From: a virus
Taxonomy: Duplodnaviria; Caudoviricetes
Length of the DNA: 64,000 nucleotides
Virus record (IMG/VR): IMGVR_UViG_3300037070_003657
Span: 225-64,224 of that record
Reading direction: 5' to 3' (one strand)
Shown piece by piece: positions 1-64,000 of the stretch. The notes below the pieces were generated by a model that made no database searches, was not told the DNA's origin, and worked only from the letters and a program-made list of their open reading frames with translations. How positions within the stretch are numbered: position 1 is the first letter of the stretch; each line of letters begins with the position of its first letter. Both the position numbers and the translations under genes were made by a program.

Positions 1-57
1 GGGGATATGGCCGCCGAGCGTGTAAACATGGCTCAGATCGAGGATTCTGGAGGAGAC

Positions 58-300
58 ATGGCACGGCCACAGGGCGCAGCAGGGCACCGGACCGAGGTGG
101 TGGGCGTCAGGCTCACCGCCAAGGAGCGGCGGACCCTCATCACGGACCGCAAGGGGTCGCTGACGGAGTCGGCGTACGTGAGGTGGGTGCTGACGAGGGC
201 GGCGGACACCGATCCTCACTCGCGGGACCAGGTGGAGGTCACGAACTGGGCCGGAGACGTGCTCCTGACCTCCGACCAGATCGACTTCGACGACGAGTAG
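58..300 (+). CDS. ribbon-helix-helix (MobC/Arc-like) DNA-binding protein
   Basis: ATG at 58 after GGAGGAG; RTEVVGVRLTAKERRTL...TESAYVRWVL has the beta-alpha-alpha RHH pattern. Confidence 0.6.
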   Translation: MARPQGAAGHRTEVVGVRLTAKERRTLITDRKGSLTESAYVRWVLTRAADTDPHSRDQVEVTNWAGDVLLTSDQIDFDDE

Positions 301-303
301 CGC

Positions 304-338
304 TTGTCGTTATCGACAAACCTTGTCTGATGTGACAA
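304..338. promoter_or_regulatory. two tandem TTGTC-N6-GACAA inverted repeats (putative operator pair)
   Basis: TTGTC gttatc GACAA (304-319) and TTGTC tgatgt GACAA (323-338), between two RHH-like genes. Confidence 0.55.
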
Positions 339-348
339 GGTGGCCGAC

Positions 349-531
349 ATGGACGAGAAGAAGCCCAAGAAGGTGTACCTGGGCACCCACGTCACCCTCG
401 CGGGGAGGCAGTGGCTGGAGGACCTGGCCCACGAGCACCGGCTCTCGCTCTCGGAGGTGGCCCGCGTCTCCCTCGCGGTCGCCAAGAGGCACGAGCCCGA
501 GGTGCGCAACGCGCTGAAGGAGCGGATGTGA
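349..531 (+). CDS. ribbon-helix-helix (CopG-like) DNA-binding protein
   Basis: KKVYLGTHVT...WLEDLAHEHRLSLSEVARVSL RHH-like pattern; start could be GTG 340. Confidence 0.55.
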   Translation: MDEKKPKKVYLGTHVTLAGRQWLEDLAHEHRLSLSEVARVSLAVAKRHEPEVRNALKERM

Positions 532-858
532 GCATCAAGAGCGCACTCGACGAGATGTGGTGGTTCGGTGCCGCCGTCCTGGGGTTCCTGTGCATGATGC
601 TGGCGAGCCTCTTCCTCCTCGCGTGCTGCATCGTCATGGTGGCTGGCGTGAAGAACGCGCTGGAGATGCTCTCGTGATCCGGTGGCAGGAGATGCGAGAC
701 GCCGCCCACCTCGGGCAGGAGGTAGCCGAGCGTCAGACCCGGCCGAAGGTGCCGCCGGTCGAGAAACGCCGGTACTGGGCACCCGAACTCACCTGGTTCA
801 TGGTGGGTTACGCGCTGGGAGCCCTCATCGCTGGCACCCTGGTCTGGAACGCCCTCCG

Positions 859-1089
859 ATGAAGAGAGTGGAGATACCAGTGGCAGTCGAGATCACGATG
901 TACGCGGTGCCGCTCGACTCCGAGATTCCGGCCAGGGAGGTGGCGGTGGAGTGCTCGGTCTGCGGGCCGGTCACCATCACCCACCCCACCGAGACCGGTG
1001 AGGTGATCGGGGACCACCTGCGCGAGCACGGCTGCGACCTGAGCCAGGTCGTCTACGAGGAGAAGAACGAGGAGCGTCGAGAAGGATGA
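859..1089 (+). CDS. small Zn-binding hypothetical protein
   Basis: CSVCG...HLREH motif; ATGA overlaps at both ends. Confidence 0.55.
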   Translation: MKRVEIPVAVEITMYAVPLDSEIPAREVAVECSVCGPVTITHPTETGEVIGDHLREHGCDLSQVVYEEKNEERREG

Positions 1090-1394
1090 GCCTCTCCGAG
1101 GACGCGACGCGACAGGCCCGACCCCTGTTCCTGGGGGTGCCGCCGACCATCAAGAAGGTCGTGATGCCGGAGTCGCACTTCCTGGACGCCGCGTTCCTGC
1201 ACTACGCCGACTACTCGACCCTGATCCAGAAGTACGTCGGCCGTCAGCACCGGCTCTACCGGCTGGCGGAGGAACTCACCCTCCTCGCGGTGGCGGCGAG
1301 GTTCCCCTGGGTGATGCGGATGGCCTGGGACCGGGGCTACCGGGGTCCCTGGCAGATGGTCGAGAACATCTACCGGATGGAGAAGGACCTGTGA
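1086..1394 (+). CDS. hypothetical protein
   Basis: ATGA-coupled ORF with GC3-rich codon usage. Confidence 0.6.
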   Translation: MSLSEDATRQARPLFLGVPPTIKKVVMPESHFLDAAFLHYADYSTLIQKYVGRQHRLYRLAEELTLLAVAARFPWVMRMAWDRGYRGPWQMVENIYRMEKDL

Positions 1395-1515
1395 AGATCA
1401 GGCCCACCTGCTGCCCCGAGTGCAAGCAGGGCAAGCACCAGAACTGCGACGGCGAGGCGTGGTCCGAGGAGATCGACGGGCCGGTCCGCTGCGGATGCGC
1501 CGAGAGAGGACACCG

Positions 1516-1707
1516 ATGAGAGACCTGATCACCTACTACAAGGACAGCCAGGGGAAGTGGCGCTGGCGGGTCACCGCCCTGGAGAACGGCAAGGTCATCG
1601 GGATGTCCTCGGAGTCCTACGAGAACTACAACGACGCCGTCGCCAACATCCACCGCCTGGGCACCATCAACGAGCGAGAGTTCAGTGCCGAAGTCATCGA
1701 CACCTGA
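1516..1707 (+). CDS. YegP/DUF1508 family protein
   Basis: YYKDSQGKWRWRVTALENGKVIGMSSESYENYNDAVANI matches the YegP repeat signature; SD GAGGA. Confidence 0.75.
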   Translation: MRDLITYYKDSQGKWRWRVTALENGKVIGMSSESYENYNDAVANIHRLGTINEREFSAEVIDT

Positions 1708-1878
1708 GGTCTTCATCTGCTTCTGCGGGCCGGTGCCCATCGCCGGTCAGCCCGAGGACCACGCCTACTGCACCGAGTGCGACTGGGAGGCCAGAGGTGG
1801 GTACGCCGACCACCTGGGAACCCACCACCACCACGCCACGCAACACACCTGGAAACTCACCTGGGGAGGAAAGCCGGT

Positions 1879-2115
1879 ATGAAGTGCAGTTGCGGCAACG
1901 AGATCGTCAAGCCCGACCCCAGCCAGACCCTCACCGCAGCCGCTGGCTGGTGTATGCCGAGCGAGGCGTTCTACGAGTTGGACACTAGTTCAATGGAGTG
2001 CTCGGACTGCCGGAGTCGGCTGCTCATGATGATGACCATCGGCATCGACCCCGGACACAACGGGGAGAACCTGAAGGTGAAGCGCGGTGGCATTCGGTAC
2101 GAGCGGTCCGAGTAA
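1879..2115 (+). CDS. Cys-rich hypothetical protein
   Basis: SD GGAGGA; CSCG and CSDC motifs. Confidence 0.5.
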   Translation: MKCSCGNEIVKPDPSQTLTAAAGWCMPSEAFYELDTSSMECSDCRSRLLMMMTIGIDPGHNGENLKVKRGGIRYERSE

Positions 2116-2180
2116 GCCCTGGGGGGCGGGCCAGGCTGTGGCCCTCCTGATCGCAGTAGCCCAACAGCAGGAGGACGACC

Positions 2181-2372
2181 ATGACCGTGAAGAACCCCGT
2201 GATCTTCCAGTGCGCGATCTGCCCCGCGACCCTGGACACCGGGACCGCCAGTGAGGAGAAGGCCGGTCAGTTCGCCGCCAAGCAGCGCTGGGTGCTCGGC
2301 CTCCCTCACGGCAACGTCTGGTGCGAGCGGTGTTCCTGGCTCCGAGGCCCGTACTCCACCGGTACGGTGTAG
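2181..2372 (+). CDS. Zn-ribbon hypothetical protein
   Basis: SD AGGAGG; CAIC...W...CERC. Confidence 0.6.
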   Translation: MTVKNPVIFQCAICPATLDTGTASEEKAGQFAAKQRWVLGLPHGNVWCERCSWLRGPYSTGTV

Positions 2373-2374
2373 TC

Positions 2375-2896
2375 ATGGCAATGGCACAGGACTCCTCGGA
2401 CCCCACCGGGGTCAGGGACGACTCCGAGCGCGGCAACTCCGAGGTCTCCCGCGCCCGCGACCGCAAGGCCAACGCCGCCCTCGAACTGGCGATGGACAAC
2501 CACGCCTCCTGGATCGAGATCGCAGAGGTGCTCGGCTACCCCACCGCCCGTGCTGCCAAGGTCGCCGTCGAGCAGGCACTGGAGCGGAACCTCCAGGCCG
2601 GGGACCGCGACCACATGCGCCGGTACGCCGCCACCCGGATGGAGCGGATGCTGCGCTCCATCTGGAAGCGCACCATCGACGAGGAGGACCCCGACCAACT
2701 CGCCTTCATCCGTGAGGCCAGGGGCCTGATCGGGGACCAGGTGAAGTTGTGGGGCCTGGCGGCACCGTCCGAGGTCGTCATCTCCAACCCGTCCGCCAAC
2801 GAGATCGAGGCATGGGTGGCGCAGATTCACCAGGCCAGCACTCCCGCGCTGGAGGAGGCCGACATCTTCGACATCGACATTGTGGAGGACGAATGA
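2375..2896 (+). CDS. terS: terminase small subunit (HTH)
   Basis: HTH-like SWIEIAEVLGY, C-terminal KLWGLAAP; upstream of the large terminase. Confidence 0.7.
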   Translation: MAMAQDSSDPTGVRDDSERGNSEVSRARDRKANAALELAMDNHASWIEIAEVLGYPTARAAKVAVEQALERNLQAGDRDHMRRYAATRMERMLRSIWKRTIDEEDPDQLAFIREARGLIGDQVKLWGLAAPSEVVISNPSANEIEAWVAQIHQASTPALEEADIFDIDIVEDE

Positions 2897-2954
2897 CCGC
2901 CCTGATCGTGCTGCTCGTGATCGCCCTGATCATCTTCATCATCTGGAAGCACTG

Positions 2955-3233
2955 ATGCCGTTCCGCCTCGACGAGTTCCGGGCGAAGATTCAGTTCATCG
3001 CCCCGGCCCGGTTCCCCAGCCTGATCTACCGTGCGTGCCTCGCCACCGACACGGTCAGCAACACCCGGTACATCCAGGAAGCGGTGTGCACGCGACTCGC
3101 CCGAGACCTCGGGCTCGACGAGCAGGAACTCCTTGACTCCCTTCCCACTCCTCGTGGCTCGGCTGGCGTGCGCTTCGGTCCTGACCGCAAGCCGGTACCT
3201 GTGCCGTCACGCCCGAACGAAGAAGTGAAGTAG
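2955..3233 (+). CDS. hypothetical protein, possibly RHH-like
   Basis: KIQFIAP...LIYRAC...SNTRYIQEAV beta-alpha-alpha pattern. Confidence 0.5.
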   Translation: MPFRLDEFRAKIQFIAPARFPSLIYRACLATDTVSNTRYIQEAVCTRLARDLGLDEQELLDSLPTPRGSAGVRFGPDRKPVPVPSRPNEEVK

Positions 3234-3352
3234 GTCTACCATGTTCACATGGTCAAGGTTCGGTGGACGCAGAAGTGCGCTGGCGGTTGTGGGCTCACCC
3301 TCAACGTCGGCTCGCACGCGACCCGCCTGCACGGAGGGCTGTGGTGCCTCGA

Positions 3353-4780
3353 ATGCCTAGGACGACACCGCCTGACGTGCAAGGTCTTGACAACTACCGG
3401 TACTGGAAGCCCGAGGCCCAGGCCAAGGCCCTGAGGCTGCTCCAGCAGTCCGAGAACAAGAAGTGGCGACCCTTCTTCTGCCGCGACCCCAAGTGCTCGG
3501 GCGACCCCCACGACGAGTGGAAGTTCAACCACGCCCGCGCCGACCAGCGGCCCCCCCGGTGGACCAACGACTGGCTCACCCTGCTGCTGTCGGGGGGTCG
3601 TGGTAGCGGGAAGACCAGGACCGGCTCGGAGATCACCCACCGGGTCACCGACAAGGTGCCGCAGATCATCCTCATCGGGGCCACCACCGCAGCGCTGCGC
3701 GAGACCATGATCGAGGGACCGTCCGGAGTGCTGGCGACGGCGGCACCGGGCAAGCGCCCCGAGTGGGAGCCCTCCAAGAAGAAGTTGACCTGGCCCAACG
3801 GCTGCATCGGCCTGGGCTTCACAGCGGAGGAGCCCGACCGCCTTCGCGGCCCCGAGTCCGGCTACATCTGGGCCGACGAGCCCGCCCACTACGACTACGT
3901 CGAGGACGTGTGGTCGAACATGCAGTTCGGCCTGCGGGTGGTGGCGGAGATTCCGCCCAAGATCATCGCCACCTCCACCCCGCTGCCGATCAAGTGGATG
4001 CGCGACCTGGTCAAGATGGACGACACCATCGTCCGCAGGGTGTCCACCTACGCCAACCTCCAGAACCTGGCGCCGGTGTTCAAGAAGATGATCCTCGACA
4101 AGTACGAGGGCACCCGGCTCGGACGCCAGGAACTGCACGGCGAACTCCTCGAAGACGTGGAGGGCGCGCTGTGGAACTGGGACATGTTCCAGTGGATCGA
4201 GGAGGCCCCCGAGCAGCAGCGCATGATCGTCGCCATCGACCCGGCCGGTACCGCCAACAAGCGCTCCGACGAGACCGGCATCATCGTGGTCGGCGTCGGC
4301 CACGACCGGAACATCTACGTCTTCCACGACCTCTCCGGGAAGTACAGCCCGGAGGGGTGGGCGAGCAAGGCCAACCGTGAGTACGAGGAGGACGCCTGTG
4401 ACGCCATCGTCTACGAGAACACCTACGGCAAGGACATGGTCACCTTCACCCTCGAAAACTCGGGCTACAAGGGGGCTCGCCTCATCGGTGTCGACTCCCG
4501 CCGAGGTAAGGCGATTAGGGCCGAACCCGTTGTGGCTCTCTATGAGAAGCGCCGCGTGTTCCACGTTGGCAAGCAGGGTGACCTGTCCGACCTGGAGGAC
4601 GAACTCACCTCCTGGGTTCCTACTGGACGTTTCCCTTCCCCGAACCGACTGGACGCTCTCGTCCACGGCATCACCGAAGTAGCGAAGTTCGCCAGTCCGG
4701 CGTCCTTCGCAGACCCCACCACGATCCTCAGGGACTACGGTCACCTGGGGATCGTCCCACCGTTCGGAGACTACCTGTGA
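3353..4780 (+). CDS. terL: terminase large subunit
   Basis: Walker A GGRGSGKT, Walker B YIWADE, RLGRQELHGE, nuclease VAIDP...DETGIIV...NRLDA; exact start uncertain. Confidence 0.95.
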   Translation: MPRTTPPDVQGLDNYRYWKPEAQAKALRLLQQSENKKWRPFFCRDPKCSGDPHDEWKFNHARADQRPPRWTNDWLTLLLSGGRGSGKTRTGSEITHRVTDKVPQIILIGATTAALRETMIEGPSGVLATAAPGKRPEWEPSKKKLTWPNGCIGLGFTAEEPDRLRGPESGYIWADEPAHYDYVEDVWSNMQFGLRVVAEIPPKIIATSTPLPIKWMRDLVKMDDTIVRRVSTYANLQNLAPVFKKMILDKYEGTRLGRQELHGELLEDVEGALWNWDMFQWIEEAPEQQRMIVAIDPAGTANKRSDETGIIVVGVGHDRNIYVFHDLSGKYSPEGWASKANREYEEDACDAIVYENTYGKDMVTFTLENSGYKGARLIGVDSRRGKAIRAEPVVALYEKRRVFHVGKQGDLSDLEDELTSWVPTGRFPSPNRLDALVHGITEVAKFASPASFADPTTILRDYGHLGIVPPFGDYL

Positions 4781-5088
4781 GCACGTTCGAGTGGGTGGCC
4801 GTGGCAGTCGTCACGATCACCTCCGCCGCCCGCATCACCCGCCTCGTCACCTGGGACAAGTACCCGCCGGTGGCGTGGCTGCGGAGCAAGTGGCGGTCCC
4901 TCACCAAGGACGGTGAGTGGTCGATCATGCTGGAGTGTCCGTACTGCTTCTCGATGTACGTGGCCCCGGCTGTCCTACTCTGGGGGTGGTTCACAGAGTT
5001 CGACACGGTGTGGTGGCTGATCAACGGGTCACTCGGAGCGGCCTACCTGGCTGCGATCATGGTCCGGTTCGACGGCGACGACGACTGA
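4777..5088 (+). CDS. DUF1360-like membrane protein
   Basis: ARITRLVTWD...LECPYCFSMY with TM segments; lies between terminase and portal. Confidence 0.7.
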   Translation: MSTFEWVAVAVVTITSAARITRLVTWDKYPPVAWLRSKWRSLTKDGEWSIMLECPYCFSMYVAPAVLLWGWFTEFDTVWWLINGSLGAAYLAAIMVRFDGDDD

Positions 5089-5099
5089 CGGAGTAGGAC

Positions 5100-6920
5100 A
5101 TGGCAGGACGTACCCCGAGGAAGAAGACCGAGGCGGTCATCCCGACCAACGCGCTCGTCGCCTCCGCCACCCGCTACACGGGCAAGGCAGCCCGCATCTA
5201 CCAGGGCAACAAGGACTGGCAGAAGGAGGCGTACCGCCACTTCGCCATCTGCGGTGAGGCCCGCTTCGCCGCCAAGTTCTTCGGCCACGCCCTCTCACGG
5301 GCCACCCTCTCTCTCGTCACCCGCAAGGACGGTGAGAACGAGACGGTCACCAGCGGTGCCGGGTTCGACGCGCTGGAGGCCATGTTCGCCGGAGCCCAGG
5401 GCCAGCCCCAGATGCTCGAATCCATCGGCACCCACCTCACCATCGCCGGTGAGTGCTACATCGTCGGCCGGGAGTACCAGCCCGACGAGGAGTTCGAGGG
5501 CGACCCGCCCCTGGACGACACGATCTGGGAAGTCATCTCGATCATGGAGATGCACGTCCTGGGTGACAAGTGGACCATCAAGTACGGAAGCGTCCGGCAC
5601 AAGGACGTGACGCTGGGCGACGACGACGTGGTCATCCGGGTGTGGATTCCCAACCCGGAGAAGCGCCTGGAGGCCGAGTCACCGTTCCGCTCCCTGCTCC
5701 CGATCCTCTCCGAGATCGAGTGGCTCACCCGCCACGTCTTCGCCCAGGTCCAGTCCCGGCTCGCCGGTGCGGGCATCCTGTTCGTGGACCAGAACATGAC
5801 CTTCCCCGACCCGCCCGCCGTGCTCGACCAGGACGGTAACCCGGTGGCACTGCCCACCAACATGGCCGAGCGCCTGATGCTGGCCCTGGCCGACGCCATG
5901 ATGAAGCCGATCACCGACCCCAGCAACCCGAGCGCGGTCATCCCCATCGTGATCGCAGCGGACGGCGAGCACATCGACAAGAACAAGTTGATGCACTTCT
6001 GGTCCGACCTGGACGAGAACTCGATGGCGCTGCGCAACGAGGCCATCACCCGGTTCGCCCGAGGCATGGACCTCCCGCCCGAGCAGGTCCTCGGGATGTC
6101 GAGCAACGACGGCACCGGCGGCGGCAGCAGCAACGGCATCAGCCACTGGGGTCAGTGGCAGATCGAAGAGTCGACGATCAAGATGCACGTCGAGCCGATG
6201 CTCGAACTGGTCGTCAACGCCATCACCGTCACCTACATCCGCCCGGCCAACGAGGGTGCGAACGAGTTCGTCACCTACAACACCGAGGCGCTGCGGCTGC
6301 GGCCCGACCGGTCGCAGGAAGCCATCGTTCTCTACAACATGGGCCTCATCAAGGGTGAGGTCGTGGTGCAGGAGAACGGCTTCGAGAAGAAGGACATGAT
6401 GGACGACGAGGAGCGCCGGACGTGGCTCCTGGTCAAGATGGCCACCGGCTCCGCCACGCCCGAACAGGTGCAGGCGGCGCTGGGTATGTTGGGTGTAGAA
6501 CTGGACGTGGAGGTAGTGCCGGTCAACGGTCCCCCGTCGCCCCCGGCGCTACCTCCACCCCCCTCTCTGGAGGACCTCCCTTCCCCCAAGGACCCCCCGG
6601 AGAGGGCAGCCCTCATCGCCGCTTCGGACGCTCTCGTGTTCCGGGCTCTGGAGCGGGCGGGGAACCGGCTGCGACAGACTGTCGGCAAGCCCCCCGGAGT
6701 GCCGTCGTACGAGACGCACACCTTGGTCGCCGCGAACGGCACCGCCGACAGTCTGCTGGACGACGCCTGGTCCTGTGCGCCGCAGGTGCTGGAGGGGATC
6801 GCCAACCCCGACGACGTGATCCCCGTCCTCACCGCCTACTGCAAGACCCTCTTCGCCAGCCAGCAGCCGCACACCCGTGACCTCCTCACGGCCTGGCTGG
6901 AGCGCGGAGTCCCGGCATGA
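5100..6920 (+). CDS. portal protein
   Basis: 606 aa after terminase; SRLAGAGIL, LR.EAITRFARGMDLPPE..LG, HWGQWQIEE motifs of actinophage portals. Confidence 0.9.
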   Translation: MAGRTPRKKTEAVIPTNALVASATRYTGKAARIYQGNKDWQKEAYRHFAICGEARFAAKFFGHALSRATLSLVTRKDGENETVTSGAGFDALEAMFAGAQGQPQMLESIGTHLTIAGECYIVGREYQPDEEFEGDPPLDDTIWEVISIMEMHVLGDKWTIKYGSVRHKDVTLGDDDVVIRVWIPNPEKRLEAESPFRSLLPILSEIEWLTRHVFAQVQSRLAGAGILFVDQNMTFPDPPAVLDQDGNPVALPTNMAERLMLALADAMMKPITDPSNPSAVIPIVIAADGEHIDKNKLMHFWSDLDENSMALRNEAITRFARGMDLPPEQVLGMSSNDGTGGGSSNGISHWGQWQIEESTIKMHVEPMLELVVNAITVTYIRPANEGANEFVTYNTEALRLRPDRSQEAIVLYNMGLIKGEVVVQENGFEKKDMMDDEERRTWLLVKMATGSATPEQVQAALGMLGVELDVEVVPVNGPPSPPALPPPPSLEDLPSPKDPPERAALIAASDALVFRALERAGNRLRQTVGKPPGVPSYETHTLVAANGTADSLLDDAWSCAPQVLEGIANPDDVIPVLTAYCKTLFASQQPHTRDLLTAWLERGVPA

Positions 6921-9103
6921 TAGACCTCACCGCCGACAGGGCAGCCTTCGCCTCCAAGCGCCGCAAGTCGCAGACCGACCTGGAGGAGTTGCTGCTCCCG
7001 TTCGTCCAGGAGGCGGTGGACCCCGAGCAGGAGACCGGCGTCTGGCACGAACTCCTCGAAGCGGTCGAGGCGCTCTATGTCCGGCAGTACGCCGCCGAGG
7101 GTGGCGAGGGTGAGGCCCCGGTGCTGCGGCTGCGCGAGGTCAGGGAGACGCTCCAGAAGACCACGTTCCCCCGGAACGAGAAGCAGACCGAGGAGCGGCT
7201 CACCGTCTGGCTGGCCACCTACATCCTGAGCCAGGCGACCATCGCTGCCTCTGAGACCGACCCCGAGGACCTGTTCCTCGAATGGGTCACCATGCACGAC
7301 ACCTCGGTGAGGACTGCGCACCGGGACACGGATGGTCAGGTCCGTCCCATCGGGGTGTCGTTCGACGTGGACGGGTCGGAGATGCCGTTCCCCGGCTGGC
7401 CCGGCGCGCCCATCGAACTGTGGATCAACTGCCGATGCACGCTACGTCCTACGCTTGCCGAGGAATCGCTCACCGCAGGAGGAACTATGTCCGAGACCGA
7501 GACCGAGCAGGTGGAGGCCACTCCCGGTGCTGTCCCCTGGTACGGGGTGCTCGCGCCTGAGGGCATCCCCTCCGGCGACAAGCGGATGTTCGCCAACAAC
7601 GCGCTCCGCACCCGGCCGCTGCCGCTGCCGATGACCTGGCAGAAGTCGACCACCAGCGGTCACGACAACGCCAGCACCGTGGCCCGCATCGACCGCATCG
7701 TGCGGGTGCCGGTCGAGGACGGCTTCGAGGCGCGGGGCGTCGGGGTGTTCCTCACCAACCCCGAGGCTGACGAGGCCATCGGTCTCATCGCGGACTTCAG
7801 CCGGTACGGCGTGTCCATCGACGCCGACGACACCGCGTTCGAGTTGGACGAAGAGAACGAGATGGTCGTCTTCACCGACTCCCGTGTGGCCGGTGCCGCC
7901 ATCGTCGGCATCCCCGCCTTCCACCAGGCGTTCATCGCGCTGGGCGAGCCCCCCGAGGGCTTCATGGACGGCGAGGACCTGGCGTCCGAGGGCTCCAGCC
8001 TGATGGACGAGGAGGCGCTGGTCGCCGCCCTGTCGTTCGACCGCGCCGAGGTCTTCAAGGACCTGGCCCCCGGCAAGACCGAGGACGGTCCCGGCTGGCT
8101 CACCCACCCCGTCGACACCGACCGGCTGCGCGACTACTGGGTGCGCGGCGAGGGTGCCGCCAAGATCGGCTGGGGCACCGCCGGTGACTTCAACCGCTGC
8201 CGCCTGGCGGTCGCGGAGTACGTCAAGCCCCAGTACCTCAACGGCTACTGCGCCAACCGCCACTACGACGCCCTGGGCTTCTGGCCCGGCCGTCCGGTCA
8301 GCGGCGACGTGGACGTGTTCGCGGACCGCGAGGGCGACCCTGCCGAGGCGATCAGCCTGGTGGCCAGCAACGCCGACGAGATCGTCATGCCGCACGGGTG
8401 GTTCACGATGGAGGAGCCGGACGAGATCACCCACTTCACCGTCACCGAGGAGGGCCAGGTGTTCGGCCACGCCGCTGCGTGGAACGAGTGCCACGGCGCC
8501 TTCCTCGACACTTGCGTGCTGCCGCCGAAGTCGTACACCAACTACGCCTACTACAACACCGGCCACGTCCTCACCGACCAGGGAGTGGTGGCCACCGGCA
8601 GGATCACCGTCAGCGACTCCGACAAGCACGCCCCCGACCGGATGTCGATGCGTGCGGCCATCGACCACTACGACAAGACCGGCAGCGTGGTCGCGGACGT
8701 GGTGGCAGTGGACGGCAAGCACGGCATCTGGGTGTGCGGCGCGATCCGACCGACCGCTACCCCCGAGCAGGTCTACACCCTGCGCGCCAGCGACGTGTCC
8801 GGCGACTGGCGTCAGCCCGGCTGGGGCCAGGAGAAGGAACTGATCGCCATCAAGGCCGTCAACAAGGGCGGGTTCAACACGCCCCGCGTGGCTGCCGCGA
8901 TCCGCGACGGACAGGTCATCTCGCTGGTGGCGGCGGGCTACATCGCCCGTCCCCCGGAGCAGGAGCAGGCCAGGTTCGACAACGCCAGCATCGAGCGGAT
9001 GGCTGACCTCCTCGCGGAGCAGGTGGCCCAGGCGCTGGAGAACCGCAAGGCACGCAAGGCCCGGATGGAAGAACTGGCACTCGCCCTGGAGGGGAGCAAC
9101 TGA
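6917..9103 (+). CDS. MuF-like minor head protein / capsid maturation protease fusion
   Basis: MuF motif EWVTMHDTSVRTAH...INCRC; then LAPEGIPSGDKR, GVSIDADD, VSGDWR protease-region motifs. Confidence 0.85.
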   Translation: MIDLTADRAAFASKRRKSQTDLEELLLPFVQEAVDPEQETGVWHELLEAVEALYVRQYAAEGGEGEAPVLRLREVRETLQKTTFPRNEKQTEERLTVWLATYILSQATIAASETDPEDLFLEWVTMHDTSVRTAHRDTDGQVRPIGVSFDVDGSEMPFPGWPGAPIELWINCRCTLRPTLAEESLTAGGTMSETETEQVEATPGAVPWYGVLAPEGIPSGDKRMFANNALRTRPLPLPMTWQKSTTSGHDNASTVARIDRIVRVPVEDGFEARGVGVFLTNPEADEAIGLIADFSRYGVSIDADDTAFELDEENEMVVFTDSRVAGAAIVGIPAFHQAFIALGEPPEGFMDGEDLASEGSSLMDEEALVAALSFDRAEVFKDLAPGKTEDGPGWLTHPVDTDRLRDYWVRGEGAAKIGWGTAGDFNRCRLAVAEYVKPQYLNGYCANRHYDALGFWPGRPVSGDVDVFADREGDPAEAISLVASNADEIVMPHGWFTMEEPDEITHFTVTEEGQVFGHAAAWNECHGAFLDTCVLPPKSYTNYAYYNTGHVLTDQGVVATGRITVSDSDKHAPDRMSMRAAIDHYDKTGSVVADVVAVDGKHGIWVCGAIRPTATPEQVYTLRASDVSGDWRQPGWGQEKELIAIKAVNKGGFNTPRVAAAIRDGQVISLVAAGYIARPPEQEQARFDNASIERMADLLAEQVAQALENRKARKARMEELALALEGSN

Positions 9104-9261
9104 TGGGCTGCAACTGCGGAGGGACCACCAAGGCCCAGTCCTTCATCTACACCGACCCGAAGGGGAAGCAGACGGTGTACCGCACCGAGGTCGAGGCGCG
9201 TGCGGCACAGATCAGGGACGCCCGCGCTGGCAAGGGCCAGGGTTCCTACAAGGCGAAGTAG
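9103..9261 (+). CDS. small MGCNCG-type head-region protein
   Basis: TGATG-coupled 52 aa ORF MGCNCGGTTKAQ...; below the ORF-track cutoff. Confidence 0.7.
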   Translation: MGCNCGGTTKAQSFIYTDPKGKQTVYRTEVEARAAQIRDARAGKGQGSYKAK

Positions 9262-9275
9262 TTTATCCGGATAAA
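9262..9275. repeat. TTTATCCGGATAAA palindrome
   Basis: fills the gap between convergent stop codons at 9261 and 9277. Confidence 0.95.
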
Positions 9276-9276
9276 C

Positions 9277-9609
9277 TCAGGCGAGGTCGGGGTAGATCAC
9301 GACCTTGTTGTCCGCCCGGAACGTCTGCGGCCTGTTGCCCGGCCACATCGCCTCCACCTCGAAGGTGATGGTGCCGGGCGTCAGCGTGTCAGCGGTGATC
9401 CACGACATCTGCACCACGCCGTTGGGGTCACCGATCCCAGGCCGGTCGATGAACGTCGCCCCGTTCTTCCTGCCGATCACCCGGACGGCGGTGGCGAGGG
9501 TGAAGTCCACCGGACCCCTGATGTTCGTCAGCGGGTCTCTGGCGATGATGTCCAGCACCAAGTCGGGCTCCAGGTCGCCCGTGCGAAGTTCAAGGTTGCG
9601 TGTGATCAT
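9277..9609 (-). CDS. BppU N-terminal-like Ig-fold adaptor protein
   Basis: GDLEPDL...PVDFT...GVVQMSWITADTLTPGTITFEVEAMWP..PQTF pattern. Confidence 0.65.
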   Translation of the reverse strand: MITRNLELRTGDLEPDLVLDIIARDPLTNIRGPVDFTLATAVRVIGRKNGATFIDRPGIGDPNGVVQMSWITADTLTPGTITFEVEAMWPGNRPQTFRADNKVVIYPDLA

Positions 9610-12600
9610 GCCTCGATGATCGCACCCGCCAGTGCGGGGACGCTGGAAGTGTCGTCCGTGTCCGGCCGAATCACCGCGCTCACCGCAGTCGTACGGATCG
9701 AAGCCCTGCCGTCCACCAGGGTGACGATGACCTCCGGCGACTCGCCGGTGACCGCACCGACCCTGGTGATGGCGCCCACGACAGCGCCCTTGGGCGGTGG
9801 GTGCCTGCCCACCACAGAGCCGACGCGAAGGACCGTGCCGGTGACGGCGCCCTTCGCAACGCGGACGCCGGTGACACCCCCTATACGAATGAGGGCTCCG
9901 GTCACACTGCCGCCAGCGGGCTCCTTGCCGGTGACCGCACCGCTCCTGGTGAGCGCCCCCGTGATCGAGCCGCCAGCGATCCGCTTGCCCGTCACCGAGC
10001 CGACCCTGGTGAGAGTGCCGGTGATCGCACCCTTCTTCGGCGCCGAGCCGGTGACGCTCCCGACCCTGGTCAGGGTGCCGGTGACCGCAGCCTTCGGGAC
10101 TCGGGTGCCGGTGACCACGCCGGTGCGGGTGACGGTGCCGATGACGCTACCGTCGTTCACACCGACCAGCGGGGCCTGGCCCGTCACCGAGCCAACCTTC
10201 GACAGCGCCCCCGTCACAGCACCGCCAGCGACACGCCTGCCGGTCACAGCGCCGACCCTCGTCACGGTCCCGGCGACAGCGCCCTTGGGCGTCCGGACAC
10301 CAGTGACGGTGCCAGCCCTGGTGATGGCGCCGATCACGTAGCCCAACTCCAGGCCCATGACCACGCCAGCCCTGCTGATGGCTCCCGTCACCGCACCTGC
10401 CGGGAAGCGCTTGCCGGTGACAGAGCCAACCCTGGTGAGGGTTCCCGACACCGAGCCGTCCTGCGCACCCACCGCCGGGGTCTCGCCGACCATAGAGCCG
10501 ACGCGGGAGAGCGCCCCGGCGACAGAGCCAGCCGACGCACGAGCACCCGTCACCGAGCCCACGCGGCTCAGGGTGCCACTCACAGCGCCTCGGCGGACCG
10601 TTGTGCCGGTGATGCTGCCGACGCGGCTCAGAGCGCCTGTGACAGCGCCCCTGGAGACCCGCGTACCGGTGATGCTGCCGACCTTGGAGAGGGCACCTGT
10701 GACGGCTCCCCCGGCGACCCGCTTGCCCGTGACGGACCCGACCCTGGAGATGGCCCCTGTGATCGCTCCAGCAGGGAACCTCTTGCCGGTGACCGAGCCC
10801 ACCTTGGAGAGCGCGCCCGTCACTGCACCGGCAGGGAACTTCTTCCCCGTGACCGAGCCCACCCGCGAGAGGGTGCCCGACACCGAGCCCTGCTGGATTC
10901 CGCTGGTGGTGGTGGCCGAGACCACCGAGGTCCAGTTCGAGACGTTGCGCCGGTTGCCCGTCACCGAGCCCACTCGGGTGAGAGTGCCGGTCACCTCGCC
11001 CTGGCCCAGCGCCGCCAGTGCGGTCTCGTTGTACCAGACCGCACTCTGGTCGTCGTCGACCTCCTGGACGTAGACCCAGGCGAACAGCAGGCTGGTGTCG
11101 GGCTTGGTCAGCACGGAGGCGTACACCCAGGCAGGCGTGAACGCGGGCTGGGAGATCGCCACCGGAGTCGACCAGGAGCCAGCCAGCGGGCGCTCGGAGT
11201 ACATCACGTCGGAGTTCGACGCCTGCGACCAGATCGCGTAGAACGTGCCGTTGCTCGGGTTGACCGCGAGACTCAGCACCGCGCCCTGGTTGCCGGTGGC
11301 TCCAGGGTCGAGCACAACCGCGCTACTGCCGACCACCTCCTCCGAGCCTGGGGTGCCGTTGGTGATCAGCGAGAAGCGGGGCAGCCCGGTGCCGTTCGCC
11401 CACAGCGCTCCGACGTACTCGTTGGTCCCGTTGTCGTAGACCTGCGGGGCCGCGTGCGGCAGAGCCACCGCGTTGACCCCGCTGGTGTCGATGCGAGTCG
11501 GTCCGGTCAGCGTGCCAGCCGAGGTCAGGCGCTTGTAGTGCAACTGGCTGGACTTGGCGTAGATGACGATGGAGGAGTTGTCGTCCGGGTTGATGATCGC
11601 CGCCGGGCCGATAGCAGCGGTGTCCAGCACGTTCTGGCTGGCCTCGACCCCGGTCGTGGAGTTCACGCTCAGGTAGGCCATGTCCGAGCCGTCGTTGAAG
11701 AACGCCCAGTGGTAGGACTGGTCGGCAGGCTTGGTGTGGCTCATGTACTGCGGCGAGCCGGTGCCGGTCCCGACCTGGTTGCGAGTCGTGATCAGCCAGG
11801 TGTCAGGGTTGGTCGCGTGGTCGCTGGTCCGGAACCGGACCCACACCGGGTAGGAGCGCTGCCACGAGAACGTCGCATAGCCGCCTGCGTCGTAGGTCAA
11901 CCAACCGGACTCCAGGTCACCGATGCCCGCTTCGGAGACGCCCGGACGGTTGGCCGCGTCCATCTCGGTCCATGTCTCGCCGTCCGAGGACTTCATCATG
12001 CGCGGCTGGTTCTGCTGGCCCGCCGGGTTGTTGTTCAGGGAGCCCTCGATGACGCGGTAGCGCATCCCGTTGGTGTCCATGATCACCGGGACGTACGAGT
12101 GCGACTCCGGCTCGACGGCGTTGGTCGCGGTGCCAATGCGGGCCGGGAGGGTCACCGAGCCGTTGTCACCGGTGACCTCACCGACCTTGGAGAGCGTGCC
12201 AGTGACCTCACCACTCCGCAGCGTCTGCGGCACCAGCGGACGGACGGCGATGATGATGGCCGCGTCCCTGGTGTTCGTGGTGTCCTTGGTGAACCCGGCC
12301 GCGTCTTCCGAGGAGGCGTTCAACTGGCGGAAGGCGATGGCGCCCTGCACGCCGCCGACAGCGTCGTTCGAGATGGACCCGATCACCGCACCGGTGTAGT
12401 TGGTCGGCGCGCCCAGCATCGTGTCGAAGGTGCCAGCCGTGCTGGTCTCGCCCTGAGCCCCGACGCTGATCCACAGGGTGTCCTCAGCCGCCCACGCGCC
12501 AGGGTCGAAGGATGTGGGGTTGCTGGTGCCAGCGGTGCCACTGGTACGGCCACCGGCCTCCGGTGCGGTGGAGGCGTGTGCACCGGGGATCGACAGCAGG

Positions 12601-12938
12601 AACATGGTGGCGCTGCCGGTGATCGTCGCGGCCTGGGTCACCGCGAAGGTGCCCGTCTCCGAGCCCGTCGAGAACTTGTAGGCGATGCCGATGGCCATCG
12701 TGGTCGAGGTGGCGGTGTCGCCACCGACCGGCAGTTCGGTGAACCCACCCGTCCACCCGGAGAAGGCGGCGTTGGTGCCGGTGCTCGTCTGGTAGGAGAT
12801 GCAGATGGCAATGAGCAGGTCGCCGGAGTTCTTCGTCAGGCTGGACAGGCTCGGGAAGGTGCGGGTCGCGGTGGTGTTCGCCTGGACGTTCGAGAGAATC
12901 CGGCCAGCCCCCGTGGTCGGGATGGTGGGGAACGTCAT
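9606..12938 (-). CDS. large fibre/adhesin protein with 20-aa G-x-V-T-G repeats
   Basis: ATG 12938 overlaps the upstream stop; two globular regions, then about 20 repeats like GAVTGALSKVGSVTGKRFPA. Confidence 0.8.
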   Translation of the reverse strand: MTFPTIPTTGAGRILSNVQANTTATRTFPSLSSLTKNSGDLLIAICISYQTSTGTNAAFSGWTGGFTELPVGGDTATSTTMAIGIAYKFSTGSETGTFAVTQAATITGSATMFLLSIPGAHASTAPEAGGRTSGTAGTSNPTSFDPGAWAAEDTLWISVGAQGETSTAGTFDTMLGAPTNYTGAVIGSISNDAVGGVQGAIAFRQLNASSEDAAGFTKDTTNTRDAAIIIAVRPLVPQTLRSGEVTGTLSKVGEVTGDNGSVTLPARIGTATNAVEPESHSYVPVIMDTNGMRYRVIEGSLNNNPAGQQNQPRMMKSSDGETWTEMDAANRPGVSEAGIGDLESGWLTYDAGGYATFSWQRSYPVWVRFRTSDHATNPDTWLITTRNQVGTGTGSPQYMSHTKPADQSYHWAFFNDGSDMAYLSVNSTTGVEASQNVLDTAAIGPAAIINPDDNSSIVIYAKSSQLHYKRLTSAGTLTGPTRIDTSGVNAVALPHAAPQVYDNGTNEYVGALWANGTGLPRFSLITNGTPGSEEVVGSSAVVLDPGATGNQGAVLSLAVNPSNGTFYAIWSQASNSDVMYSERPLAGSWSTPVAISQPAFTPAWVYASVLTKPDTSLLFAWVYVQEVDDDQSAVWYNETALAALGQGEVTGTLTRVGSVTGNRRNVSNWTSVVSATTTSGIQQGSVSGTLSRVGSVTGKKFPAGAVTGALSKVGSVTGKRFPAGAITGAISRVGSVTGKRVAGGAVTGALSKVGSITGTRVSRGAVTGALSRVGSITGTTVRRGAVSGTLSRVGSVTGARASAGSVAGALSRVGSMVGETPAVGAQDGSVSGTLTRVGSVTGKRFPAGAVTGAISRAGVVMGLELGYVIGAITRAGTVTGVRTPKGAVAGTVTRVGAVTGRRVAGGAVTGALSKVGSVTGQAPLVGVNDGSVIGTVTRTGVVTGTRVPKAAVTGTLTRVGSVTGSAPKKGAITGTLTRVGSVTGKRIAGGSITGALTRSGAVTGKEPAGGSVTGALIRIGGVTGVRVAKGAVTGTVLRVGSVVGRHPPPKGAVVGAITRVGAVTGESPEVIVTLVDGRASIRTTAVSAVIRPDTDDTSSVPALAGAIIEA
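9740..10890 (-). repeat. degenerate ~60-bp (20-aa) tandem coding repeat
   Basis: periodic GxVxGxLxRVGSVTG units; boundaries approximate. Confidence 0.85.
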
Positions 12939-13822
12939 GCCGTCACCGTCCGCACCCGGTAGTCGTACTCGGTGGACGGGGTGCGCCCGGTGTCGGAGTA
13001 GGAACTGACCGGGTGGTCGTAGACGATGATGGCGCCGTCGCGCTCGATGTCGTAGCCGGTCGCACCGCTCATGTCGTCCCAGTTCAGGTTGATCTGGGTG
13101 CTGGAGATGGGCGTGGCCGTCAGGTTGGTCGGCACCGGCGGCAGCGGCATCTCTCCTGTCACGGCCCCCACCAGCGAGCGGGCTCCTGTCACCTCGCCGT
13201 CGTTCGGTCCGGCGCTGACGTTGGCAGCCCACACCACCGCCTGCACCAGGAGCGTCGAAGCGTCAGCGGTCCATGAGGCGGGAGCAGAGCCGACGCCGAT
13301 GCCCATGCAGACCCGGCGAGCAGGAGCGGTGCCGGTGGTCAGAGTCGCACCGGACTCCGCGCGCAGCACCGTGCAGTGGGCCGTGTTCCCCACCGGGGCG
13401 CAGACCTGGACGGTGCCAGACGCCTTCTCCGTCGTCGTCACCCCGTAGTTGCCCGAGGAGCCCGAGCGCCAGGTGAACGGGTCGGAGAGACCGGCGACGA
13501 TGTCGTGCCCGGTCTCGATGATGTCGTACTGCGTGGTGGCGGTCGGGTTGGTTGCTGCCGCCGTCGCCATCCGGATGTTGTTCCAAGAGGTCTCCAGGAA
13601 GACCAGCGGCACCGCCATCGTCGGGTAGGCGGTGATTGCGGTCGAGGTCGAGGAGCCCGACTCGGTGTGCACCACCACGTCGTAGACGGAGGTGTCGGTC
13701 GGGGGTGCGGAGTTCTCCGACTGCTGGGTGACCGAGTGTCCAGCGGTGGTGAGCGCGCTGACAATGATCGCGTCGTTGGCGTTCGGCGTCGGGTCGTCGT
13801 GGACGACCAGGACATCGACCAT
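12935..13822 (-). CDS. fibre-associated protein with C-terminal truncated fibronectin type III domain
   Basis: PTNLTATPISSTQINLNWDD..GATGYDIERDG...YSDTG..PSTEYDYRVR FN3 signature. Confidence 0.8.
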   Translation of the reverse strand: MVDVLVVHDDPTPNANDAIIVSALTTAGHSVTQQSENSAPPTDTSVYDVVVHTESGSSTSTAITAYPTMAVPLVFLETSWNNIRMATAAATNPTATTQYDIIETGHDIVAGLSDPFTWRSGSSGNYGVTTTEKASGTVQVCAPVGNTAHCTVLRAESGATLTTGTAPARRVCMGIGVGSAPASWTADASTLLVQAVVWAANVSAGPNDGEVTGARSLVGAVTGEMPLPPVPTNLTATPISSTQINLNWDDMSGATGYDIERDGAIIVYDHPVSSYSDTGRTPSTEYDYRVRTVTA

Positions 13823-13863
13823 GTTCCCCTCCCCTCAGAAGCCCCTGGGGCAAGGGGAGAGGA

Positions 13864-14232
13864 TCAGGTGGCGGTACCGGTGATGGTGATGCCGGTGACC
13901 GTGTACTCCCCAGCGGCGTTGAAGGTCTGGTCGCCGGTCAGCGGGTAGTCGCCGTAGTACGTGCCACCGGTGGGCGGGGAGCCTGAGCCAGCGGCCGACC
14001 AGAAGCCAGCGTGCGTGCACGGCCCACTCGCGGCACCGCCGGTGAACGCGAGGTCCACGGTGGCGATCATGTCGCCGTTGGCAGCCGTCACCCAGGTGAT
14101 GGCCTGGCGAGCGGACAGCGCCTGGTTCGTGGTACCCGCCGCGTTCGGCTGCGCGGTGGCAAGGGACATGTGGGTGGCAGCAGCCTGCATGGCCGCAGCG
14201 CCGATGTTCTGCAAGGTGTCGTTGAGCGGCAT
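13864..14232 (-). CDS. small phage fibre subunit (gp80-like)
   Basis: SD GAGGAG; HMSL..A...RQAITW...THAGFWSAA..GTYYG..PL...GEYTV pattern typical of small actinophage fibre proteins. Confidence 0.65.
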   Translation of the reverse strand: MPLNDTLQNIGAAAMQAAATHMSLATAQPNAAGTTNQALSARQAITWVTAANGDMIATVDLAFTGGAASGPCTHAGFWSAAGSGSPPTGGTYYGDYPLTGDQTFNAAGEYTVTGITITGTAT

Positions 14233-14319
14233 TGTGTCTCCTCGGTCTGTCCTGGACGGAACCTAGTGTGCCTCGACTCCCCTCAGTTTGGGGAGAGACT
14301 CGCTAGGCCGAGCATAGGG

Positions 14320-17205
14320 CTAGAGGGAGGCCACCCTCCGAATGTCGTCGCTGAGGACGTAGACCTCGGTCAGCGTGACTGCTGGGCTGGCGCCCTGTCC
14401 GCCGGTGGTGATCGAGGCCGCGTCCGGCTCGCCTCCGTGGGAGGTGGTCCGCACGACGATCCGGATGGCGTTGCAGTCCTGGGGTACCGGCAACTTCACC
14501 GGGAACACCCACTGCTCGTCCCAGAAGGTGTCGCGCTGGGTGCCGGTGTTGTGCGAGTCCGCACCGTGCAGCATCGAGGTGGGCGTCTTGGTCACCGTGG
14601 CCCTGGTGGTCCACGCGCCGCCACCGTTGGTGGAGGTCTGGATGTCGAAGTCGGCCAGCGTCGACTGCTGCTGCCAGCCCATCCCGGCGTAGATGATCAC
14701 GTGGCTCACCTGGCGGAAGACCGGGAACCTCACCGTGTAGTTCGACGGCACCGCGCCCACCGACATCTCGGCGTTGTTGTCGTAGGTCAGTTGCCACTGC
14801 CCGTCCACCGCGAGGCGCGAGCCGGTGATCCCGTCGAAGGAGCCGAACGAGTCCAGCCCGGCGAGGTTCCCCGCGTCCCGGTTGTTCAGGTCGAGGAAGG
14901 TCTTGACCGTGGCCGTGCAGCCAGCAGGCAGGGCCACCCAGGTGGGAAGTCCGCCGATGCCCACAGTGATCTCACCGTTGATGGGGTTGACCACCGTGGG
15001 CTTGCCGAACCCGTCCCGCCAGGTCACGCTGCTCGGCACCGCACCGGCCAGTTTCAGCACCATCGTGGCGTTGTCGAGGTGGCTGGTCGCCACCAGCGCC
15101 AGCGTCGAGGTGTCGTCCGCGCCGGTGTAGACGTTGCCCATGAACAGGTGCGGACCCAGCCCCTTGCCGAAGTCCATCGGACCCGAGTAGATCTTTCCGT
15201 ACACCATCTCCGCCATCACCCGGACCATCTGCGCGTGCGGGTTCAGCGACTGGTCCTCGTTCATCCACCAGCCGGGGAAGCCCCAGAAGCCGTGGGACTT
15301 GTCGTACCAGAGGTTGTTGCGCTCCTTGGGGATGCCGTAGCGCTCCAGCATCAGGTGGTAAAGCATCTGCCAGCGCGCACGGCGAGGGTGGTAGACCCCG
15401 TAGACGGGGGTGAGGACGCCGAACTCCCCCTGCCAGCGGGGCATGTGCTCGACCCCGGCGGAAGTCAGCACCTCCGCGAACTTGTCCATCGTGTGGAAGC
15501 CGGTGTGGATGTCGGTGATCATGAAGTTGTAGACGTGGACCATGACCGCGTCGATGTAGTCCTTGGCCGCGACCACTGGCCCGTCGATCTTCCAGGAGTC
15601 AGCCCCGTTGGCGTTGATGCCGGTCAGCCAGCGCCACAGCGCGGAGACACCGCCCAGGCTGCCATCGGCCAGCGGCCCCCACTGGTCGTTTCCGATGTCG
15701 ACGATGCTCGGCCCCATGACCTTCGCCGCAGGGTTCGCAGCCTTCACAGCGGCGTGGAACATCCGGGCGTCGTGGGCGTAGCGCGACACGTTCTTGCGCA
15801 GGTCCGGCTCGTTCTCCGGCCCCTCGTACCACAGGCACTTGTACGGCGCCGCCGAGCACGCGGTCACGACCTGCTTGACGCCGTTGTACTTGGCGACCGG
15901 GATGGTCCCGCTGGCCACAGTGACCGCGCCGTTCGAGTCCTGGTCGTTCGCCCGGTAGGTAGCCACCAGTGCGCTGTTCGCGGTGGCCTGCAAGACGGCG
16001 GTAACGGTGGCCGGGACGTTGTCGTAGACCTCCACTTCACCGTGCTCGTGAGCGACCGCGCCCGTCTCCACCAGCACCGCGTCGAGCCACGCCTGACCCG
16101 ATCCGCTGTCGACGGGCACCGGCTCGAAGGTGATCTCGGTCAGTTCGGTGATCGGGGTGAAGGTCACCGACATCTTGGTCCAGGCGTTCTTGGTGGTCAT
16201 GGACGCGCTGGTGTTGACCTCGGGGATGCTGAGCCGCACGTTCGGGGAGCCGGTGGGGACGTAGGCGTAGGCGCTGAGCGTGTACGTCGTGGCGGTGTCC
16301 AGTTCGAGGACGGTGTTGGTGTTCTGGGTGGTGCCACCAGCCCAGGTGCACAGCAGGGACTTGGTCCCGTGCTTGGCGACCACCGACGACTGCTCGACGG
16401 TGGCGTTGGGGTTCCAGCCCCAGGTGCCGGTGCCGGTCTCGAACGAGGCGTTCTCGGCGGAGAGCAGGTTGGTCGCGGTCGCTCCCTGGTTGAACGTGAT
16501 CTTCAGCCCTGACGAGGTCCCTGCTGCCACCGTCACGGTCGTGGCACCGCGCTCCGCCACGGCCCCACTGCGGTGCATCCCGTACATCCTGTTGCCACCG
16601 AAGACGAAGCGGTCGACCGAGTCGGCCGGGAACGAGATGTAGGCGTGGCGCGGACGGGCCGCGTCAGGTCCCAGGGCATCGGCCCCCGTGGTCCAGTATT
16701 CGTTCGAGACCAACAGGCTCGCCTGGGCGTTGGCGATGCTGTCGAAACCGGAGGTCGGGTTGTCGGGGATGGTGATCTGGAGACGGCTGGTGCCGATCCC
16801 CAGCCAACCCTTCAACGCCAGGTCGGGGGACTCGCCGCCCACGGCCTGGTCCTCGGTCCGGTTCGGCCGAGGGGTGAAGCGTGCGTCGCTGGTGATCACC
16901 GAGAAGTTGGTGACGCCCCGGCTGAACCCGTACAGGGAGTCGTTCGTAGCACCGGTCAGGTAGAGCCGGTACCAGCCCACGGGCCAGCCACCGCCAGGCG
17001 CTGTGGGTGTGACGCCGGTAGCCGCCGACAGCGACCCCGTGGTGATCGTCGCGCCGGTGTAGTCCCTCACCGTCCAGGTGCCGGTGACGGCCTTGTCGAA
17101 GGTGAAGGTCGGAGTCTCCCCGACCAGGTAGATGTTGCCGCGTGTCGAGCCGCTGATCACCGCGTAGGCGCTGGGGATCGGGCTCAGCGGGAAGGCGACA
17201 GCCAC
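14320..17205 (-). CDS. clan GH-A glycoside hydrolase-like protein with carbohydrate-binding modules (putative depolymerase)
   Basis: YEGPENEP acid/base and WQGEFG nucleophile motifs; NLL..NASFETG CBM4/9-like insert; C-terminal discoidin-like region. Confidence 0.65.
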   Translation of the reverse strand: MAVAFPLSPIPSAYAVISGSTRGNIYLVGETPTFTFDKAVTGTWTVRDYTGATITTGSLSAATGVTPTAPGGGWPVGWYRLYLTGATNDSLYGFSRGVTNFSVITSDARFTPRPNRTEDQAVGGESPDLALKGWLGIGTSRLQITIPDNPTSGFDSIANAQASLLVSNEYWTTGADALGPDAARPRHAYISFPADSVDRFVFGGNRMYGMHRSGAVAERGATTVTVAAGTSSGLKITFNQGATATNLLSAENASFETGTGTWGWNPNATVEQSSVVAKHGTKSLLCTWAGGTTQNTNTVLELDTATTYTLSAYAYVPTGSPNVRLSIPEVNTSASMTTKNAWTKMSVTFTPITELTEITFEPVPVDSGSGQAWLDAVLVETGAVAHEHGEVEVYDNVPATVTAVLQATANSALVATYRANDQDSNGAVTVASGTIPVAKYNGVKQVVTACSAAPYKCLWYEGPENEPDLRKNVSRYAHDARMFHAAVKAANPAAKVMGPSIVDIGNDQWGPLADGSLGGVSALWRWLTGINANGADSWKIDGPVVAAKDYIDAVMVHVYNFMITDIHTGFHTMDKFAEVLTSAGVEHMPRWQGEFGVLTPVYGVYHPRRARWQMLYHLMLERYGIPKERNNLWYDKSHGFWGFPGWWMNEDQSLNPHAQMVRVMAEMVYGKIYSGPMDFGKGLGPHLFMGNVYTGADDTSTLALVATSHLDNATMVLKLAGAVPSSVTWRDGFGKPTVVNPINGEITVGIGGLPTWVALPAGCTATVKTFLDLNNRDAGNLAGLDSFGSFDGITGSRLAVDGQWQLTYDNNAEMSVGAVPSNYTVRFPVFRQVSHVIIYAGMGWQQQSTLADFDIQTSTNGGGAWTTRATVTKTPTSMLHGADSHNTGTQRDTFWDEQWVFPVKLPVPQDCNAIRIVVRTTSHGGEPDAASITTGGQGASPAVTLTEVYVLSDDIRRVASL

Positions 17206-17206
17206 G

Positions 17207-18565
17207 TCAGACCCAGATGTTCGTACGGGTGATTCCGGCCTGACCGGCAGAGCCAGCCACCCCGGTTCCGTTCTTCGCCCCGCCTGCGCCACCTGCGGCT
17301 GACAGCACCCCGGTCCAGCCCGTGGTGTCCGTGGTGTTCAGGACTGCCACACCGCCAGCGCCACCGCCACCGCCACCGGCGTTGGTGCCCACGGCGTTGC
17401 CGCCGTTCTCGGCGTCGGCGCGGATGTTCACCGAGCCGGTGATCCGGCGAGCGTTCACGATGACCACCTGGCCACCGTTGCCGCCCTTCCCGCCGTTGCC
17501 GCCGCCACCGCCGCCAGCGCCACCGGAGGCACCGCCTTCGAGGGGGTAGAAGTTGTTGTTGTTGGGGTTCAGCCAGTCGAAGATCGGCAGCATCCCGGTG
17601 AACGCCGAGGGGGCCGACTGCAACCAGTATTGGGTCAGGGCATTGGAGCCGAACTGGGTGTTGGTCCCGTTGGCACCGCCTCCAGCGCCACCCGACCCGG
17701 CGCCACCCGCACCCGACCCGGCGAAGGAGTTGTAGGCGCCGTTCTCCACGCCACCAGTGCCAGCGCCAGCGCCACCGGCAGGCCCGATGGAGCCAGGGCC
17801 GAAGAAGCCGAAGCGGCCGGGAGTGGTGCCGCCGGTCTCAGCGACGATGTTGCCGGTCCCCGACAGTGTGCCCAGCACGTTGATCGGCATCCCTGCCGGG
17901 CGGAGGGTGACGCCTGCACCCAGGACCAGGTCGGTGGCGTTGATCGGGTGGACAGCGGAGTAGACCGAGCCCGACTTGCTGAACGACGCATGGGTGACGG
18001 TGCCGTCGAGGACGAGGCTGCCGTGCGAGCCGGTGCCGAACCAGGCGTACTGCCCGACCGCAGGGTGGGAGTGGTCGCCGCGAGAGTAGGTGTCGTCGGA
18101 GCCTGCGCTGCCACCGGCCATGCTCGCCGGGGCCGGAGCGTCGTCCTCTGCGAGCGCGACGTTGGCGATGGAGTCCAGCACGTCGGCGCCGAAGGAGGTG
18201 GCGGTCGGCCACCAGGACCCGGCCGGGTCCGCGATGAACGTGCTGCCGGTGTGCTGGCCTGGAAGGACCAGGCTCTGCCCGCCCAGCCCTCGGATGTTGC
18301 CGGTGACCGTCACGTCGTTGATCGAGGCGTCGATCTTCTCGACGCCGATCATGGAGCCACCGGCCTGGCCGGTCGGCAGCGACATGGACTTGGCCCCGCC
18401 CGAGGCGTCCACCGGAGTGTGTCGCCCGACCTGGAGCGGTCCGCTCGTGGAGGTCGTGGCCGCGACGATCATCCCGCTGCCAGCAGCAGCCAGAGCCTCG
18501 ATCCCGTCGAGGTCGAGGTTGAGGTCGTCTCCCCAACTCGGGATGCCGATGACTGGGCGAACCAT
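17207..18565 (-). CDS. glycine-rich fibre/minor structural protein
   Basis: WGDDLN N-terminus, SRGDHSH motif, FGTGSHG followed by a Gly-rich C-terminal domain. Confidence 0.75.
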   Translation of the reverse strand: MVRPVIGIPSWGDDLNLDLDGIEALAAAGSGMIVAATTSTSGPLQVGRHTPVDASGGAKSMSLPTGQAGGSMIGVEKIDASINDVTVTGNIRGLGGQSLVLPGQHTGSTFIADPAGSWWPTATSFGADVLDSIANVALAEDDAPAPASMAGGSAGSDDTYSRGDHSHPAVGQYAWFGTGSHGSLVLDGTVTHASFSKSGSVYSAVHPINATDLVLGAGVTLRPAGMPINVLGTLSGTGNIVAETGGTTPGRFGFFGPGSIGPAGGAGAGTGGVENGAYNSFAGSGAGGAGSGGAGGGANGTNTQFGSNALTQYWLQSAPSAFTGMLPIFDWLNPNNNNFYPLEGGASGGAGGGGGGNGGKGGNGGQVVIVNARRITGSVNIRADAENGGNAVGTNAGGGGGGAGGVAVLNTTDTTGWTGVLSAAGGAGGAKNGTGVAGSAGQAGITRTNIWV

Positions 18566-18588
18566 AAGAGCCCTCGCTTCGCAAACAG

Positions 18589-18626
18589 AACTGGTCGGGA
18601 CCAGTGTGCCCTGGTCCCGACCAGTT
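18589..18626. terminator. 16-bp perfect hairpin, probable terminator
   Basis: AACTGGTCGGGACCAG-tgtgcc-CTGGTCCCGACCAGTT just after the holin gene. Confidence 0.7.
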
Positions 18627-18650
18627 TAGATACAGACGCGCCCCTGGGCG

Positions 18651-19022
18651 CTACGCAGCAGGAGGCGGGCTGTCGTGGTTCAGCGCACCCTGAGCCTTGG
18701 CCGTCACCCCGGTGGGGTTCCACAGGCCGTAGTGCGTGGCGACACCGATCACGAACGTCACCACCGTCGACAGCAGTGCCTGCTGCCACACGAAGTTGCT
18801 GCTGTTGATGAACTCCGTCAGGAACCCCGACACCGCCGAGAGTCCCAGGAGGAGCAGCGACTTGATGGTGGGGCTCGTGCTGGCCTTGGTCACCAGACCC
18901 ACCAGGATCGGGATGAATACGCCGATCAGGAGGCTGGCCACCTGGACCGCGTCGATGGTCGTGTGCGCGGTGGGGTCGATGTCGTTGTCTAGCCCCAGCG
19001 TGGTGATGGTGTAGATGAGCAT
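18651..19022 (-). CDS. holin
   Basis: three TM segments (IPILVGLVTK...ATHYGLWNPTGV), adjacent to endolysin. Confidence 0.75.
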   Translation of the reverse strand: MLIYTITTLGLDNDIDPTAHTTIDAVQVASLLIGVFIPILVGLVTKASTSPTIKSLLLLGLSAVSGFLTEFINSSNFVWQQALLSTVVTFVIGVATHYGLWNPTGVTAKAQGALNHDSPPPAA

Positions 19023-19028
19023 GATCTC

Positions 19029-19757
19029 CTACTTCCCTGAGGCCAGGAGCAGGAGCGCCTTGGCCTTGTCCTTCGCCTTGTTGAAACCGTCCCACATCCA
19101 GACGGCGGTGGCGATCTGTGGGACCAGGTTCGCACGAACGGCGTTCCAGTCGTCCTTGGTCCAGTCGACCGGTGATGGCATGTCGTCCTCCAGTTCTTTC
19201 TCCCAGGCGTAGAAGTCGTCCAGGGTCTTGTCGATGTCGGCGCGCCACTGAGCGGGCGTGCCGACCGGCCACGGGGGACGGCCCTCGTCGCCAGGGAACC
19301 ACGACTTGTCGAGGTCCACGTTGTGCATCCCCGCCAGCCCGAAGGCGTGCAGGTAGTAGTCCTCGATCTGGCCGGGCACGAACACCCCGACCGGGATGGC
19401 GAGGTGCGGGTGGACCAGCGAGCACATGTGGATGTGGTCGGACCACGGCCCCTGGCTGGGCTTGCGCCACCAGGCTGCCCACCCGCACGAGCGCAGGAAC
19501 CGCTGTGCCGCCGACCAGGTGAGGCCCACGATCATCACGTCCAGACAGCGGTCCTTGTCGTGGGTGCCCGCCGAGACATCCACGTCGTCGTGGTAGCAGC
19601 CCTGAATGATGATCAGCCTGGCGCTGGGGTGCTGCTTCGCCAGCCGCTGCTTCGTGTAGTCGAGGTGATTGGCGGTGGCCTTCGAGCACTGGAAGAATCC
19701 GTGGCCGGTGCTCGGCTGCGAGTAGGTGACCTTCTCGGTCAGGTCGAGGACGGTCAT
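19029..19757 (-). CDS. endolysin, M15-like Zn peptidase
   Basis: QGCY...SAGTHD...D...LR.CGWAAW.R...W.DHIH Zn-ligand pattern (H, D, HxH). Confidence 0.75.
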   Translation of the reverse strand: MTVLDLTEKVTYSQPSTGHGFFQCSKATANHLDYTKQRLAKQHPSARLIIIQGCYHDDVDVSAGTHDKDRCLDVMIVGLTWSAAQRFLRSCGWAAWWRKPSQGPWSDHIHMCSLVHPHLAIPVGVFVPGQIEDYYLHAFGLAGMHNVDLDKSWFPGDEGRPPWPVGTPAQWRADIDKTLDDFYAWEKELEDDMPSPVDWTKDDWNAVRANLVPQIATAVWMWDGFNKAKDKAKALLLLASGK

Positions 19758-20497
19758 GCCTCCAACTCCACGTACAGACCCTCGTGGTCCGTGGTCAGGT
19801 CCGCCCTCGGGATGACCTCGTAGGCCAGCACCCTCACGCCGGGGGTGACGAACACCTCGTCCAGCGACCGCCGGTGCGGGTCGGCCAGCCTCGCGGAGGT
19901 CGCACCCACGGACCCCATCACGCTCTCCACGTACGAGGAGCCCTGGCCGACCAACTCGTTCCAGTCACCGGCTGCGACACCGGCCTGGTTCTTCTGCCTA
20001 GCCGTCCGCAACTGGCCCGCGTAGGCATCCACCTGCTTCTTGTGCTCGCGCCGGATGTGGGCGTCCATGCCGGGTGGGGGCTTGCCCAGCGTCCAAGTGT
20101 GCACGTCGATCAGCCGCCACAGCCTGCCGGTCTTCCGGTCCTCGACCAGCAACTTCGTGAGCCGTCGCTCGGGGTGCCACTTGTCACCGGGGATGGCTGC
20201 CGTGAGGAGGGGGTTGTTGCTGCCGCCCTTGATCTTCTTGAACCGGGAGCGCTTGGCGAAGATCAGGGTGCCGCTCGACGCCGGACCATCGGACTGTGGG
20301 ACGAACCCCATGTTGATCCAGAAGATGGGGTTGTGCGCCAGCCGCGCTCGGGCTCGCACCCGGACGCGACCACACTCCTGGAGCATGGTGATGTTGGGCT
20401 TCTTCTGACGCCGTACGCGCCTGAACCCTCCCTCACGCAGGGACTGTCCGACATGGGTGTTCACGCACAGGATGCGGACGGGCTCGTGCTTCGACAT
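19754..20497 (-). CDS. endonuclease/exonuclease/phosphatase (EEP) family protein
   Basis: N..., LQE, DVH, GDWN, LDEVF, TDH catalytic motifs; ATG 20497 with SD GGGAG. Confidence 0.8.
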   Translation of the reverse strand: MSKHEPVRILCVNTHVGQSLREGGFRRVRRQKKPNITMLQECGRVRVRARARLAHNPIFWINMGFVPQSDGPASSGTLIFAKRSRFKKIKGGSNNPLLTAAIPGDKWHPERRLTKLLVEDRKTGRLWRLIDVHTWTLGKPPPGMDAHIRREHKKQVDAYAGQLRTARQKNQAGVAAGDWNELVGQGSSYVESVMGSVGATSARLADPHRRSLDEVFVTPGVRVLAYEVIPRADLTTDHEGLYVELEA

Positions 20498-20660
20498 TGG
20501 CTGCTCCCTTCCCTGTAAACATACGCCCGGCACGGCGTGTCTTCCGGCAACTCCCTGTGCGTGTGTAGAGTCACCCTCAGAACTGACTGTGGGTCTTGGA
20601 ACCTGGGTCTCTGGCGCGAAGCGCACCCGACTTTCCCGTACACACCCACAGGAGCCCATC

Positions 20661-22340
20661 GTGGACAAGTTCAAGGACATGACCGACGAGGCCCTCGCCG
20701 CACTGCGCGTCGAGAAGAAGGCCGAGTTCGACGCACTCCGCGCCGCCGACACGTTCTCCGCAGAGGAGATCGCCAAGGGTGAGGCGCTGTTCGCGGAGAT
20801 CGGGGAGATCGACGAGGAGACCCAGCGTCGCAGCACCGAGGCCGAGGAACTGGCCGGTCGCGCGCAGGCACTGAAGGACGCCTTCTCCGAGGGTGACGCC
20901 GAGCCGGAGCCCGAGGGCGACGAGGACGAGAAGGACGAGAAGGGCGAGCCCGCCGAGGGCACGGTCGAGGGCGAGACCGAGATCAACCCCGAGGACGAGG
21001 CCAAGGACAAGGTCGAGGAGGGCGCCGAGAAGGCAGCCGCCTCCGGCCGCACCGTCCGGGTCAGCGCCCGCGTCAAGGCCGCTGCCGCCAAGGGCAAGCC
21101 CGACGTGCCGGACAACGCCGAGCGCGTGTCCATCACCGTGGGCGCCGACGTAGAGGGCTTCGCCTCCGGCTCCCGGCTGGAGGGCCTGGAGCAACTGACC
21201 ACGGCAGCCATCAACCGCATGAGCGGCTTCCAGGCCCCGAACGGTGACGGCGAGTCCGAGGACCTGCGCAAGTTCGCGGTCGCCGCGATCAAGCGCCCGT
21301 ACCCCGAGGACCTCACCATCACCCGAGGCGCCACCGAGGACACCATGATGGAGGTCCTCTACCGGGCCTCCAACGAGAGCCGCCTCGACGGTGGAAGCCT
21401 CACCGCCGCGAACGGCTGGTGTGCCCCGAGCGAGACGCTCTACGACCTGTGTGCGCAGGAGACCGCCGAGGGCATCCTCTCGATCCCCGAGGTCAACGTG
21501 AAGCGGGGCGGCATCAAGTACACGACCGGTCCGGACTTCTCCACGATCTACTCCGGCGTCGGCTTCCTCCAGACGGAGGCCCAGGCCATCGCCGGTACCA
21601 CCAAGGCGTGCTACGAGGTCCCCTGCCCGACCTTCACCGACGTGCGGCTCGACGCCATCGGCCTCTGCATCAAGGTGCCGATCCTGCTCAACGTCGGCTA
21701 CCCGGAGGTCACCAACCGGATCATGTCCGGCGCGCTGATCGCCCACCAGCACAAGGTGAACGCCTCGGTCATCTCGCGGATGGTCACCCTCGCGGGTACC
21801 GCCAACGCGGTGACGGACTTCTCGTCCACCACGCAGAACACCCTGGCCGGGCTCGAACTCCTGGCGGACCGGCTCCGTCAGAAGTACGTGCTCTCCATGA
21901 ACCAGACGATGGAGGTCGTCATCCCGTTCTGGGTCAAGGGCGCGATCCGGTCTGACCTCTCGCTCCGCACGGGGCAGGAGTACGACGCGGTCACCGACCA
22001 GCAGATCATGGCTCACTTCGCGGCGCGGAAGTTGAAGGTCCAGTTCGTCTACGACTGGCAGGCGCTCACCGACTACGCCACGACCGAGGGCTACCCGGCC
22101 ACCTACCAGGCGCTCATCTACCCGAGCGGCACCTTCGTGAAGGGCACGACCGACGTGATCAACCTGTCGAGCGTGTACGACGCGGCCAGCCTGGCGGTGA
22201 ACACCTACACCGGGCTGTTCTTCGAGGAGGGCCTGCTCGTCGCCAAGATGTGCAACGAGGCCATGCTCGTCACGCTCGCCATGTCGTCCAGCGGTCGCAC
22301 CGGTATCGCCAACGTCGCGGCTGCCGGGACCGGGGCCTGA
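20661..22340 (+). CDS. major capsid (hexamer) protein with acidic N-terminal scaffold
   Basis: GTG after AGGAG; LTAANGWCAPSETLYD, K.C.EVPCP.F.DVRL...GLC motifs of cluster-B-like capsids. Confidence 0.85.
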   Translation: MDKFKDMTDEALAALRVEKKAEFDALRAADTFSAEEIAKGEALFAEIGEIDEETQRRSTEAEELAGRAQALKDAFSEGDAEPEPEGDEDEKDEKGEPAEGTVEGETEINPEDEAKDKVEEGAEKAAASGRTVRVSARVKAAAAKGKPDVPDNAERVSITVGADVEGFASGSRLEGLEQLTTAAINRMSGFQAPNGDGESEDLRKFAVAAIKRPYPEDLTITRGATEDTMMEVLYRASNESRLDGGSLTAANGWCAPSETLYDLCAQETAEGILSIPEVNVKRGGIKYTTGPDFSTIYSGVGFLQTEAQAIAGTTKACYEVPCPTFTDVRLDAIGLCIKVPILLNVGYPEVTNRIMSGALIAHQHKVNASVISRMVTLAGTANAVTDFSSTTQNTLAGLELLADRLRQKYVLSMNQTMEVVIPFWVKGAIRSDLSLRTGQEYDAVTDQQIMAHFAARKLKVQFVYDWQALTDYATTEGYPATYQALIYPSGTFVKGTTDVINLSSVYDAASLAVNTYTGLFFEEGLLVAKMCNEAMLVTLAMSSSGRTGIANVAAAGTGA

Positions 22341-22349
22341 TCCTCAGCA

Positions 22350-22378
22350 GGGGGAGGGGCTCACGAGGCCCCTCCCCC
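22350..22378 (+). terminator. GC-rich hairpin after capsid gene (terminator/attenuator)
   Basis: GGGGGAGGGGC-tcacgag-GCCCCTCCCCC. Confidence 0.6.
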
Positions 22379-22403
22379 CACCTGGCCCTAGAGAGGAGAC
22401 GAC

Positions 22404-23558
22404 GTGACTGAGACCCTGATCCAGCCGACGCGGTTCTCCGTTCCCGCGATCACCCCGCGACCCGGCGAACTGCTCGACGTGGCGACCATCGTCGAGAGCG
22501 GAATCCAGTGGCTGCCGCGCGAGGGCCTGTTCGAGACCTTCAACTGCGTGCCTACCGGCAACGTGGCGACCATGCCCTGCCCGGTGGTCACCATCGCCGC
22601 GCCCGTCCAGGCTGCGTCCGGCACCGCCACCACCGGCGGCACCCTGGCAGCCACCACCTACCGAGCCGTCATCACCGCGCTGAACGCTCGCGGTGAGACG
22701 GTCAAGTCCAACGAGATCAGCCAGGCCACCACGGGCGCTACGTCCACGGTGACCTTCAACTGGGGCGCGGTCTCCGGGGCCACCGGCTACCGGGTCTACG
22801 TCACCAACGGCGCTGCCGGTACCCAGGCGAACTTCGTCCAGGTCGGAGCCGTGACCACCTACGTCATGACCGCCTACCTCCCGGCTGGCTCCCTGCCGGG
22901 CACTCCGTCCGCCACGAACACGGCAGTCGTGTCGGTCCCCAAGACCTTCTCGAACTCGGGGTTCCAGGACGGCATCCTGTTCGCCGCCTACGCGGGTCAC
23001 ACCTGCAAGGGGATCGGCAACGACGGTGAGGCTGAGACCGAACTCCGTCGAGTCTTCGAGGCCAACGAGTCCATCGCAGTGGAGCGCGCGATCATGCAGC
23101 AGCGCATGGTCGTCAACGGCACCGTGTGGGCTGCCGCCACCGACCTCACTCCTGTCGGTGGTGCTGTCTCGGCCAAGGCCGGGCTCGCCATCCTGGAGGG
23201 TCACGCCTCGTGGAACTACGCGGGCGTCCCGACCATCCACGCACCGCGCTCCATCGGCTCCCTCCTCACGCAGTCCAACAGCATCGAGCGGGACGGCGAC
23301 GCTCTCCGGTCGGTGCTGGGTGCCAAGGTGGCAGCAGGCGGAGGCTACGAGTCCCCGAACACCGGTCCCACCGGTGCCGCGCCGGGTGCCGGAGAGAAGT
23401 GGATGTTCGCCTCCGGCGAGGTGGTCATCGCCCGGTCTGAGATCGTGCCGAAGCAAGAGATGGACCGTTCGACCAACGAGATTCTGACGCTGGTGGAGCG
23501 GATGTACGTGGCCGCAGTCGACTGCTACACGGCAGCCGTCCGAGTGAAGGTGGAGTGA
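22404..23558 (+). CDS. second capsid (pentamer-type) protein with inserted Ig/FN3-like domain
   Basis: follows MCP; ESIAVERA, PTIHAP, GAKVAAGGGY, WMFASGEV, NEILTLVERMYV..VDC motifs. Confidence 0.75.
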   Translation: MTETLIQPTRFSVPAITPRPGELLDVATIVESGIQWLPREGLFETFNCVPTGNVATMPCPVVTIAAPVQAASGTATTGGTLAATTYRAVITALNARGETVKSNEISQATTGATSTVTFNWGAVSGATGYRVYVTNGAAGTQANFVQVGAVTTYVMTAYLPAGSLPGTPSATNTAVVSVPKTFSNSGFQDGILFAAYAGHTCKGIGNDGEAETELRRVFEANESIAVERAIMQQRMVVNGTVWAAATDLTPVGGAVSAKAGLAILEGHASWNYAGVPTIHAPRSIGSLLTQSNSIERDGDALRSVLGAKVAAGGGYESPNTGPTGAAPGAGEKWMFASGEVVIARSEIVPKQEMDRSTNEILTLVERMYVAAVDCYTAAVRVKVE

Positions 23559-23559
23559 C

Positions 23560-23916
23560 ATGAGTGACGAGACCGTAGAGGTTGCGTTCAGCGCCAACAA
23601 CCAGGAGACGGCAGTCCTGCTCCTGGCTGCGGCGGAGGAACTGGGCCTCGACCAGGCGACCACCGTGCGGACCGGTGAGGGCAACTTCATCGTGCCGAAG
23701 GAGGTCGCGGACAAGGCGTTCGGCAAGGGCAAGACCGAGGCTGCTGACACGGCCAAGGTCCAGGCCGAGGCCGACGCTGCTGCCCTGGAGGCTGCTCTCC
23801 GCACCGCCCCCTCCAACGAGGAGGACAAGGCGGGCTACGACGAGAAGCCCAAGGCAGCGAAGAAGACCACGGCCCCGGCCAAGAAGGCTGCGGCCAAGAA
23901 GTCCACGGCGAAGTAG
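23560..23916 (+). CDS. hypothetical head-region protein with Ala/Lys-rich tail
   Basis: TAVLLLAAAEELGL motif; AAKK-rich C-terminus. Confidence 0.7.
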   Translation: MSDETVEVAFSANNQETAVLLLAAAEELGLDQATTVRTGEGNFIVPKEVADKAFGKGKTEAADTAKVQAEADAAALEAALRTAPSNEEDKAGYDEKPKAAKKTTAPAKKAAAKKSTAK

Positions 23917-23926
23917 GAGATAGCCA

Positions 23927-24820
23927 ATGCCTGACACCAGCGCACCCTTCTCACTCGTTCGCGGACGGGTGATGCGGGCCACCAAGGTGGACGCCTGCGG
24001 GAACGTGGTCCTCGGACCCGACTCGAAGGTCACCTCGAAGGGGTTCATCTCCGTCGACCTGACGGCGAACACCGAGGCAGGCACCGCGATCTCTGTGACG
24101 AACGCCAACAACGACGTGTGCATCCTCGACGAGCCTCCGGCAGCCTTCACCGGCTACGGGGTCGTCGTGAACTTCTGCGGCGTGGACCCCGACCTCATCC
24201 GGCTCATGACTGGCCAGCAGATGGTCATGGACGCGGCGGGCACCCTCGGTGTCGGCTTCCGGGTCAACAGCAAGGTGGACCTCTCCGGGGTCGGCTTCGC
24301 TCTGGAGGTCTGGTCCGTGGTCCCGGCCGCAGCCTGCGTCCCTGGCTCGGCTGGGAACTACGGCTACGTCCTGCTCCCGTTCATCAAGGGCGGGTACCTC
24401 GGTGACTTCTCCATCGCCAACGACGCGGTCAACTTCACCCTCTCCGGTGCGGTGACCAAGGACGGGAACGCCTGGGGAGTCGGCCCGAACAACGTCACCA
24501 CCAACGTGGCTGGCAACCCGGCCCCGCTGAACCTGGCGATGGACGACACCGACCACCTGCACGTCGAGAAGGTCAGTGTGGCACCGCCGACTCCGGTCAA
24601 CGGCGCCACCGCAGTGGGCGTCCCCGCCACCGGCGCGACCGCCGGTGTTCCGGGCGCGTTCACACCGGCCAACTCCTACGCACCGCTGAACCTGGCGGGC
24701 ATGACCGGCATCACGGCCTCCCCCGGCACCAACTGGACCGTGGGCCAGCGGGTCCTGCTGCGCGACGGGACGTTCGCACACTGGAACGGCACCATCTGGG
24801 TGGCTGGAGCCCACCCGTAG
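23927..24820 (+). CDS. major tail protein
   Basis: VRGRVMRATKVDACG, FCGVDPDL, FALEVW, YGYVLLPF, W..GP motifs. Confidence 0.85.
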   Translation: MPDTSAPFSLVRGRVMRATKVDACGNVVLGPDSKVTSKGFISVDLTANTEAGTAISVTNANNDVCILDEPPAAFTGYGVVVNFCGVDPDLIRLMTGQQMVMDAAGTLGVGFRVNSKVDLSGVGFALEVWSVVPAAACVPGSAGNYGYVLLPFIKGGYLGDFSIANDAVNFTLSGAVTKDGNAWGVGPNNVTTNVAGNPAPLNLAMDDTDHLHVEKVSVAPPTPVNGATAVGVPATGATAGVPGAFTPANSYAPLNLAGMTGITASPGTNWTVGQRVLLRDGTFAHWNGTIWVAGAHP

Positions 24821-24857
24821 GCCAGCCAGGAAGACCTCCAGGGGGTGGAGGGCAACG

Positions 24858-24891
24858 GAGGAGCCTCGATCTGCCCGGATCGAGGCTCCTC
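24858..24891 (+). terminator. 14-bp hairpin after major tail gene
   Basis: GAGGAGCCTCGATC-tgcccg-GATCGAGGCTCCTC. Confidence 0.7.
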
Positions 24892-24909
24892 GTCTGAGAA
24901 GGTGGAGCC

Positions 24910-25677
24910 ATGAGTGAACCGATCCCCGAGTTCGGCGGCTGCCTGTGGCCGACCGACCCCGCCTGCTTCGACGACGAGTGGCAGGCGATGGACGAGGCCA
25001 TCCGAAACAGGGCGCTGGCGTACGCCTCGTCCACGCTGGAGCGCCTCACAGGGCGTCAGGTAGGTCATTGCCCCGTCACCGTCCGCCCGATCCTCCAGAC
25101 GGCATCCTGCTTCATCCCGTTCGAGGGCACGGCCTGGCTCCACCCCGGTGTGAACGTCTTCGGCAACTGGGTGAACAACTGCGGCTACGTCAGCGGCTAC
25201 CCCGGTGGCCCCTCCGCCGTCCAACTGCCCTTCCCCATCGGCCGCGTCGACCAGGTGAAGATCAACGGTGGCGTGGTCGCCCCCGCCGACTACTGGGTGC
25301 AGTCCAACCAGTTCCTCCGGCTGGCCTCCAGCATCACGCCGCCCACCATGCAGGACCTGAGTAAGCCCGACACCGAGCCCGGCACGTTCAGCGTCACCTA
25401 CCTCAACGCCTGGCCGGTGGACGCCCTCGGTGCCAACGCCGCAGCCCTGCTGGCGGTGGAGTTCGCCAAGGCGTGCGCTGGTGAGGAGTGCGACCTGCCC
25501 AGCGGGGTCACGCAGATCGTCCGCCAGGGCATCTCCATGACCATCGACACCGGGTCCTTCACCGATGGCAAGACCGGCATCCAGGCCGTGGACTCCTTCA
25601 TCGCGCTCTGGAACCCCAAGGGCCTGACCCGTGGGGCCAGCGTCTGGTCGCCCGACACTCCCAGGGTTGCCTGGTGA
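24910..25677 (+). CDS. head-to-tail adaptor
   Basis: CLWP.DP.C, LTGRQ.G.CPVTVRP, LA.EFAKAC...C.LP..VT...RQG, TGI..VD..I..WNP. Confidence 0.8.
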   Translation: MSEPIPEFGGCLWPTDPACFDDEWQAMDEAIRNRALAYASSTLERLTGRQVGHCPVTVRPILQTASCFIPFEGTAWLHPGVNVFGNWVNNCGYVSGYPGGPSAVQLPFPIGRVDQVKINGGVVAPADYWVQSNQFLRLASSITPPTMQDLSKPDTEPGTFSVTYLNAWPVDALGANAAALLAVEFAKACAGEECDLPSGVTQIVRQGISMTIDTGSFTDGKTGIQAVDSFIALWNPKGLTRGASVWSPDTPRVAW

Positions 25678-26186
25678 GCGCTCTCGCTGACGCGCTCAAC
25701 GAGCAGTTGCTCGACCTGGCCGCGTGCCTGTGCAGCCAGATCGAGGAGGAGGACCTGCCCGAGCCCTGCTACTGCGGGGTGGTGCCCGGTGACGCGGTGG
25801 CCGTGGACTACGTGACCATGAACTGCGGCAGGAAGAACGGGCTCGCGTTCGTCCGGCTCGCCCAGGTGTACCCGGCCAGCCGGGTGGGCGTGGTCAACCA
25901 GACCCTCAACAACTGCTCGGCAGGGATCGGCGTCGAGGCCGAGGTCGGGATCATCCGCAGAGCACCCGCCTGGGGAAAGAAGGGCGAGCCGCCCACCGAC
26001 GCCGCCAACCTCGCCGGGTCCAACCTCCTGGTCGACGACATGGCCGCGATCCTGGCCGCGATCCAGTGCTGCTTCGGCAACCCCACCGACCCCACCAAGC
26101 AGATCGACCACATCGTGCAGACCTACCGCCCCACCATCCTGGGCGGTGCGCTCGGCGGGTCCTTCGTGGTCATGTGGGCCTACTGA
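25674..26186 (+). CDS. tail terminator / tail completion protein
   Basis: GTGA-coupled; C.....VVPG, G.AFVRL, EVGIIR, AIQCC; gene position. Confidence 0.65.
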   Translation: MSALADALNEQLLDLAACLCSQIEEEDLPEPCYCGVVPGDAVAVDYVTMNCGRKNGLAFVRLAQVYPASRVGVVNQTLNNCSAGIGVEAEVGIIRRAPAWGKKGEPPTDAANLAGSNLLVDDMAAILAAIQCCFGNPTDPTKQIDHIVQTYRPTILGGALGGSFVVMWAY

Positions 26187-26671
26187 TGCACCTCGAACTC
26201 ATCGCCACCGAGGTCCACGACGAGGTGCTGTTCGTGCCCGGTGGAGAGATCAGCCGGTGGGTCTACGGCGTCGCCAGCGAACTGCACTTCTACACGCTGA
26301 ACGAGGCCCCCATGAACAAGCGGCCGAACAAGACCAGCAACTCCCCGCCACCGGGCCACCTCATCTCCATGCTCAACAGCGACGTGACCCAGGTGGGCAA
26401 GGTCTTCGACATCGTGGAGCGCTCCCGTGCCTCCTACTCGCGCTACGTCATCGAGGGCACCGGCACCATCTACGCCCGCAGTCCTGACCGCAAGGGCTTC
26501 GCCACCGCAGGTGAGGGCGGCGGTGCCATGTACCTGCCCGCCAACCCCGGCTACGGCCGAGGGCGGTGGCGGCAGCGCGTCCGTGGCCAGAGCGCGAACA
26601 ACTTCCTGGGCAGGGCCTACGACCTCACAGCCAGGACACACCCGGCCTTGAAGGGCATCTCGATGGAGTGA
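26186..26671 (+). CDS. HK97 gp10-like neck protein
   Basis: YSRYVIEGTG...VRGQSANNFL motif. Confidence 0.65.
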   Translation: MHLELIATEVHDEVLFVPGGEISRWVYGVASELHFYTLNEAPMNKRPNKTSNSPPPGHLISMLNSDVTQVGKVFDIVERSRASYSRYVIEGTGTIYARSPDRKGFATAGEGGGAMYLPANPGYGRGRWRQRVRGQSANNFLGRAYDLTARTHPALKGISME

Positions 26672-26673
26672 CG

Positions 26674-26687
26674 TTTATCCGGATAAA
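26674..26687. repeat. TTTATCCGGATAAA palindrome (extends to 20 bp, 26671-26690)
   Basis: ACGTTTATCCGGATAAACGT immediately after the stop codon. Confidence 0.95.
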
Positions 26688-26778
26688 CGTGACTCCCCCA
26701 ACACGCTGAGAGTAGATCGCCGGCACTCGCACTGCCTATCCTCTGTGAGGACAGTTACCACCCCCACCGAGGAGAACC

Positions 26779-27177
26779 ATGAAGCAGTTCGAGACAGCCG
26801 TCCGGGCAGCCGAGGCCGAGGACGACAAGCCGGACCTGGAGTTCGACCTGGACGGCGTGATGTGCCAGGCGTACTACCCAGGCGACGGGCAGTTGGCCTT
26901 CCTGATGGCCAGCACCGGCAGACACCAGCCCTCCTCCGAGCGAGTAGCCGGACTGGTCAACTTCTTCGTCGCCGTGCTCGACGACGACTCCCACTCCCTC
27001 ATCGTCAACCGGCTCCTCGACCGCGAGGACACCTTCGGCCTGGAGGAGATTCAGAACATCTTCGAGTGGATGGTCGAGGAGTGGTCTGGCCGCCCTACCA
27101 AGCAGCCCTCCGACTTTCAATCATCACAGCGGAGTGCTGGCCAGACCTCGAAGCGTCGTACCCCGGTCAAGCGCTGA
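26779..27177 (+). CDS. tail assembly chaperone (G)
   Basis: precedes tape measure; EEWSGRPT motif; SD GAGGAG. Confidence 0.8.
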   Translation: MKQFETAVRAAEAEDDKPDLEFDLDGVMCQAYYPGDGQLAFLMASTGRHQPSSERVAGLVNFFVAVLDDDSHSLIVNRLLDREDTFGLEEIQNIFEWMVEEWSGRPTKQPSDFQSSQRSAGQTSKRRTPVKR

Positions 27178-27389
27178 TCCACCTACCCCTGCACCGTCTC
27201 TTCAACCTGGTCTACGTCTGGTGCATCAACAGACTCGCCCAGGGTGAAGGCGGCAAGGAGAGAGTCGAGGAGTGGAAGATGGACCTGATGGCACCGCTCG
27301 ACCCGGACGCTCCGCCCTCTGAGGAGGAACTGGAAGCCGAAGGTGACCTGTTCATGAACAGCCTGGCCCAGTTCGGAGGAGGCAAGTAG
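27091..27389 (+). CDS. tail assembly chaperone -1 frame extension (GT)
   Basis: overlapping -1 frame ORF PYQAALRL...LFNLVYVW with no clear start of its own; likely slip at CGCCCTAC. Confidence 0.6.
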
Positions 27390-30164
27390 TTGCCCATCGG
27401 TGGTGAGAACGTCGGCACCGCGTACGTCCGCATCCTGGCGGACGGCGGTGACCTCGACGACTCCATTGCCGACCAGATGGACAACATCGACTGGGACAAG
27501 ATGGGTCGGAAGTCCTCCAAGGAGTGGTCCGAGGGCTTCGAGGACGAGCAGAAGAAGGCCCCCAACCAGACCAAGTTGCGGGACGCCATCGCTGGGACCC
27601 TGGCACGTGGGGACTGGCTCACCCAGACCTTCTTCCGCAGCAAGAACTGGACCAACTTCCGGTCCTCGATGGAGAAGGAGTTCGGTGACGCCGGGAAGTT
27701 GGCGGCGCAGAGCCTGGAGGAGGACCTGTTCAACGGGCTCGACTTCGACGGGCTCGACCGGCGGCTCGACAACCTGACCGCCGACCTGGTCAAGGCCCGC
27801 AAGACCCTGGACGCCCAACTGAGCAAGCAGACCCAGCAGACCCTCGACGAGGCGTACGCCATGAACGTCGAGTTCAACAAGCGAGTGCTCGCCGCCGAGG
27901 TCAAGTTGCGGCAGGACCGGGACAAGCAGTGGGACCTGCACCTGAGCACCGTCCAGGACACCCTCGACGAGGCGTACGCCATGAACGTCGAGTTCAACAA
28001 GCGGGTCGACGAGGACGAGGTCAAGTTGCGTCTGGACCGGGACAAGCAGTGGGACCTGCACCTGAGCACCGTCCAGGACACCCTCGAAGAGGCGTACCGG
28101 ATGAACGTCGACTTCAACAAGCGGGTCACCGAGGAGGAGCGGCAACTGCGTCTGGACCGGGACAAGCAGTTGGACATCCACCTCCAGCGCACCCGTGCGT
28201 ACTACGAGGAGGCGTACGACCTCAACGCCAAGTTTGACAAGGCGTCCCACGAGGCGCTGCGGCGCCAGGCCATCGACCACCAGCACCTGCACCCGATCCT
28301 GCGCCAGACCATCCGAACCAGCGACCGGCTCACCGAGTCCATCGCGCGGGTGTTCGGCAAGGGCTCGCGGTCCGAGTTCCTCAACGTCTTCGGCCGCTCC
28401 GTGGGCGCGCTCTCCTCGCTGCTGGTGCTGCCGCTGAAGGCGTTCTCCGGTCTGCTGTCCATCGGCGGCAAGGTCAGCGACATGTTCGAGGGTGGCTTCA
28501 GCAAGGGGATCGTGAAGTTGACTGCCTCCTTCGGCCTGCTCGCCGTGGGCGCTGCCGGTCTGACCGTTCTGCTCGGTGGAGTGTTCGTCGCCGTGGGGGT
28601 GCTGACCTCAGCCTTGTTGTCCCTGGCCGGTGCCGCCGTCGCCGTCGCCTCCTCCCTCACGTTCGCCCTGGCCGGTGGAGCCGTTGTGGCCCTGGGTGCC
28701 CTGGTCCCGCTGGCTGCTGGGATCGGTGTGGCCACCCTGGCGATCATGAACATGGACGAGGAGACCAAGAAGGCGTTCGACGGCATCGGCAAGTCCTTCA
28801 AGGCTCTGGGCACAGACGCTGCTGGCAACATCTTCAACTCGGCAGCCAAGGACGCGGAGGCCCTGGAGGAGGCGGTCAAGGGACTGTCGGTCATCACCGG
28901 TCCCGTGTCGAAGGCGCTCGGTGGGCTGCTGGACGAGTTCATCGACTCCCTCTCCGACCCGGCCCTGGTCAACTTCCAGGCGTTCCTGGGCCGCACCCTG
29001 CCCGGCATGGTCACCTCCCTGGGTCACATCGTGGGCAACTTCGGTGAGATTTTCATGGGCATCTGGATCGCCATCACCCCCTTCGTGCAGCGCTTCCTCG
29101 ACTGGTTCAGCCAGGTCACCCAGGAGTTCGCCAACTGGGTCAACTCGGCCGAGGGGAAGAACACCATCCGCCAGTTCCTGGAGGACGCCTTCGACTCGGC
29201 GGAGTCCCTGGGTGGGGCGCTGGAGGAGATCATCGGGCTCATCGGTGACCTCTTCGGGGTCAGCCGGGAGACCGGTGACAGCATCTTCGACACCCTGGCC
29301 GGAAAGGTCGAGGAGTGGCGGGCGGCGCTGAACCGGGCCAAGGAGGACGGCGTCATCCAGCAGTGGTTCAGAGACGCCAAGGAGACCACCGATGAGATCG
29401 GCCGGATGGTCGAGGCCATCGGCAAGTTCGCTGACGCTATGGACACCCCGGAGAACCGGGAGACCGTCCGTCAACTGACGGGCCTGTTCGACGACCTGCT
29501 CCTGATCATCGAGACCCTGGCCCCGGTCTTTGTCTCCGCCTTCCACTCGATGGGTATCGCCATCGAGCCCGTTGCCACCGCCATCCGCCAGACCAAGGCA
29601 GCCTTCAAGGACTTCGGTGGGACCGTCCGCACCATCTACAACTCGATGATCGGACCCGCCTTCTCCCAGATTCTGAAGGCCATCGGTGGAGTGCTCGGAA
29701 AGATGGGCGACCTGTTCGGGGCGCTGGCCTCCGTCAAGGGCGCCCCCGACTGGATCGGCAAGACCGCTGACGCCCTTCACGGGGCCGAGGACCAGACCAA
29801 CCAACTGGCCGACGCCATCCGAACCATCCCCGACGCCGACATCAAGGTCACCGGTCCCAGCGACGCCACCATCAACAAGATCGAGGCCCAACTGGCTGGC
29901 CTGTCCCGCCCGCGTACCGCCACGATCACCGTCAACACCCTGCTGACCGGTCACCCCGGCCCTGGTGCTGGCGGTCAGGACGACCGTGGCGTCACCGCCG
30001 TGACCACCCCCACCACCAGCAACCCCGGCGGCAAGCCCACCACTGGACAGGGTGGCAACAGCAGGACGGTCAACGCCAACGGCTGGCAGATCGTCACTCC
30101 CACCAAGGACCCCGAGGCCGTCGCCGCAGAGGTCCTCAACCGCCTCGCAGGCGCAGGATACTGA
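27390..30164 (+). CDS. tape measure protein
   Basis: 924 aa, VGTAYVRILAD N-terminus, helical with hydrophobic centre, follows the chaperones. Confidence 0.9.
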   Translation: MPIGGENVGTAYVRILADGGDLDDSIADQMDNIDWDKMGRKSSKEWSEGFEDEQKKAPNQTKLRDAIAGTLARGDWLTQTFFRSKNWTNFRSSMEKEFGDAGKLAAQSLEEDLFNGLDFDGLDRRLDNLTADLVKARKTLDAQLSKQTQQTLDEAYAMNVEFNKRVLAAEVKLRQDRDKQWDLHLSTVQDTLDEAYAMNVEFNKRVDEDEVKLRLDRDKQWDLHLSTVQDTLEEAYRMNVDFNKRVTEEERQLRLDRDKQLDIHLQRTRAYYEEAYDLNAKFDKASHEALRRQAIDHQHLHPILRQTIRTSDRLTESIARVFGKGSRSEFLNVFGRSVGALSSLLVLPLKAFSGLLSIGGKVSDMFEGGFSKGIVKLTASFGLLAVGAAGLTVLLGGVFVAVGVLTSALLSLAGAAVAVASSLTFALAGGAVVALGALVPLAAGIGVATLAIMNMDEETKKAFDGIGKSFKALGTDAAGNIFNSAAKDAEALEEAVKGLSVITGPVSKALGGLLDEFIDSLSDPALVNFQAFLGRTLPGMVTSLGHIVGNFGEIFMGIWIAITPFVQRFLDWFSQVTQEFANWVNSAEGKNTIRQFLEDAFDSAESLGGALEEIIGLIGDLFGVSRETGDSIFDTLAGKVEEWRAALNRAKEDGVIQQWFRDAKETTDEIGRMVEAIGKFADAMDTPENRETVRQLTGLFDDLLLIIETLAPVFVSAFHSMGIAIEPVATAIRQTKAAFKDFGGTVRTIYNSMIGPAFSQILKAIGGVLGKMGDLFGALASVKGAPDWIGKTADALHGAEDQTNQLADAIRTIPDADIKVTGPSDATINKIEAQLAGLSRPRTATITVNTLLTGHPGPGAGGQDDRGVTAVTTPTTSNPGGKPTTGQGGNSRTVNANGWQIVTPTKDPEAVAAEVLNRLAGAGY
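27840..28241 (+). repeat. 120-bp tandem repeat (about 3.3 copies) in tape measure gene
   Basis: TLDEAYAMNVEFNKRV...RDKQWDLHLSTVQD units at 27840, 27960, 28080 and a partial at ~28200. Confidence 0.95.
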
Positions 30165-30174
30165 GGAGCACGAG

Positions 30175-30213
30175 ATGGCCTGGCCTGGATGGTTCCAGTT
30201 CGACGGCAGCGAG
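30175..30213 (+). other. orphaned original 5' end of minor tail gene (MAWPGWFQFDGSE)
   Basis: SD GAGGAG plus ATG; 13 codons nearly identical in protein to the copy at 30748. Confidence 0.8.
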
Positions 30214-30230
30214 AGTGCTAGTGTCCTGCC

Positions 30231-30731
30231 ATGCGTAACTGTACCCATCCAGGCTGCGACCGCCCCTACCGACGCAGCGGCTACTGCTCATCCCACGCTC
30301 GGCAGTTCCGCCAGTGGGGGAAGACGTTCGATCTCACCAGCACGGGCAGAGCGATGCACCGGTGCCAAGAGCCTGAGTGTGACGAGGTGGCCACGGGGTT
30401 CTGCGAGAAGCACATGCCCGAGTGTGCAGCGGTCGGTTGCAGCGACCCTCGTCGCTCCCACTTGGCCACCTACTGCGAGGTGCACCACAAGCGGAACTAC
30501 TTCCTCCACCGGAACTTCAACATCTCTCTCCCAGAAGTCGAGGAGATGCTGGACCAGCAAGACAACCGGTGCGCGATCTGTCGCCGGAACGGTCCGGCGA
30601 CACTGCACCTCGACCACTGTCACGAGACCGGTCGGATTCGTGGCCTACTCTGTGGCAACTGCAACAGAGGAATCGGGCTCCTTGCCCACGACCCAGAGGT
30701 ACTGCGGCGAGCAGCCGACTACCTCGCGTAG
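30231..30731 (+). mobile_element. endonuclease VII-family (HNH) homing endonuclease gene
   Basis: QDNRCAIC...LHLDHCHETGRIRGLLCGNCNRGIG...LRRAADYL; codon usage differs from neighbours; flanked by the duplicated gene start. Confidence 0.9.
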
Positions 30732-30747
30732 GGGGTGAGTTGGAACT

Positions 30748-32161
30748 ATGGCATGGACAGGCTGGTTCCAGTTTTGACGGCTCAGAGATCATCAACGCCC
30801 AGCGGACCGAGCAGTACGCCGCCAACCTGCGGCTGCCCTGGTTCAAGCCGGTCTACAAGAACGACTCGCTGGGGTACATGCTCGGGGACGACGTTGCCTA
30901 CCGCACCCCGCTGCTCGACAACGCCCCCTGGATGGACAACGACGCCGATGAGAGCGCCGACTTCCTCGGCCTCTACCCGCTCGACGTGGTGGGCATCGAG
31001 GCGTCCTCACGGCAGGCCAGCATCATCGAGTCCACCCGCAACGGCGGTGCCGTACGCGGGGTCCGGCACGGCACCAAGTCCATCGTGTTCAGCGCGGTGC
31101 TCATCGCCCTCTCCGAGGACGGGGTGGAGTACGGCCACCGCTGGTTGAAGCAGGTCCTCAACGGTGCGCCCTGCGTCAGCGGGGACTGCGGTGGGGGCGC
31201 CCTGTGCTACCTGTCGGCCGAGCCCAACATGGAGATTCCCCAGCCCACGGACGGCTACACCATCGGGTACGAGGAGGTCAGCGGGTACGGCGACGGGCTC
31301 TACGGCGACGGCCCCTACGGTGGCAGCAACGTCGTCATGGTTCCGCCGCAGCAGCAGTCCTTCTTCGACCCGACCCCCTGCCTGGACCCGCTGATGCGGT
31401 CCTTCCGGGACGTGACCGTCACCTCCGGCCCCCTCGTGACCAGCAAGATGAAGTTGTCGGACGGCTCCCACGCCTGGGCTGTCACCTTCACCGCCACCGC
31501 CTCCAACCCCTACGAGTTCGGCCGCGAGGTGGCCGTGATCGAGGGCTTTCTAGACCCTGCGGTGGACGTGCCCTGGGCTGAGGGGATCGTGCCCGGCTCC
31601 TACGACGCGCTGGGCACGGTGTACGACGAGGTCCCCTGCTACGACGCCGTGCCCGGCCCGGTCTACGACCCGCTGTGCCCGGCCCTGATCCCGCCACCGG
31701 CTCCGGCCGACGTGCCGCTCGGGTGCTACACCGCCCCGGCGAACTGGCACCGCCGTCAGATCACCATCCCGAAGGAGAACATCCCCCTGTGGGGCGACGT
31801 GCTCCCGATCATCCGCGTCCACGCCAGGGACGCCGAGGTGCGAGCCCTGCGGTTGCGGTTCTACACCGACGTGGACGAGACCGGCGACCCCAACGTGGAC
31901 CCGTGCTCCTTCTGCGGGGACATCGTGCTGTCCTACATCCCCAGGGGCGGCACGCTGGTGTTCGACGCCGCCTCCGAGGCCATCTACGTGGAGACCCCCA
32001 ATGCCAGCCGCCGTGCCGACTCCCTGGTGTTCAGCACCGAGGGCAAGCCCTTCGACTGGCCCGCGCTCACCTGCGGGTTCGGCTACATCGTCACCTTCGA
32101 CACCACCCAGACCCAGGCGCCGCCGATCATCGACCTCTCGCTCATCTCGCGGGTGATCTGA
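30748..32161 (+). CDS. minor tail (distal tail-like) protein; needs a +1 shift at TTT TGA C (30772-30778)
   Basis: ATG GCA TGG ACA GGC TGG TTC CAG TTT T GAC GGC TCA GAG ATC; body EIINAQRT...APW.D....S..F.G follows the tape measure. Confidence 0.75.
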
Positions 32162-32162
32162 C

Positions 32163-35100
32163 TTGCCCAGCGAGACGTTTGACTTCACCGGAGGTTGGCA
32201 GAAGTTCCGCGTTCCCGACGATGTCCAGGAGATCGACATCGACGTGCGCGGAGCAGGCTCCGGCGTCAACCACGGCGGTCGCATGACGGCCACCATGAAC
32301 GTCAACCCCCGCCAGGAACTCTGGCTGATGGTCGGGCGGGAGGGGAAGTCCCGCAACGGGCACCAGGGCGGTGGCGACGCCTGGGGCGGTGGCGCACGAG
32401 GCGGCGACGGACGCGGTGGCGGTACCCAGGGCGGCAACGGTGGCGGTGGCGCGAGCGCCATCCGCAAGGGCTCGCACGACGGCACCATTGCAGCGGTCGC
32501 CGGTGGCGCTGGCGGTAACTCCGGGGACGGCGGCAAGGGTGGCGACGGCGGAGGCAACAACGGCGAGAACGGGTCCAACGGCAACGCGGGCTCTGGCGGC
32601 ACCACGGTCGCCAGGGGCGGCTCGCAGGACGGCGGTGGGGCTGGAGGCCGCTCGTCTCGTGGCGGCTACTGGACGGGCCAGGACGCGCCTGACGTGAAGT
32701 TGGCCCAGGGCGGCGTGGGCGCCTCGGCCAACAGGGACAAGACTGACGGCGGCGGTGGCGGCGGCGGTGGCTACTACTCCGGTGGTGGTGGCCAAGCCTC
32801 AGCCCCCGGCTTCACCCCTGGTGGCGGTGGCGGTGGTGGCTCGAACTACCGGGGCGGCTCGCTGTCCAACGTCGAGTTCATCCGAGGCGGCGGCGGCATC
32901 GGCAACGGCCGGATCATCCTGTCGTGGAAGCCCCCGACCGTCGACATCACCCCGCCTCCTCCGCCGAGCAACCTGAACTTCACCGGTCTGGTCATCGACA
33001 ACGAGACTCCGACCCGCATCTTCGTGAACACCGTCAACCTGCTCATGGAGACCCCGGAGACTAACGACGCCTGGCTCCGTCCCATCGTTCGGTGGGGCAA
33101 GACGTGGGACTTCTCCGACGCCATCACGGTGGTCGGGGAGCGCGCCATCCCCGGCGTCATGACCTGGGCCACGCTGGCAGGGCTCGCGCCCAACACCCTG
33201 TACTACGTCCGAGCCTGGCTCCAGGACCCGGCCGGGCACATCTCGGAGTCCTACAACCAGGCGTCCTTCTGGACCAACCGTCCGCCTGAGCCGCCGGAAC
33301 TGGTGGACCCCAGCGAGAACCGCCAGTTCTCCGAGGTCGAGAACATCACCTTCAACTGGAAGCACGTAGACCCGGACGACCCGGACGCGATGCGCACGTG
33401 GGAGTTCCACTGGCGGCAGATTCCTTTCCCCGGCTCACCGCAGACGGAGTGGCAGCCCTCGATCTTCGGAGAGGGAGCCGACCTGCCCGGCAACAACAAG
33501 TCCATCGTGCTCGACGCGGGGACCTTCCAGGGCAACCGGTTCTACGAGTGGACCGTTCGCACGATGGACGGTGCCGGGGTATGGGGCGACTGGGCTCGGC
33601 CCAACTCGCTGTACGTCATCAGCGAGACGATGCCTCCGCGCCTCACCTTCCCCATCAACGACGAGGCTGCCATCGGTGAGGACCCGCTGTTCATGCGGTG
33701 GGTGTTCGTCGACCCCGAGGCCGGGTCCACCCAGCAGAAGGCGGACCTGCGCTACCGGGCGGTGGGCACCATCGACTGGATCACCCTGTACGGCGAGCCC
33801 GACCCCGGCCAGCCCGGACCCATCCAGGAGTGGGTCATTCCGAACGGCACGTTCCAGCCCGGCTACCGCTACGAGTGGTCGGTCCGGACCTACAACGAGG
33901 ACGGGTTCGACTCGGACTGGGCAGAGCCCAAGACCTTCTGGGCGGTCGAGCGTCCAGGCACCGGGCTGAACGTCGTCATCGGACTGGAGCCCCGGCCCGA
34001 GATGCCCCCACTGGGGTGCGGGGTGAACCGGTTCTTCATCTACGACCGGGGTGGCGAGGTGTTCCGTGGGGAACTTACCCCGATCCAGCAGTTCTCCTAC
34101 GGCCGGAAGCGTGACGACATCTCCTCCTGCACCCTCGCGCTGAACGGCTTCGGCAAGGACTGCGGGGAACTGCTCTCGCAACTGCGCACCTGGATGCACG
34201 AGATCGTGGTGTTCCGTGATGGCAAGCGGGTCTGGGAAGGGCCGATCAGCCGCATCGACCTCGGTGTGGGCGAGGCGGAGATCGAGGCCAAGGACGTGAT
34301 GAACTACGTCTACCGCCGGATCATGCGCCAGGGCTACAACGACACCGCGAAGTACCACCCGGAGACCGACTCCGTCTCAGGTGGGTACTCGGTGGTGAAG
34401 CGCGCCACCTCCATCGTCATGAACTGCCTGGCCTACGACGACCCCAACGTCTTGAAGTGGATGACCGCGCTCGACCACAGCGACGACGCGATCCAGCACC
34501 GGGCCGTCCCCGACTACTCGAAGATGGCGTGGGAGGAGATCGACGACATGGCTGCCCACGCCGGTCTCGACTACACGGTCTCCGGTCGGCGCATCATGTT
34601 CTGGGACACCCACCGCCCCATCGGTCGCCTGCCCGAGATGAGGGACGGGCACTTCTCCGAGCCGCCCCGCATCACGGAGTACGGGATGCAGTTGGCCAAC
34701 CACCTCGGCACCACCAACGGCCAGGGTGTGTACGGCGTCGCGGAGCGAGGCATGAGCCCCGGTGGTGGGGTGCCGCCGTTCTACGGCTGGGTCGAGCAGT
34801 TGATCAGCGCGTACGGCGAGACCGAGGGCACCGCCCCCGAGGCGCTGACCCGTGCCGCCCGTGCCGAACTGGAGCAGGTGCTCGCCCGGCAGAGTGACCG
34901 GAACATCGCCGGGCGCTGGCCCGCACCGGTGATCGTGCGCGTCCCCGACAACGCCTACCTCAACCCGGACATCCAGGTCTCGTTCGACCACCTCATCCCC
35001 GGCGTGTGGATTCCGGTCCGGGCGGTGGGCACCGTGCGCGAGGTGGCCCAGTGGCAGAAGTTGGACTCGGTGACCGTCACCCAGCAGGGTGGCGACGAGG

Positions 35101-35180
35101 AGAAGATCGCGGTCGTCATGAGCCCTGCCCCCAACGACGGGCTCGACCCCGACGCCGACGCTGCCTCCGAGGAGGGCTGA
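32163..35180 (+). CDS. minor tail protein: Gly-rich domain + FN3-like repeats + baseplate hub domain
   Basis: ALK/LTK-like Gly-rich N-terminus; YYVRAW, YEWTVRT, YEWSVRT repeats; W.RKRDDIS..., HEIVVFRDGKRVWEGPI hub motif. Confidence 0.85.
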   Translation: MPSETFDFTGGWQKFRVPDDVQEIDIDVRGAGSGVNHGGRMTATMNVNPRQELWLMVGREGKSRNGHQGGGDAWGGGARGGDGRGGGTQGGNGGGGASAIRKGSHDGTIAAVAGGAGGNSGDGGKGGDGGGNNGENGSNGNAGSGGTTVARGGSQDGGGAGGRSSRGGYWTGQDAPDVKLAQGGVGASANRDKTDGGGGGGGGYYSGGGGQASAPGFTPGGGGGGGSNYRGGSLSNVEFIRGGGGIGNGRIILSWKPPTVDITPPPPPSNLNFTGLVIDNETPTRIFVNTVNLLMETPETNDAWLRPIVRWGKTWDFSDAITVVGERAIPGVMTWATLAGLAPNTLYYVRAWLQDPAGHISESYNQASFWTNRPPEPPELVDPSENRQFSEVENITFNWKHVDPDDPDAMRTWEFHWRQIPFPGSPQTEWQPSIFGEGADLPGNNKSIVLDAGTFQGNRFYEWTVRTMDGAGVWGDWARPNSLYVISETMPPRLTFPINDEAAIGEDPLFMRWVFVDPEAGSTQQKADLRYRAVGTIDWITLYGEPDPGQPGPIQEWVIPNGTFQPGYRYEWSVRTYNEDGFDSDWAEPKTFWAVERPGTGLNVVIGLEPRPEMPPLGCGVNRFFIYDRGGEVFRGELTPIQQFSYGRKRDDISSCTLALNGFGKDCGELLSQLRTWMHEIVVFRDGKRVWEGPISRIDLGVGEAEIEAKDVMNYVYRRIMRQGYNDTAKYHPETDSVSGGYSVVKRATSIVMNCLAYDDPNVLKWMTALDHSDDAIQHRAVPDYSKMAWEEIDDMAAHAGLDYTVSGRRIMFWDTHRPIGRLPEMRDGHFSEPPRITEYGMQLANHLGTTNGQGVYGVAERGMSPGGGVPPFYGWVEQLISAYGETEGTAPEALTRAARAELEQVLARQSDRNIAGRWPAPVIVRVPDNAYLNPDIQVSFDHLIPGVWIPVRAVGTVREVAQWQKLDSVTVTQQGGDEEKIAVVMSPAPNDGLDPDADAASEEG

Positions 35181-35557
35181 TGACCAACCGAATCCCCCAG
35201 GGGGCGGACGGGTGGATGCGTGACATGGAGCGCCGGATGATGGCGGTCGAGCGCAGGCCCGTGTTCGCTCTCGGGTCGCTCGGTCCCAACATCGCCCCGA
35301 TGGCGAAGCAGATCGTCGACTGGAACTCCGACGAGGCCATGCTCAACGGGTGGGTGTGGACCGACATCAACAGCCTGAACGGTCCCAACCAGACCCGTGT
35401 CTGGATCGGCATGTCCATCAACACCACGGTGGGTCACGGGATGCAGTTGGCCTGGTCGCACGACGAGACCCTGCTGGCCCCCCAGCAGTACGTGAGGACC
35501 TACCACAAGACCGACCTCGGGGCGATCCCACTGTTCTCGGCGTGGACCCTGGTGTGA
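35180..35557 (+). CDS. minor tail protein
   Basis: TGATG-coupled; WMRDMERR...ERR, DWN, Y.RT...FSAW. Confidence 0.7.
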   Translation: MTNRIPQGADGWMRDMERRMMAVERRPVFALGSLGPNIAPMAKQIVDWNSDEAMLNGWVWTDINSLNGPNQTRVWIGMSINTTVGHGMQLAWSHDETLLAPQQYVRTYHKTDLGAIPLFSAWTLV

Positions 35558-35614
35558 GGTCCCCGTAAACACCACCTGACGTGGTTCACTGGTCGCGCAG
35601 GACGGCCACCCACG

Positions 35615-35628
35615 TTTATCCGGATAAA
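35615..35628. repeat. TTTATCCGGATAAA palindrome
   Basis: upstream of the SD of the 35659 gene. Confidence 0.95.
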
Positions 35629-35658
35629 CCAGGGCGGAGCCCAGACGGAGGAGGAACC

Positions 35659-36648
35659 GTGGCGAAGAAGTGCGGCTGTGCGTCGAACAAGTGCTCGTGC
35701 AAGATCGAGGGCGGCAACGGCATCGTCGTCCAGGGCACCGGCACCGACTCCGCCCCCTACATCATCTCCGCCGATGGCACCGGCACCGTCCTCACGGTCG
35801 AGGACACCCCCACCGTCAACCTCACCCTCACCGGTGACGGCTCCGTCGAGGCCCCCTACCTGATCAGCGCTGTCGGCGCGCCAGGCACGGTCACGGTGAA
35901 CGTCCAGCACTTCACCGGCTCCGGCACCTGGACCAAGCCCGGTGGCGTGACCACCGTCCTGGTCAAGGCGGTCGGCGGCGGCGGCGGAGGGGGCGGCGGC
36001 GCTCGTCAGACCGGCACCGGCACTCTGTACTACGGCGGCAGGGGCGGCGGCGGCGGCGGGTACACCGAGCAGACCCTGTCGGCCGCAGACATGGGGGCCA
36101 CGGTCGCCGTGACCATCGGCGCCGGTGGCACAGCGGGCTCAGGCGGCACGACACCCACCATCGGTGGCGACGGCGGCAACACCACCTTCGGTGCCTTCCT
36201 CACCGCCCAGGGAGGCAAGGGCGGAGCGGTCGGCACGACCACGCCCACTCCCGCTGCGCTCGGTGGGTGGGGCTCGACCGCCGGGGCCTCCACGGACGGC
36301 GGCAACGGCATCGGCGCGGCTGGCGGTGGCGGAGGTGGGACCTCGGACGGCACCACCAACGGCGCAGGCGCCGTGGGCGGCACGGCGTTCAGCAGCGGCT
36401 CGACCGGGGGGACGGGCGGAACGGCCCCTGGAGGGGCTGGCGGAGCAGCGACGGCATCATCCTCCAGCGCGACCGCAGGAGGCGGTGGAGGTGGCGGTGG
36501 CGGTGGGCACACAGGCACTGGTGGCGTCGGCGGGGTCGGCGTACGAGGCGGAGGCGGCGGAGGGGGCGGTGCCGGGGTCGGGGCGTCGTCCAGCGCTGGC
36601 GCCGGTGGCGTCGGTGGCGCTGGCCGCATGACAGTGATCGCGTGGTGA
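35659..36648 (+). CDS. glycine-rich tail fibre protein
   Basis: GTG after GGAGGAGG; CGC..CSC, GTGT..APY repeats, FTGSGTWTKP Gly-rich domain. Confidence 0.8.
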   Translation: MAKKCGCASNKCSCKIEGGNGIVVQGTGTDSAPYIISADGTGTVLTVEDTPTVNLTLTGDGSVEAPYLISAVGAPGTVTVNVQHFTGSGTWTKPGGVTTVLVKAVGGGGGGGGGARQTGTGTLYYGGRGGGGGGYTEQTLSAADMGATVAVTIGAGGTAGSGGTTPTIGGDGGNTTFGAFLTAQGGKGGAVGTTTPTPAALGGWGSTAGASTDGGNGIGAAGGGGGGTSDGTTNGAGAVGGTAFSSGSTGGTGGTAPGGAGGAATASSSSATAGGGGGGGGGGHTGTGGVGGVGVRGGGGGGGGAGVGASSSAGAGGVGGAGRMTVIAW

Positions 36649-36651
36649 CCC

Positions 36652-38208
36652 GTGGGTGAGCGCTGCGGCTGCGTGTCCCGAGAGTGCACGTGCGGAGTCT
36701 TCGAGGGCGACGGCATCATCATCACCGGGACCGGCAACGAGACCAACCCTCACATCGTCGAGGTAGGACCCACCTCCACCAAGATGGTCGGCGTCCCCTC
36801 GTCCTACGTGGACGTAGTCGTGACCGGTGCGGGTACGGCTCCGTCCCCCTACCTGATCAAGATGAACAAGAGCCTGCTCTCCCCGCCTGCTGCCCCCATC
36901 GCGGTCCGGACCTTTCTCGCCGCAGGCACCGCCAACATCGTCAAGCCCACCGGCTGCACGCTGGTCGAGATCGTGCTGATCGGCGGCGGCGCCGGTGGAC
37001 AGGGCGGCGGGGGCGACCAAGCCGGGGGCAGGGGTGGGTCCGGTGGCGGCAGGCTGGCCACCACCATCCCAGTGTCCTCGGCGCAGTTCGACTGCACCGT
37101 CCAGGTGGGCAGTGGCGGCACGGGCGGTACCGGTGGCACTGGTGGCGTTGGCTCCGGCAGTGCTGGGGGCGACACGACACTGACGCTGGCCGACCCGGCA
37201 GGGACCTTCTCGTTGAAGGCCACCGGCGCACAGCCTGTCCAGGGTGCGGGCCTCGGCTCCCCTGGGCTGGGCTCGCTCCACGGTCAGCCGATCACCAGCA
37301 GCAAGTACGTCCCGCCGGTGGGCGACCTCCAAGCCGGTGCCGGGGGCTGGGGAGCCACCAGCAACATCCTCACCGGCGGTCCCTCCCGCGCTCCTCGCGG
37401 CGGCGGCAAGCACGCCCAGTTCCTCACCGGCCGGGTCAACCTGATCAAGAACCCCAACTTCGACTACGGCCTGACCGGGTGGCAGAACCGGACCAACGCC
37501 TCTCTTGTCTGGCGCACCAGTGACGGCGCCTCTAGTCCTGGTCCCGGCATCGAGTGCTTGGAGGTGACGGTCGTTGCCAACGGCTTCAGCGAGATCGAGC
37601 AGATCGAGACCGGCCAGAACGCCATCCGCATCATCCCCGGCCAGCCGCTGACGCTCCAGGCCAAGTTCTGGACTGCCAACGCTGGGCGCCAGTGGCGTCT
37701 CGGCCTCGGCTACTTCTCAGCCGCCGGTGTCGCCATCGGCACCTTCGGCGTCAGCGGCTCGATGGCCCAGAACTCCTGGACCATGCCGACGTGGACCCAC
37801 GGGAACGTGCCAGCCGACGCAGCGTACGCACGAGCGCTCATCGGGGTGGACCTCGGCCTGGCCGGTGAGACGTGGAGGCTCGACCACGTGTTCCTGGAGC
37901 AGGGAGCCGTGTCTCCCCTCGACTACTTCGACGGCGACTTCCCCAACTCCGGCACCATCACCTACGACTGGGCTGGGGCCAACGCGGGTGGCAGTCCCAG
38001 CACGGCCTACTCCGAGGACGTGAGCAAGACGCTCGCCGCACGGGGTGGCGGGATCGGTGGCGACGGCGGCAACCTGAACGGCCCCGGCTACAACGGGAAC
38101 GGTCCCGGTGCTGGTGGTGGGGGTGGTGGGGGTAGCACCTCGCCTGGCGTGGCCGGAGGTACCGGCGGACGTGGTGGCGACGGCGCTGCCTGGATCATCT
38201 TCTACTGA
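36652..38208 (+). CDS. glycine-rich tail fibre protein with CBM-like insert
   Basis: CGC...CTC N-terminus; NLIKNPNFD...YFDGD carbohydrate-binding-like module. Confidence 0.8.
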   Translation: MGERCGCVSRECTCGVFEGDGIIITGTGNETNPHIVEVGPTSTKMVGVPSSYVDVVVTGAGTAPSPYLIKMNKSLLSPPAAPIAVRTFLAAGTANIVKPTGCTLVEIVLIGGGAGGQGGGGDQAGGRGGSGGGRLATTIPVSSAQFDCTVQVGSGGTGGTGGTGGVGSGSAGGDTTLTLADPAGTFSLKATGAQPVQGAGLGSPGLGSLHGQPITSSKYVPPVGDLQAGAGGWGATSNILTGGPSRAPRGGGKHAQFLTGRVNLIKNPNFDYGLTGWQNRTNASLVWRTSDGASSPGPGIECLEVTVVANGFSEIEQIETGQNAIRIIPGQPLTLQAKFWTANAGRQWRLGLGYFSAAGVAIGTFGVSGSMAQNSWTMPTWTHGNVPADAAYARALIGVDLGLAGETWRLDHVFLEQGAVSPLDYFDGDFPNSGTITYDWAGANAGGSPSTAYSEDVSKTLAARGGGIGGDGGNLNGPGYNGNGPGAGGGGGGGSTSPGVAGGTGGRGGDGAAWIIFY

Positions 38209-38218
38209 GGAGGACAAC

Positions 38219-39136
38219 ATGGCTCGATGCTGCGGGGGTTCTCCTCGTACCAACATCGAAGGTGGGCAGAACATCCTGGTCACCGGGATCGGGACGCTCG
38301 ACGACCCGTTCGTGATCGCCACCGACCTGTCGATGCTGGCACTCGACAACGACGTGTTCGACGTGACCATCGGCGGGTCCGGCACCATCGCCTCGCCGTG
38401 GACCATCGGCGTGGCGTTCGCTGCCACCGCTGACCTGAACGACCTGCCCGACGTGGACGCACCCACCCCGACCAACGGCCAGGTGCTCGCCTGGAACGCC
38501 GGGGCCGGGCTGTGGCAGCCGGTCGCTCCCACCACCGCCGCCGCTGGCTCCGTCATCCACAACACCTCGCTCACCGGTGACGGCTCGGTCGGCTCCCCTC
38601 TCGCGGTCGCTGTCGACGCGGCCCGGTACATCCAGTCCACCGCCTCCGGCGTGGGGATCAACGACGCCGGGATCAACCAGTTGGTGCGCACCTTCGCCGA
38701 CGACGCCGCTCGCACCGCAGCCACCATCGCCCCAGTGCTCAACACCCTGTCCGTGGTCAACACCAGGCCCGGCCGGGTGGACCACTGGAACGGCTCGGCG
38801 TGGGTGCAGATCGACGACGCCCTGGAGTTCGACGGCGCTGCCCACGAACTGGTGCAACTCTCGGGCGCATACGCAAACAGCCCGCTCACGATGGTGGTCC
38901 GGAAGTTCTCCGGTACCACCGACGCGAACGGGCTGCTGACGGTGCTGGACTCAGCGACGCTGAGCGGTCGTGCGGGGGTGCTGTCGGCCACGGTCTCACC
39001 GACTGGGGCTGTGGCCTACAACGTGTCTCTGACGCCTGGTGTCAACTCGTTGGCAGTCACCGCCCGTAGAGTTGACGACGGAGTCCTGCTGGCGAACCAG
39101 ACGATCACCGGCCAGGTCACCGCGTACGTCTACTGA
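38219..39136 (+). CDS. tail fibre / minor tail protein
   Basis: SD GAGGAGG; MARCCG, GIGTLDDPFVI, LNDLPDV..PTNGQVLAWN. Confidence 0.8.
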   Translation: MARCCGGSPRTNIEGGQNILVTGIGTLDDPFVIATDLSMLALDNDVFDVTIGGSGTIASPWTIGVAFAATADLNDLPDVDAPTPTNGQVLAWNAGAGLWQPVAPTTAAAGSVIHNTSLTGDGSVGSPLAVAVDAARYIQSTASGVGINDAGINQLVRTFADDAARTAATIAPVLNTLSVVNTRPGRVDHWNGSAWVQIDDALEFDGAAHELVQLSGAYANSPLTMVVRKFSGTTDANGLLTVLDSATLSGRAGVLSATVSPTGAVAYNVSLTPGVNSLAVTARRVDDGVLLANQTITGQVTAYVY

Positions 39137-39144
39137 GAGCAGGG

Positions 39145-39411
39145 GTGACGGTTGTGGAATGGCTCGGCGTGCAGGACCTCACCGCCAAGGACTACTTTCT
39201 TGCGCTACCGTGGCTGTTCATCATCCTCGGGAGGCTGGTTCCTCATTCCAGGGTGAGGGAGGTATGGGACTTGTACTACAAGTCCGAGGCAAGCAGGGAG
39301 CGTGGCGTCGCCGCGATGGAGCGCGGGGCTGACGCCATCGAAGCGACCAACCGTCTGGTCAAGTCCACCCTCGCTCCCATCGAGGAGCGGGCACATGAGC
39401 CTCGTCAGTGA
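39145..39411 (+). CDS. membrane protein (holin-like)
   Basis: one TM followed by ILGRLVP and a coiled tail. Confidence 0.6.
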   Translation: MTVVEWLGVQDLTAKDYFLALPWLFIILGRLVPHSRVREVWDLYYKSEASRERGVAAMERGADAIEATNRLVKSTLAPIEERAHEPRQ

Positions 39412-39601
39412 GTTGTGGCACAAGGTGTTCCGGACGAGCACAGAGGTCGAGGCTGCTCGTAAGCGGATCGAGTTGGACGACGCCCGGATCAGCATCCAGG
39501 CCGAGCGCATCGAGAAGGGCACCAGTGCCCTGGAGAACAGAGTTGACCGCGTGAACCACATCTCGGCTGCGGTCGAGGCGATGTTGAAGGGGCACCGATG
39601 A
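39395..39601 (+). CDS. hypothetical coiled-coil protein
   Basis: SD GAGGAG; ends in ...NHISAAVEAML, as in lysis-cassette neighbours. Confidence 0.6.
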   Translation: MSLVSELWHKVFRTSTEVEAARKRIELDDARISIQAERIEKGTSALENRVDRVNHISAAVEAMLKGHR

Positions 39602-39972
39602 ACGCCGAACTCATGGGGGTCGGCACGCTGCTGCTGATCCTGGCGGTGATCCCGGCCTACGGGGTTCTCTGGGAACTCCACCAGGTGCCGTGGAACAAAG
39701 GACCCTACCGGAAACTCGGCAGGGTCCTTTTCAGCAAGTCGGCCGTGATCGTCCTCATCCTCACACTGTCGACCGTGGGCGCGATACTGCTGATCTTCGG
39801 CCACGGACGACCGCTGTGGTACGAGGTCATCCGGCTGTGCGCTTTCGCGCTGATCATCCCGGTCCTCTACTGGCAGTGGTACGTCTACCGGCGCACCCGG
39901 CTGGCGGGACTGGCTGAGCCAGCCACCCACCGGGCCGACGACGACGACGTGTCAGGCCACTTCACTCACTGA
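39598..39972 (+). CDS. membrane protein (holin-like, 3 TM)
   Basis: three hydrophobic segments; last rightward gene of the tail operon. Confidence 0.65.
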   Translation: MNAELMGVGTLLLILAVIPAYGVLWELHQVPWNKGPYRKLGRVLFSKSAVIVLILTLSTVGAILLIFGHGRPLWYEVIRLCAFALIIPVLYWQWYVYRRTRLAGLAEPATHRADDDDVSGHFTH

Positions 39973-40258
39973 GGACGGCGTCCACCTCGGCCAGCGGGAA
40001 CTCGTCCACGTGGTCGGCCTCGACGCCGGGCACGAACGTGACGTGCAGGCGCTCCTTCAGCAGGTGCGTCTCCGCGATGCGCGGGTCCTCGGCTGCCTCC
40101 AGGATGGGAGCCAGCCACTTGCTCGACCCCTTGTCGAACGAGATGGTGCGGTAGGTGTCGAACCCGTCCGGGTCACCCTCGTTCTGGAAGGTGGCGGACT
40201 TGCGCTCGGCCTGCACCTGGGTGATCAGTTGGGTGGCGGCGTGCGGGATGCGGGACAT
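39962..40258 (-). CDS. hypothetical protein
   Basis: SD AAGGAG; terminal gene of the leftward arm. Confidence 0.7.
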   Translation of the reverse strand: MSRIPHAATQLITQVQAERKSATFQNEGDPDGFDTYRTISFDKGSSKWLAPILEAAEDPRIAETHLLKERLHVTFVPGVEADHVDEFPLAEVDAVLSE

Positions 40259-40261
40259 GGT

Positions 40262-40615
40262 TCACTCCTTGCGAAACGGTTGGTCTGAGAATAGTGCGGT
40301 GTCCTCGAACGGTGGGGCTTTGCGACCGAGCCGGGTGTCGAGTTCGTCGGCCAGTTGCAGCCAGATTCTCTGGTCCGCCTCGGAGCAGCCGGGCTCGTCG
40401 GCCTGCTTGCGGTAGTAGTCCGCCTGGCTGGCCAGCGGTGGCGTCCTCGACTGGAGGTGGGACCTGGCCCGCTCCACCTGCTGGGCGTGGGCGACCAGGA
40501 AGTCCTCGGCCTCCTGGCGGTTGGGGTTCCACAGCCCGGCGGCACCGCACGAGCACTCCCCCCGGTACTTCTCGTGCAGCCCCAGCATGTTGACCGAGCC
40601 CTCGTGGTAGCCCAT
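40262..40615 (-). CDS. hypothetical protein (CSCG...H)
   Basis: TGATG-coupled. Confidence 0.65.
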   Translation of the reverse strand: MGYHEGSVNMLGLHEKYRGECSCGAAGLWNPNRQEAEDFLVAHAQQVERARSHLQSRTPPLASQADYYRKQADEPGCSEADQRIWLQLADELDTRLGRKAPPFEDTALFSDQPFRKE

Positions 40616-40800
40616 CACGCGCTCTTGATGAGGAAGCCAGGCTCCTCGCAGTAGATGCAGCGAACAGGCTGGGAGGTCTGGCCCTGGAAGTGGGTGATGA
40701 GTGAGGACGCCCAGCGACCGGCGAAGTGCCAGCCCTCCTGCTCGTCGGCCCACCACTTGTCGGACCACTCGTGTCCCTTGGGGTTGGTGCAGTTCTTCAC
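40615..40800 (-). CDS. small Zn-binding protein
   Basis: C....GHEW...CIYC. Confidence 0.55.
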   Translation of the reverse strand: MKNCTNPKGHEWSDKWWADEQEGWHFAGRWASSLITHFQGQTSQPVRCIYCEEPGFLIKSA

Positions 40801-41084
40801 GATTCCTCCATGTCTTCGAGCACCATCTTGATGGTGTCGTCGTCGAGGTCGAACAGCGTCACCTCACCGGACAGCACAATGTGGATGCCGGTGAGGATCA
40901 GCACAGCACGGCGAGCGCGGTCGTTGTGGTAGGCGGGGTCGTCCTCGGTGAACTCCTCCACCCCCACGAGGAGGCTCGGCTGGTCGTCCCGCATGATCCG
41001 CAGCGCAGCCATCATCGAGGCAGGCTGGTGGCCAGCGGCGAAGACGGCTGGCTCGTTGAGCAGGGGGATGACGAGGTTGCTCAC
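40797..41084 (-). CDS. hypothetical protein
   Basis: GTGA-coupled with SD AGGAGG. Confidence 0.6.
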   Translation of the reverse strand: MSNLVIPLLNEPAVFAAGHQPASMMAALRIMRDDQPSLLVGVEEFTEDDPAYHNDRARRAVLILTGIHIVLSGEVTLFDLDDDTIKMVLEDMEES

Positions 41085-41443
41085 ATCTCCTCCTTCGGCC
41101 AGGCGGGGTCGTCCCCGAGCACGATCTGGGCGACCTTGCCCTGGGTCACGGTGACGCCCTGCCGGAGGTCCTCCTGCTCGGCGTCGGGCTCGTCCCACTT
41201 GGCGTTCGTCAGGTCGGCCTGGCAGTACAGGTTGCCCGGCATCAACAGCGTGACCTCCCCCGTGATGGCGCCCGTCTCCTCACGGCGGATGTTGTCGATC
41301 CGGCCGATCACGTGGGTGCCGCCGCTGGTGGTGTTCACGACCACCGGCAGGGGCTCGTCCCAGGTGAGGGCACCGTGCAGAATCTGCCGTCCGCTGTCGC
41401 TGGTGGGCTTGCCCTCCCAGATCAGCACTCGTCTACTTGTCAC
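41081..41443 (-). CDS. hypothetical protein resembling the N-terminal part of the capsid protease region
   Basis: LIWEGKPTSDSGR...ALTW..PLPV...VIGRIDNIRR parallels LAPEGIPSGDKR...ALRTRPLPLP...TVARIDRIVR in 6917-9103. Confidence 0.6.
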   Translation of the reverse strand: MTSRRVLIWEGKPTSDSGRQILHGALTWDEPLPVVVNTTSGGTHVIGRIDNIRREETGAITGEVTLLMPGNLYCQADLTNAKWDEPDAEQEDLRQGVTVTQGKVAQIVLGDDPAWPKEEM

Positions 41444-41636
41444 GCTGTCCTCCTCCTTCGATCATGCAGTTGTGGTGTGCCGGGGTGGCGGGGGTGTAGC
41501 CGTGCGTGTCGAGCGTCGCCAGGTCCATCTCCTGGATCGCGTCGATCAACTTGCCCTGCTCGACGTAGGCCACGCCGTCCACCACCAGGTCGGCGGCACC
41601 GACCGAGGTCAGCCCTCGCAGTCTCTGGTCACTCAT
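41433..41636 (-). CDS. hypothetical protein
   Basis: SD AAGGAG directly after a palindrome. Confidence 0.6.
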   Translation of the reverse strand: MSDQRLRGLTSVGAADLVVDGVAYVEQGKLIDAIQEMDLATLDTHGYTPATPAHHNCMIEGGGQRDK

Positions 41637-41645
41637 GGTTGCTCC

Positions 41646-41659
41646 TTTATCCGGATAAA
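41646..41659. repeat. TTTATCCGGATAAA palindrome
   Basis: between the stop of the exonuclease and the SD of the next gene. Confidence 0.95.
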
Positions 41660-41661
41660 CG

Positions 41662-42603
41662 TCAGCGAATCTTCTTGATCTCCAACTTGTCGTGCGCCCT
41701 GCGCACACCGGGTGCCGTGAGGGCCTCGTTGACGTGGACCCACCGGATGGTGAACTCGCCGGTCGATCCCTTGATCCCCTCCAGGTGGCGCTTCGCCTGG
41801 TCCTTCAACTTGGTCCCCTCCCGCACCATGTCCATGCCCTCGGTGTACGCCTGCACGTGGTCGATGATCGAGGGGTCGGTGATGAGGCCCTGGGCGTCGG
41901 TGTCGAACGCCCGGCAGACGGTGAAGAACCCGCAGGTCACCGCGCACATCTCGCGCGGCGGCTCCTTCCGGGCCTCCTCGTCCTGGGTGTAGGCGTACAC
42001 CACGTCATCGAGCCACTCCGCTGCCAGCCGCACCTGCTCGGGGTCGTACGGCTCCATCTGGACGTGCCCGTACTTGTCGATGGCGGCACGGTCCAGCCAG
42101 AAGTTCGCCACCCGGATGTCCCCCAGCGGGATGTCCCCGAACAGCCCCATGTCGTGCGCCGCCTTGGCGTAGCCGTGGCGCTGGAACTGCTGCTGCTGGG
42201 ACGGACCCTGACGGGCGATGGTGCCCAGTCCGTAGTCGGTCTTCACGTCCAGCAGCAGACCGTCGTCAGCGAGGATCACGTCCGGGTGCCCGGACAGCCG
42301 GTAGGTGCCGTGGTCCCCCTCCAGGGTCAGCGACACCTCCCGCTGTACGAGCGCGTTGGGGTAGGCAGCGGCGATGGCCACCTCGACCCCCTCCCCCAGC
42401 CACGTCCCGATGAACGCCGCCAGCAGGTCGGTGTCCTCCGGCACCTGGCGGTCGATCATCCGGCGCATCCGCTCCGAGCAGAAGCCCAGGTCGGAGACGC
42501 CCATCTTGAACTCCGAGGACTGCTTGCTCCGCACGGAGTAGCGGGACGACGCCATGACAGCGTCGTAGATGTCATCGGCCAGGAGTTGCTCTTCCTCGTT
42601 CAC
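41662..42603 (-). CDS. Cas4-like PD-(D/E)XK exonuclease
   Basis: G.SDLG.C, GHPD...DVKT, Q...Y, C...C.F...C Fe-S pattern. Confidence 0.85.
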   Translation of the reverse strand: MNEEEQLLADDIYDAVMASSRYSVRSKQSSEFKMGVSDLGFCSERMRRMIDRQVPEDTDLLAAFIGTWLGEGVEVAIAAAYPNALVQREVSLTLEGDHGTYRLSGHPDVILADDGLLLDVKTDYGLGTIARQGPSQQQQFQRHGYAKAAHDMGLFGDIPLGDIRVANFWLDRAAIDKYGHVQMEPYDPEQVRLAAEWLDDVVYAYTQDEEARKEPPREMCAVTCGFFTVCRAFDTDAQGLITDPSIIDHVQAYTEGMDMVREGTKLKDQAKRHLEGIKGSTGEFTIRWVHVNEALTAPGVRRAHDKLEIKKIR

Positions 42604-42764
42604 CGGAGCACCTCCAGCGCCTCGGGGTGACGCTCCAGGAACCAGCCGTACATCAGGTACAGCATCTCCACCGCCCCGAAGTCGCGCAGTTGGGCGCAGT
42701 TCTTCACGTCCTCCTGCACCGTCTTCTCGTGTTTGCGGTAGAACCGCGTGTCGTTGCTGTTCAC
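42600..42764 (-). CDS. hypothetical protein
   Basis: GTGA-coupled at both ends. Confidence 0.5.
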   Translation of the reverse strand: MNSNDTRFYRKHEKTVQEDVKNCAQLRDFGAVEMLYLMYGWFLERHPEALEVLR

Positions 42765-43369
42765 TCGTCGTCTCCCTTCACGATCTGGGCCAGCGTCTGG
42801 CCGGTGTCTGCTGCCAGCCGGTACTCGTCGAGCAGTGCGTCCAGCGCGTCCCAAGGACCGTAGACGTCCAAAGGACCGCTCAGGTCCTCCGCGTCACGGT
42901 GAGCCTTGATCCACGCCTCCACGGCGTCCCCACGATGGGGCAGACCGGCCCCCCTGGCTGCACAGGGCTCGATCTCCCGGCCGTTCACGTACTCGGGGAG
43001 CACGTACACCTTGCAGCGGTCCCGACGCTCTGAGAGGCGGGCGATGGACCCAGCCTTGTGCAGGTTCGACAGCGCACCGCTGGCCTGGCCGTGGTGCCAG
43101 CCCTCCAGGTAGGCCAGTTCCTTCCAGGTGAGCCCGGCCTCGCCGTACCTGTTGAGCGCCATGAAGGTCTTGGACTGGCGAGCGCCGGTGACACCTGTGC
43201 TGTCGTCACGACGGGCACGCTCGGCGCTGGTGTCGGTGCCGGAGTACCCGGACGACGGGTTGGTGGTGCCGTACGGCAGGACCGGTTCGCCAACGTGCAG
43301 GTAGGGGGCCTGGGTGCTGGGGATGACCTCCAGCGAGGGGTCCTGTTCGGAGTGTGGGGTGTGAGTCAT
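42761..43369 (-). CDS. winged-HTH DNA-binding protein
   Basis: GLTWKELA...HHGQASGALSNLHKAG.I. Confidence 0.7.
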   Translation of the reverse strand: MTHTPHSEQDPSLEVIPSTQAPYLHVGEPVLPYGTTNPSSGYSGTDTSAERARRDDSTGVTGARQSKTFMALNRYGEAGLTWKELAYLEGWHHGQASGALSNLHKAGSIARLSERRDRCKVYVLPEYVNGREIEPCAARGAGLPHRGDAVEAWIKAHRDAEDLSGPLDVYGPWDALDALLDEYRLAADTGQTLAQIVKGDDE

Positions 43370-44064
43370 GACTGCACCGTCTCTGTGTGGTCGGGGTTGG
43401 GTTCCTCGATCTCGGTCTCCTCGATGACGGTGCCACCGAGGGTGGCCTGGATGTTCGCCACCTGCTCCTCGGTGCGCTTCTCCTCGGAGACCACCACGCC
43501 GTCCGGCTTGACCAGCGTCTGCTTGATCACGTCGGTCTTGGCACCGTTGTCGTAGAGGGACAGCCCGAACTGCGTGCCCCAGTTGATGGCGCACCGCTTG
43601 GTGGCGTCGGACGCCGCCGTCTTCAGCGCGTTGTCGTGGTGGTCACCGAGCATGGAGGCGGGACCGCTGGCGCTGCCCACCGCTGCCTCGGAGTGGGTGG
43701 CGATCTCCCGGCCCTGGTTGTCGCGGACGGTGAGCATCATCTTGGCCATCCAGACGACCTCGACCATGTCCTTGCCTGCGTCGTTCAGGTAGGGCCGGGT
43801 GGCCACGTGCTCCTGCTCCAGCATGTTCAGGTCCCAGTTCCCGAACCCGAAGATGCGGGTGAGGTGGGCCTTCACGTCCCACGCCTCCAGGTAGGAGAGC
43901 GTCTTGCCACCCTGCTGCCGGGTGGCGACCCGCGCTGAGCGCAGCGGGTTCATCAGGTAGGCGTACTGCTCGGCGGTGATGGTGCCCGAGGAACGGTAGC
44001 CAGCGTCCCAGGGGAACGGCTCGTGACCTTCCTGGTTCTCGGTCTCGGGGGTGGTGTCAGTCAT
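43366..44064 (-). CDS. Rad52/Rad22 (Sak-like) single-strand annealing protein
   Basis: LSYLEAWDV..HL.RIFGFGNW, ALKTAASDATKRCA..G.QFGLSLY. Confidence 0.9.
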   Translation of the reverse strand: MTDTTPETENQEGHEPFPWDAGYRSSGTITAEQYAYLMNPLRSARVATRQQGGKTLSYLEAWDVKAHLTRIFGFGNWDLNMLEQEHVATRPYLNDAGKDMVEVVWMAKMMLTVRDNQGREIATHSEAAVGSASGPASMLGDHHDNALKTAASDATKRCAINWGTQFGLSLYDNGAKTDVIKQTLVKPDGVVVSEEKRTEEQVANIQATLGGTVIEETEIEEPNPDHTETVQS

Positions 44065-44080
44065 GTGATTGCTCCTTCGG

Positions 44081-44094
44081 TTTATCCGGATAAA
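44081..44094. repeat. TTTATCCGGATAAA palindrome
   Basis: just upstream of the Rad52-like gene SD. Confidence 0.95.
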
Positions 44095-44170
44095 CGATGC
44101 TGCCGGTCGGCTCCGACACATCTCTTGATCTTACTGCAAACTCCCCTCTCAGGGGATAGTCTTCTGTGCT

Positions 44171-44449
44171 ATGTCACTACTGAACCTGAGCAAGGCCCCG
44201 AAGGACCCCGCCCTGCGTATCGTCTGGCTGGCCGGTGTGAACGCCAAGGTCCGTGAGGAACTGGACGCTGCGCTGGCTGACGCCTACTTCGAGGTGCGCC
44301 TGCACGGCCAACTCGAAGAGGTCCTCGCCCTGGGTCTCCACTCCCGCAAGCGGGTGTTGGCGTGGACCCGTCAGGAGAACGAGCGCCGAGGCCGGGTGGT
44401 CCGTTGGGGTGACGGACTCGACCCGACCTCCAGCGCCTACTCCGACTGA
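44171..44449 (+). CDS. hypothetical protein, lone rightward gene in the right arm
   Basis: 92 aa ORF filling a gap; TAGTCT -10-like box 8 nt before the ATG (leaderless?). Confidence 0.65.
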   Translation: MSLLNLSKAPKDPALRIVWLAGVNAKVREELDAALADAYFEVRLHGQLEEVLALGLHSRKRVLAWTRQENERRGRVVRWGDGLDPTSSAYSD

Positions 44450-44587
44450 CCCAGTCCGGGCGGAATGGGGCGGGACTCTGCCGTCACCTGACCGGCATGG
44501 AGAACCGTGTGCGACACCCGGACCCACCCGTATCCCCACGGCTCACCCTTGAATCGCTCCTCGCGGGCAATCGGCAACTCCGGTACG

Positions 44588-44839
44588 TCATTCTCGGCGG
44601 TCATGGGCGGGTCCCGCTGGCGGAATGACGCGGGTGGAGCGCATCTCCAGCCAGGGCCTTAGCCACTCGGCTTGCGTCTCCCCTGGCTGGCGCAGACGCT
44701 CGGGCACCACACCCGATGCGCCCTGGCTCACCTTGGCCGCGCCTCGCGCTTCGGCGCGGACGGCAACCGACTCGCTCACCTCCTCGCCATCGATGAAGTA
44801 GCGCATGTCTGGCGCGTCATAGTCGGCGGGCTGACTCAT
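44588..44839 (-). CDS. hypothetical protein
   Basis: ATGA-coupled. Confidence 0.45.
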   Translation of the reverse strand: MSQPADYDAPDMRYFIDGEEVSESVAVRAEARGAAKVSQGASGVVPERLRQPGETQAEWLRPWLEMRSTRVIPPAGPAHDRRE

Positions 44840-45048
44840 CGCAGGTCCCGCTGGTGAGTGGTGCCGCACAGCGGACAGGTCCACTCCGCGATCCCAGCGT
44901 GGACGTAGGTCTGCTCGGTGACGAGCCCGTCCCAGGGACAGGTGTCGAACGACACCGCTGTCACGCCCCTCGGACTGACGACGTTCACCGTCACATCCTC
45001 GGCACCGCACTCGACCTCAATGGTCCGCTCTAGTGGAGACACACTCAT
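44836..45048 (-). CDS. Zn-ribbon protein
   Basis: C...C.W.G...WTCPLCG. Confidence 0.6.
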   Translation of the reverse strand: MSVSPLERTIEVECGAEDVTVNVVSPRGVTAVSFDTCPWDGLVTEQTYVHAGIAEWTCPLCGTTHQRDLR

Positions 45049-45314
45049 ACGATCTTCCTCACTTCCTCGGTTGGTAGGTGCCACTGGTCTGCGAAGTCCC
45101 TGATGAAGATCAGGGAATCCTTGGCCGGGCGGTGGCCGCTCACCTTGAACGGCTGCGTCTCCCCGTCCGGCGGGTACAGCAGGATGTGCTGCCCGTCGAT
45201 CAGCCGGTACTTGATGCCGCACACCTCGACCAGATAGATCAAGGTGCGCGCCACCTCCTTGTCGAACCCCCGCAGATGTCGACGGGACAGCCCTATCGGT
45301 GCTCGTGAACTCAT
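45045..45314 (-). CDS. HicA-like fold small protein (tentative)
   Basis: helix, then G.KYR...GQHILLYPPDG...V.GH pattern. Confidence 0.4.
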   Translation of the reverse strand: MSSRAPIGLSRRHLRGFDKEVARTLIYLVEVCGIKYRLIDGQHILLYPPDGETQPFKVSGHRPAKDSLIFIRDFADQWHLPTEEVRKIV

Positions 45315-45655
45315 GGTTCCTCCTCTACTCGGACCACCTGCTGGTCGCAGGTGAGTCGGACCAGCCCGTGTTGGCTGGCCGTGACCGGGATGGTGCCGGG
45401 CTCGGCCACCGAGCGCAGGACGATGAAGCCCAGCGCTCGGGACTCGAAGGGGTGGTCGTGCACCCAGTCGTGGCAGGGGTCGCACATCCACACCCCGTTG
45501 CAGGTGCAGTGGGTGTGCTGGTCCCTGACCCGGCGTCCCCGCCGGTGGTGCCACTGCCCGTGCCTGGTCGGTGTGCCACAGCGGCAGCACTTCAGGTAGT
45601 CACGGACCTGGACAGCGGCACGCTGCACGGCGGGGATGCCCTTGGTCGGCTTCAC
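45311..45655 (-). CDS. HNH endonuclease
   Basis: RD..KCCRCG...WHHR...N...CDPCH.WVH. Confidence 0.85.
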   Translation of the reverse strand: MKPTKGIPAVQRAAVQVRDYLKCCRCGTPTRHGQWHHRRGRRVRDQHTHCTCNGVWMCDPCHDWVHDHPFESRALGFIVLRSVAEPGTIPVTASQHGLVRLTCDQQVVRVEEEP

Positions 45656-46107
45656 CCGCGCTCCGCCTCCCAGCCCTCGAACCCCCGGACGGCGTGCTCC
45701 AGCATGATGAAGCCAGCCTCGTCCAGGCGGAGGTGGTTCCACTCGACCCGGCCGAGTTGGTCGAACAGCGCCGGGTCGATGGGCCACGTCAGGGCCTTGG
45801 ACACGTAGTCGTGCTGGCCCACCGGGTGGGTGGCGGAGTGGAAGCAGCCGTACAACTCGCCTCGGGCGAGGGCGGCATGGGCTTCGTCGCAGGAGGACTC
45901 GTAGTAGTCCGGTCCTGCATCGGCAGCGATCTCGTCGAGTGTCCAGAACCTCCCGAACATCGGTTCGCTGCGTACGTCGCACATCATCCACGTGTCACCG
46001 AACGTCATGGTCGACTGGGCTGGGTGGATGCCTTGGTGCGAGTCCTTCTCGATCTGTCGGATGGCCGCTTCCATGTGAGCGGTCGTTGGGTAGGTGCGTA
46101 GGTTCAC
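45652..46107 (-). CDS. hypothetical protein
   Basis: SD AAGGAG after a variant palindrome. Confidence 0.65.
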   Translation of the reverse strand: MNLRTYPTTAHMEAAIRQIEKDSHQGIHPAQSTMTFGDTWMMCDVRSEPMFGRFWTLDEIAADAGPDYYESSCDEAHAALARGELYGCFHSATHPVGQHDYVSKALTWPIDPALFDQLGRVEWNHLRLDEAGFIMLEHAVRGFEGWEAERG

Positions 46108-46125
46108 GTCTGGTTGCTCCTTGCG

Positions 46126-46139
46126 TTTATCCCGATAAA
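46126..46139. repeat. variant palindrome TTTATCCCGATAAA
   Basis: one central mismatch; downstream of a leftward promoter. Confidence 0.85.
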
Positions 46140-46168
46140 ACAGTTGGCTTGCTTTGCCTGCTTCTCTA

Positions 46169-46198
46169 AGTATACCACATTAGTACACTTCTACTCAA
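46169..46198 (-). promoter_or_regulatory. SigA-like leftward promoter
   Basis: minus strand TTGAGT-18 bp-TATACT with TG extension, in an AT-rich patch. Confidence 0.7.
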
Positions 46199-46391
46199 CC
46201 ACCCCCCGGACGATGAAGTCCTCGGGATGGAGTGCGAACGGGCTGTCGGGGTGCGTCTCGATGAAGCAGTCACACCGCCAGGAGGGGCACCGCAGCGCAC
46301 CCTCCTCGGCGTACGGACAGTGGAACTCCTCGTGCGAACACTGAGGCTCGCCCGTCTCGGGGTCGAAAGTCCAGTGCTCTACCCGTGCCAC
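46191..46391 (-). CDS. Cys/His-rich hypothetical protein
   Basis: GTG after GAGGAGG; CSH...CP...C....CDC. Confidence 0.55.
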   Translation of the reverse strand: MARVEHWTFDPETGEPQCSHEEFHCPYAEEGALRCPSWRCDCFIETHPDSPFALHPEDFIVRGVVE

Positions 46392-48001
46392 TTCCCCTCC
46401 TCGTCCTGGATCACCGGCATCCACGGCCACTCGATGGAGTTGGCCGCGCCCTCCCGCAGTCCGTCCGGCCAGCGCCGGGTGCGCACGCGGGGACCACGGT
46501 TCTTGTGCCACTCGAAGATGCGCTCGTCCTCGGTGGGCTTGATGCCGTACCCGTAGTCCGGCCACTTGATGAACAGGCTGGACCCGTACGGGCGGAGCGG
46601 ACGCTCCTTGTCGAGCGGCCCCTTGTGCGGGGCGTGGTGCTCCATGATGAACGCGCTGTTGCAGATCGAGCGCGCCAGTGTCACCGCGTTCTTGATCTTC
46701 CGCACCGGCTCGTCGTCACGGAGGTCACGACCAGCCAGGTTGGTGAGCGGACCCATCACCACCAGGTCGGGCTGATAGGCGAACACCCGCTCGTGCAGCC
46801 AGTCCGATCCCGAGGGGACACACAGGTCCCGGTCGGACTCCCACTCCTCCAGCACGGTGAGCATCCCCCGCTCCACCGGGTGCTCGTGCCGGGCAGCCAG
46901 CCCCACCATCTGGTTCCACGAGTCCAGCGTCTGCTCGGGGTGGTTCTCCGCGTCCACGAACAGGACTTTGCGGGGCTCCATCGGCTGGTGCGTGAAGGGG
47001 TGGATGCCTGCCGCCACCATCACCGCGATCTGACGGCAGAGGGTGGACTTGCCGGTGCCCTCGAAGCCGAGCAGGATCAGCCGCTCGCCCTTCGCCAGCG
47101 TGTTGTCGATGACGTACTCGACCTTGTCCCGTGGGCGCAGGATCAGGTCGAGCACGTCCACCCCGGTGCGGGCGCGCTCGTCGGCCATCTCCGGTGTGGT
47201 CTCCAGCAGCATCTCCAACGTGCGCCCGGCCTCGATGTGGTCGGCCACGTCGTTGATCGGCTTGCCCTCGGTGGTCACCCCCGAGGGTGCCTCCACGATC
47301 TTGACCGTGCAGCCGTGCTCGACCAGCGACTCGCGCACCTCACGTGCGTGCTTCTGCCCGGTGTCGTCGGCGTCGGAGTAGATGACCACGGTGGCCCCGG
47401 CCAGCGCCTGGCTGAACTCGGCCTGCCACTTCCCGGCACCGCCGGGGTTGCAGGTCGCAGCCTCACCGGCACCGATCACCCGGAGTAGGGCGTGCACACA
47501 CTTCTCTCCCTCCGCCACGTGGATGGTGCGCCCGTCAGCGACGGCGGCGAGCACCTGCGGCAGCCGGTAGAGCACACGCTGCACCCCGTCCAGGTTCCAC
47601 TTGTGACCGTGCGGTGCGGTGGCGTCGGGCTGGCGCTGCATGAAGGTCTTCTTGCCACCGGGCTGCGGCACCCGGAGCACCTCGAACGCCAGCATCCCGT
47701 TGCCCAGAACGTAGGGGTAGATGTGGGAGGCCGTGCCCCTCGGCGTCCACATCGAGCGGTCGTCCAACTCCCCGTCCTCACGGGGCTGGCACACCGCGTC
47801 CCAGTCCAGGCCAGCGGCAGCGATGATCTCGGCCTGCGTGCAGCCGGTGTGACAGTGCAGGACTACCGGCTGAGACGTGCCAGGACCCACGCTGAGCGAG
47901 GGACTGGCGTCGTCGTGGGCGGGACAGAGCATGACGGTCTTCCGGCCCGCCAGAGCGGCTTCTACGGCTGCCTGTACGTCGTTGTTGAGAACCGTGGTCA
48001 C
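46379..48001 (-). CDS. DNA primase/helicase (Zn-finger + TOPRIM + RecA-like AAA helicase)
   Basis: CPAHDD..PSLS...HCHTGC, VAEGEKC, YSDADDTG, Walker A GFEGTGKST, HH..K...RPYGSS. Confidence 0.9.
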   Translation of the reverse strand: MTTVLNNDVQAAVEAALAGRKTVMLCPAHDDASPSLSVGPGTSQPVVLHCHTGCTQAEIIAAAGLDWDAVCQPREDGELDDRSMWTPRGTASHIYPYVLGNGMLAFEVLRVPQPGGKKTFMQRQPDATAPHGHKWNLDGVQRVLYRLPQVLAAVADGRTIHVAEGEKCVHALLRVIGAGEAATCNPGGAGKWQAEFSQALAGATVVIYSDADDTGQKHAREVRESLVEHGCTVKIVEAPSGVTTEGKPINDVADHIEAGRTLEMLLETTPEMADERARTGVDVLDLILRPRDKVEYVIDNTLAKGERLILLGFEGTGKSTLCRQIAVMVAAGIHPFTHQPMEPRKVLFVDAENHPEQTLDSWNQMVGLAARHEHPVERGMLTVLEEWESDRDLCVPSGSDWLHERVFAYQPDLVVMGPLTNLAGRDLRDDEPVRKIKNAVTLARSICNSAFIMEHHAPHKGPLDKERPLRPYGSSLFIKWPDYGYGIKPTEDERIFEWHKNRGPRVRTRRWPDGLREGAANSIEWPWMPVIQDEEGKWHG

Positions 48002-48267
48002 TCGGGTTGCTCCTGTCGGTTGGCGCGCGCCAGGTCGGCTGCGCGTGTGGATGCTGCGGTAGGTCGTGGCGCCTCAGGTGCGCCGGGTGCAGGACCCAGC
48101 CCGAAGGCTGAGCCCTGCACGGAGTGGTCGCAGTCCAGGTCGGTGACGGTGTAGCCGTACTCCCTGGCACCACCGGCACCGCCGTCGTAGTAGGTCTCCA
48201 GGTGCACGTCGACCACGACGCGGTAGCGCCTGCACTCGGGACACCACCGGGTGTCTCCGAGTCTCAC
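47998..48267 (-). CDS. hypothetical Zn-ribbon protein
   Basis: WCPEC...LDCDH; coupled overlaps. Confidence 0.55.
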   Translation of the reverse strand: MRLGDTRWCPECRRYRVVVDVHLETYYDGGAGGAREYGYTVTDLDCDHSVQGSAFGLGPAPGAPEAPRPTAASTRAADLARANRQEQPE

Positions 48268-49013
48268 GAGCCGGTGCCGTGCCCGCAGTGAGCCGGTACG
48301 CGGTGGCTGTCACGAGGACCGCCCTTCACCTGCACCACGATGGTCTGCTTCGGGAGCACGCGGAACCCGGTGAACCGCAGGATGTGACCGGCTCGCACCA
48401 CGAAGCCCTTGCGCTTGACCTCCTGGTAGTCCTGGTCGAGCACCGAGATGTGACCCACGGCGGTGTAGTTGACCGACTTGCCGTTGTTCACCACCGCCTT
48501 GGAGAAGCCCAGGCAGGTGGCCCAGGTGGACACGCTGACCCTGTCCTTGACCGGCGGCGCTGGCGGGGGAGTGACCGGCGGCTCGGTGGGCGGCGGAGTC
48601 GTCGGAGGCACCGTGGTCGGCGGCTCGGTGGGGACCGAGGGTGTCGGGGTGGGTGTGGGTGTGGGTGTCGGGGTGGGCGTGGTGCCACACGGACCGACCG
48701 TGCCCGAGCGGTACTGGTCGTACTGGTTGGACTGCACCACGTCGATGTAGGCGGACCACGGCGTGCTGGCACCACCCTGCGGGACCGGGAACGTCTGGTC
48801 CATCCCGGTGGTGAACGTACCCGAGGTGGTGACTCCGCCGATGGTGACCGACCAGCGGTTGGTGTCGTTGGCGGAGTAGTTGGTGGCCAGGATGCGGACC
48901 CCTGCACAGGTCGCGGTGATGGCCGGTGTGTGAGCCTCCGCCGTCAGCGTGGGTACGCCGACAGCCAGGACACCGAGTGCTCCGACTGCTGCGATGGTGA
49001 TGGACTTCTTCAT
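48264..49013 (-). CDS. secreted Pro/Thr-rich protein
   Basis: signal peptide MKKSITIAAVGALGVLAVG...AEA|H; (PT)n and PPT linker. Confidence 0.8.
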   Translation of the reverse strand: MKKSITIAAVGALGVLAVGVPTLTAEAHTPAITATCAGVRILATNYSANDTNRWSVTIGGVTTSGTFTTGMDQTFPVPQGGASTPWSAYIDVVQSNQYDQYRSGTVGPCGTTPTPTPTPTPTPTPSVPTEPPTTVPPTTPPPTEPPVTPPPAPPVKDRVSVSTWATCLGFSKAVVNNGKSVNYTAVGHISVLDQDYQEVKRKGFVVRAGHILRFTGFRVLPKQTIVVQVKGGPRDSHRVPAHCGHGTGS

Positions 49014-49042
49014 GGTTGCTCCTCTGTTGGTGATGGGTTTGG

Positions 49043-49213
49043 TTATGCGCTGGGACTGACAGTGATGGGTGCCAGCGCCAGATGGGCGTCAACCGCCTGC
49101 ACGTACGGCTGGCCTTTCTTGCTGACGGTGCGGGTGCGGAGCCAGCCCTCGACTCCCTCGAACAGGTGCTCGATCCCGTCCTCGTCGGTAACTCTGATGG
49201 CGGTGATCTTCAT
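49043..49213 (-). CDS. hypothetical protein
   Basis: SD GGAGG, ATGA-coupled. Confidence 0.55.
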   Translation of the reverse strand: MKITAIRVTDEDGIEHLFEGVEGWLRTRTVSKKGQPYVQAVDAHLALAPITVSPSA

Positions 49214-49506
49214 GAGGGCTGCACCTCCTCGATGATCGGCACAAGCCAGTCGATGTTGCGGCTGGCGTAGGAGTCCCGTGCGTCTGCGCCCAGTCCACCG
49301 CCCTTCAACCGGCGCTTGCCGAAGATGGTGACGCGAGGGTTCTCCCACTCCTCCTCGTCGTACTTCATCCAGCGGAGGACTACCCGCTCGGGTGCGAGGG
49401 GGAAGGGGCTGTAACGCCCGTCGTAGTCGGGTGCGTCGGTGACCGCGAGGTGGACTACGTGCTCCCTCGTGGTCTTGTCGCTGGTCATGGTGATCTCGTG
49501 CTTCAT
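49210..49506 (-). CDS. hypothetical protein
   Basis: ATGA-coupled. Confidence 0.6.
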   Translation of the reverse strand: MKHEITMTSDKTTREHVVHLAVTDAPDYDGRYSPFPLAPERVVLRWMKYDEEEWENPRVTIFGKRRLKGGGLGADARDSYASRNIDWLVPIIEEVQPS

Positions 49507-49853
49507 GAGGCTGCTCCTCTCCTCGCCCACTCAGCGAGGTCGTCGATGCTGGCGTAGCCGGGTTCTCCCGGTGCCAGTTCCCTGCACTTGCTTCTCTTCT
49601 GCGTGATGGGGATGCCGAGGTCATCGGTCTCCACACCTGGACCCTTGCGCTCTCGCAGTCGGGTCACGTCTTCGAGCACCCACCGCTCGAACTTGGCTGA
49701 CCAGTCCCGTGAGGTCTGGCCCTCGGAGTAGAAGGCCACGAACCTGCGACACGAGATGGTCAGGTCGATCTCACTTCCGAACTCCTGGTGCAGCCTGTCC
49801 CACTGGTAGGTAGACGGTTGCCATCCAGCAGGGATGGGAAGCATGGGGTTCAT
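49503..49853 (-). CDS. DnaT-like C-terminal replication-initiator domain protein
   Basis: PIPAGWQPS...RFVAFY.....RDWSAKFERW motif; own SD GAGGAG. Confidence 0.65.
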   Translation of the reverse strand: MNPMLPIPAGWQPSTYQWDRLHQEFGSEIDLTISCRRFVAFYSEGQTSRDWSAKFERWVLEDVTRLRERKGPGVETDDLGIPITQKRSKCRELAPGEPGYASIDDLAEWARRGAAS

Positions 49854-49868
49854 CTGGTTGCTCCTCGG

Positions 49869-49882
49869 TTTATCCGGATAAA
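49869..49882. repeat. TTTATCCGGATAAA palindrome
   Basis: between the putative origin and the SD of the DnaT-like gene. Confidence 0.95.
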
Positions 49883-49899
49883 CGGTGCTCTGCACACCA

Positions 49900-49988
49900 G
49901 CACCTGTTGTTCTTGTCTAAGAGGTTGTAGTTCCTATGGCTCTAGTTCTTGCATCACTGTGATGCGACCCATCGCATCAGGGTGATGC
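49900..49988. other. putative replication origin: two GCATCA-N3-TGATGC iterons plus AT-richer tract
   Basis: GCATCActgTGATGC 49951-49965 and GCATCAgggTGATGC 49974-49988 at the end of the initiator gene. Confidence 0.6.
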
Positions 49989-50321
49989 CTTCCCCCCGAC
50001 CTGAGCGTTGGCGAACCGGTCCACCGCCAGGTGGTACATGTTCCGCTTGCCGGTCGGTGTCCGCTCCACCGTGACGGTGATCAGACCCCCCTCACGGAGT
50101 TCCCTGAGAGCGCGCTGGACGGTCGCCCTGCTCATGCCGGAGTCCAGGGTCAGCGTCTCCTGGCTGGGCCAGGCAGCACCGTGCTGGTTGACCCGCGAGG
50201 ACAGGTGCAGGAACATCTCGCGTGCGTTGCGAGAGAAGTACGTGCTGCGCAGCAACCAGATCGGTATCACTGCGAAGCCTTCGGGCTGTTCGCCCGGCTC
50301 GATGCTTGCTAAAGTTTCCAC
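49977..50321 (-). CDS. winged-HTH (HTH_36-type) replication initiator N-terminal domain
   Basis: FAVIP.WLL, AWPSQETL..D.GMSRATVQRALREL...GLI...NMY.L. Confidence 0.8.
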   Translation of the reverse strand: METLASIEPGEQPEGFAVIPIWLLRSTYFSRNAREMFLHLSSRVNQHGAAWPSQETLTLDSGMSRATVQRALRELREGGLITVTVERTPTGKRNMYHLAVDRFANAQVGGKASP

Positions 50322-50474
50322 TAGCCACCACCTCTGGCTCGTTGCCCCCGGCCGACTCGTCATCGGTGCGGGGGCTTTCATCTGTCTGAACTTGGGACCT
50401 CGAATCTACCTCCGGGTGTGGGCCAGGTCCATAGCCCGCTACCCTTGACATTCAGTGGTTGCTCCACTCGGCAC

Positions 50475-50514
50475 GGATGGCCGGTCCCTTACCTGCATGG
50501 GGGACCGGCCATCC
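50475..50514. terminator. 14-bp hairpin with 12-nt loop
   Basis: GGATGGCCGGTCCC-ttacctgcatgg-GGGACCGGCCATCC after the ParB-like gene. Confidence 0.6.
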
Positions 50515-50531
50515 ATCTGTCAAGGCCCTGT

Positions 50532-51371
50532 CTAGACGGGCTTGACAGGAGGAATCCAGCCCTCCCGAGAGCGGACCAGGATGGTGTCGGCCTGCACTCC
50601 CTTGCGCCACATGTTCCACGAGCGGGTCAGGACCGAGACGGTGGCGATGACCAGCATCTGGCCGTGCTTCATCTCCTCGTCGTTCAGCATCTTGGCGATG
50701 CGGTTGAAGGCAGCCTTGCGCGGGTCGCCCTCGTCGTGGAAGGCCAGGTCGGTGAAGGCGTAGAAGTACTGCTCGGTCCTCTCGATGTCGAGGTTGGCGA
50801 ACTGGAAGAAGCAGTAGCCCAGCGCGCTCACCGACATGGGCAGAGGGGTGACGTTGCGGACGTGGACGCCCCGCTCCGCCGCCCTGCTGATGCCGTGACT
50901 GTCCCCCCGGTAGGTCTCCAGCGCCTGGGCCGGTGGGCACTTGCGCTTCAGGTGGTTCATGAACTCCTCGTCGGGCACCGGTGCCAGCGTCAGCCAGCGA
51001 GCGATGGCGGCGCAGACCTGGACGTTCTTCAGGTCCGGCTCCTCCATCTTCAGCATGTCCGCGATGGTGCGCGGGGTGCCCTGGTCCATGAGGAGGTTCG
51101 ACTTCTCGGGGAGCCCCCGCACCACCAGCATGTCGATGTGATCCACGAACGTGCACCACGACAGGGCGAGCAGTCGGTGCTGCCCGTTGAGCAGGGCACC
51201 CGACTCCGAGAACTGGATGGGCTCGCCGGTCATCGACCAGCCACCCGCCTCCATGTCCCGGCGGTACGCCGCCGCCACCCGCTCCTTCACCTTCCGGTTG
51301 GAGTGGTTGTTCTTCAACATCTCCTTGGCCTGCGCCGGGGTGATGCTCTCGACCTTTGCCTCGATGCTCAT
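50532..51371 (-). CDS. ParB/Srx-like N-terminal domain protein (xGQHR)
   Basis: ITP..AKEML..N..NR...Y..DM..G.W..TGEPI.F...G.LLNGQHRL.A. Confidence 0.8.
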   Translation of the reverse strand: MSIEAKVESITPAQAKEMLKNNHSNRKVKERVAAAYRRDMEAGGWSMTGEPIQFSESGALLNGQHRLLALSWCTFVDHIDMLVVRGLPEKSNLLMDQGTPRTIADMLKMEEPDLKNVQVCAAIARWLTLAPVPDEEFMNHLKRKCPPAQALETYRGDSHGISRAAERGVHVRNVTPLPMSVSALGYCFFQFANLDIERTEQYFYAFTDLAFHDEGDPRKAAFNRIAKMLNDEEMKHGQMLVIATVSVLTRSWNMWRKGVQADTILVRSREGWIPPVKPV

Positions 51372-51391
51372 ACCTAGTCCTTCCTGCATGG

Positions 51392-51429
51392 CACAGCCCA
51401 CCCCCACCATGTGACAGGGGTGGGCTGTG
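51392..51429. terminator. 13-bp hairpin with 12-nt loop
   Basis: CACAGCCCACCCC-caccatgtgaca-GGGGTGGGCTGTG. Confidence 0.6.
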
Positions 51430-51435
51430 TAGTTG

Positions 51436-51732
51436 TCACGGAGCGGGCTGCTCCGCCGTGGTGGTGTACCCCTCGGGGTCACCGGTGATCCTGGCCGCGA
51501 GGCCGGGGTGCTCCGCGAGGATGGCCTGGAGTTGAGCCTCCGCCTTCTCCTCCGCCGTGGGCTTCGGCGCCCACTCCAGCCCCCGTGCCTTCATCTCCTC
51601 CTGCATGTAGAGGTTGAAGGTCGAGCGGTTGTCCTCACGGATGCGCTTGGTGGCGGCACCGTACGCCTCCCGCTGGAGCGAGTCCTTGGACTTCTCCTCG
51701 GTGGTGGCGGTCTTGCCGTCTGCTGTTGCCAT
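51436..51732 (-). CDS. hypothetical protein
   Basis: SD AGGAG after a palindrome; helical. Confidence 0.7.
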   Translation of the reverse strand: MATADGKTATTEEKSKDSLQREAYGAATKRIREDNRSTFNLYMQEEMKARGLEWAPKPTAEEKAEAQLQAILAEHPGLAARITGDPEGYTTTAEQPAP

Positions 51733-51756
51733 GTGTGGTTCTCCTAGTGTGTTTGG

Positions 51757-51770
51757 TTTATCCGGATAAA
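51757..51770. repeat. TTTATCCGGATAAA palindrome
   Basis: after the ssb stop codon. Confidence 0.95.
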
Positions 51771-51777
51771 GCAGGGC

Positions 51778-52209
51778 CTAGAACGGCGGCTCGTCGTCCT
51801 GGGGCGGGGTGCCGTACGGGTCGGCGGGCGGTGGTGTGGCGGTCGAGCCTGAGCGCCGCTCCGTCTTCGAGACCTTGGCCGTGGCGAACGCCAGCGACGG
51901 GCCGATCTGGTCCGCCGTCACGTCGAACGACTGACGCTTCTCGCCGTCCTTGGTCTCGTACTCGCGGGTCTCCAGCCTGCCCGTGACCATGATGAGGTCG
52001 CCCTTCTGGACGGACTCGGCCACGTTCTCGGCCTGCTGCTTCCAGCAGGTGAGGTTGAGGAAGACGACCTTGTCGTCCACCCACTCCTCACCCACCTTCT
52101 TCCGCGAGTTGGCCGCGATGCGCAGGTTGGCGACTGCCACCCCGCTCGGGGTGAACCGCAGTTCCGGGTCTGTCACCGCACGGAACTCACCCGTGATGGT
52201 TGGTAGCAC
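51778..52209 (-). CDS. ssb: single-stranded DNA-binding protein
   Basis: DPELRFTPSGVAVANL, W..QAENVAES..KGD, acidic DDEPPF tail (actinobacterial type). Confidence 0.95.
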   Translation of the reverse strand: MLPTITGEFRAVTDPELRFTPSGVAVANLRIAANSRKKVGEEWVDDKVVFLNLTCWKQQAENVAESVQKGDLIMVTGRLETREYETKDGEKRQSFDVTADQIGPSLAFATAKVSKTERRSGSTATPPPADPYGTPPQDDEPPF

Positions 52210-52502
52210 TAGTCCTCCTTCTGCTCGGGGTCGACCCAGCGCATGTGCAGGGTGCACCGGCGCTTGCCGTCCACGATCCTGTTGTTGCTGGTCCGCAACT
52301 CGAACCCGTCCTGCGGCTTCAGCGCAGCGATGCTGCCTGCCCGCAGTGCGATGGTCAATGAGGTGCGGTCGTCCTTGAAGACCCGCCGCCACCGCCCAGG
52401 GTTCTTCCTGAGCAGTGCCGCGATCTTGTCCCACGGGTACGCCGGTGTCCGGGCTGGCGGAGGGTCACTCCACTCTCCGGTCGGCTGCTTGGATGTGGTC
52501 AT
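52209..52502 (-). CDS. hypothetical protein
   Basis: W..PPP...W..IAA.LR.NPG.W. Confidence 0.7.
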   Translation of the reverse strand: MTTSKQPTGEWSDPPPARTPAYPWDKIAALLRKNPGRWRRVFKDDRTSLTIALRAGSIAALKPQDGFELRTSNNRIVDGKRRCTLHMRWVDPEQKED

Positions 52503-52822
52503 TCGTTCTCCTGGTTCCTCCTTGTTGAGTCGATCAGTTGCTCCAGTTCGGGCAGGTGGTCGGTGACCCAGGCCCTTGCCTCGGTGACGACCTGCTCCAT
52601 GCGGTCGTCCTCCCAGGTGGGGTCACCGTGGTTGGCGTGCCACCACAGTCGGGCCAGGTTCCTGCGCTCGGACTCCAGCCGGTTGACGGTGCCCTGGGGT
52701 ACGGGCACCTGGACCTGGCGGAGCGCAGCGAGGTGGTCGAGTGCGGTGGTGTACTCAGCGATGCCGTACGCACACAGCAAGAACTTCCTGTGCGTCGGCT
52801 TCTCTTCATCGGTGATCGTCAT
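52499..52822 (-). CDS. hypothetical protein
   Basis: SD GAGGAG. Confidence 0.65.
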   Translation of the reverse strand: MTITDEEKPTHRKFLLCAYGIAEYTTALDHLAALRQVQVPVPQGTVNRLESERRNLARLWWHANHGDPTWEDDRMEQVVTEARAWVTDHLPELEQLIDSTRRNQENE

Positions 52823-52840
52823 GTCTCTCCTCGTGACCAG

Positions 52841-52930
52841 GGTGGGGCGGGTACTCTCCCGAGCCCTTCCCGCCCCACCGGTGTGTCGAGCCACCGGGGG
52901 CCACGTCCTTCCCCAAGGCGCAGCCCCCGG
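52841..52930 (-). terminator. two tandem GC-rich hairpins
   Basis: GGTGGGGCGGG/CCCGCCCCACC (52841-52879) and CCGGGGGC/GCCCCCGG (52894-52930). Confidence 0.55.
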
Positions 52931-52936
52931 CGACGA

Positions 52937-53272
52937 TCAGATGCGCAGCCCGCGCGAGGCTGCGGCCTGGACCAGGCGCTCCACGACGCCCGCGAGGTGC
53001 GCCACCTGGGCGGTCAGGCTGAGGGAGTCCTCGTCCTGGCCGACGAGGGTGAAGTCCGCCTCGGGGGTGGGCTCGATGAGACCGGCCTCGGTGAGGACCT
53101 CGTCGATCTGGTCCTCGCTCGCGCCCAGCGCCATGCCCTTCTCGCGGAGGACGGCGACCGCGTTCTCCTCGCGCTGCTCCAGCGCCTCGATGACGGGCGC
53201 GGCGTACGAGGCGTACTGGCCGTAGCCAGCGGAGGTCAGAGCGGACTGCACGGTCTCGGTGATGTTCGTCAT
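52937..53272 (-). CDS. hypothetical protein
   Basis: SD AAGGAG; strongly GC3-biased codons. Confidence 0.75.
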   Translation of the reverse strand: MTNITETVQSALTSAGYGQYASYAAPVIEALEQREENAVAVLREKGMALGASEDQIDEVLTEAGLIEPTPEADFTLVGQDEDSLSLTAQVAHLAGVVERLVQAAASRGLRI

Positions 53273-53365
53273 GGTGATGCTCCTTCTGTTGATGGGTGAC
53301 AGGTGTGTCCTGCCACCTGCCCTCACACTCGGCTGGTGAGGGGTGCTGCAAACTAGGGCCATCGG

Positions 53366-53379
53366 TTTATCCAGATAAA
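53366..53379. repeat. variant palindrome TTTATCCAGATAAA
   Basis: abuts a possible leftward promoter TAGACC-17-TAGGGT. Confidence 0.85.
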
Positions 53380-53478
53380 CCCTAGCGAATGTGACCACCC
53401 AGGTCTAGTTGGGTGGGTTGACCAGGTTGGGAAATCTCGAGCCCTCGGTGGACCCGAGACCCCCCAGCCCTGGCCGGG

Positions 53479-55398
53479 TCAGCCGTTCTCGCAGTTGACG
53501 ATCTCGAAGTCCACGCCGGACACGTCCGGCAGGTCCAGGTCCCGCAGCCTGCGGCGCAGGGCCTCGACGTTGATCGTCTCCTCCGGGTCGTTACCGCAGA
53601 CGCAGACGCTCTGCTCCACGGTCACGTCCTCGACCCGCTCCTCACGCTCCCAGTTGAAGCACACGGTGTACGACGAGGACTCGGTGGCGAGGTTGTTGTC
53701 GAAGTGGGCCTCGATGTCGGAGTCCGGCACTTCGTAGTACGACTCGCCGGTGACCTTGACCTCCACCCAGATGGTCTCGGTGGGCCGCTCGCGCGGGTAC
53801 CCTGCCTCCTCCAGGGTGTCGTCATGACCACAGCCGTAGTCGTAGTCGTGGTCGTCGAGCACCTCCCGCAGCGAGGCGCTCACCCGCTCCAGGTGACGGC
53901 GCATCCGGTCGGTCTCGGCGTGGGCGCCGTCGATCAGCCGCTGCATCCGCTGCTCGACCTCACCCACAGCGTCGGTGATCCGCGCCAGGACCTCGGTCTC
54001 CTGCTCGTCGGGCGTCAGCACCCGCTCGGTGTACTCGGGGTTCACCCAGTAGCCGAACAGGTCGTTGCCCAGGTGGTCGCGCAGGTGCTCGGGGATGAAC
54101 GGGCGCATGTCGCCGTCGTCCCAGAACCCCCAGTCCAGGCCGTCGAAGGTGTCACGGCCACCGAAGAACAGACCTCCGGTGCCGTCACCCCGACCCGTGT
54201 CGACGTAGGCCACCGGCGGACGGGTGTCCATGTAGTCGCCGGACGGCGGGTCGGTCCCCTCAGTGGTGTAACTCCGCTTCGGCAGGGACTCCAGCCACTC
54301 GGCCACCGGGTCCACCAGCGTGAGGAAGCGGGCCGGGACCCAGTACCCCCACATCCCGACCGTCTCCAGCGGCAGGTGGAACTCCGCCTGGCGCTGGACC
54401 GTCACGTCCCACAGCCCCACGTCACGGCAGGTCTGCCCCTCGATGGGCAGGATGCCGACCCAGTCCTCGTTCCTCGACGAGCCCACGTTCGGCAGGTGCA
54501 TCACCGTGAGGCCGGTGTTGTGGAAGGCGCGGCTGATCCGGGTGTTGTGGACCCGGTACTGCGGCTGGCTGTTGAACCACTCCGTCTGCCTGGCCTGCGC
54601 AGCCTCACGCTCAGCGATCTCCTCCTCCGAGGGTGCGATCTGGGTGTCCCGCACCCACTGCCCGCGCATCCCGACCAGGTCGGCCGGGACCTCGTAGGTC
54701 CCACAGTGCTCGGCCTCGACGATGAAGCCACCGGTGTCCACCCCCTCGGGTGCCACCATGAAGTGGGTGTACGACCCGGCGTTCCTCACCGGCGCACAGC
54801 GGAACTCCACGATCTCCTCGTCCCCGAACCACGACCGCTGGTATTCGCCGTGCATGGCGACGGTCGGCTCACGGGAGATGCGGAGGAGGGGCAGCGACCA
54901 GAGCAGCGCCTCCTGCCCGGTCAACTGCTCGACGTGCGTGCTCCGGAAGAACCGGAACCAGCACCCGATGAGACCGCCGGGGATGCCGTACTGCCGGGCG
55001 AGCGGTGCGGTCACCTCACGGAACGAGGCGTGTCGCTCCTGCCTGACGAAGCAGACGTACGTCTCGTCGTACCCGTCGAGGCTGGTGCGCATCTCGGGCG
55101 TCACGCCGCCGAACACCTCGCCCCTCAGGGCGCGCGCCCACGTCGAGCGGGTGGGCACGTCGAGCCAGTCCTCGGTGAACCGGAACTTGGGCAGGTCGGC
55201 CCAGGTCATGTCGTCCTTGGTGATGACCTGCACCCGGTCCGCTGCCAGCGGTGCGGTGAAGGTGGCGGCGGTGGCGAACAGCGAGTTGTAGGAGAACGAG
55301 CCGTTGTCGTGCTTGACCCACGTCTGGTGAGGTCGGTCGTCGAGAGTGACACGGATGCGCGAGCCGGTGGCCAGCGCTTCCAGTTCGGATACCTGCAT
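53479..55398 (-). CDS. large multi-module hypothetical protein
   Basis: 639 aa; recurring LP.(Y/F)R...G..G.W(V/F) units; SD AAGGA. Confidence 0.8.
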   Translation of the reverse strand: MQVSELEALATGSRIRVTLDDRPHQTWVKHDNGSFSYNSLFATAATFTAPLAADRVQVITKDDMTWADLPKFRFTEDWLDVPTRSTWARALRGEVFGGVTPEMRTSLDGYDETYVCFVRQERHASFREVTAPLARQYGIPGGLIGCWFRFFRSTHVEQLTGQEALLWSLPLLRISREPTVAMHGEYQRSWFGDEEIVEFRCAPVRNAGSYTHFMVAPEGVDTGGFIVEAEHCGTYEVPADLVGMRGQWVRDTQIAPSEEEIAEREAAQARQTEWFNSQPQYRVHNTRISRAFHNTGLTVMHLPNVGSSRNEDWVGILPIEGQTCRDVGLWDVTVQRQAEFHLPLETVGMWGYWVPARFLTLVDPVAEWLESLPKRSYTTEGTDPPSGDYMDTRPPVAYVDTGRGDGTGGLFFGGRDTFDGLDWGFWDDGDMRPFIPEHLRDHLGNDLFGYWVNPEYTERVLTPDEQETEVLARITDAVGEVEQRMQRLIDGAHAETDRMRRHLERVSASLREVLDDHDYDYGCGHDDTLEEAGYPRERPTETIWVEVKVTGESYYEVPDSDIEAHFDNNLATESSSYTVCFNWEREERVEDVTVEQSVCVCGNDPEETINVEALRRRLRDLDLPDVSGVDFEIVNCENG

Positions 55399-55417
55399 GG
55401 TTGATCCTTCCGTTGGG

Positions 55418-55431
55418 TTTATCCGGATAAA
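55418..55431. repeat. TTTATCCGGATAAA palindrome
   Basis: intergenic, upstream of SD. Confidence 0.95.
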
Positions 55432-55438
55432 GCGATGG

Positions 55439-56650
55439 TCAGAGGAGGTCGTCGAGAGTGACGGTGCCGCCCGGACCCTGGCTGGGCTCGGCACCGGGCA
55501 CGCCCGGAATCTCCATGATGTGCAGCGGCCAGCCGTGGTCGAGCGTGGCCTGGGTGCTCATCGCTGCATGGGTGTTGATGAGCGAGGCGTGCCACCCGTT
55601 GCTGTGCTTGTAGAGGTGGCCGTTGCCAGACATCGCCGCTTCCCGACCTCCGGTACCCAGGTGGGTGCCGAGGGGCAGGGCCTCCAGCAGGGTGCGACCG
55701 GCGTCACCGGTGGGCACCTCGATCCACATCGGCTGGCTGCCGTCGTGGACCAGGATGTCCTGGCTGCCGGACGAGTAGTGGCCCGTGTTGGGGCCGCACA
55801 GGTAGTCGGTGCCAGCCCTGTTCTGACTGGCGTGGTTGTTGTCGACCCGGACGGTCCAGTTCCAGCCACCACCGGTCCCGTCCCACCGGAAGATGCTGCC
55901 GAGGGGACTGCCGTGCCGCTGGTCCGGCGTGGTCCGCTGGCCGATGGTCAGCCCGGACGCAGGGGTGCCACCGTCCGGTGCCGCCGTCGCCTGGGTCACC
56001 GGTGCCGTGACGCGGGTGATGTTGGCGTCGATCCTCATCGACCCCACCATCCGCTCGAACGCACCGCACCAGGACTGGTTGGACTTGGCGCGCACGCCCG
56101 CCTCCCACACCCGGACCTTCAGCGCACGGATGCGCTCACGGTCCTCCTCGGTGGGAGTGGGGTAGGGACCGTCCACCCTGGCGAACCGGGCGCTACGCAG
56201 GCCACCGAACAGTGGTCGCCAGTCGGGGGCGAACGCCCCGAAGTGGTCCCAGTCCGTGCGCACCCCGACCGTGAGCACACGGTCACCCGGTGGGCGCAGG
56301 AGCACGTCGCTGTTGTAGACCCACATGCCCGGCTCCGCCTCGCCCTCGAACCAGCAGTCGAAGCCCTGGAGCAGGTCGTGGACAGGCCCAGCGTCGACAC
56401 CGTGGTCCCGCTGGAACCCACGGGCCATGATGCACAGCCGCTGACGGAACTCGTCGAAGGTCTCCCGCCTCCGGACCAGTGGGTTGTCGGCCACCTCCAC
56501 CTCGTAGCCGGTGAACGACTGTGCTGCGAAGCCGTCACCGACCAGGGTCTGGATCATGCCCTCGTCGTTGATGAAGTAGGTGCGGTCGAACGTGGTGCCG
56601 GGTGGCAGGGGGTAGATGTCCTCCACTCGGCGCAGGTTGATGGTCGTCAT
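55439..56650 (-). CDS. hypothetical protein with repeated (L)P.G(T/S) modules
   Basis: 403 aa; LPPGT, RPPGD, SPLGS, LPLGT. Confidence 0.75.
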   Translation of the reverse strand: MTTINLRRVEDIYPLPPGTTFDRTYFINDEGMIQTLVGDGFAAQSFTGYEVEVADNPLVRRRETFDEFRQRLCIMARGFQRDHGVDAGPVHDLLQGFDCWFEGEAEPGMWVYNSDVLLRPPGDRVLTVGVRTDWDHFGAFAPDWRPLFGGLRSARFARVDGPYPTPTEEDRERIRALKVRVWEAGVRAKSNQSWCGAFERMVGSMRIDANITRVTAPVTQATAAPDGGTPASGLTIGQRTTPDQRHGSPLGSIFRWDGTGGGWNWTVRVDNNHASQNRAGTDYLCGPNTGHYSSGSQDILVHDGSQPMWIEVPTGDAGRTLLEALPLGTHLGTGGREAAMSGNGHLYKHSNGWHASLINTHAAMSTQATLDHGWPLHIMEIPGVPGAEPSQGPGGTVTLDDLL

Positions 56651-56832
56651 CGTTGTTCCCTTCTCTGGATTCGTTTCCGGTTGGGGTCGACGGCGAGGCG
56701 TGCCTCAGCGTCGGCCATTGCGAGGGTGTGTGCGCACCGGCGACAGGTCACCGGTGTTGGGATCGTGCTGCTTGCGCCCATGTAGGGCACACCGCAGGCA
56801 GCACGACCTTTGACCGAGAGGTGGACGAGCAT
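56647..56832 (-). CDS. H-CG-CxxC zinc-finger protein
   Basis: VHL....RAACG...VTCRRC. Confidence 0.65.
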   Translation of the reverse strand: MLVHLSVKGRAACGVPYMGASSTIPTPVTCRRCAHTLAMADAEARLAVDPNRKRIQRREQR

Positions 56833-57044
56833 CAGCCACCACCGATCCATCGGTTGAGTTCGTCACGCATGGCGGTGACCTCGGCCCAGAACTCCTCGTC
56901 ACCCATGTCGGGTGCGAGGGCGTTGGTCCGGTCGATGAAGGGCATGACGTTCTCCTCGTGCCACCTCTGCCACGTCTCCGCTCGGGTGGCCACCGCCTCC
57001 TCGACCTGCTTCTCCTGGCCGGGGAAGGCGATCACCTTGCCCAT
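56832..57044 (-). CDS. hypothetical protein
   Basis: MGKVIAFPG, TGATG-coupled. Confidence 0.65.
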   Translation of the reverse strand: MGKVIAFPGQEKQVEEAVATRAETWQRWHEENVMPFIDRTNALAPDMGDEEFWAEVTAMRDELNRWIGGG

Positions 57045-57253
57045 CACTCCGGCACCTTGTTCAGGTTGCACGGCAGGCCCCAGGTGTTGCCGCGCAGGTT
57101 GGCGGGTCGAGTGGCCAGCGTCATGGTGCCGTCGCCGTAGGTGGTGACGAGGAACTCGACCCCGTCCTGCATGGCCACGTGCAGCGCCACGATCCTGTCC
57201 CGCTCAGCCCTGCACGCCGAGCAGAACTGCGGGTCCACGTTGTCGTGCTTCAT
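57044..57253 (-). CDS. hypothetical protein
   Basis: coupled; LATR......TWG.P. Confidence 0.6.
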   Translation of the reverse strand: MKHDNVDPQFCSACRAERDRIVALHVAMQDGVEFLVTTYGDGTMTLATRPANLRGNTWGLPCNLNKVPE

Positions 57254-57405
57254 GACTTGCCCTCCTCGTACCAGTTGAGCCGCCACTGCACGGTGGTCGG
57301 GCAGCGACGGCAGTCCACCTTGGCCTTGTCCGTCGTCATCGACACCCGCACGTCGGCCAGTCCGCAGGCCGGGCGGTAGCCGGGCCTGCCGTAGTGGGTC
57401 CTCAT
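57250..57405 (-). CDS. H-CG-CxxC zinc-finger protein
   Basis: THY.....RPACG...VDCRRC. Confidence 0.65.
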   Translation of the reverse strand: MRTHYGRPGYRPACGLADVRVSMTTDKAKVDCRRCPTTVQWRLNWYEEGKS

Positions 57406-57563
57406 GACTCGCTCCTGTCGATGGAGTTGAGCACCATCCACAGCGCGAACGCGGCAGCGACGCACAGGTAGATCGCCTGGCCCGTGTCGAAGTACAGCCA
57501 CAGGTCGTAGCCGAAGACGACTGCCATCGCCAGGTTGATGAAGACGTTGGCCATGTGGCTCAT
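57402..57563 (-). CDS. small membrane protein
   Basis: two TM segments. Confidence 0.6.
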   Translation of the reverse strand: MSHMANVFINLAMAVVFGYDLWLYFDTGQAIYLCVAAAFALWMVLNSIDRSES

Positions 57564-57734
57564 CGGGTGAACACCTCCATCCACTCCCGCACGGCGGGGT
57601 CGATGCGCATGTCCGGCGTGAGCACGCCGTCGAACGGCGGCTCGCTCTCGATGACAGGAGCGGTGACCGTGGTGATGACCTCGGTCTTGGTTGTCGTCAT
57701 GACTGATCCTTTCTGGTTGGGTTGGTTGACCCAG

Positions 57735-57748
57735 TTTATCCGGATAAA
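57735..57748. repeat. TTTATCCGGATAAA palindrome
   Basis: intergenic. Confidence 0.95.
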
Positions 57749-57757
57749 GCGGGTTTG

Positions 57758-57961
57758 TCAGGAGACGTTGACCCACCGCATGGCGGTCTGCAAGAGGTGG
57801 TCGTAGTCGCCAGACATGGACTCCTCCTTGTACTTCTCGACCTCTTTGCGGGAGACGCCGTTGTCGAGGAGCGCTCTGCTCACCGCGCCCATGACTGCGA
57901 AGGCGTTGCCGTCCTGACCGCTCAGTTGGACGTTGACGCGGGGGTACCTGATGTCGCTCAT
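57758..57961 (-). CDS. small hypothetical protein (L.G.DGNAFA.MG...SGDYD.LL type)
   Basis: motif I recognise from phage/plasmid small proteins; SD AAGGAG. Confidence 0.75.
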   Translation of the reverse strand: MSDIRYPRVNVQLSGQDGNAFAVMGAVSRALLDNGVSRKEVEKYKEESMSGDYDHLLQTAMRWVNVS

Positions 57962-58057
57962 GTGATGCTCCTTCGGTTGATGGGTTGGTTGGTCACCGGC
58001 AGCGCACGTGGCACAGCCGGAACAGCAGGCCGACGATCAGGTCAGCGACTCGGTCGA

Positions 58058-58543
58058 TCACCACATCACCTCCTCCGCGATGCGCCACTCCTGAGCGGGA
58101 GTGAGGTAGGCAGCGACGGCGATGCGCAGCGCCAGGTTGTGGTCAGTTGACTGACCGACCTCGGCGAACACGTCCGGCTCCTCACACAGCGCCACCGTCC
58201 ACACCCCATCGGGGCTGACGCAGTCCCAGTAGAGGCGGTCCCGGCACAGCAGGTGCGCCACCGTCTGGAGTGGTCCGATGTAGACGAACTCACCCAGGTC
58301 AGCGCGGTACTGGACCACCGGTGACTCGACCACCACCCCCTCCTCACGGCGGATGCGGACCTGTGCCTGGAGGGAGGGACCTGTCGGCACCCGGTAGGAC
58401 AGGCAGCGCAGGCAGTCCACCCTGTCGTGGTTGCGGGTCATCCGTTGACCACCCCACTGACCGCACATGGCACGGCCAGCCACCTGGTAGTGGGTCTTGG
58501 CCTTGGTCCGTCGCCCGTCGATGACGTTGGGCGTGGCCCTCAT
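58058..58543 (-). CDS. protein with N-terminal H-CG-CxxC zinc finger
   Basis: THY....RAMCG...VDCLRC. Confidence 0.65.
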   Translation of the reverse strand: MRATPNVIDGRRTKAKTHYQVAGRAMCGQWGGQRMTRNHDRVDCLRCLSYRVPTGPSLQAQVRIRREEGVVVESPVVQYRADLGEFVYIGPLQTVAHLLCRDRLYWDCVSPDGVWTVALCEEPDVFAEVGQSTDHNLALRIAVAAYLTPAQEWRIAEEVMW

Positions 58544-58881
58544 GAGGCCACCAACCAGACAGCCCGGTCGGGCGTGAGTGGGGCGTAGGTCCCCGGACCC
58601 AGGGTCCAGGGACGGCAGGTCCCGCACTCGAAGGGACGGTGCTTCAACAGGTACCCCTCGGGTACCCGCAGACCGAGGACGTTGGACCCGTAGTCGGCAC
58701 CGCACCTGTCGGTTGACCACTGCCCCGGCCAGACGGCACGCCACTCCCCCGTGGTGGAGCAGCGCACGTGGATGGGCACGTCGCTGCCGCCCAGCACGTG
58801 CCGGTAGATCACGTCCGTCCCGCTGGCTGACGCTGGCGCCGCCACCCCCAGCGAGAGGAGGACGGCCAGCACCCACCTCAT
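58540..58881 (-). CDS. small secreted Cys-containing protein
   Basis: signal peptide MRWVLAVLLSLGVAAPASA|. Confidence 0.7.
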   Translation of the reverse strand: MRWVLAVLLSLGVAAPASASGTDVIYRHVLGGSDVPIHVRCSTTGEWRAVWPGQWSTDRCGADYGSNVLGLRVPEGYLLKHRPFECGTCRPWTLGPGTYAPLTPDRAVWLVAS

Positions 58882-59108
58882 GACTCACCGCCCTGCCCGA
58901 TCATGAAGATGACGACCAGCGTCATGCACCGAGGGCACTCCAGCAGGGACACGTGCAGGTCCATCCTGCTCAGGTCCCCGCCGAGGCGCTTCCCGCACAG
59001 GGCGAGGTCCGACTCGCTGCCCTGGATGTGCCACGCACCGCCGCCCCTTGACGAGACGGCGTGGGCCACGTAGTCGCCGTAGATGGTGGCCCTGGCCCAG
59101 CCCTTCAC
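58878..59108 (-). CDS. H-CG-CxxC zinc-finger protein
   Basis: AH/WH...ALCG...ECPRC. Confidence 0.6.
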   Translation of the reverse strand: MKGWARATIYGDYVAHAVSSRGGGAWHIQGSESDLALCGKRLGGDLSRMDLHVSLLECPRCMTLVVIFMIGQGGES

Positions 59109-59155
59109 AGCCGACCCTTCCTCGACCAGTGCCCGATCATGAAGATGACGACCAG
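58894..59155. repeat. 26-bp exact direct repeat
   Basis: TGCCCGATCATGAAGATGACGACCAG at 58894-58919 and 59130-59155. Confidence 0.9.
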
Positions 59156-59269
59156 GTTGACGGGCAGGATGATGACCAACGCCAGCCATGCCTCGTTGGC
59201 CACACACAGGCCGAGGTTGAAGCCCAGCCAGATCATCGCAATGCCGAGCAGCCAGGCTGCGGTGCTCAT
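59105..59269 (-). CDS. small membrane protein
   Basis: 54 aa, two TM segments, coupled overlaps. Confidence 0.6.
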   Translation of the reverse strand: MSTAAWLLGIAMIWLGFNLGLCVANEAWLALVIILPVNLVVIFMIGHWSRKGRL

Positions 59270-59463
59270 GACCCGCTCCGGCTGGCCGCGTTGCCACCGG
59301 TGGCGAGCAGCAACATGCTGACCCCCCAGAAGATGAGGTCGTTGGTGTCCTCCGCCTCGTGCGCCCCGAGGAACTGGATCAGGGAGAAGAAGAAGGCGAG
59401 CAGGATGAGGACCGTGACGAGCACCGGCAGCCAGTCGAGGATGGAGTCGCTCCGCCTGCTCAT
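59266..59463 (-). CDS. small membrane protein
   Basis: two TM segments. Confidence 0.6.
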   Translation of the reverse strand: MSRRSDSILDWLPVLVTVLILLAFFFSLIQFLGAHEAEDTNDLIFWGVSMLLLATGGNAASRSGS

Positions 59464-59645
59464 GACGGACTCCAGACCATGCTGAAGGTGAAGCGCAGAC
59501 CGTCCTCCTGGCCGCAGCACTTGCACCAGTTGGTGGTCATCGACCCCTGGCTGAGCCAGGCACCGGGGTACTGGCTGAGAACCTGCTTGCGGGCTGGCTC
59601 CCACGCAGTCGGGCTCGCCATGACGACGTGCACCAGCGTCTTCAT
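59460..59645 (-). CDS. hypothetical protein
   Basis: coupled; CKCCG. Confidence 0.55.
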   Translation of the reverse strand: MKTLVHVVMASPTAWEPARKQVLSQYPGAWLSQGSMTTNWCKCCGQEDGLRFTFSMVWSPS

Positions 59646-59980
59646 CACAGCCCCTCCTCGGTGGGCTCGGGCGGGGTGGTGTCGGGGAACTGGAGCAGGT
59701 CGGCCGGGATGCCGGTGGCCTCGCTGAACCGGGCGATCATCTCCGCCTTGAACGCCTCGAACTGCGCGTTGATGAACTCGATGGTGGCCTGGTCCCTCGG
59801 ACCACCCAGGTCCAGGTCGGCCAGCACCTTGGCCAGCACAGGAGCCTGCACCCCGTGCTGGAGGGCGACCTGGCTGAGCGCGTCCACCTTCTCCTGCTCC
59901 CGCAGTTCGAGCGCGCTGATGAGCGCGTCGAGTGACTCCTCGACGGCCCACGTTCCTACGGTCTCTCTGATGGTGCTCAT
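59645..59980 (-). CDS. hypothetical protein
   Basis: SD GAGGAG; begins MSTIRETV, similar to MTNITETV of 52937-53272 including ALE.RE. Confidence 0.7.
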   Translation of the reverse strand: MSTIRETVGTWAVEESLDALISALELREQEKVDALSQVALQHGVQAPVLAKVLADLDLGGPRDQATIEFINAQFEAFKAEMIARFSEATGIPADLLQFPDTTPPEPTEEGL

Positions 59981-59992
59981 TGGTTGACTCCT

Positions 59993-60376
59993 CTACTTGT
60001 TGGTGGTGGCGGACTTGGCGAGGGCGGTGGCGAACTCGTCGCTCATCCGGTGGACGACCCTGATCTGCTGGCGCAGGCCGACCCTCGCCTGCTCGGGCAG
60101 GTGGGTGGCGCGTTCGAGGATCGCCTCGATCTTGGCGATGGTCATGACCCGCAGGATGGTGGTCTGGCCGACCAGCACCACGACCGGGACGTTGAGGTCG
60201 GTGGCCTGGTAGACGCCCCGGCAGTAGTGGATGACGTGCTCGCTGTCGGTCCGTCCGTCGAACGGGGTGAGCGAGCGTGCGATCTGCTTGCGCAGCACGT
60301 CGAAGTGACGGTTGCCGTGGGTCGGTGCGTCCCACATCGGGTGACGCTCGACCTGGATGTTGAGTGTGTCCTGCAT
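59993..60376 (-). CDS. hypothetical protein
   Basis: SD AAAGGA after a palindrome. Confidence 0.65.
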   Translation of the reverse strand: MQDTLNIQVERHPMWDAPTHGNRHFDVLRKQIARSLTPFDGRTDSEHVIHYCRGVYQATDLNVPVVVLVGQTTILRVMTIAKIEAILERATHLPEQARVGLRQQIRVVHRMSDEFATALAKSATTNK

Positions 60377-60394
60377 GGCTGATCCTTTCGTGGG

Positions 60395-60408
60395 TTTATC
60401 CGGATAAA
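60395..60408. repeat. TTTATCCGGATAAA palindrome
   Basis: intergenic. Confidence 0.95.
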
Positions 60409-60413
60409 GCAGG

Positions 60414-60953
60414 TCAGTACAGGTTGATGACGTTGCGCACGTCGACCGGACCGGGCATCCCCCGGAGCAGGTCGACGCGGTAGTTGACTGACATGACCGA
60501 GCGGGTCGAGTCGTTGTGGGTCAGGCCCATGACGTGACCCAACTCGTGGGCCAGGATGGAGCGGGTGGTGTACCGCCCGAACCCCAGGCACCAGTCGTTG
60601 AGGTAGATGTCGGCCCCGTCGTAGAGCACGACCCCGTCGACGATCCGCACGTTGACCTCGGGTCGCTCCCACTTGGTCCACCCGCAGGCACCGTCCGTGC
60701 CCGGTGAGTAGTAGCGATGGATGATGACGCCGGTGCACGTCGAGTCGCCCATCGTCAGGTGGACGGCTGACTGGCTGGCGTTCCAGACCTCGACCATCCG
60801 CTGCACTTTCCAGCCTGAGCCGGTGACGGGGAAGTCGGTGCGGACACAGACCTCGGTCGAGGACAGCCGGAACGGGGTGCCGTCATCGGCTGACGCTGGC
60901 GGTGCGAGGCACACCACCGTGAGTGCCGCGAGTGCGGCGAGTGACTTGCGCAT
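60414..60953 (-). CDS. secreted matrixin-like (metzincin) zinc metalloprotease
   Basis: signal peptide ending PPASA|; HELGHVMGLTH zinc motif and SVM Met-turn. Confidence 0.9.
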   Translation of the reverse strand: MRKSLAALAALTVVCLAPPASADDGTPFRLSSTEVCVRTDFPVTGSGWKVQRMVEVWNASQSAVHLTMGDSTCTGVIIHRYYSPGTDGACGWTKWERPEVNVRIVDGVVLYDGADIYLNDWCLGFGRYTTRSILAHELGHVMGLTHNDSTRSVMSVNYRVDLLRGMPGPVDVRNVINLY

Positions 60954-60978
60954 GGTCCCTCCTTAGGACATGGGTGAA

Positions 60979-61030
60979 CCCACCCCCCGGTGCGGAGTGA
61001 GGGAGTCACGGCCACGCACCGGGAGGTGGG
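60979..61030 (-). ncRNA. 16-bp stem-loop with anti-RBS loop (candidate antisense RNA element)
   Basis: minus-strand CCCACCUCCCGGUGCG-uggccGUGACUCCCUCACUC-CGCACCGGGGGGUGGG; loop complementary to the leaders at 62876-62890 and 63523-63538. Confidence 0.5.
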
Positions 61031-61042
61031 AGTTGAGAGGCA

Positions 61043-61588
61043 CTAGTCCAGGATGATGGTGTCCATGATCCCGAAGTAGCGCAGCACGTCAGCGATCTGG
61101 CTGAACGTGAGGTTGTACCTGTCGTTGAGCACCGAGCACCCGAGCCTGGGTTCGAGGTGCTCGTTGGTCGAGATCGGCTGACCACCGTGCAGGGCCACGT
61201 TGTTCAGTTCGCCCTGGCTCATGGCGTACTCGTCGGGCAGGTCGACGAAGATGTCACTCTGCTCCAGGTCGTGCTCGACCCCGAGGTGGGCGAGCAACTC
61301 CGGCGGTGCCATCTCCGCCCACTGGTCGTAGTACCCGACCTCGTCATAGACGGTCTCACCCTCCAGGGTCGGGCTGTCCCAGTCCGAGGTGTCCTCCTCG
61401 TTGATCGACAGGGACAGGTGCGGCACCAGCGTGCACGCCTGGCCCATGCAGCAGTAGCCGATGGGCTTGCCGGTCTCCTGGCCGATGGTGACCAGACGAC
61501 CGGTCCCCTGCGGCAGGGTGGTGGTGGCCAGGCTGTCCACCCACTCGTCGAAGTGGTCGTTGCCGGTGCCGTACATGATGGCTCTCAT
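61043..61588 (-). CDS. hypothetical protein (QG.G.L...YCC.G...LND...F.QIAD type)
   Basis: recurrent phage motif set; ATGA-coupled. Confidence 0.75.
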   Translation of the reverse strand: MRAIMYGTGNDHFDEWVDSLATTTLPQGTGRLVTIGQETGKPIGYCCMGQACTLVPHLSLSINEEDTSDWDSPTLEGETVYDEVGYYDQWAEMAPPELLAHLGVEHDLEQSDIFVDLPDEYAMSQGELNNVALHGGQPISTNEHLEPRLGCSVLNDRYNLTFSQIADVLRYFGIMDTIILD

Positions 61589-61682
61589 GCGTTGACCTCC
61601 GCTCCGCAGCACTGGCACGGCGTACCGGTGCCGTCGTCGGCGTGGTCACCGGCAGCGCACGGAGGGCAGTTGACCGGGGCGC

Positions 61683-61871
61683 TCACAGCGCACCACGCAG
61701 GGTGAGGAACTCGCTGCCGTCGATGACCTGGGACTGGAGCACCAGGTCGAACTCCGCCTCCGCCGCACGCCGCTCGTCCTCGGTCATCGGCTGACGCTGA
61801 CCGACCGACGACTCACGACGGCGCTCGCTCGTCCGGTACTTGGCCTTGTTCTTCTTGCTCGGGATGGTCAT
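61683..61871 (-). CDS. hypothetical protein
   Basis: SD GAGGA after a palindrome. Confidence 0.6.
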   Translation of the reverse strand: MTIPSKKNKAKYRTSERRRESSVGQRQPMTEDERRAAEAEFDLVLQSQVIDGSEFLTLRGAL

Positions 61872-61886
61872 GCTGCTGATCCTCTC

Positions 61887-61900
61887 TTTATCCGGATAAA
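61887..61900. repeat. TTTATCCGGATAAA palindrome
   Basis: intergenic. Confidence 0.95.
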
Positions 61901-61902
61901 CG

Positions 61903-62166
61903 TCAGGCGTTGACGGGGACGGGGACGGCGACGTGACGGGCCACGTCCCAGGTCATGACCTGGTCGGTGATGTGGCTGACGAAGTCGGGGGTGAGGCGGA
62001 CCCGGATGGACCGGGGCAGGCAGCCGAAGTAGGCGACGAACATGTAGCGGGTCTGCTTCATGCCGTCGTGGGCGTTGGCGTGGTACTCGCGCCACTCGTC
62101 GAGCCCCTCCTTGACCTCGGTCTCCAAGGCGGTGAACTCCACGGTGCGGTCGTCGATGCGCAGCAT
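61903..62166 (-). CDS. hypothetical protein
   Basis: SD AAAGGA. Confidence 0.65.
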   Translation of the reverse strand: MLRIDDRTVEFTALETEVKEGLDEWREYHANAHDGMKQTRYMFVAYFGCLPRSIRVRLTPDFVSHITDQVMTWDVARHVAVPVPVNA

Positions 62167-62206
62167 GACGTGATCCTTTCTGTGCTGAGGTGTGACGGTC
62201 ACAACC

Positions 62207-62248
62207 TCACCGCCAGCCCCGCACCATGAGGCACGGGGCTGACGGTGA
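62207..62248 (-). terminator. 15-bp hairpin (G.U pairs on minus strand)
   Basis: TCACCGCCAGCCCCG-caccatgaggca-CGGGGCTGACGGTGA. Confidence 0.6.
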
Positions 62249-62256
62249 AGCGGTGC

Positions 62257-62874
62257 TCAGCGGGCGAGCAGGAAGTGCGCGACGTGGTGCGGCAGGTACC
62301 ACAGGTTGGGTGACCTGCCGGTGCCGGTGTAGAACGACTGGCCCATGCCGTTGCCACGGTGACGGGCATCCCAGACGCAGTCCTTGCTGTCCTCGTTGGC
62401 GCACTTCTCGTACGCCCCGTGAGGTGAGGTCAGGTACAGCATGGAGTGGGCGATGTGGTGAGGCAGCCGCCAGATGCGGCCACTCTCACCGATGAACACG
62501 ATGCCGTCAGCACCGGTGGCGTGCGGCTCGTAGACGCAGTTGCGGGGCATCGGCTCCTGCCCGCACGGCAGGTACTCGGTGCGGGGCTGAGCGGCGTGCG
62601 CCTTGCCGATCACAGCCAGCGCCAGGAACACGCCGACCACGATGATGCTGAGCAGCGATCCGAGGACAGCGCAGCCGGTGGCCACCGTGCCCCGCTCACT
62701 CCTCACGTGACGCCCGGTCTCGACGCAGCGGTAGGTCTGGCTGGCCCACCGGTTGGAGAGGATGATCGCTGACTTGCGGATGTAGTGACTCGACGAGCGG
62801 TACCGAGCCGACAGGATGGCGAACGCCAAGGCGTCGAACCTGGTCGGGTCGTTGTCGCAGAGGTTGGTACTCAT
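62257..62874 (-). CDS. membrane-anchored/exported protein with duplicated C..E....CV(W/Y)...LPHH.AH domain
   Basis: internal TM and AHA|A site; two repeat units. Confidence 0.7.
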   Translation of the reverse strand: MSTNLCDNDPTRFDALAFAILSARYRSSSHYIRKSAIILSNRWASQTYRCVETGRHVRSERGTVATGCAVLGSLLSIIVVGVFLALAVIGKAHAAQPRTEYLPCGQEPMPRNCVYEPHATGADGIVFIGESGRIWRLPHHIAHSMLYLTSPHGAYEKCANEDSKDCVWDARHRGNGMGQSFYTGTGRSPNLWYLPHHVAHFLLAR

Positions 62875-62893
62875 GGTGACTCCCTCACTCATG

Positions 62894-62907
62894 TTTATCC
62901 GGATAAA
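62894..62907. repeat. TTTATCCGGATAAA palindrome
   Basis: upstream of the GAGTGAGGGAGTCAC leader. Confidence 0.95.
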
Positions 62908-62985
62908 CCGGACGGGGTGACTGACTGTCACTCCGCGACACAAGCCCGGCATCGGAGGATGACGGGCTTGCATCGTGGTGCGGTG

Positions 62986-63216
62986 TCAGCGCGTGACCAC
63001 AGCGTTGTGGTCGGGCGTGCCGTTGTGCAGGTTGTTCGCCAGGGTGCGCGGCTCGGCGTGGATGTACGCGCCACCGTCACCGGCCAGCGAGAGGAAGCGG
63101 GTGCCGATGCCGCAGACCTCGCACACCTTGACCGTGCTGGGCAGGTTGCCCGTCGAGCGACGGGTCAGGTCAACCTCGACGGGCTGACGGGCGGCATCCC
63201 GGATGACGCCCATCAC
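62986..63216 (-). CDS. small Zn-binding hypothetical protein
   Basis: CEVCG...YIH...DH.A. Confidence 0.55.
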   Translation of the reverse strand: MMGVIRDAARQPVEVDLTRRSTGNLPSTVKVCEVCGIGTRFLSLAGDGGAYIHAEPRTLANNLHNGTPDHNAVVTR

Positions 63217-63313
63217 CGACGCCCGCCCAGGTTGGACGGGTCACGCCAGCAGAGGACGACGAGCCCGGTGAAGTGGGCCACGATGATCGCCACCGTGACC
63301 CACTCGCTGGCGG

Positions 63314-63520
63314 TCACGACTCCACCGGCATGTTCAGGACGAACGAGCCGAGCAACTCGTCGATGGTGTAGCCGTTGCGGAACATGCTGACCACGGTCTG
63401 CGCGTTCTCCGCGTTCCACCCCATGCCCGCCGCCTCGAACGCCTCGCGGGCCAGCGTTCGGTAGGCGATGAACTCCGGGCTGAGCCCGGCGTTGGGGACC
63501 TGCTTGGTTGTTGCGGCCAT
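63314..63520 (-). CDS. first gene of leftward early operon, hypothetical
   Basis: SD GAGGGAG; first ORF after the promoter. Confidence 0.7.
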   Translation of the reverse strand: MAATTKQVPNAGLSPEFIAYRTLAREAFEAAGMGWNAENAQTVVSMFRNGYTIDELLGSFVLNMPVES

Positions 63521-63550
63521 GACGTGACTCCCTCACTCATGATGGTTGGC

Positions 63551-63589
63551 TTTATCCGGATAAACGTTGACCGGGTTTATCCGGATAAA
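63551..63589. repeat. two tandem TTTATCCGGATAAA palindromes
   Basis: 63551-63564 and 63576-63589, in the 5' leader of the early operon. Confidence 0.95.
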
Positions 63590-63641
63590 CGCCGGTCGGC
63601 TGACCGGCTGACGGTGGGCAGACTTCTCCCACTCAGAACCC

Positions 63642-63671
63642 ATTCTATCCCAACCTGACACACCTAGTCAA
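63642..63671 (-). promoter_or_regulatory. strong SigA-like leftward (early) promoter
   Basis: minus strand TTGACT-18 bp-TAGAAT. Confidence 0.8.
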
Positions 63672-64000
63672 CTAGATCACTAGACAATGACGGGCTCGGT
63701 TGACCCCTCGGTTGACTGGCCCAGCGCGTCCCGTTCGGTGACTCGTTGACTGACTGACTGACTGGCTCACCCCGGTTGCCAGCGCGCGAGTCTCGCCCGC
63801 CTCGGCCAGCGTTCGGTAAACCGGAGCTGCCCCTCCGGACACAGCAATGCCCCGGTCCCTCCCGCACGGGGCGAGGGACCGGGGCAACCGGGTCCGGACA
63901 TGCCGATGCCCCGCACGGCGTACCGTGCGGGGCATCGGGTCTAGCGGGTTAGGAGGCCTTGGCCTCCGGCGCCACCGGCGCGCCGTACTCGCTCGTGAGG

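Follow-up and report, generated by a model that had tools for sequence, protein, structure and literature searches.

An endonuclease VII-type cassette inserted into a phage distal tail protein gene supplies a duplicated 5ʹ end with a putative +1 frameshift site

Results

The DNA analysed here (the window) comprises 64,000 bases of one phage from a soil metagenome, a high-GC soil siphophage, and the genes of interest lie among its tail genes (Table 1). The first of these matches the PHROG tape-measure families (phrog_305, 3.9e-24), and the last matches a minor tail protein family (phrog_837, 4.6e-43). Between them lies the invaded gene. Its body (FDGSEIIN...) is intact: 462 codons stay open up to 32161, match phrog_838 at 3.3e-51 and retain every column that is invariant in the family, for which we found 209 homologs. 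The structure model of the closest homolog matches the SPP1 distal tail protein (Dit; 2x8k) with an E-value of 1.4e-7, and also matches other Dit chains. On this model-based fold search, the gene after the tape-measure gene is identified as Dit.

Table 1. Features of the tail region and the inserted cassette
Feature	Position	Strand	Details
Tape-measure protein gene	27390..30164	+	924 codons, TGA 30162-30164; upstream of invaded gene
Native Shine-Dalgarno, GAGGAG	30163..30168	+	6 nt 5ʹ of ATG 30175
Copy A: native start with codons 1-13, MAWPGWFQFDGSE	30175..30213	+	severed from its gene
Extended -10-like element, TGCTAGTGT	30216..30224	+	6 nt 5ʹ of endonuclease ATG 30231
Endonuclease VII-type (HNH-like) homing endonuclease gene (HEG)	30231..30731	+	166 codons, TAG 30729-30731
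Cassette-borne Shine-Dalgarno, GGGGGTGA	30731..30738	+	9 nt 5ʹ of ATG 30748
Copy B: cassette-borne start and first 9 codons, MAWTGWFQF	30748..30774	+	last codon TTT, rare
Putative +1 shift site, TTT TGA C	30772..30778	+	sole TTTTGA in window
Dit gene body	30776..32161	+	+1 frame, codons 10-470, stop 32159-32161
Minor tail protein gene	32163..35180	+	1005 codons, intact; next downstream

A free-standing endonuclease VII-type HEG is inserted after Dit codon 13. Its product matches Pfam Endonuclease_7 (PF02945; E 2.8e-22; score 78.8 bits, cut-off 23.6) and phrog_2914 (5.3e-30), and full-length homologs of it sit within terminase genes of mycobacteriophages, including one gene annotated as carrying an intein. 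A preliminary description of this DNA had placed an endonuclease VII gene inside a tail gene, severing a native start with a strong Shine-Dalgarno sequence; all the elements it lists are present, and the coordinates agree. The cassette consists, in order, of a promoter-like element, the endonuclease gene, a Shine-Dalgarno sequence, and an ATG with a second copy of the first 13 Dit codons. Since it holds its own Shine-Dalgarno sequence, ATG and copy B, it replaces the 5ʹ end that it severs.

The severed copy A fits the family N-terminus, with no mismatches at 21 well-conserved DNA positions (30 relatives). Its frame continues for 187 codons through the endonuclease gene to TGA 30736-30738. This is probably a by-product; such an open frame is not unusual, being equalled in 0.13 of synonymous shuffles. 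No Shine-Dalgarno sequence precedes the endonuclease ATG, which suggests a leaderless transcript. The idea of a leaderless-type promoter, raised in the preliminary description, gains support from the recurrence of the same layout, TGNTANNNT followed by 6 nt and ATG, at the same place in a second locus (L044, below); in the window it occurs once, against 0.15 expected, and 12 of 100 shuffles have at least one.

Copies A and B agree, in register, at 12 of 13 residues and at 32 of 40 bases, and four of the five differing codons are synonymous, AGC to TCA among them, which bears out the earlier reading of copy B as a partly recoded duplicate. The break in frame is likewise as described: the frame that opens at the copy B ATG stops at TGA 30775-30777, at the end of a TTTT run (30772-30775), and the Dit body continues in the +1 frame. 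At the 21 conserved DNA positions, copy B departs from the consensus of relatives just once, which leaves the inserted base as its main difference. Read as one step, TTTT yields a 470-residue protein with the family N-terminus. TTTT occurs three times in the 64,000 bases and TTTTGA once, at copy B, a placement that is not due to chance. TTT accounts for just 8 of 473 Phe codons (1.7%) in 66 high-GC3 ORFs.

The homologs indicate where Dit begins. Among the matches listed, a G-x-E-x-x-N-x-x-R motif stands at a fixed offset from the start in 116 of 120 homologs; that offset is only ever 10 or 9 in all 116, and nearly all of these open with MAWxG. The fixed offset and the shared opening argue that the copy B ATG is the real start. 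M1 and G5 are each at least 90% conserved, and the first beta strand in the confident model of the closest homolog (pLDDT 88) comprises residues 3-9. RNA folding revealed no distinctive structure (z-scores +1.28 and -0.36), and the hairpin over the Dit start is not stronger than in 32 relatives. The putative TTTTGA shift site is restricted to one lineage and so shows no comparative conservation itself.

Is the extra T real? Logan contigs from three runs cross the site with neither a difference nor a gap, and all retain TTTT. X1 record 1 (depth 602.7) spans all of 29400-31600, X4 record 11 spans 30657-31099 and X6 record 21 spans 30591-31140; all the runs are soil metagenomes from one year, maybe from one campaign, and X1 may be the source sample. 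These contigs rule out the sequencing error that the preliminary description had offered as one way to restore the frame.

The 5ʹ end is non-standard in all five HEG-bearing Dit loci (the window, L044, L199, L119 and L200, the last four represented by one metagenome contig each). Among 39 distinct HEG-less relatives, no such end occurs: 29 start with ATG and 10 with GTG, and all frames are open. L044 carries a homologous cassette whose left junction (GAGA, 17 nt, ATG) is the same, and its endonuclease is 37% identical to that of the window across 185 aa. Its copy B is interrupted by an in-frame ACT TAG ACG, at which a hop from ACU to ACG would recover canonical spacing. The first in-frame start past this TAG is GTG 1569, use of which would remove ~36 residues, six of them invariant.

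In L199, L119 and L200, the endonuclease is located upstream of Dit, and the position of the start codon is occupied by ATC, ATC and ATT, respectively; there, four close relatives without a HEG have ATG or GTG. These three cases may descend from one event. Each has an in-frame GTG 9 nt upstream that is a possible start, and in each the tail gene is preceded by GGGGGTG(A/G), a close likeness of the cassette-borne Shine-Dalgarno sequence of the window. In all three loci for which an insertion point could be placed (the window, L044 and L199), the lesion lies no more than ~12 nt from the point homologous to the insertion. A further locus, L197, shows this architecture in a lysin gene, and its copy B is intact; hence, the lesion is not obligatory.

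Discussion

What is the functional significance of a replacement 5ʹ end that breaks the frame of its own gene? The explanation we favour, with a probability of roughly 0.55, is that a mobile cassette replaces the 5ʹ end of Dit, that the lesion confers self-immunity, and that +1 slippage compensates for it. Ribosomes would begin at ATG 30748 and decode nine codons, leaving tRNA-Phe on a rare UUU in the P site and, in the A site, UGA C, a context in which termination is poor. Some ribosomes would then slip +1, with UUU re-pairing to UUU and decoding resuming at GAC. The product would be full-length Dit with its canonical N-terminus, starting MAWTGWFQFDGSE, and ribosomes that do not slip would release a 9-residue peptide. 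Few copies of the tail hub are needed per virion, Dit rings being hexamers, so a low rate of slippage could suffice.

The junction of copy B and the gene body would be the sole place where the target of the endonuclease is rebuilt. This stretch is highly conserved in DNA, so synonymous changes may not protect it. The inserted base would alter the target DNA, and slippage would keep the protein unchanged; with its rebuilt target altered, the carrier would be immune to its own nuclease. We infer this role from the position of the lesion and by analogy with T4 mobA/gene 60. In the T4 data (Bonocora et al. 2011, as reported by Manning & Atkins, bioRxiv 10.1101/2022.08.31.505936), polymorphisms alone in the mobA cassette failed to block nicking, and the bypass insert did block it. 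In T4, as described there, and in the window, a free-standing homing endonuclease occupies a phage gene that is essential and conserved, the frame or codon series is broken by a small insertion close to the target homolog, and the ribosome must pass this insertion. Protection by the insertion, rather than by point differences, was shown for MobA and is proposed by extension for the window. The two systems differ in several respects. T4 mobA is HNH-type, with a 50-nt bypass, whereas the window, from a high-GC soil siphophage, has an enzyme of the endonuclease VII family, and the proposed step covers 1 nt, as a +1 shift at a shifty stop (6 nt in L044). Unlike gene 60 in that account, the window has no take-off stem-loop or nascent-peptide signal, only 9-12 codons preceding the site, and Dit is not split into two proteins; rather, its 5ʹ end is duplicated and replaced.

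Programmed slippage was among the outcomes suggested in the preliminary description, and the starts of homologs, the precedent of UUU_U and comparable lesions at the same gene end in four other HEG-bearing loci now lend it support. The precedent is prfB, with its programmed +1 frameshift at CUU UGA C (Atkins et al. 2016, PMC5009743). According to that review, UUU_U is the natural release-factor-2 shift site in a minority of species, is far less efficient than CUU_U, and the C after UGA matters. As in prfB, a wobble-read P-site codon in the window can re-pair one base on, with UGA in the A site followed by C. Unlike prfB as reviewed, the window lacks the stimulatory Shine-Dalgarno sequence 3 nt 5ʹ of the shift site and has no autoregulatory logic; its site also comes 9 codons after the start of the gene and is tied to a mobile element.

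A possible, though distinctly less probable, alternative is that the lesion was selected to cut Dit dosage rather than for immunity, with decoding still by +1 slippage. The insertion would uncouple Dit translation from the tape-measure gene; in HEG-less relatives, Dit starts ~10-20 nt past the tape-measure stop. A strong cassette-borne Shine-Dalgarno sequence, perhaps with the endonuclease promoter, would drive Dit, and a handicap (slippage, a stop or a non-AUG start) would lower its level. Consistent with this, cassette Shine-Dalgarno sequences are strong (GGGGGTGA, GGAGGT), and some 5ʹ translational handicap is found in all five HEG-bearing loci. However, a weaker Shine-Dalgarno sequence or a GTG or TTG start would be a simpler route, the proximity of the lesions to the insertion-homologous point is left unexplained, and L197 has no handicap.

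We consider it unlikely that Dit is simply broken, as part of a defective selfish allele that is kept by endonuclease drive or by HEG-less co-infecting phages, with no recoding. Linked deleterious changes can ride on homing elements, and the intact copy A fits a recent insertion. Nonetheless, the allele is found at a depth of ~603 with no alternative junction contig, although contigs can hide rare variants, and contigs from two further runs hold the identical sequence. Moreover, the 462-codon body retains all family invariants, and the same account would need five separate defective loci, all affected within the first 13 codons.

It is doubtful, too, that translation of Dit avoids slippage by beginning elsewhere, at TTG 30740. 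This codon lies upstream of the shift site in the frame of the body and would put MELWHGQAGSS ahead of FDGSE, so that the first eight residues, although conserved, would be dispensable. The upstream GTG of L119, L199 and L200 would be usable in a similar way. However, TTG 30740 is just 1 nt past the Shine-Dalgarno sequence, which is too close, ATG 30748 being at 9 nt, and L044 has no comparable start. The conservation of M1 and G5, the first beta strand at residues 3-9 and the motif offset, never other than 10 or 9 in the 116 homologs among the matches listed, also argue against such a start.

Removal of the 574 bases from RNA (as an intron) or from DNA (by recombination between the copies), such that copy A supplies the N-terminus, is very improbable. 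The frame is restored exactly when 30213 is joined to 30788, the two copies have an 11-nt identical block in common before the lesion, and tail genes of Cluster J mycobacteriophages contain group I introns whose subtype is unclear. However, Rfam gives no intron match, even with E allowed up to 10; the 17 + 56 nt outside the endonuclease ORF are too little for a ribozyme core; and an intron would need no Shine-Dalgarno sequence, ATG or protein-preserving copy of exon 1 of its own. Loss of the ~574-bp insert, as envisaged in the preliminary description, would join copy A to the body, and this joint is absent from the contigs of four runs, which drop rare variants. Least credible of all is that the extra T arose in sequencing or assembly. 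The source is a metagenome assembly, and some platforms are prone to errors in homopolymers, but a four-base run is short, in each of three runs an independent Logan contig, one of them at depth 603, carries TTTT without gaps, and analogous lesions at other loci are not homopolymer changes.

Replacement of a gene end by a mobile cassette, as we favour for Dit, has a parallel in fungal mitochondria, in the mORFs of Allomyces macrogynus atp6 and Glomus atp6, atp9, cox2 and nad3 (PMC3630166). In mORFs, as in the window, an endonuclease gene lies within a conserved gene, flanked by native and foreign, largely synonymous, terminal copies; the replacement end is supplied, so the gene is whole without an intron or intein. 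The mORFs known from that source replace the 3ʹ end, encode LAGLIDADG or GIY-YIG endonucleases and reside in organelles, whereas the cassette of the window lies in a phage and replaces the 5ʹ end, for which it brings a ribosome-binding site. Unlike the mORFs described, the replacement copy in the window also bears a frame-breaking lesion.

For L044, rather than for the window, the relevant comparison is with stop-hops, which were studied in constructs only, with no natural occurrences known according to the review that cites this 1987 work (PMC5009743). In L044, two Thr codons flank the stop in ACU UAG ACG; unlike those in the constructs, the flanking codons are synonymous rather than identical, and a hop would yield exactly the canonical protein.

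An endonuclease VII gene near the start of a distal tail protein gene

The preliminary description of this locus held that an endonuclease VII gene had been inserted into a tail gene, supplying a duplicated and recoded N-terminus that stands one base out of frame with the gene body. Every listed element is present (see the table), and the accompanying interpretation, with programmed +1 slippage as one of its routes to the tail protein, is supported. The invaded gene lies directly 3ʹ of the tape-measure gene, an order also found in the annotated phages BruhMoment and PIS 136. A model of its closest homolog, P0001 (69% identical; 64-sequence alignment, pLDDT 88.3, pTM 0.81), matches the SPP1 Dit gp19.1 (2x8k) at E 1.4e-7, the fold being taken from the homolog and not from the window protein. 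Further matches are to 80alpha, TP901-1 (4v96), the baseplate of mycobacteriophage Douge and the Bxb1 tail tip. Since the best matches of the homolog model are distal tail proteins, the invaded gene is, on this predicted fold, the gene for Dit, the tail hub.

Features of the invaded gene and its cassette in the window and in L044, a JGI contig with the same layout
Locus	Feature	Position	Remarks
Window	Tape-measure gene	27390-30164	Stop TGA 30162-30164; upstream of the invaded gene
Window	Stranded native start (copy A)	ATG 30175	After the tape-measure stop; native Shine-Dalgarno GAGGAG, then ATG; encodes MAWPGWFQFDGSE
Window	Promoter-like TGCTAGTGT	30216-30224	6 nt before ATG 30231
Window	Endonuclease ORF	from ATG 30231	166 codons; no Shine-Dalgarno sequence
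Window	Cassette Shine-Dalgarno GGGGGTGA	30731-30738	Overlaps the endonuclease stop TAG 30729-30731 by one base
Window	Cassette-borne start (copy B)	ATG 30748	Nine bases after GGGGGTGA; MAWTGWFQF, then TGA
Window	Dit body		FDGSEIIN and 454 further codons; one base forward (+1) of copy B
Window	Minor tail gene		1005 codons; downstream of the invaded gene
L044	Copy A	ATG 835	After the tape-measure stop and a Shine-Dalgarno sequence; encodes MGWAGYFTFGGTEI
L044	Endonuclease ORF	ATG 891	TGCTACGCT, 6 nt, ATG; 37% identical over 185 residues to the window's
L044	Copy B	ATG 1461	After GGAGGT; encodes MGWPGYFTFGGT, then in-frame TAG
L044	Dit body		ACG GAG ATC ATC AAC onward; intact, same frame as copy B

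The start of Dit is well defined by its relatives. Of 209 homologs, the best 120 include 116 with the motif G-x-E-x-x-N-x-x-R, which lies at offset 10 from the first residue in 108 of them and at offset 9 in 8. Nearly all of these 116 open with MAWxG, as do the annotated phage homologs. The motif is missing from the fragments P0002 and P0036, from P0109, with Ala for Glu, and from P0116, with an aberrant N-terminus. In the P0001 model, residues 3-9 and 12-16 form a confident beta hairpin. In the window the conserved N-terminus can come only from one of the two ATG copies, which agree at 12 of 13 residues and 32 of 40 bases and differ mostly in synonymous positions. Taking TTTT as one step yields a protein of 470 residues. 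The gene calls for the window are too short for both the endonuclease (P0122) and Dit (P0002).

The inserted ORF is an endonuclease VII-family protein and, judged by its retained motifs, a predicted nuclease. It matches Pfam PF02945 with 78.8 bits (cut-off 23.6; E 2.8e-22; profile positions 5-80 of 82) and the endonuclease VII family phrog_2914 at 5.3e-30. The catalytic and zinc motif (His, Asp, Asn, Cys) is intact, and the invariant H, D, H, H, C, G, N and R columns are retained across 12 relatives. Full-length homologs lie inside mycobacteriophage terminase genes, one of them annotated with an intein, a location that fits a putative homing role. The promoter-like element followed by 6 nt and ATG has a single occurrence in the window, where 0.15 would be expected. 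A self-splicing group I or II intron is rejected: no Rfam intron family matched 29900-31100 at E up to 10, and the 73 of the 574 nt that lie outside the ORF are too few for a ribozyme core. The sole Rfam rows, both below threshold, were for mir-598 at the 3ʹ end of the tape-measure gene. This segment (29961-30020) is palindromic and matches the microRNA family on both strands with 21.6 and 19 bits, where the gathering score is 69; the match is surely spurious.

The frame of copy A is itself open for 187 codons (30175-30738), running through the entire endonuclease gene in that gene's +1 frame and stopping 10 nt before ATG 30748, so that ribosomes loaded at the strong native ribosome-binding site would translate across the start codon of the endonuclease. 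Such openness is unremarkable for this G+C content. We considered termination of this frame beside copy B as a coupling device and rejected it; in L044 the frame ends ~100 nt earlier.

The extra T is reproduced in contigs of three runs

The window comprises all but 224 bases of one 64,224-base contig (66.8% G+C) and is the genome of a siphophage of a high-GC host. No close relatives were found in INPHARED by DNA (one weak match, to an endonuclease VII gene) or in IMG/VR queried with a single protein, and GTDB genomes yielded no relatives with the Dit alignment as query. Eight soil-metagenome runs contain the stretch around the insertion, and in six of these no less than half of its sampled words are present. 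Logan contigs of three runs (X1, X4 record 11 and X6 record 21) carry the shift site with 0 differences and 0 gaps; that of X1 has 3,076 bases at a depth of 602.7 and spans all 2,201 bases compared. The preliminary description had allowed that the extra T might be a sequencing error, and the identical TTTT in contigs from three runs excludes this. X1 is possibly the source sample and the runs possibly belong to one campaign, so the agreement speaks for reproducible assembly of apparently one phage population rather than for independent populations.

Recombinational loss of the insert had also been raised as a route to an intact gene. No contig joins copy A to the Dit body. Contig cover has gaps at ~30150-30416 in X4, ~30068-30590 in X6 and ~30160-30810 in X7, the last having no contig over the shift site; these are low-depth runs, and the gaps prove nothing.

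Related endonucleases at the same junction accompany other lesions

Among the loci examined we found no second lineage with exactly this shift site; other lineages have other lesions, by which we mean non-standard Dit 5ʹ ends. L044, of 2,905 bases, encodes a Dit ~44% identical to that of the window, and the left junctions of the two loci align base for base (GAGA, 17 nt, ATG). Its lesion is a 6-nt insert giving ACT TAG ACG at 1494-1502, a stop between two Thr codons. TAG also ends both neighbouring genes and is therefore not reassigned in L044. Simple readthrough would insert two extra residues at a point free of insertions in all 116 motif-bearing homologs. The canonical protein would be regained by a hop from ACU to ACG, with 9 nt encoding one Thr. 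ACT TAG ACG is a candidate natural stop-hop, read from a single 2.9-kb metagenome contig.

In three more loci, L199 (on one contig with L202), L200 (on one contig with L121) and L119, a related endonuclease separates the tape-measure gene from Dit. At the canonical Dit start, 5-6 nt after GGGGGTG, they have ATC, ATT and ATC, respectively. Four phages that lack the homing endonuclease gene (HEG), with Dit proteins 86%, 82%, 72% and 68% identical to that of L199, have ATG, ATG, GTG and GTG there. L199 differs from L203 and L204 (Dit 86% and 82% identical) by the insert: in the alignment its left junction retains the native Shine-Dalgarno sequence, the ATG and one more base, and on its right the segment from the Shine-Dalgarno sequence to the start is duplicated in altered form. 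In all three loci a GTG that lies in frame 9 nt upstream, inside the Shine-Dalgarno motif, could be the start.

The HEG is present at 5 loci and absent at 39 distinct loci of the same tape-measure-Dit junction; all 39 of the latter have ATG (29) or GTG (10) and an open frame, whereas all five HEG-bearing loci are non-standard. Simple arithmetic puts the chance of five lesions falling on exactly these 5 of 44 loci at ~1 in 1.09 million. Since the three ATC/ATT loci may have one origin, it is fair to reckon with three or more independent events.

What is the reach of this family? Relatives found by searching 1.84 billion representatives with a profile include five (P0242, P0321, P0252, P0302 and P0125) whose called ORFs open with 5-14 Dit-like residues (e.g. 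MAYDGYLTFAGTE, MWGGWMMFAGNEI) fused in frame, indicating that the family has repeatedly come to lie within the first ~16 codons of Dit. In these proteins the stranded native start appears to have been fused to the endonuclease, which may thereby borrow the ribosome-binding site of the tail gene. Flank duplication was not seen around the first 35 endonuclease loci (best score 6/10), and in a set of 80 loci only L197 has it. In this low-GC IMG/VR contig (2374-2890), an endonuclease VII gene (TTG 2432-2848) interrupts a lysin-like gene at its start. Copy A (GTG 2374) reads ..KSKFETAMEFTLKWEGV and then stops; copy B (ATG 2832; MKTKFETALEFTLKYEGG..) is intact, heavily synonymously recoded and overlaps the endonuclease 3ʹ end. 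Because L197 has the same architecture without a lesion, replacement of the 5ʹ end is general, and the lesion the special feature of the Dit cassettes. A scan of IMG/VR for the left-junction pattern gave seven stretches, none adjoining an endonuclease or Dit gene.

The shift site and how it might be read

The P-site UUU U (30772-30775) is able to re-pair in the +1 frame, and the A-site stop TGA C (30775-30778) is a slow stop in a weak context. UUU, like ACU at the L044 site, is an NNU codon, wobble-read by a G34 tRNA, as is CUU in prfB. Both codons are rare in their genomes: TTT makes up 8 of 473 Phe codons in the 66 high-GC3 ORFs of the window, and ACT 2.2% of Thr codons in L044. The 64 kb hold three TTTT runs and a single TTTTGA. 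The window site thus resembles prfB in having a re-pairing P-site codon and UGA C, but differs in lacking a Shine-Dalgarno stimulator: the sequence upstream of the shift codon is GGCTGGTTCCAG, with no such element 3 nt upstream and nothing like GGAGG. To our knowledge, descriptions of natural +1 shifty-stop sites in bacteria and phages are few apart from prfB. In the accessible part of a review, a minority of species have UUU_U as the shift site of release factor 2, it is less efficient than CUU_U, and the C following UGA matters there (PMC5009743).

RNA structure adds little. Folds of 136 nt around both sites were no better than shuffles. A hairpin that encloses the start of copy B and ends at the shift codon is found in both the window and L044 (-19.6 and -26.8). 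We dropped it as a candidate stimulator, since many of 32 HEG-less relatives have start-enclosing structures of equal strength (mean -17.6, sd 3.5). Reading by a suppressor or quadruplet-reading tRNA is likewise rejected, ARAGORN finding no tRNA gene in the window. The stops of the 66 high-GC3 ORFs are TGA (43) and TAG (23), never TAA.

With no stimulator, no tRNA gene and no distinctive structure, the efficiency of slippage is probably low. Only a few copies of a hub protein are needed per virion, and a low rate may suffice for Dit. The slippage product would carry MAWTGWFQFDGSEIIN across the shift site. We consider +1 slippage, jointly with a role of the lesion in immunity, to be the most likely route to Dit, at slightly better than even odds (roughly 0.55). 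The main rival to the immunity part, that the shift tunes expression of Dit, also requires slippage and would add to the likelihood of slippage itself.

Why would a cassette carry a lesion?

The first 19 codons of Dit are conserved at the DNA level: in 30 relatives most positions, among them GAG ATC ATC AAC at the junction, reach 90% conservation or more. Such conservation suits a homing target. Insertion would leave a junction between copy B and the gene body that rebuilds this conserved stretch. Copy B differs from the consensus of the relatives at 1 of 21 conserved positions, so that the inserted base is its main difference. Synonymous recoding of copy B is a weak signal, and we set it aside: GC3 over the first 11 codons is 0.67, 0.70, 0.36, 0.80 and 0.60 in the HEG-bearing loci versus a mean of 0.84 and a minimum of 0.50 in HEG-less ones, with overlapping ranges. 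The lesion lies 12 nt from the homolog of the insertion point in the window, 4-9 nt in L044 and at the point itself in L199, the only three loci in which that point can be placed.

For the T4 endonuclease MobA, the accessible part of a preprint reports that polymorphisms alone left nicking unblocked while the bypass insert blocked it, and that this insert places exogenous DNA in a highly conserved region without insertion into the protein (bioRxiv 10.1101/2022.08.31.505936). The placement of the lesions matches these reports, and by this analogy we infer an immunity role. ATG and TGG have no synonyms, so a non-AUG initiation codon is the only protein-neutral change available at the start codon; this would account for the ATC and ATT starts. 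We tentatively propose, as a possibility short of an even chance, that endonuclease VII cassettes in actinobacterial phages immunise their carriers through DNA changes that the ribosome recodes (shifty stop, stop-hop, AUC/AUU starts).

Comparison with known systems

Like mobA/gene 60, the window combines an endonuclease and a recoding lesion linked in one insert beside the target homolog. In contrast to that system, the lesion is an insert of 1 nt preceded by 9 codons, with no distinctive structure and no 50-nt bypass apparatus. Like the mORFs of fungal mitochondria, the endonucleases in the window, L044 and L197 are flanked by native and cassette-borne terminal copies, but the replacement ends described in the accessible part of the published account are 3ʹ (PMC3630166), whereas the window cassette replaces the 5ʹ end. 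The arrangement combines both kinds and is a member of neither. Literature on homing endonucleases together with distal tail proteins, or with frameshifting or self-cleavage in phages, contained no such arrangement in its titles and abstract openings.

If our reading holds, the locus and its relatives provide short, testable recoding sequences of ~40 nt without elaborate structure, and the replacement of a gene end, familiar from endonuclease ORFs of fungal mitochondria, would reach the 5ʹ ends of structural genes in phages. Together with T4 mobA/gene 60, these loci would show a rule: where a target cannot be changed synonymously, escape comes through a change that is mended in translation. 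Should the wider proposal on actinobacterial cassettes be right, recoding signals would serve generally in the conflict between homing endonucleases and invaded essential genes, and T4 gene 60 would be no isolated peculiarity. No natural stop-hops are known according to the accessible part of one review (PMC5009743), and the 6-nt stop-hop ACU UAG ACG of L044, if true, would be the first. Gene callers mis-start or truncate genes invaded in this way.

Other observations

Two 57% G+C viral contigs contain a 23-nt stretch (L116 8374-8396, L117 8074-8096) with 22 positions identical to the L044 junction and promoter-like motif, preceding an unrelated ORF; the likeness may reflect chance or a common promoter type. 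In L102 (938-3304), a long gap in the match to Dit was considered as an endonuclease insertion and rejected; this is a 788-residue “evolved” Dit with a CBM-like insertion of ~330 residues after about residue 180. P0116, a JGI Dit homolog of 475 aa, is ~10 residues short, and its N-terminus (MGRLPVDRWQRDLQRHP) reads as though the sequence that usually encodes GYLSIAGNEICNATR had been translated out of frame, which may point to another indel near a Dit gene start.

Follow-up and report, generated by a model that had tools for sequence, protein, structure and literature searches.

Does a hairpin lying between two genes in the early operon of an uncultured soil phage act on the translation of genes encoded further upstream on the same message? 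The question is raised by a stem-loop, here called hairpin A, which lies at positions 60979-61030 of the window (the whole 64,000-nucleotide stretch of phage DNA analyzed here) and whose loop is complementary to the translation starts of two early genes. The host is probably an actinobacterium, given the 66% G+C of the virus record and a portal protein resembling those of Arthrobacter phages (~35% identity), and to our knowledge RNA regulation in high-G+C hosts is poorly known. If the pairing is real, it would represent a compact, protein-free shut-off of the phage's first genes, and a case of long-range control within one polycistronic mRNA of a high-G+C host; if hairpin A has only a structural role and the match is a leftover, it would be ordinary. 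The idea is cheap to test, given the small size of the element and a sharp prediction that names two targets and an exact complement and makes the choice of compensatory mutants obvious.

Hairpin A and its conservation in a relative

The early genes are encoded leftward, on the minus strand. They are preceded by a promoter-like site (63642..63671, minus strand; TTGACT and TAGAAT separated by 18 nt), assigned by its match to the consensus at 10 of 12 positions, and two copies of the palindrome TTTATCCGGATAAA (63551-63564 and 63576-63589), which occurs in 16 copies and is used genome-wide, lie between this site and the first leader. Hairpin A is found 12 nt past the end of a 181-aa gene of unassigned function (61043..61588, minus strand). 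Directly after it comes a 179-aa gene (60414..60953, minus strand) whose product carries a zinc-metallopeptidase motif (Peptidase_M10, E 3.4e-07) as well as a signal resembling that of lipoproteins, and that has its own ribosome site, AAGGAGGGA, 15 nt past the stem.

The two arms of hairpin A (60979-60994 and 61015-61030) are 16 nt each, 94% complementary and 20 nt apart, in agreement with the 16-bp stem and 20-nt loop described in an earlier, sequence-only reading of this DNA. Above the G+C-rich lower stem, the 20-nt "loop" is predicted to refold into a mini-hairpin, GUGA-CUCCC-UCAC, with a 4-bp upper stem (60997-61000 with 61006-61009) and an apical pentaloop (CUCCC, 61001-61005). The same reading had noted that the sole stem mismatch becomes a G.U pair on the minus strand only; this is indeed the case (the plus strand has C.A). 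The predicted fold energies are close (-41.6 kcal/mol, z -3.6, on the minus strand and -40.6 kcal/mol, z -3.1, on the plus strand), so that the minus-strand preference of the stem is small, at 1-2 kcal/mol (~1 kcal/mol from window folds).

When examined as a possible intrinsic terminator, hairpin A was found to have a stem, a loop of 20 nt and a tail of UUCACCCAUG that contains no U-tract, and it is not classed as one; given the lack of a U-tract after the stem, a defined 3' end is not predicted. A scan for terminator-like sites across 56000-64000 returned 0. Searching the whole window against Rfam gave 0 matches at the gathering score, including to the C4 antisense RNA and 6C sRNA families, and relaxing the threshold to E up to 1 over 60300-64000 produced four weak unrelated matches, none of them at 60979-61030. 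The stem sequence has no further copies in the window beyond chance. We also considered a small plus-strand gene that would use the Shine-Dalgarno (SD) sequence of the loop, and rejected it for want of a reachable ATG, GTG or TTG.

Evidence on the strand in which the structure acts came from L024, a short metagenome contig from a relative, which keeps hairpin A. All 15/15 stem pairs are kept in L024, with a U-A to C-G swap and a paired one-bp deletion, and its G.U wobbles fall at other positions than that of the window; in both sequences the wobbles are on the mRNA strand, although two wobbles would both fall on the sense strand with a 1-in-4 chance. The conservation of stem pairs supports the view that it is in RNA form, on the gene-sense (minus) strand, that hairpin A acts. 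The L024 loop is also 20 nt long, with the same apical CUCCC and with an upper stem that is kept but has mirrored U insertions, and the stem is followed by the tail UCUCACCAUG. Over the 15-nt segment discussed below, one substitution and one insertion set the L024 loop apart from that of the window, leaving an identical core of 10 nt only; as the neighboring coding DNA is, by our reading, ~85% identical between the two, this segment is conserved no better than the adjacent coding sequence.

Relatives were sought in several collections. The only ones found, L024 among them, were three contigs of 1.1-1.5 kb from the metagenome scan, which end short of both leaders. Homologous proteins were also identified, one of them 68% identical to the 181-aa protein and encoded on a 13,166-bp contig, others on contigs of 7,596 and 9,603 bp. 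No DNA match to 60000-64000 or 60300-64000 was found in the phage collection in either near or distant mode, and tblastn with the 181-aa and peptidase proteins found none; with the 205-aa protein of a more upstream gene it retrieved 6 records at a coverage of just 21-25%, and homologues of this gene are called from a downstream start. Scans of IMG/VR with the 181-aa protein, its alignment and two hairpin/ribosome-site patterns were negative. A search with the peptidase alignment retrieved two unrelated phages (L027 and L028), both without the hairpin, a tandem-palindrome pattern retrieved one unrelated low-G+C phage (L029), and a 16-mer palindrome search gave 10 single matches. GTDB genomes gave none, whether scanned by protein alignment or by hairpin pattern.

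Complementarity of the loop to two translation starts

On the plus strand, the loop of hairpin A contains GAGTGAGGGAGTCAC at 60995-61009; on the minus strand, the anti-leader segment (60995..61010) reads (C)GUGACUCCCUCACUC. Exact reverse complements of GAGTGAGGGAGTCAC occur at 62876-62890 (15 nt) and at 63524-63538 (16 nt when counted from 63523). Counting the 15-mer genome-wide, as the sequence-only reading had proposed, recovered just three copies at up to 1 mismatch in the whole 64,224-bp virus record, namely the loop and the two leaders, while a reversed-pattern control gave 0. The claim that the loop is a perfect antisense of two SD-containing leaders, over 15 and 16 nt, thus holds.

The longer match (63523-63538) belongs to the first early gene (63520-63314, encoding 68 aa) and lies where its translation starts; the leader of this gene at 63518..63541 on the minus strand is predicted to fold as CAUGA-GUGA-GGGAG-UCAC-G-UCAUG. 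The shorter one (62876-62890) lies at the start of a gene for a 205-aa membrane protein (62874-62257), with the leader at 62872..62893, also on the minus strand, predicted to fold as CAUG-A-GUGA-GGGAG-UCAC-CAUG. Both copies overlap the sequence GAGGGAG, found 5 nt before the ATG at 62874 and 7 nt before the ATG at 63520, and the frames that open at these codons are coding-like, with third-position GC of 0.90 and 0.96, respectively. The leader of the first gene also contains an out-of-frame AUG at 63540. We considered, and dropped, the upstream AUG of the leaders as the real start; in the first gene it leads into another reading frame, one rich in Arg, Ser and Pro. Few ribosome sites of this phage are of the GGGAG type, with only 13 candidate starts, two of which are the matched leaders, and the usual minus-strand leaders are of the AGGAGCAACC or AAGGATCA type; this rarity suggests that the loop addresses a small set of genes.

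In both leader hairpins, predicted at -9.7 and -8.0 kcal/mol, GGGAG is placed in the loop and AUG in the stem. As predicted folds, then, hairpin A and its partners do form mini-hairpins, each a 4-bp stem capped by a pentaloop, and the pentaloops (CUCCC and GGGAG) are complementary, as had been claimed, and such complementary apical loops are what a kissing interaction would call for. The suggested energy comparison of hairpin and leaders likewise came out in favor of pairing in the model, with a net loop-leader energy after opening costs of about -18 and -16 kcal/mol (-18.3 from -31.6 + 5.45 + 7.86, and -16.2 from -29.2 + 5.45 + 7.57). When the loop was ranked against all 30-nt windows of the minus strand, the duplex with the first-gene leader (-36.7 kcal/mol) was the best on the whole strand and that with the leader of the 205-aa gene (-30.3 kcal/mol) was third, but random G+C-rich windows attain -27 to -32 kcal/mol.

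An SD-like loop could match SD-containing leaders by coincidence. A bare inverted match of 15 nt is indeed common in this G+C-rich genome. Leaving out the TTTATCCGGATAAA family, we counted 49 unrelated inverted pairs that are exact, maximal and 15 nt or longer, and 0.99% of all 20-nt windows hold some inverted copy of this length. When up to 3 mismatches are allowed, the motif is about as frequent as chance predicts (5 found, 4.5 expected). However, only 5/49 inverted pairs touch translation-start-like positions, two of these five being the loop-leader matches themselves, and it is this position of the match that speaks against chance. Joining a hairpin loop to a translation start by at least 15 nt is a rare match, with a chance that we roughly estimate at ~0.005-0.01 after allowing for multiple testing over about ten large-loop hairpins, and a recognizable copy is also present in the L024 loop. 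We consider coincidence very improbable.

The three copies might alternatively be DNA sites at which one protein, of the phage or of its host, recognizes GTGA-N5-TCAC regardless of orientation, an option that the sequence-only reading had itself put forward. The motif is near-palindromic, additional GTGAC...GTCAC palindromes occur in the early intergenic spacers (62192-62202 and 62927-62941), and the phage clearly does use one DNA palindrome, TTTATCCGGATAAA, throughout its genome. Yet the genome-wide counts do not help this idea, with GTGA-N3-6-TCAC found 9 times as compared to 7.7 expected, and on these counts we dropped a general operator of this type. The spacing of the half-sites varies from 1 to 7 nt, and in L024 the half-sites have become asymmetric (GTTGA...TCTAC) while the upper stem of the RNA persists. 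Nor would a protein-binding site on DNA need to be placed precisely within the loop of a 16-bp inverted repeat whose pairing is maintained by compensatory changes. Such a site is therefore, in our judgment, improbable.

The inverted arrangement of the 15-16-bp copies around a block of genes is the sole support for another explanation, in which crossover between them would flip a 1.9- or 2.5-kb early segment as a DNA inversion switch. The flipped segment would leave a leader without a start codon, and no recombinase was seen among the 20 proteins scanned, which cover part of the genome. We further compared the window with four soil sequencing runs (three DNA and one RNA) out of 13 that were identified. 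In the three DNA runs, contigs span each repeat in the reference orientation with no inversion joint, although rare forms may escape contigs. Taken together, we regard an inversion switch as extremely improbable. The fragments in these three runs are identical and carry no differences at the hairpin or the leaders, leaving no microdiversity to exploit.

Possible local and distal roles of the hairpin

A more serious alternative is that hairpin A is purely local. It might be an attenuator or a barrier to decay, mark a place between cistrons for RNase III-type processing, or belong to the metallopeptidase gene as a 5' element, its CUCCCUC pairing with the ribosome site AAGGAGGGA of this gene; the distal match would then stem from common descent of short ribosome-site cassettes and have no regulatory role at a distance. 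The peptidase ribosome site is only 15 nt past the hairpin, UCCCUC in the loop can pair with GAGGGA of this site, and both are kept in L024. Other early cistrons are also separated by strong hairpins that lack anti-leader loops (62941-62969 and 62195-62260), and conservation of the loop is no higher than that of its surroundings. In addition, the exact 15-mer has 10 single matches in IMG/VR, all of them unrelated and none with the palindrome, and in 3/10 of these it is an ordinary ribosome-site leader.

Against a local role, the pairing with the peptidase site amounts to 6 bp, and its best duplex, at -16.0 kcal/mol with opening costs (+3.7 and +7.0) not yet included, is marginal. It also leaves unexplained the 8-9 extra bases matched to each of two leaders, which by base composition have an estimated probability of ~3e-5 per comparison. 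Moreover, although the copy predates the divergence from L024, 15/15 and 16/16 matches are still intact in the window. On this balance we consider a purely local hairpin rather unlikely.

In a companion idea of the sequence-only reading, a 12-nt loop at 62222-62233 would be antisense to the start codon of the same gene. The underlying 9-nt match is real, but on the minus-strand RNA G.U pairs close this loop to a tetraloop (-51 kcal/mol), so that it is not free, and the candidate was rejected.

The explanation that we tentatively prefer, while according it somewhat less than even standing, is that hairpin A serves, within the early operon, as an RNA element directed against ribosome sites. From the complementarity and its placement, the hairpin may switch off two genes upstream on the same message by RNA pairing. 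Hairpin A would sit in the leftward early polycistronic message, with transcription presumably running through the element. The long G+C-rich lower stem would resist decay while the small upper stem displays CUCCC, and the ribosome-binding regions of the two upstream genes would display GGGAG and hold the AUG in a stem. A loop-loop contact between CUCCC and GGGAG would come first, and would then spread into a 15-16-bp duplex over the Shine-Dalgarno sequence, extending in the first gene beyond the start codon. With this region in duplex form, 30S binding would be blocked, and a double-stranded RNase substrate could arise. Expression of both genes would thus drop once the distal operon is transcribed, or once the hairpin accumulates as a stable decay fragment; we infer here that the hairpin accumulates and that it pairs in vivo, as well as when and in which direction expression would change. 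Several considerations weigh against an anti-ribosome-site element: there is one antisense loop for two targets per transcript, the leaders are loaded by ribosomes long before the hairpin is made, and the "loop" is, in the predicted fold, itself partly paired.

A wider scheme, which we regard as unlikely, is that the early genes are timed without a protein repressor, with a decay-resistant hairpin 2-2.5 kb downstream kissing two GGGAG-loop leaders and silencing them in an RNA-only, self-limiting feedback, perhaps within a broader GUGA/UCAC hairpin-palindrome grammar of the early region.

Comparison with known RNA regulators

Antisense loops that act on ribosome-binding sites have precedents in phages and bacteria. 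In our best reading hairpin A belongs to none of the P1 c4, icaR 3'-UTR and 6C sRNA families, and its working would resemble theirs. The c4 RNA, which is processed to about 77 nt, lies upstream of its target, and Citron and Schuster reportedly described in 1990 how short loops of P1/P7 c4 pair with the downstream ribosome-binding region. Hairpin A would be like the c4 element of the immI operon of phages P1 and P7 in being a phage element on the same operon and strand as its targets, with a short loop pairing with a ribosome site; unlike c4, it is 1.9-2.5 kb downstream of two targets and has no Rfam match. One P1 study places c4 in one operon with its targets and describes the C4 RNA as required (PMC8198154).

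For icaR of Staphylococcus aureus, one study describes a distal UCCCCUG that pairs with the Shine-Dalgarno region of its own mRNA, blocks initiation and makes an RNase III substrate (PMC3868564). Hairpin A likewise has a distal C-rich motif complementary to an SD region (15/16 nt, including GAGGGAG). The icaR mRNA, however, is monocistronic and its short motif lies in a true 3'-UTR, whereas hairpin A is intergenic in a phage operon with more genes after it, and addresses two cistrons with 15-16 nt. The 6C sRNA of Actinobacteria has C-rich loops that bind G-rich single-stranded mRNA via few G-C pairs and with no chaperone (PMC6486639). The C-rich hairpin loop, the G-rich mRNA target and the probably actinobacterial host are reminiscent of this RNA of high-G+C Gram-positive bacteria, but 6C is conserved, has an sRNA gene of its own and carries several C-rich loops, while hairpin A is a single element inside an mRNA, without an Rfam match to that family.

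Two further kinds of system are also relevant. In the R1 CopA/CopT and ColE1 RNA I/RNA II systems, a loop-loop contact of complementary hairpins is followed by helix extension, and the antisense RNAs are transcribed from the strand opposite their own target, to which they are fully complementary. Unlike these, the complement in hairpin A shares the (minus) strand of its targets, is separated from them by 1.9 and 2.5 kb and matches them over 15-16 nt only, and hairpin A is therefore not a cis-antisense RNA of the CopA/CopT or RNA I/RNA II type. In the T7 gene 1.1/1.2 mRNA, a downstream hairpin region pairs with an upstream ribosome-binding region unless RNase III removes it; Saito and Richardson are said to have described this mRNA and its RNase III site in 1981, and Schmeissner et al. 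reportedly described lambda sib retroregulation in 1984. With both, hairpin A would share a downstream hairpin in a phage early polycistronic RNA through which an upstream cistron is controlled, although the T7 and lambda elements are RNase III processing sites of enterobacterial phages, with unrelated distances and sequences.

As for transcripts, the soil RNA run gives no evidence of a small RNA, and the stretches it leaves uncovered carry no weight; it contains, besides one unrelated 40-nt piece, a 197-nt contig that shows neither ends nor strand and is identical to the window at 62429-62625, inside the 205-aa gene.

Early region and hairpin A

The IMG/VR virus record (64,224 bp), of which the window covers bases 225-64224, is rated complete and has a G+C content of ~66%. 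Its portal protein is ~35% identical to the portals of Arthrobacter, Gordonia and Mycobacterium phages; among the isolated phages searched we found no DNA relatives, and the phage is present in soil metagenomes. Leftward genes on the minus strand span ~40 kb to 63.5 kb, and among their products are a primase-helicase-like protein, SSB and a Rad52-like protein. At 63671-63642, also on the minus strand, lies a consensus-matching promoter-like site (TTGACT-18 nt-TAGAAT), followed by a tandem pair of a 14-bp palindrome, TTTATCCGGATAAA, and then by the first early gene. Beyond this site, at the record's right end (63848-63938), stand two perfect hairpins with arms of 14 and 16 bp and short loops, which are probably terminators insulating the genome end.

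Hairpin A, a stem-loop of the early region, has arms at 60979-60994 and 61015-61030 that pair over 16 positions with a single exception, which is C.A on the plus strand and G.U on the minus strand. It follows the stop codon (61043) of a minus-strand gene for a 181-aa protein, and precedes the ribosome site of the next gene, which codes for a 179-aa lipoprotein-like zinc metallopeptidase (60953-60414, minus strand; Peptidase_M10, E = 3.4e-07). The 20 nt separating the arms hold GAGTGAGGGAGTCAC on the plus strand. Counting this 15-mer over the whole record retrieved the loop copy plus exactly two others, both reverse-complemented and both in the leaders of early genes. One copy (62876-62890) ends 1 nt before the AUG of a 205-aa membrane-protein gene (62874-62257, minus strand), and the other (63523/4-63538) ends 4 nt before that of the first early gene (68 aa; 63520-63314, minus strand). 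On the minus strand both read GAGUGAGGGAGUCAC, with GAGGGAG placed 5 nt from the start codon of the 205-aa gene and 7 nt from that of the first early gene. The sequence-only reading had described a hairpin whose loop is antisense to two early ribosome-binding sites, and every part of this description is present in the sequence.

Identical fragments in soil DNA runs cross hairpin A (60400-61100, 60715-61069 and 60926-61076) and both leaders (62846-63568), and the fragments covering these elements contained no variant and no joint. That the inverted copies reflect an inversion switch is unlikely, to the point of being nearly negligible. An RNA library yielded one 197-nt contig, matching inside the 205-aa gene, and no Rfam family matched the hairpin element.

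Predicted folding and pairing of loop and leaders

The hairpin A region has a predicted fold of -41.6 kcal/mol (z -3.6) on the minus strand and a nearly as stable one, -40.6 kcal/mol, on the plus strand. On the minus strand the 20-nt loop is predicted to refold as GUGA-CUCCC-UCAC, which would give hairpin A two tiers and a C-rich pentaloop at its apex. The two leaders have 18 nt in common (CAUGAGUGAGGGAGUCAC), followed by a second CAUG; in their predicted hairpins (-9.7 and -8.0 kcal/mol) the pentaloop is GGGAG and the start codon pairs with the upstream CAUG. The complementary mini-hairpins that had been claimed for the two partners are thus recovered in the predicted folds.

For perfect loop-leader duplexes the predicted energies are -31.6 kcal/mol over 16 nt and -29.2 kcal/mol over 15 nt. 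Opening would cost 5.45 kcal/mol for the loop and 7.86 and 7.57 kcal/mol for the leaders, leaving a predicted net pairing of about -18 and -16 kcal/mol. When the whole minus strand was scanned for duplexes, the loop's best partner was the first leader (-36.7 kcal/mol), the 5' GGCC of the loop additionally pairing with a GGCC beyond the first gene's start codon. The second leader ranked third (-30.3 kcal/mol), and unrelated G+C-rich windows gave energies of -27 to -32 kcal/mol.

Relatives, chance and competing readings

Four relatives of the 181-aa protein were found in the protein database, and a metagenome scan retrieved three short contigs from relatives of the phage; the other searches yielded no further relatives. 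The first of these contigs, L024 (1,068 bp), matches the window in layout: a homologue of the 181-aa gene (40%), a hairpin, a ribosome site, and a peptidase gene that is 78% identical across 118 residues. All 15 of its 15 stem pairs are kept, with a U-A to C-G swap, one base pair lost from both arms, and a wobble pair at another position, where G.U once more falls on the gene-sense strand. Of the 3 both-side changes counted by RNAalifold, two stem from the one-pair offset. The loop is also 20 nt long; its apical CUCCC and 10-nt core (UGACUCCCUC) are identical to those of the window, its 5' part differs, and the upper stem within it has one added U per side (AGUUGA...UCUACU). This comparison supports a conserved RNA structure of the hairpin. 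In the 15-nt anti-leader segment, one substitution and one insertion separate L024 from the window; the segment has diverged about as much as neighbouring coding DNA, and therefore gives no special evidence of constraint on the segment.

The main rival to the reading favoured below, itself less likely than not, is that hairpin A is a purely local structural or processing hairpin that inherited its long match to the leaders. The most that its anti-SD tip would then contact is the ribosome site of the peptidase gene itself, a pairing of 6 bp with marginal energy. The DNA operator that had been offered as an alternative, with all three copies as binding sites, is disfavoured and appears improbable, since the GTGA-N-TCAC motif is not enriched, its spacing varies, and its symmetry is lost in L024.

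An inverted 15-mer by itself is not beyond chance. With the palindrome family removed, 49 maximal exact inverted pairs of 15 nt or longer remain in the window, and such a pair is present in 0.99% of all 20-nt windows; at three mismatches the motif was found 5 times, against a shuffled expectation of 4.5. Pairs touching start-like positions number 5 of the 49, two of them being the loop-leader pairs of hairpin A. What is unusual is the placement: one arm fills the loop of a hairpin that is among the strongest, and two ribosome-binding sites are covered by the other arms. As a rough estimate, the chance of a loop-to-start match is 0.0005-0.001 per loop, or 0.005-0.01 for ~10 strong large-loop hairpins, and coincidence is very unlikely. 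Since the L024 loop also bears a recognisable copy of the anti-leader segment, this placement indicates that the three copies are related by descent, selection or both.

Tentatively, and with somewhat less than even confidence, we propose that hairpin A is an anti-ribosome-site element within the early message. Contact between the hairpin loop and a leader loop would be followed by extension of the helix over the Shine-Dalgarno sequence, and then by loss of translation initiation and perhaps cleavage of the duplex; the hairpin might work either in cis or in the form of a stable fragment left by decay. Against this proposal stand the single loop for two targets, early ribosome loading, and the lack of a U-tract. 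The interpretation in the sequence-only reading, a candidate kissing-loop translational timer, is partly supported, by the exact match, the predicted folds and pairing, and the hairpin structure kept in L024, but not by the anti-leader segment, which gives no special sign of constraint there. The icaR 3'-UTR motif, the 6C sRNA of Actinobacteria with its C-rich loops, and P1 c4, which lies in one operon with its targets, resemble the proposed mechanism, and hairpin A is a member of none of them. The T7 gene 1.1/1.2 case is also similar, with hairpin A again outside that family. Judging from its sequence, its predicted folding and one partial relative, hairpin A is plausibly a new form of an already known type of RNA control.

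Other repeats and hairpins

The TTTATCCGGATAAA palindrome occurs at 16 sites (window 9262-63589; 14 perfect, 2 centre variants) where 0 are expected, mostly at junctions of minus-strand genes, where they lie after a stop codon and ahead of the following ribosome site, 2-35 nt upstream of the start. The literature searched gave no match to this string, which is probably the operator of a regulator. The other two contigs, L025 and L026, run from the end of the homologue of the 205-aa gene to that of the 181-aa gene, and both stop before the leaders are reached. They keep the palindrome at the same gene junction (577-590 and 753-766, respectively), ahead of the homologue of the 62-aa gene, and likewise retain a GUGA...UCAC hairpin ahead of that of the 87-aa gene. 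At 26665-26696, behind a plus-strand late gene, one copy of the palindrome forms part of a longer, near-perfect inverted repeat of 32 bp, whose right flank matches 10 nt of the anti-leader (CGTGACTCCC), within chance by our estimate (~0.3 expected).

Directly after the 205-aa gene, a very strong minus-strand hairpin (62195-62260; -51 kcal/mol, z -8.4) has a 12-nt DNA loop with 9 nt antisense to that gene's start region (62870-62878). As an antisense element it was rejected, because the loop is probably not free: the minus-strand RNA closes via G.U pairs to a UCAU tetraloop. An unrelated hairpin occupies this position in relatives. Further small hairpins lie in early intergenic spacers (62935-62975, 62925-62945 and 62190-62202), one (-26.9 kcal/mol) whose sense-strand tetraloop is CUCC and two with GUGAC/GUCAC stems just upstream of ribosome sites; the matching place in L025 (~270-292) reads AGGAGUGA-UGG-UCACUCCU. 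Such hairpins may represent an RNA or DNA motif that recurs in the early region.

Inside the 205-aa frame, a degenerate leader copy (62683-62701, minus strand; 12/15 matching, rank 5 in duplex energy with the loop) stands one base before an in-frame GTG. In most homologues of the 205-aa protein (135-137 aa), the N-terminus is the signal peptide encoded after this GTG. The window's gene may thus use an internal start, or it may have acquired 63 extra N-terminal residues together with a new leader. The 12-nt loop of a 15-bp hairpin at 50473-50515 repeats 11 nt of the 671-aa gene start (CCAUGCAGGUA, 55390-55400), in sense rather than antisense orientation on the sense strand, and CCATGCAGG occurs 6 times on the minus strand, twice at gene starts (55397 and 60376).
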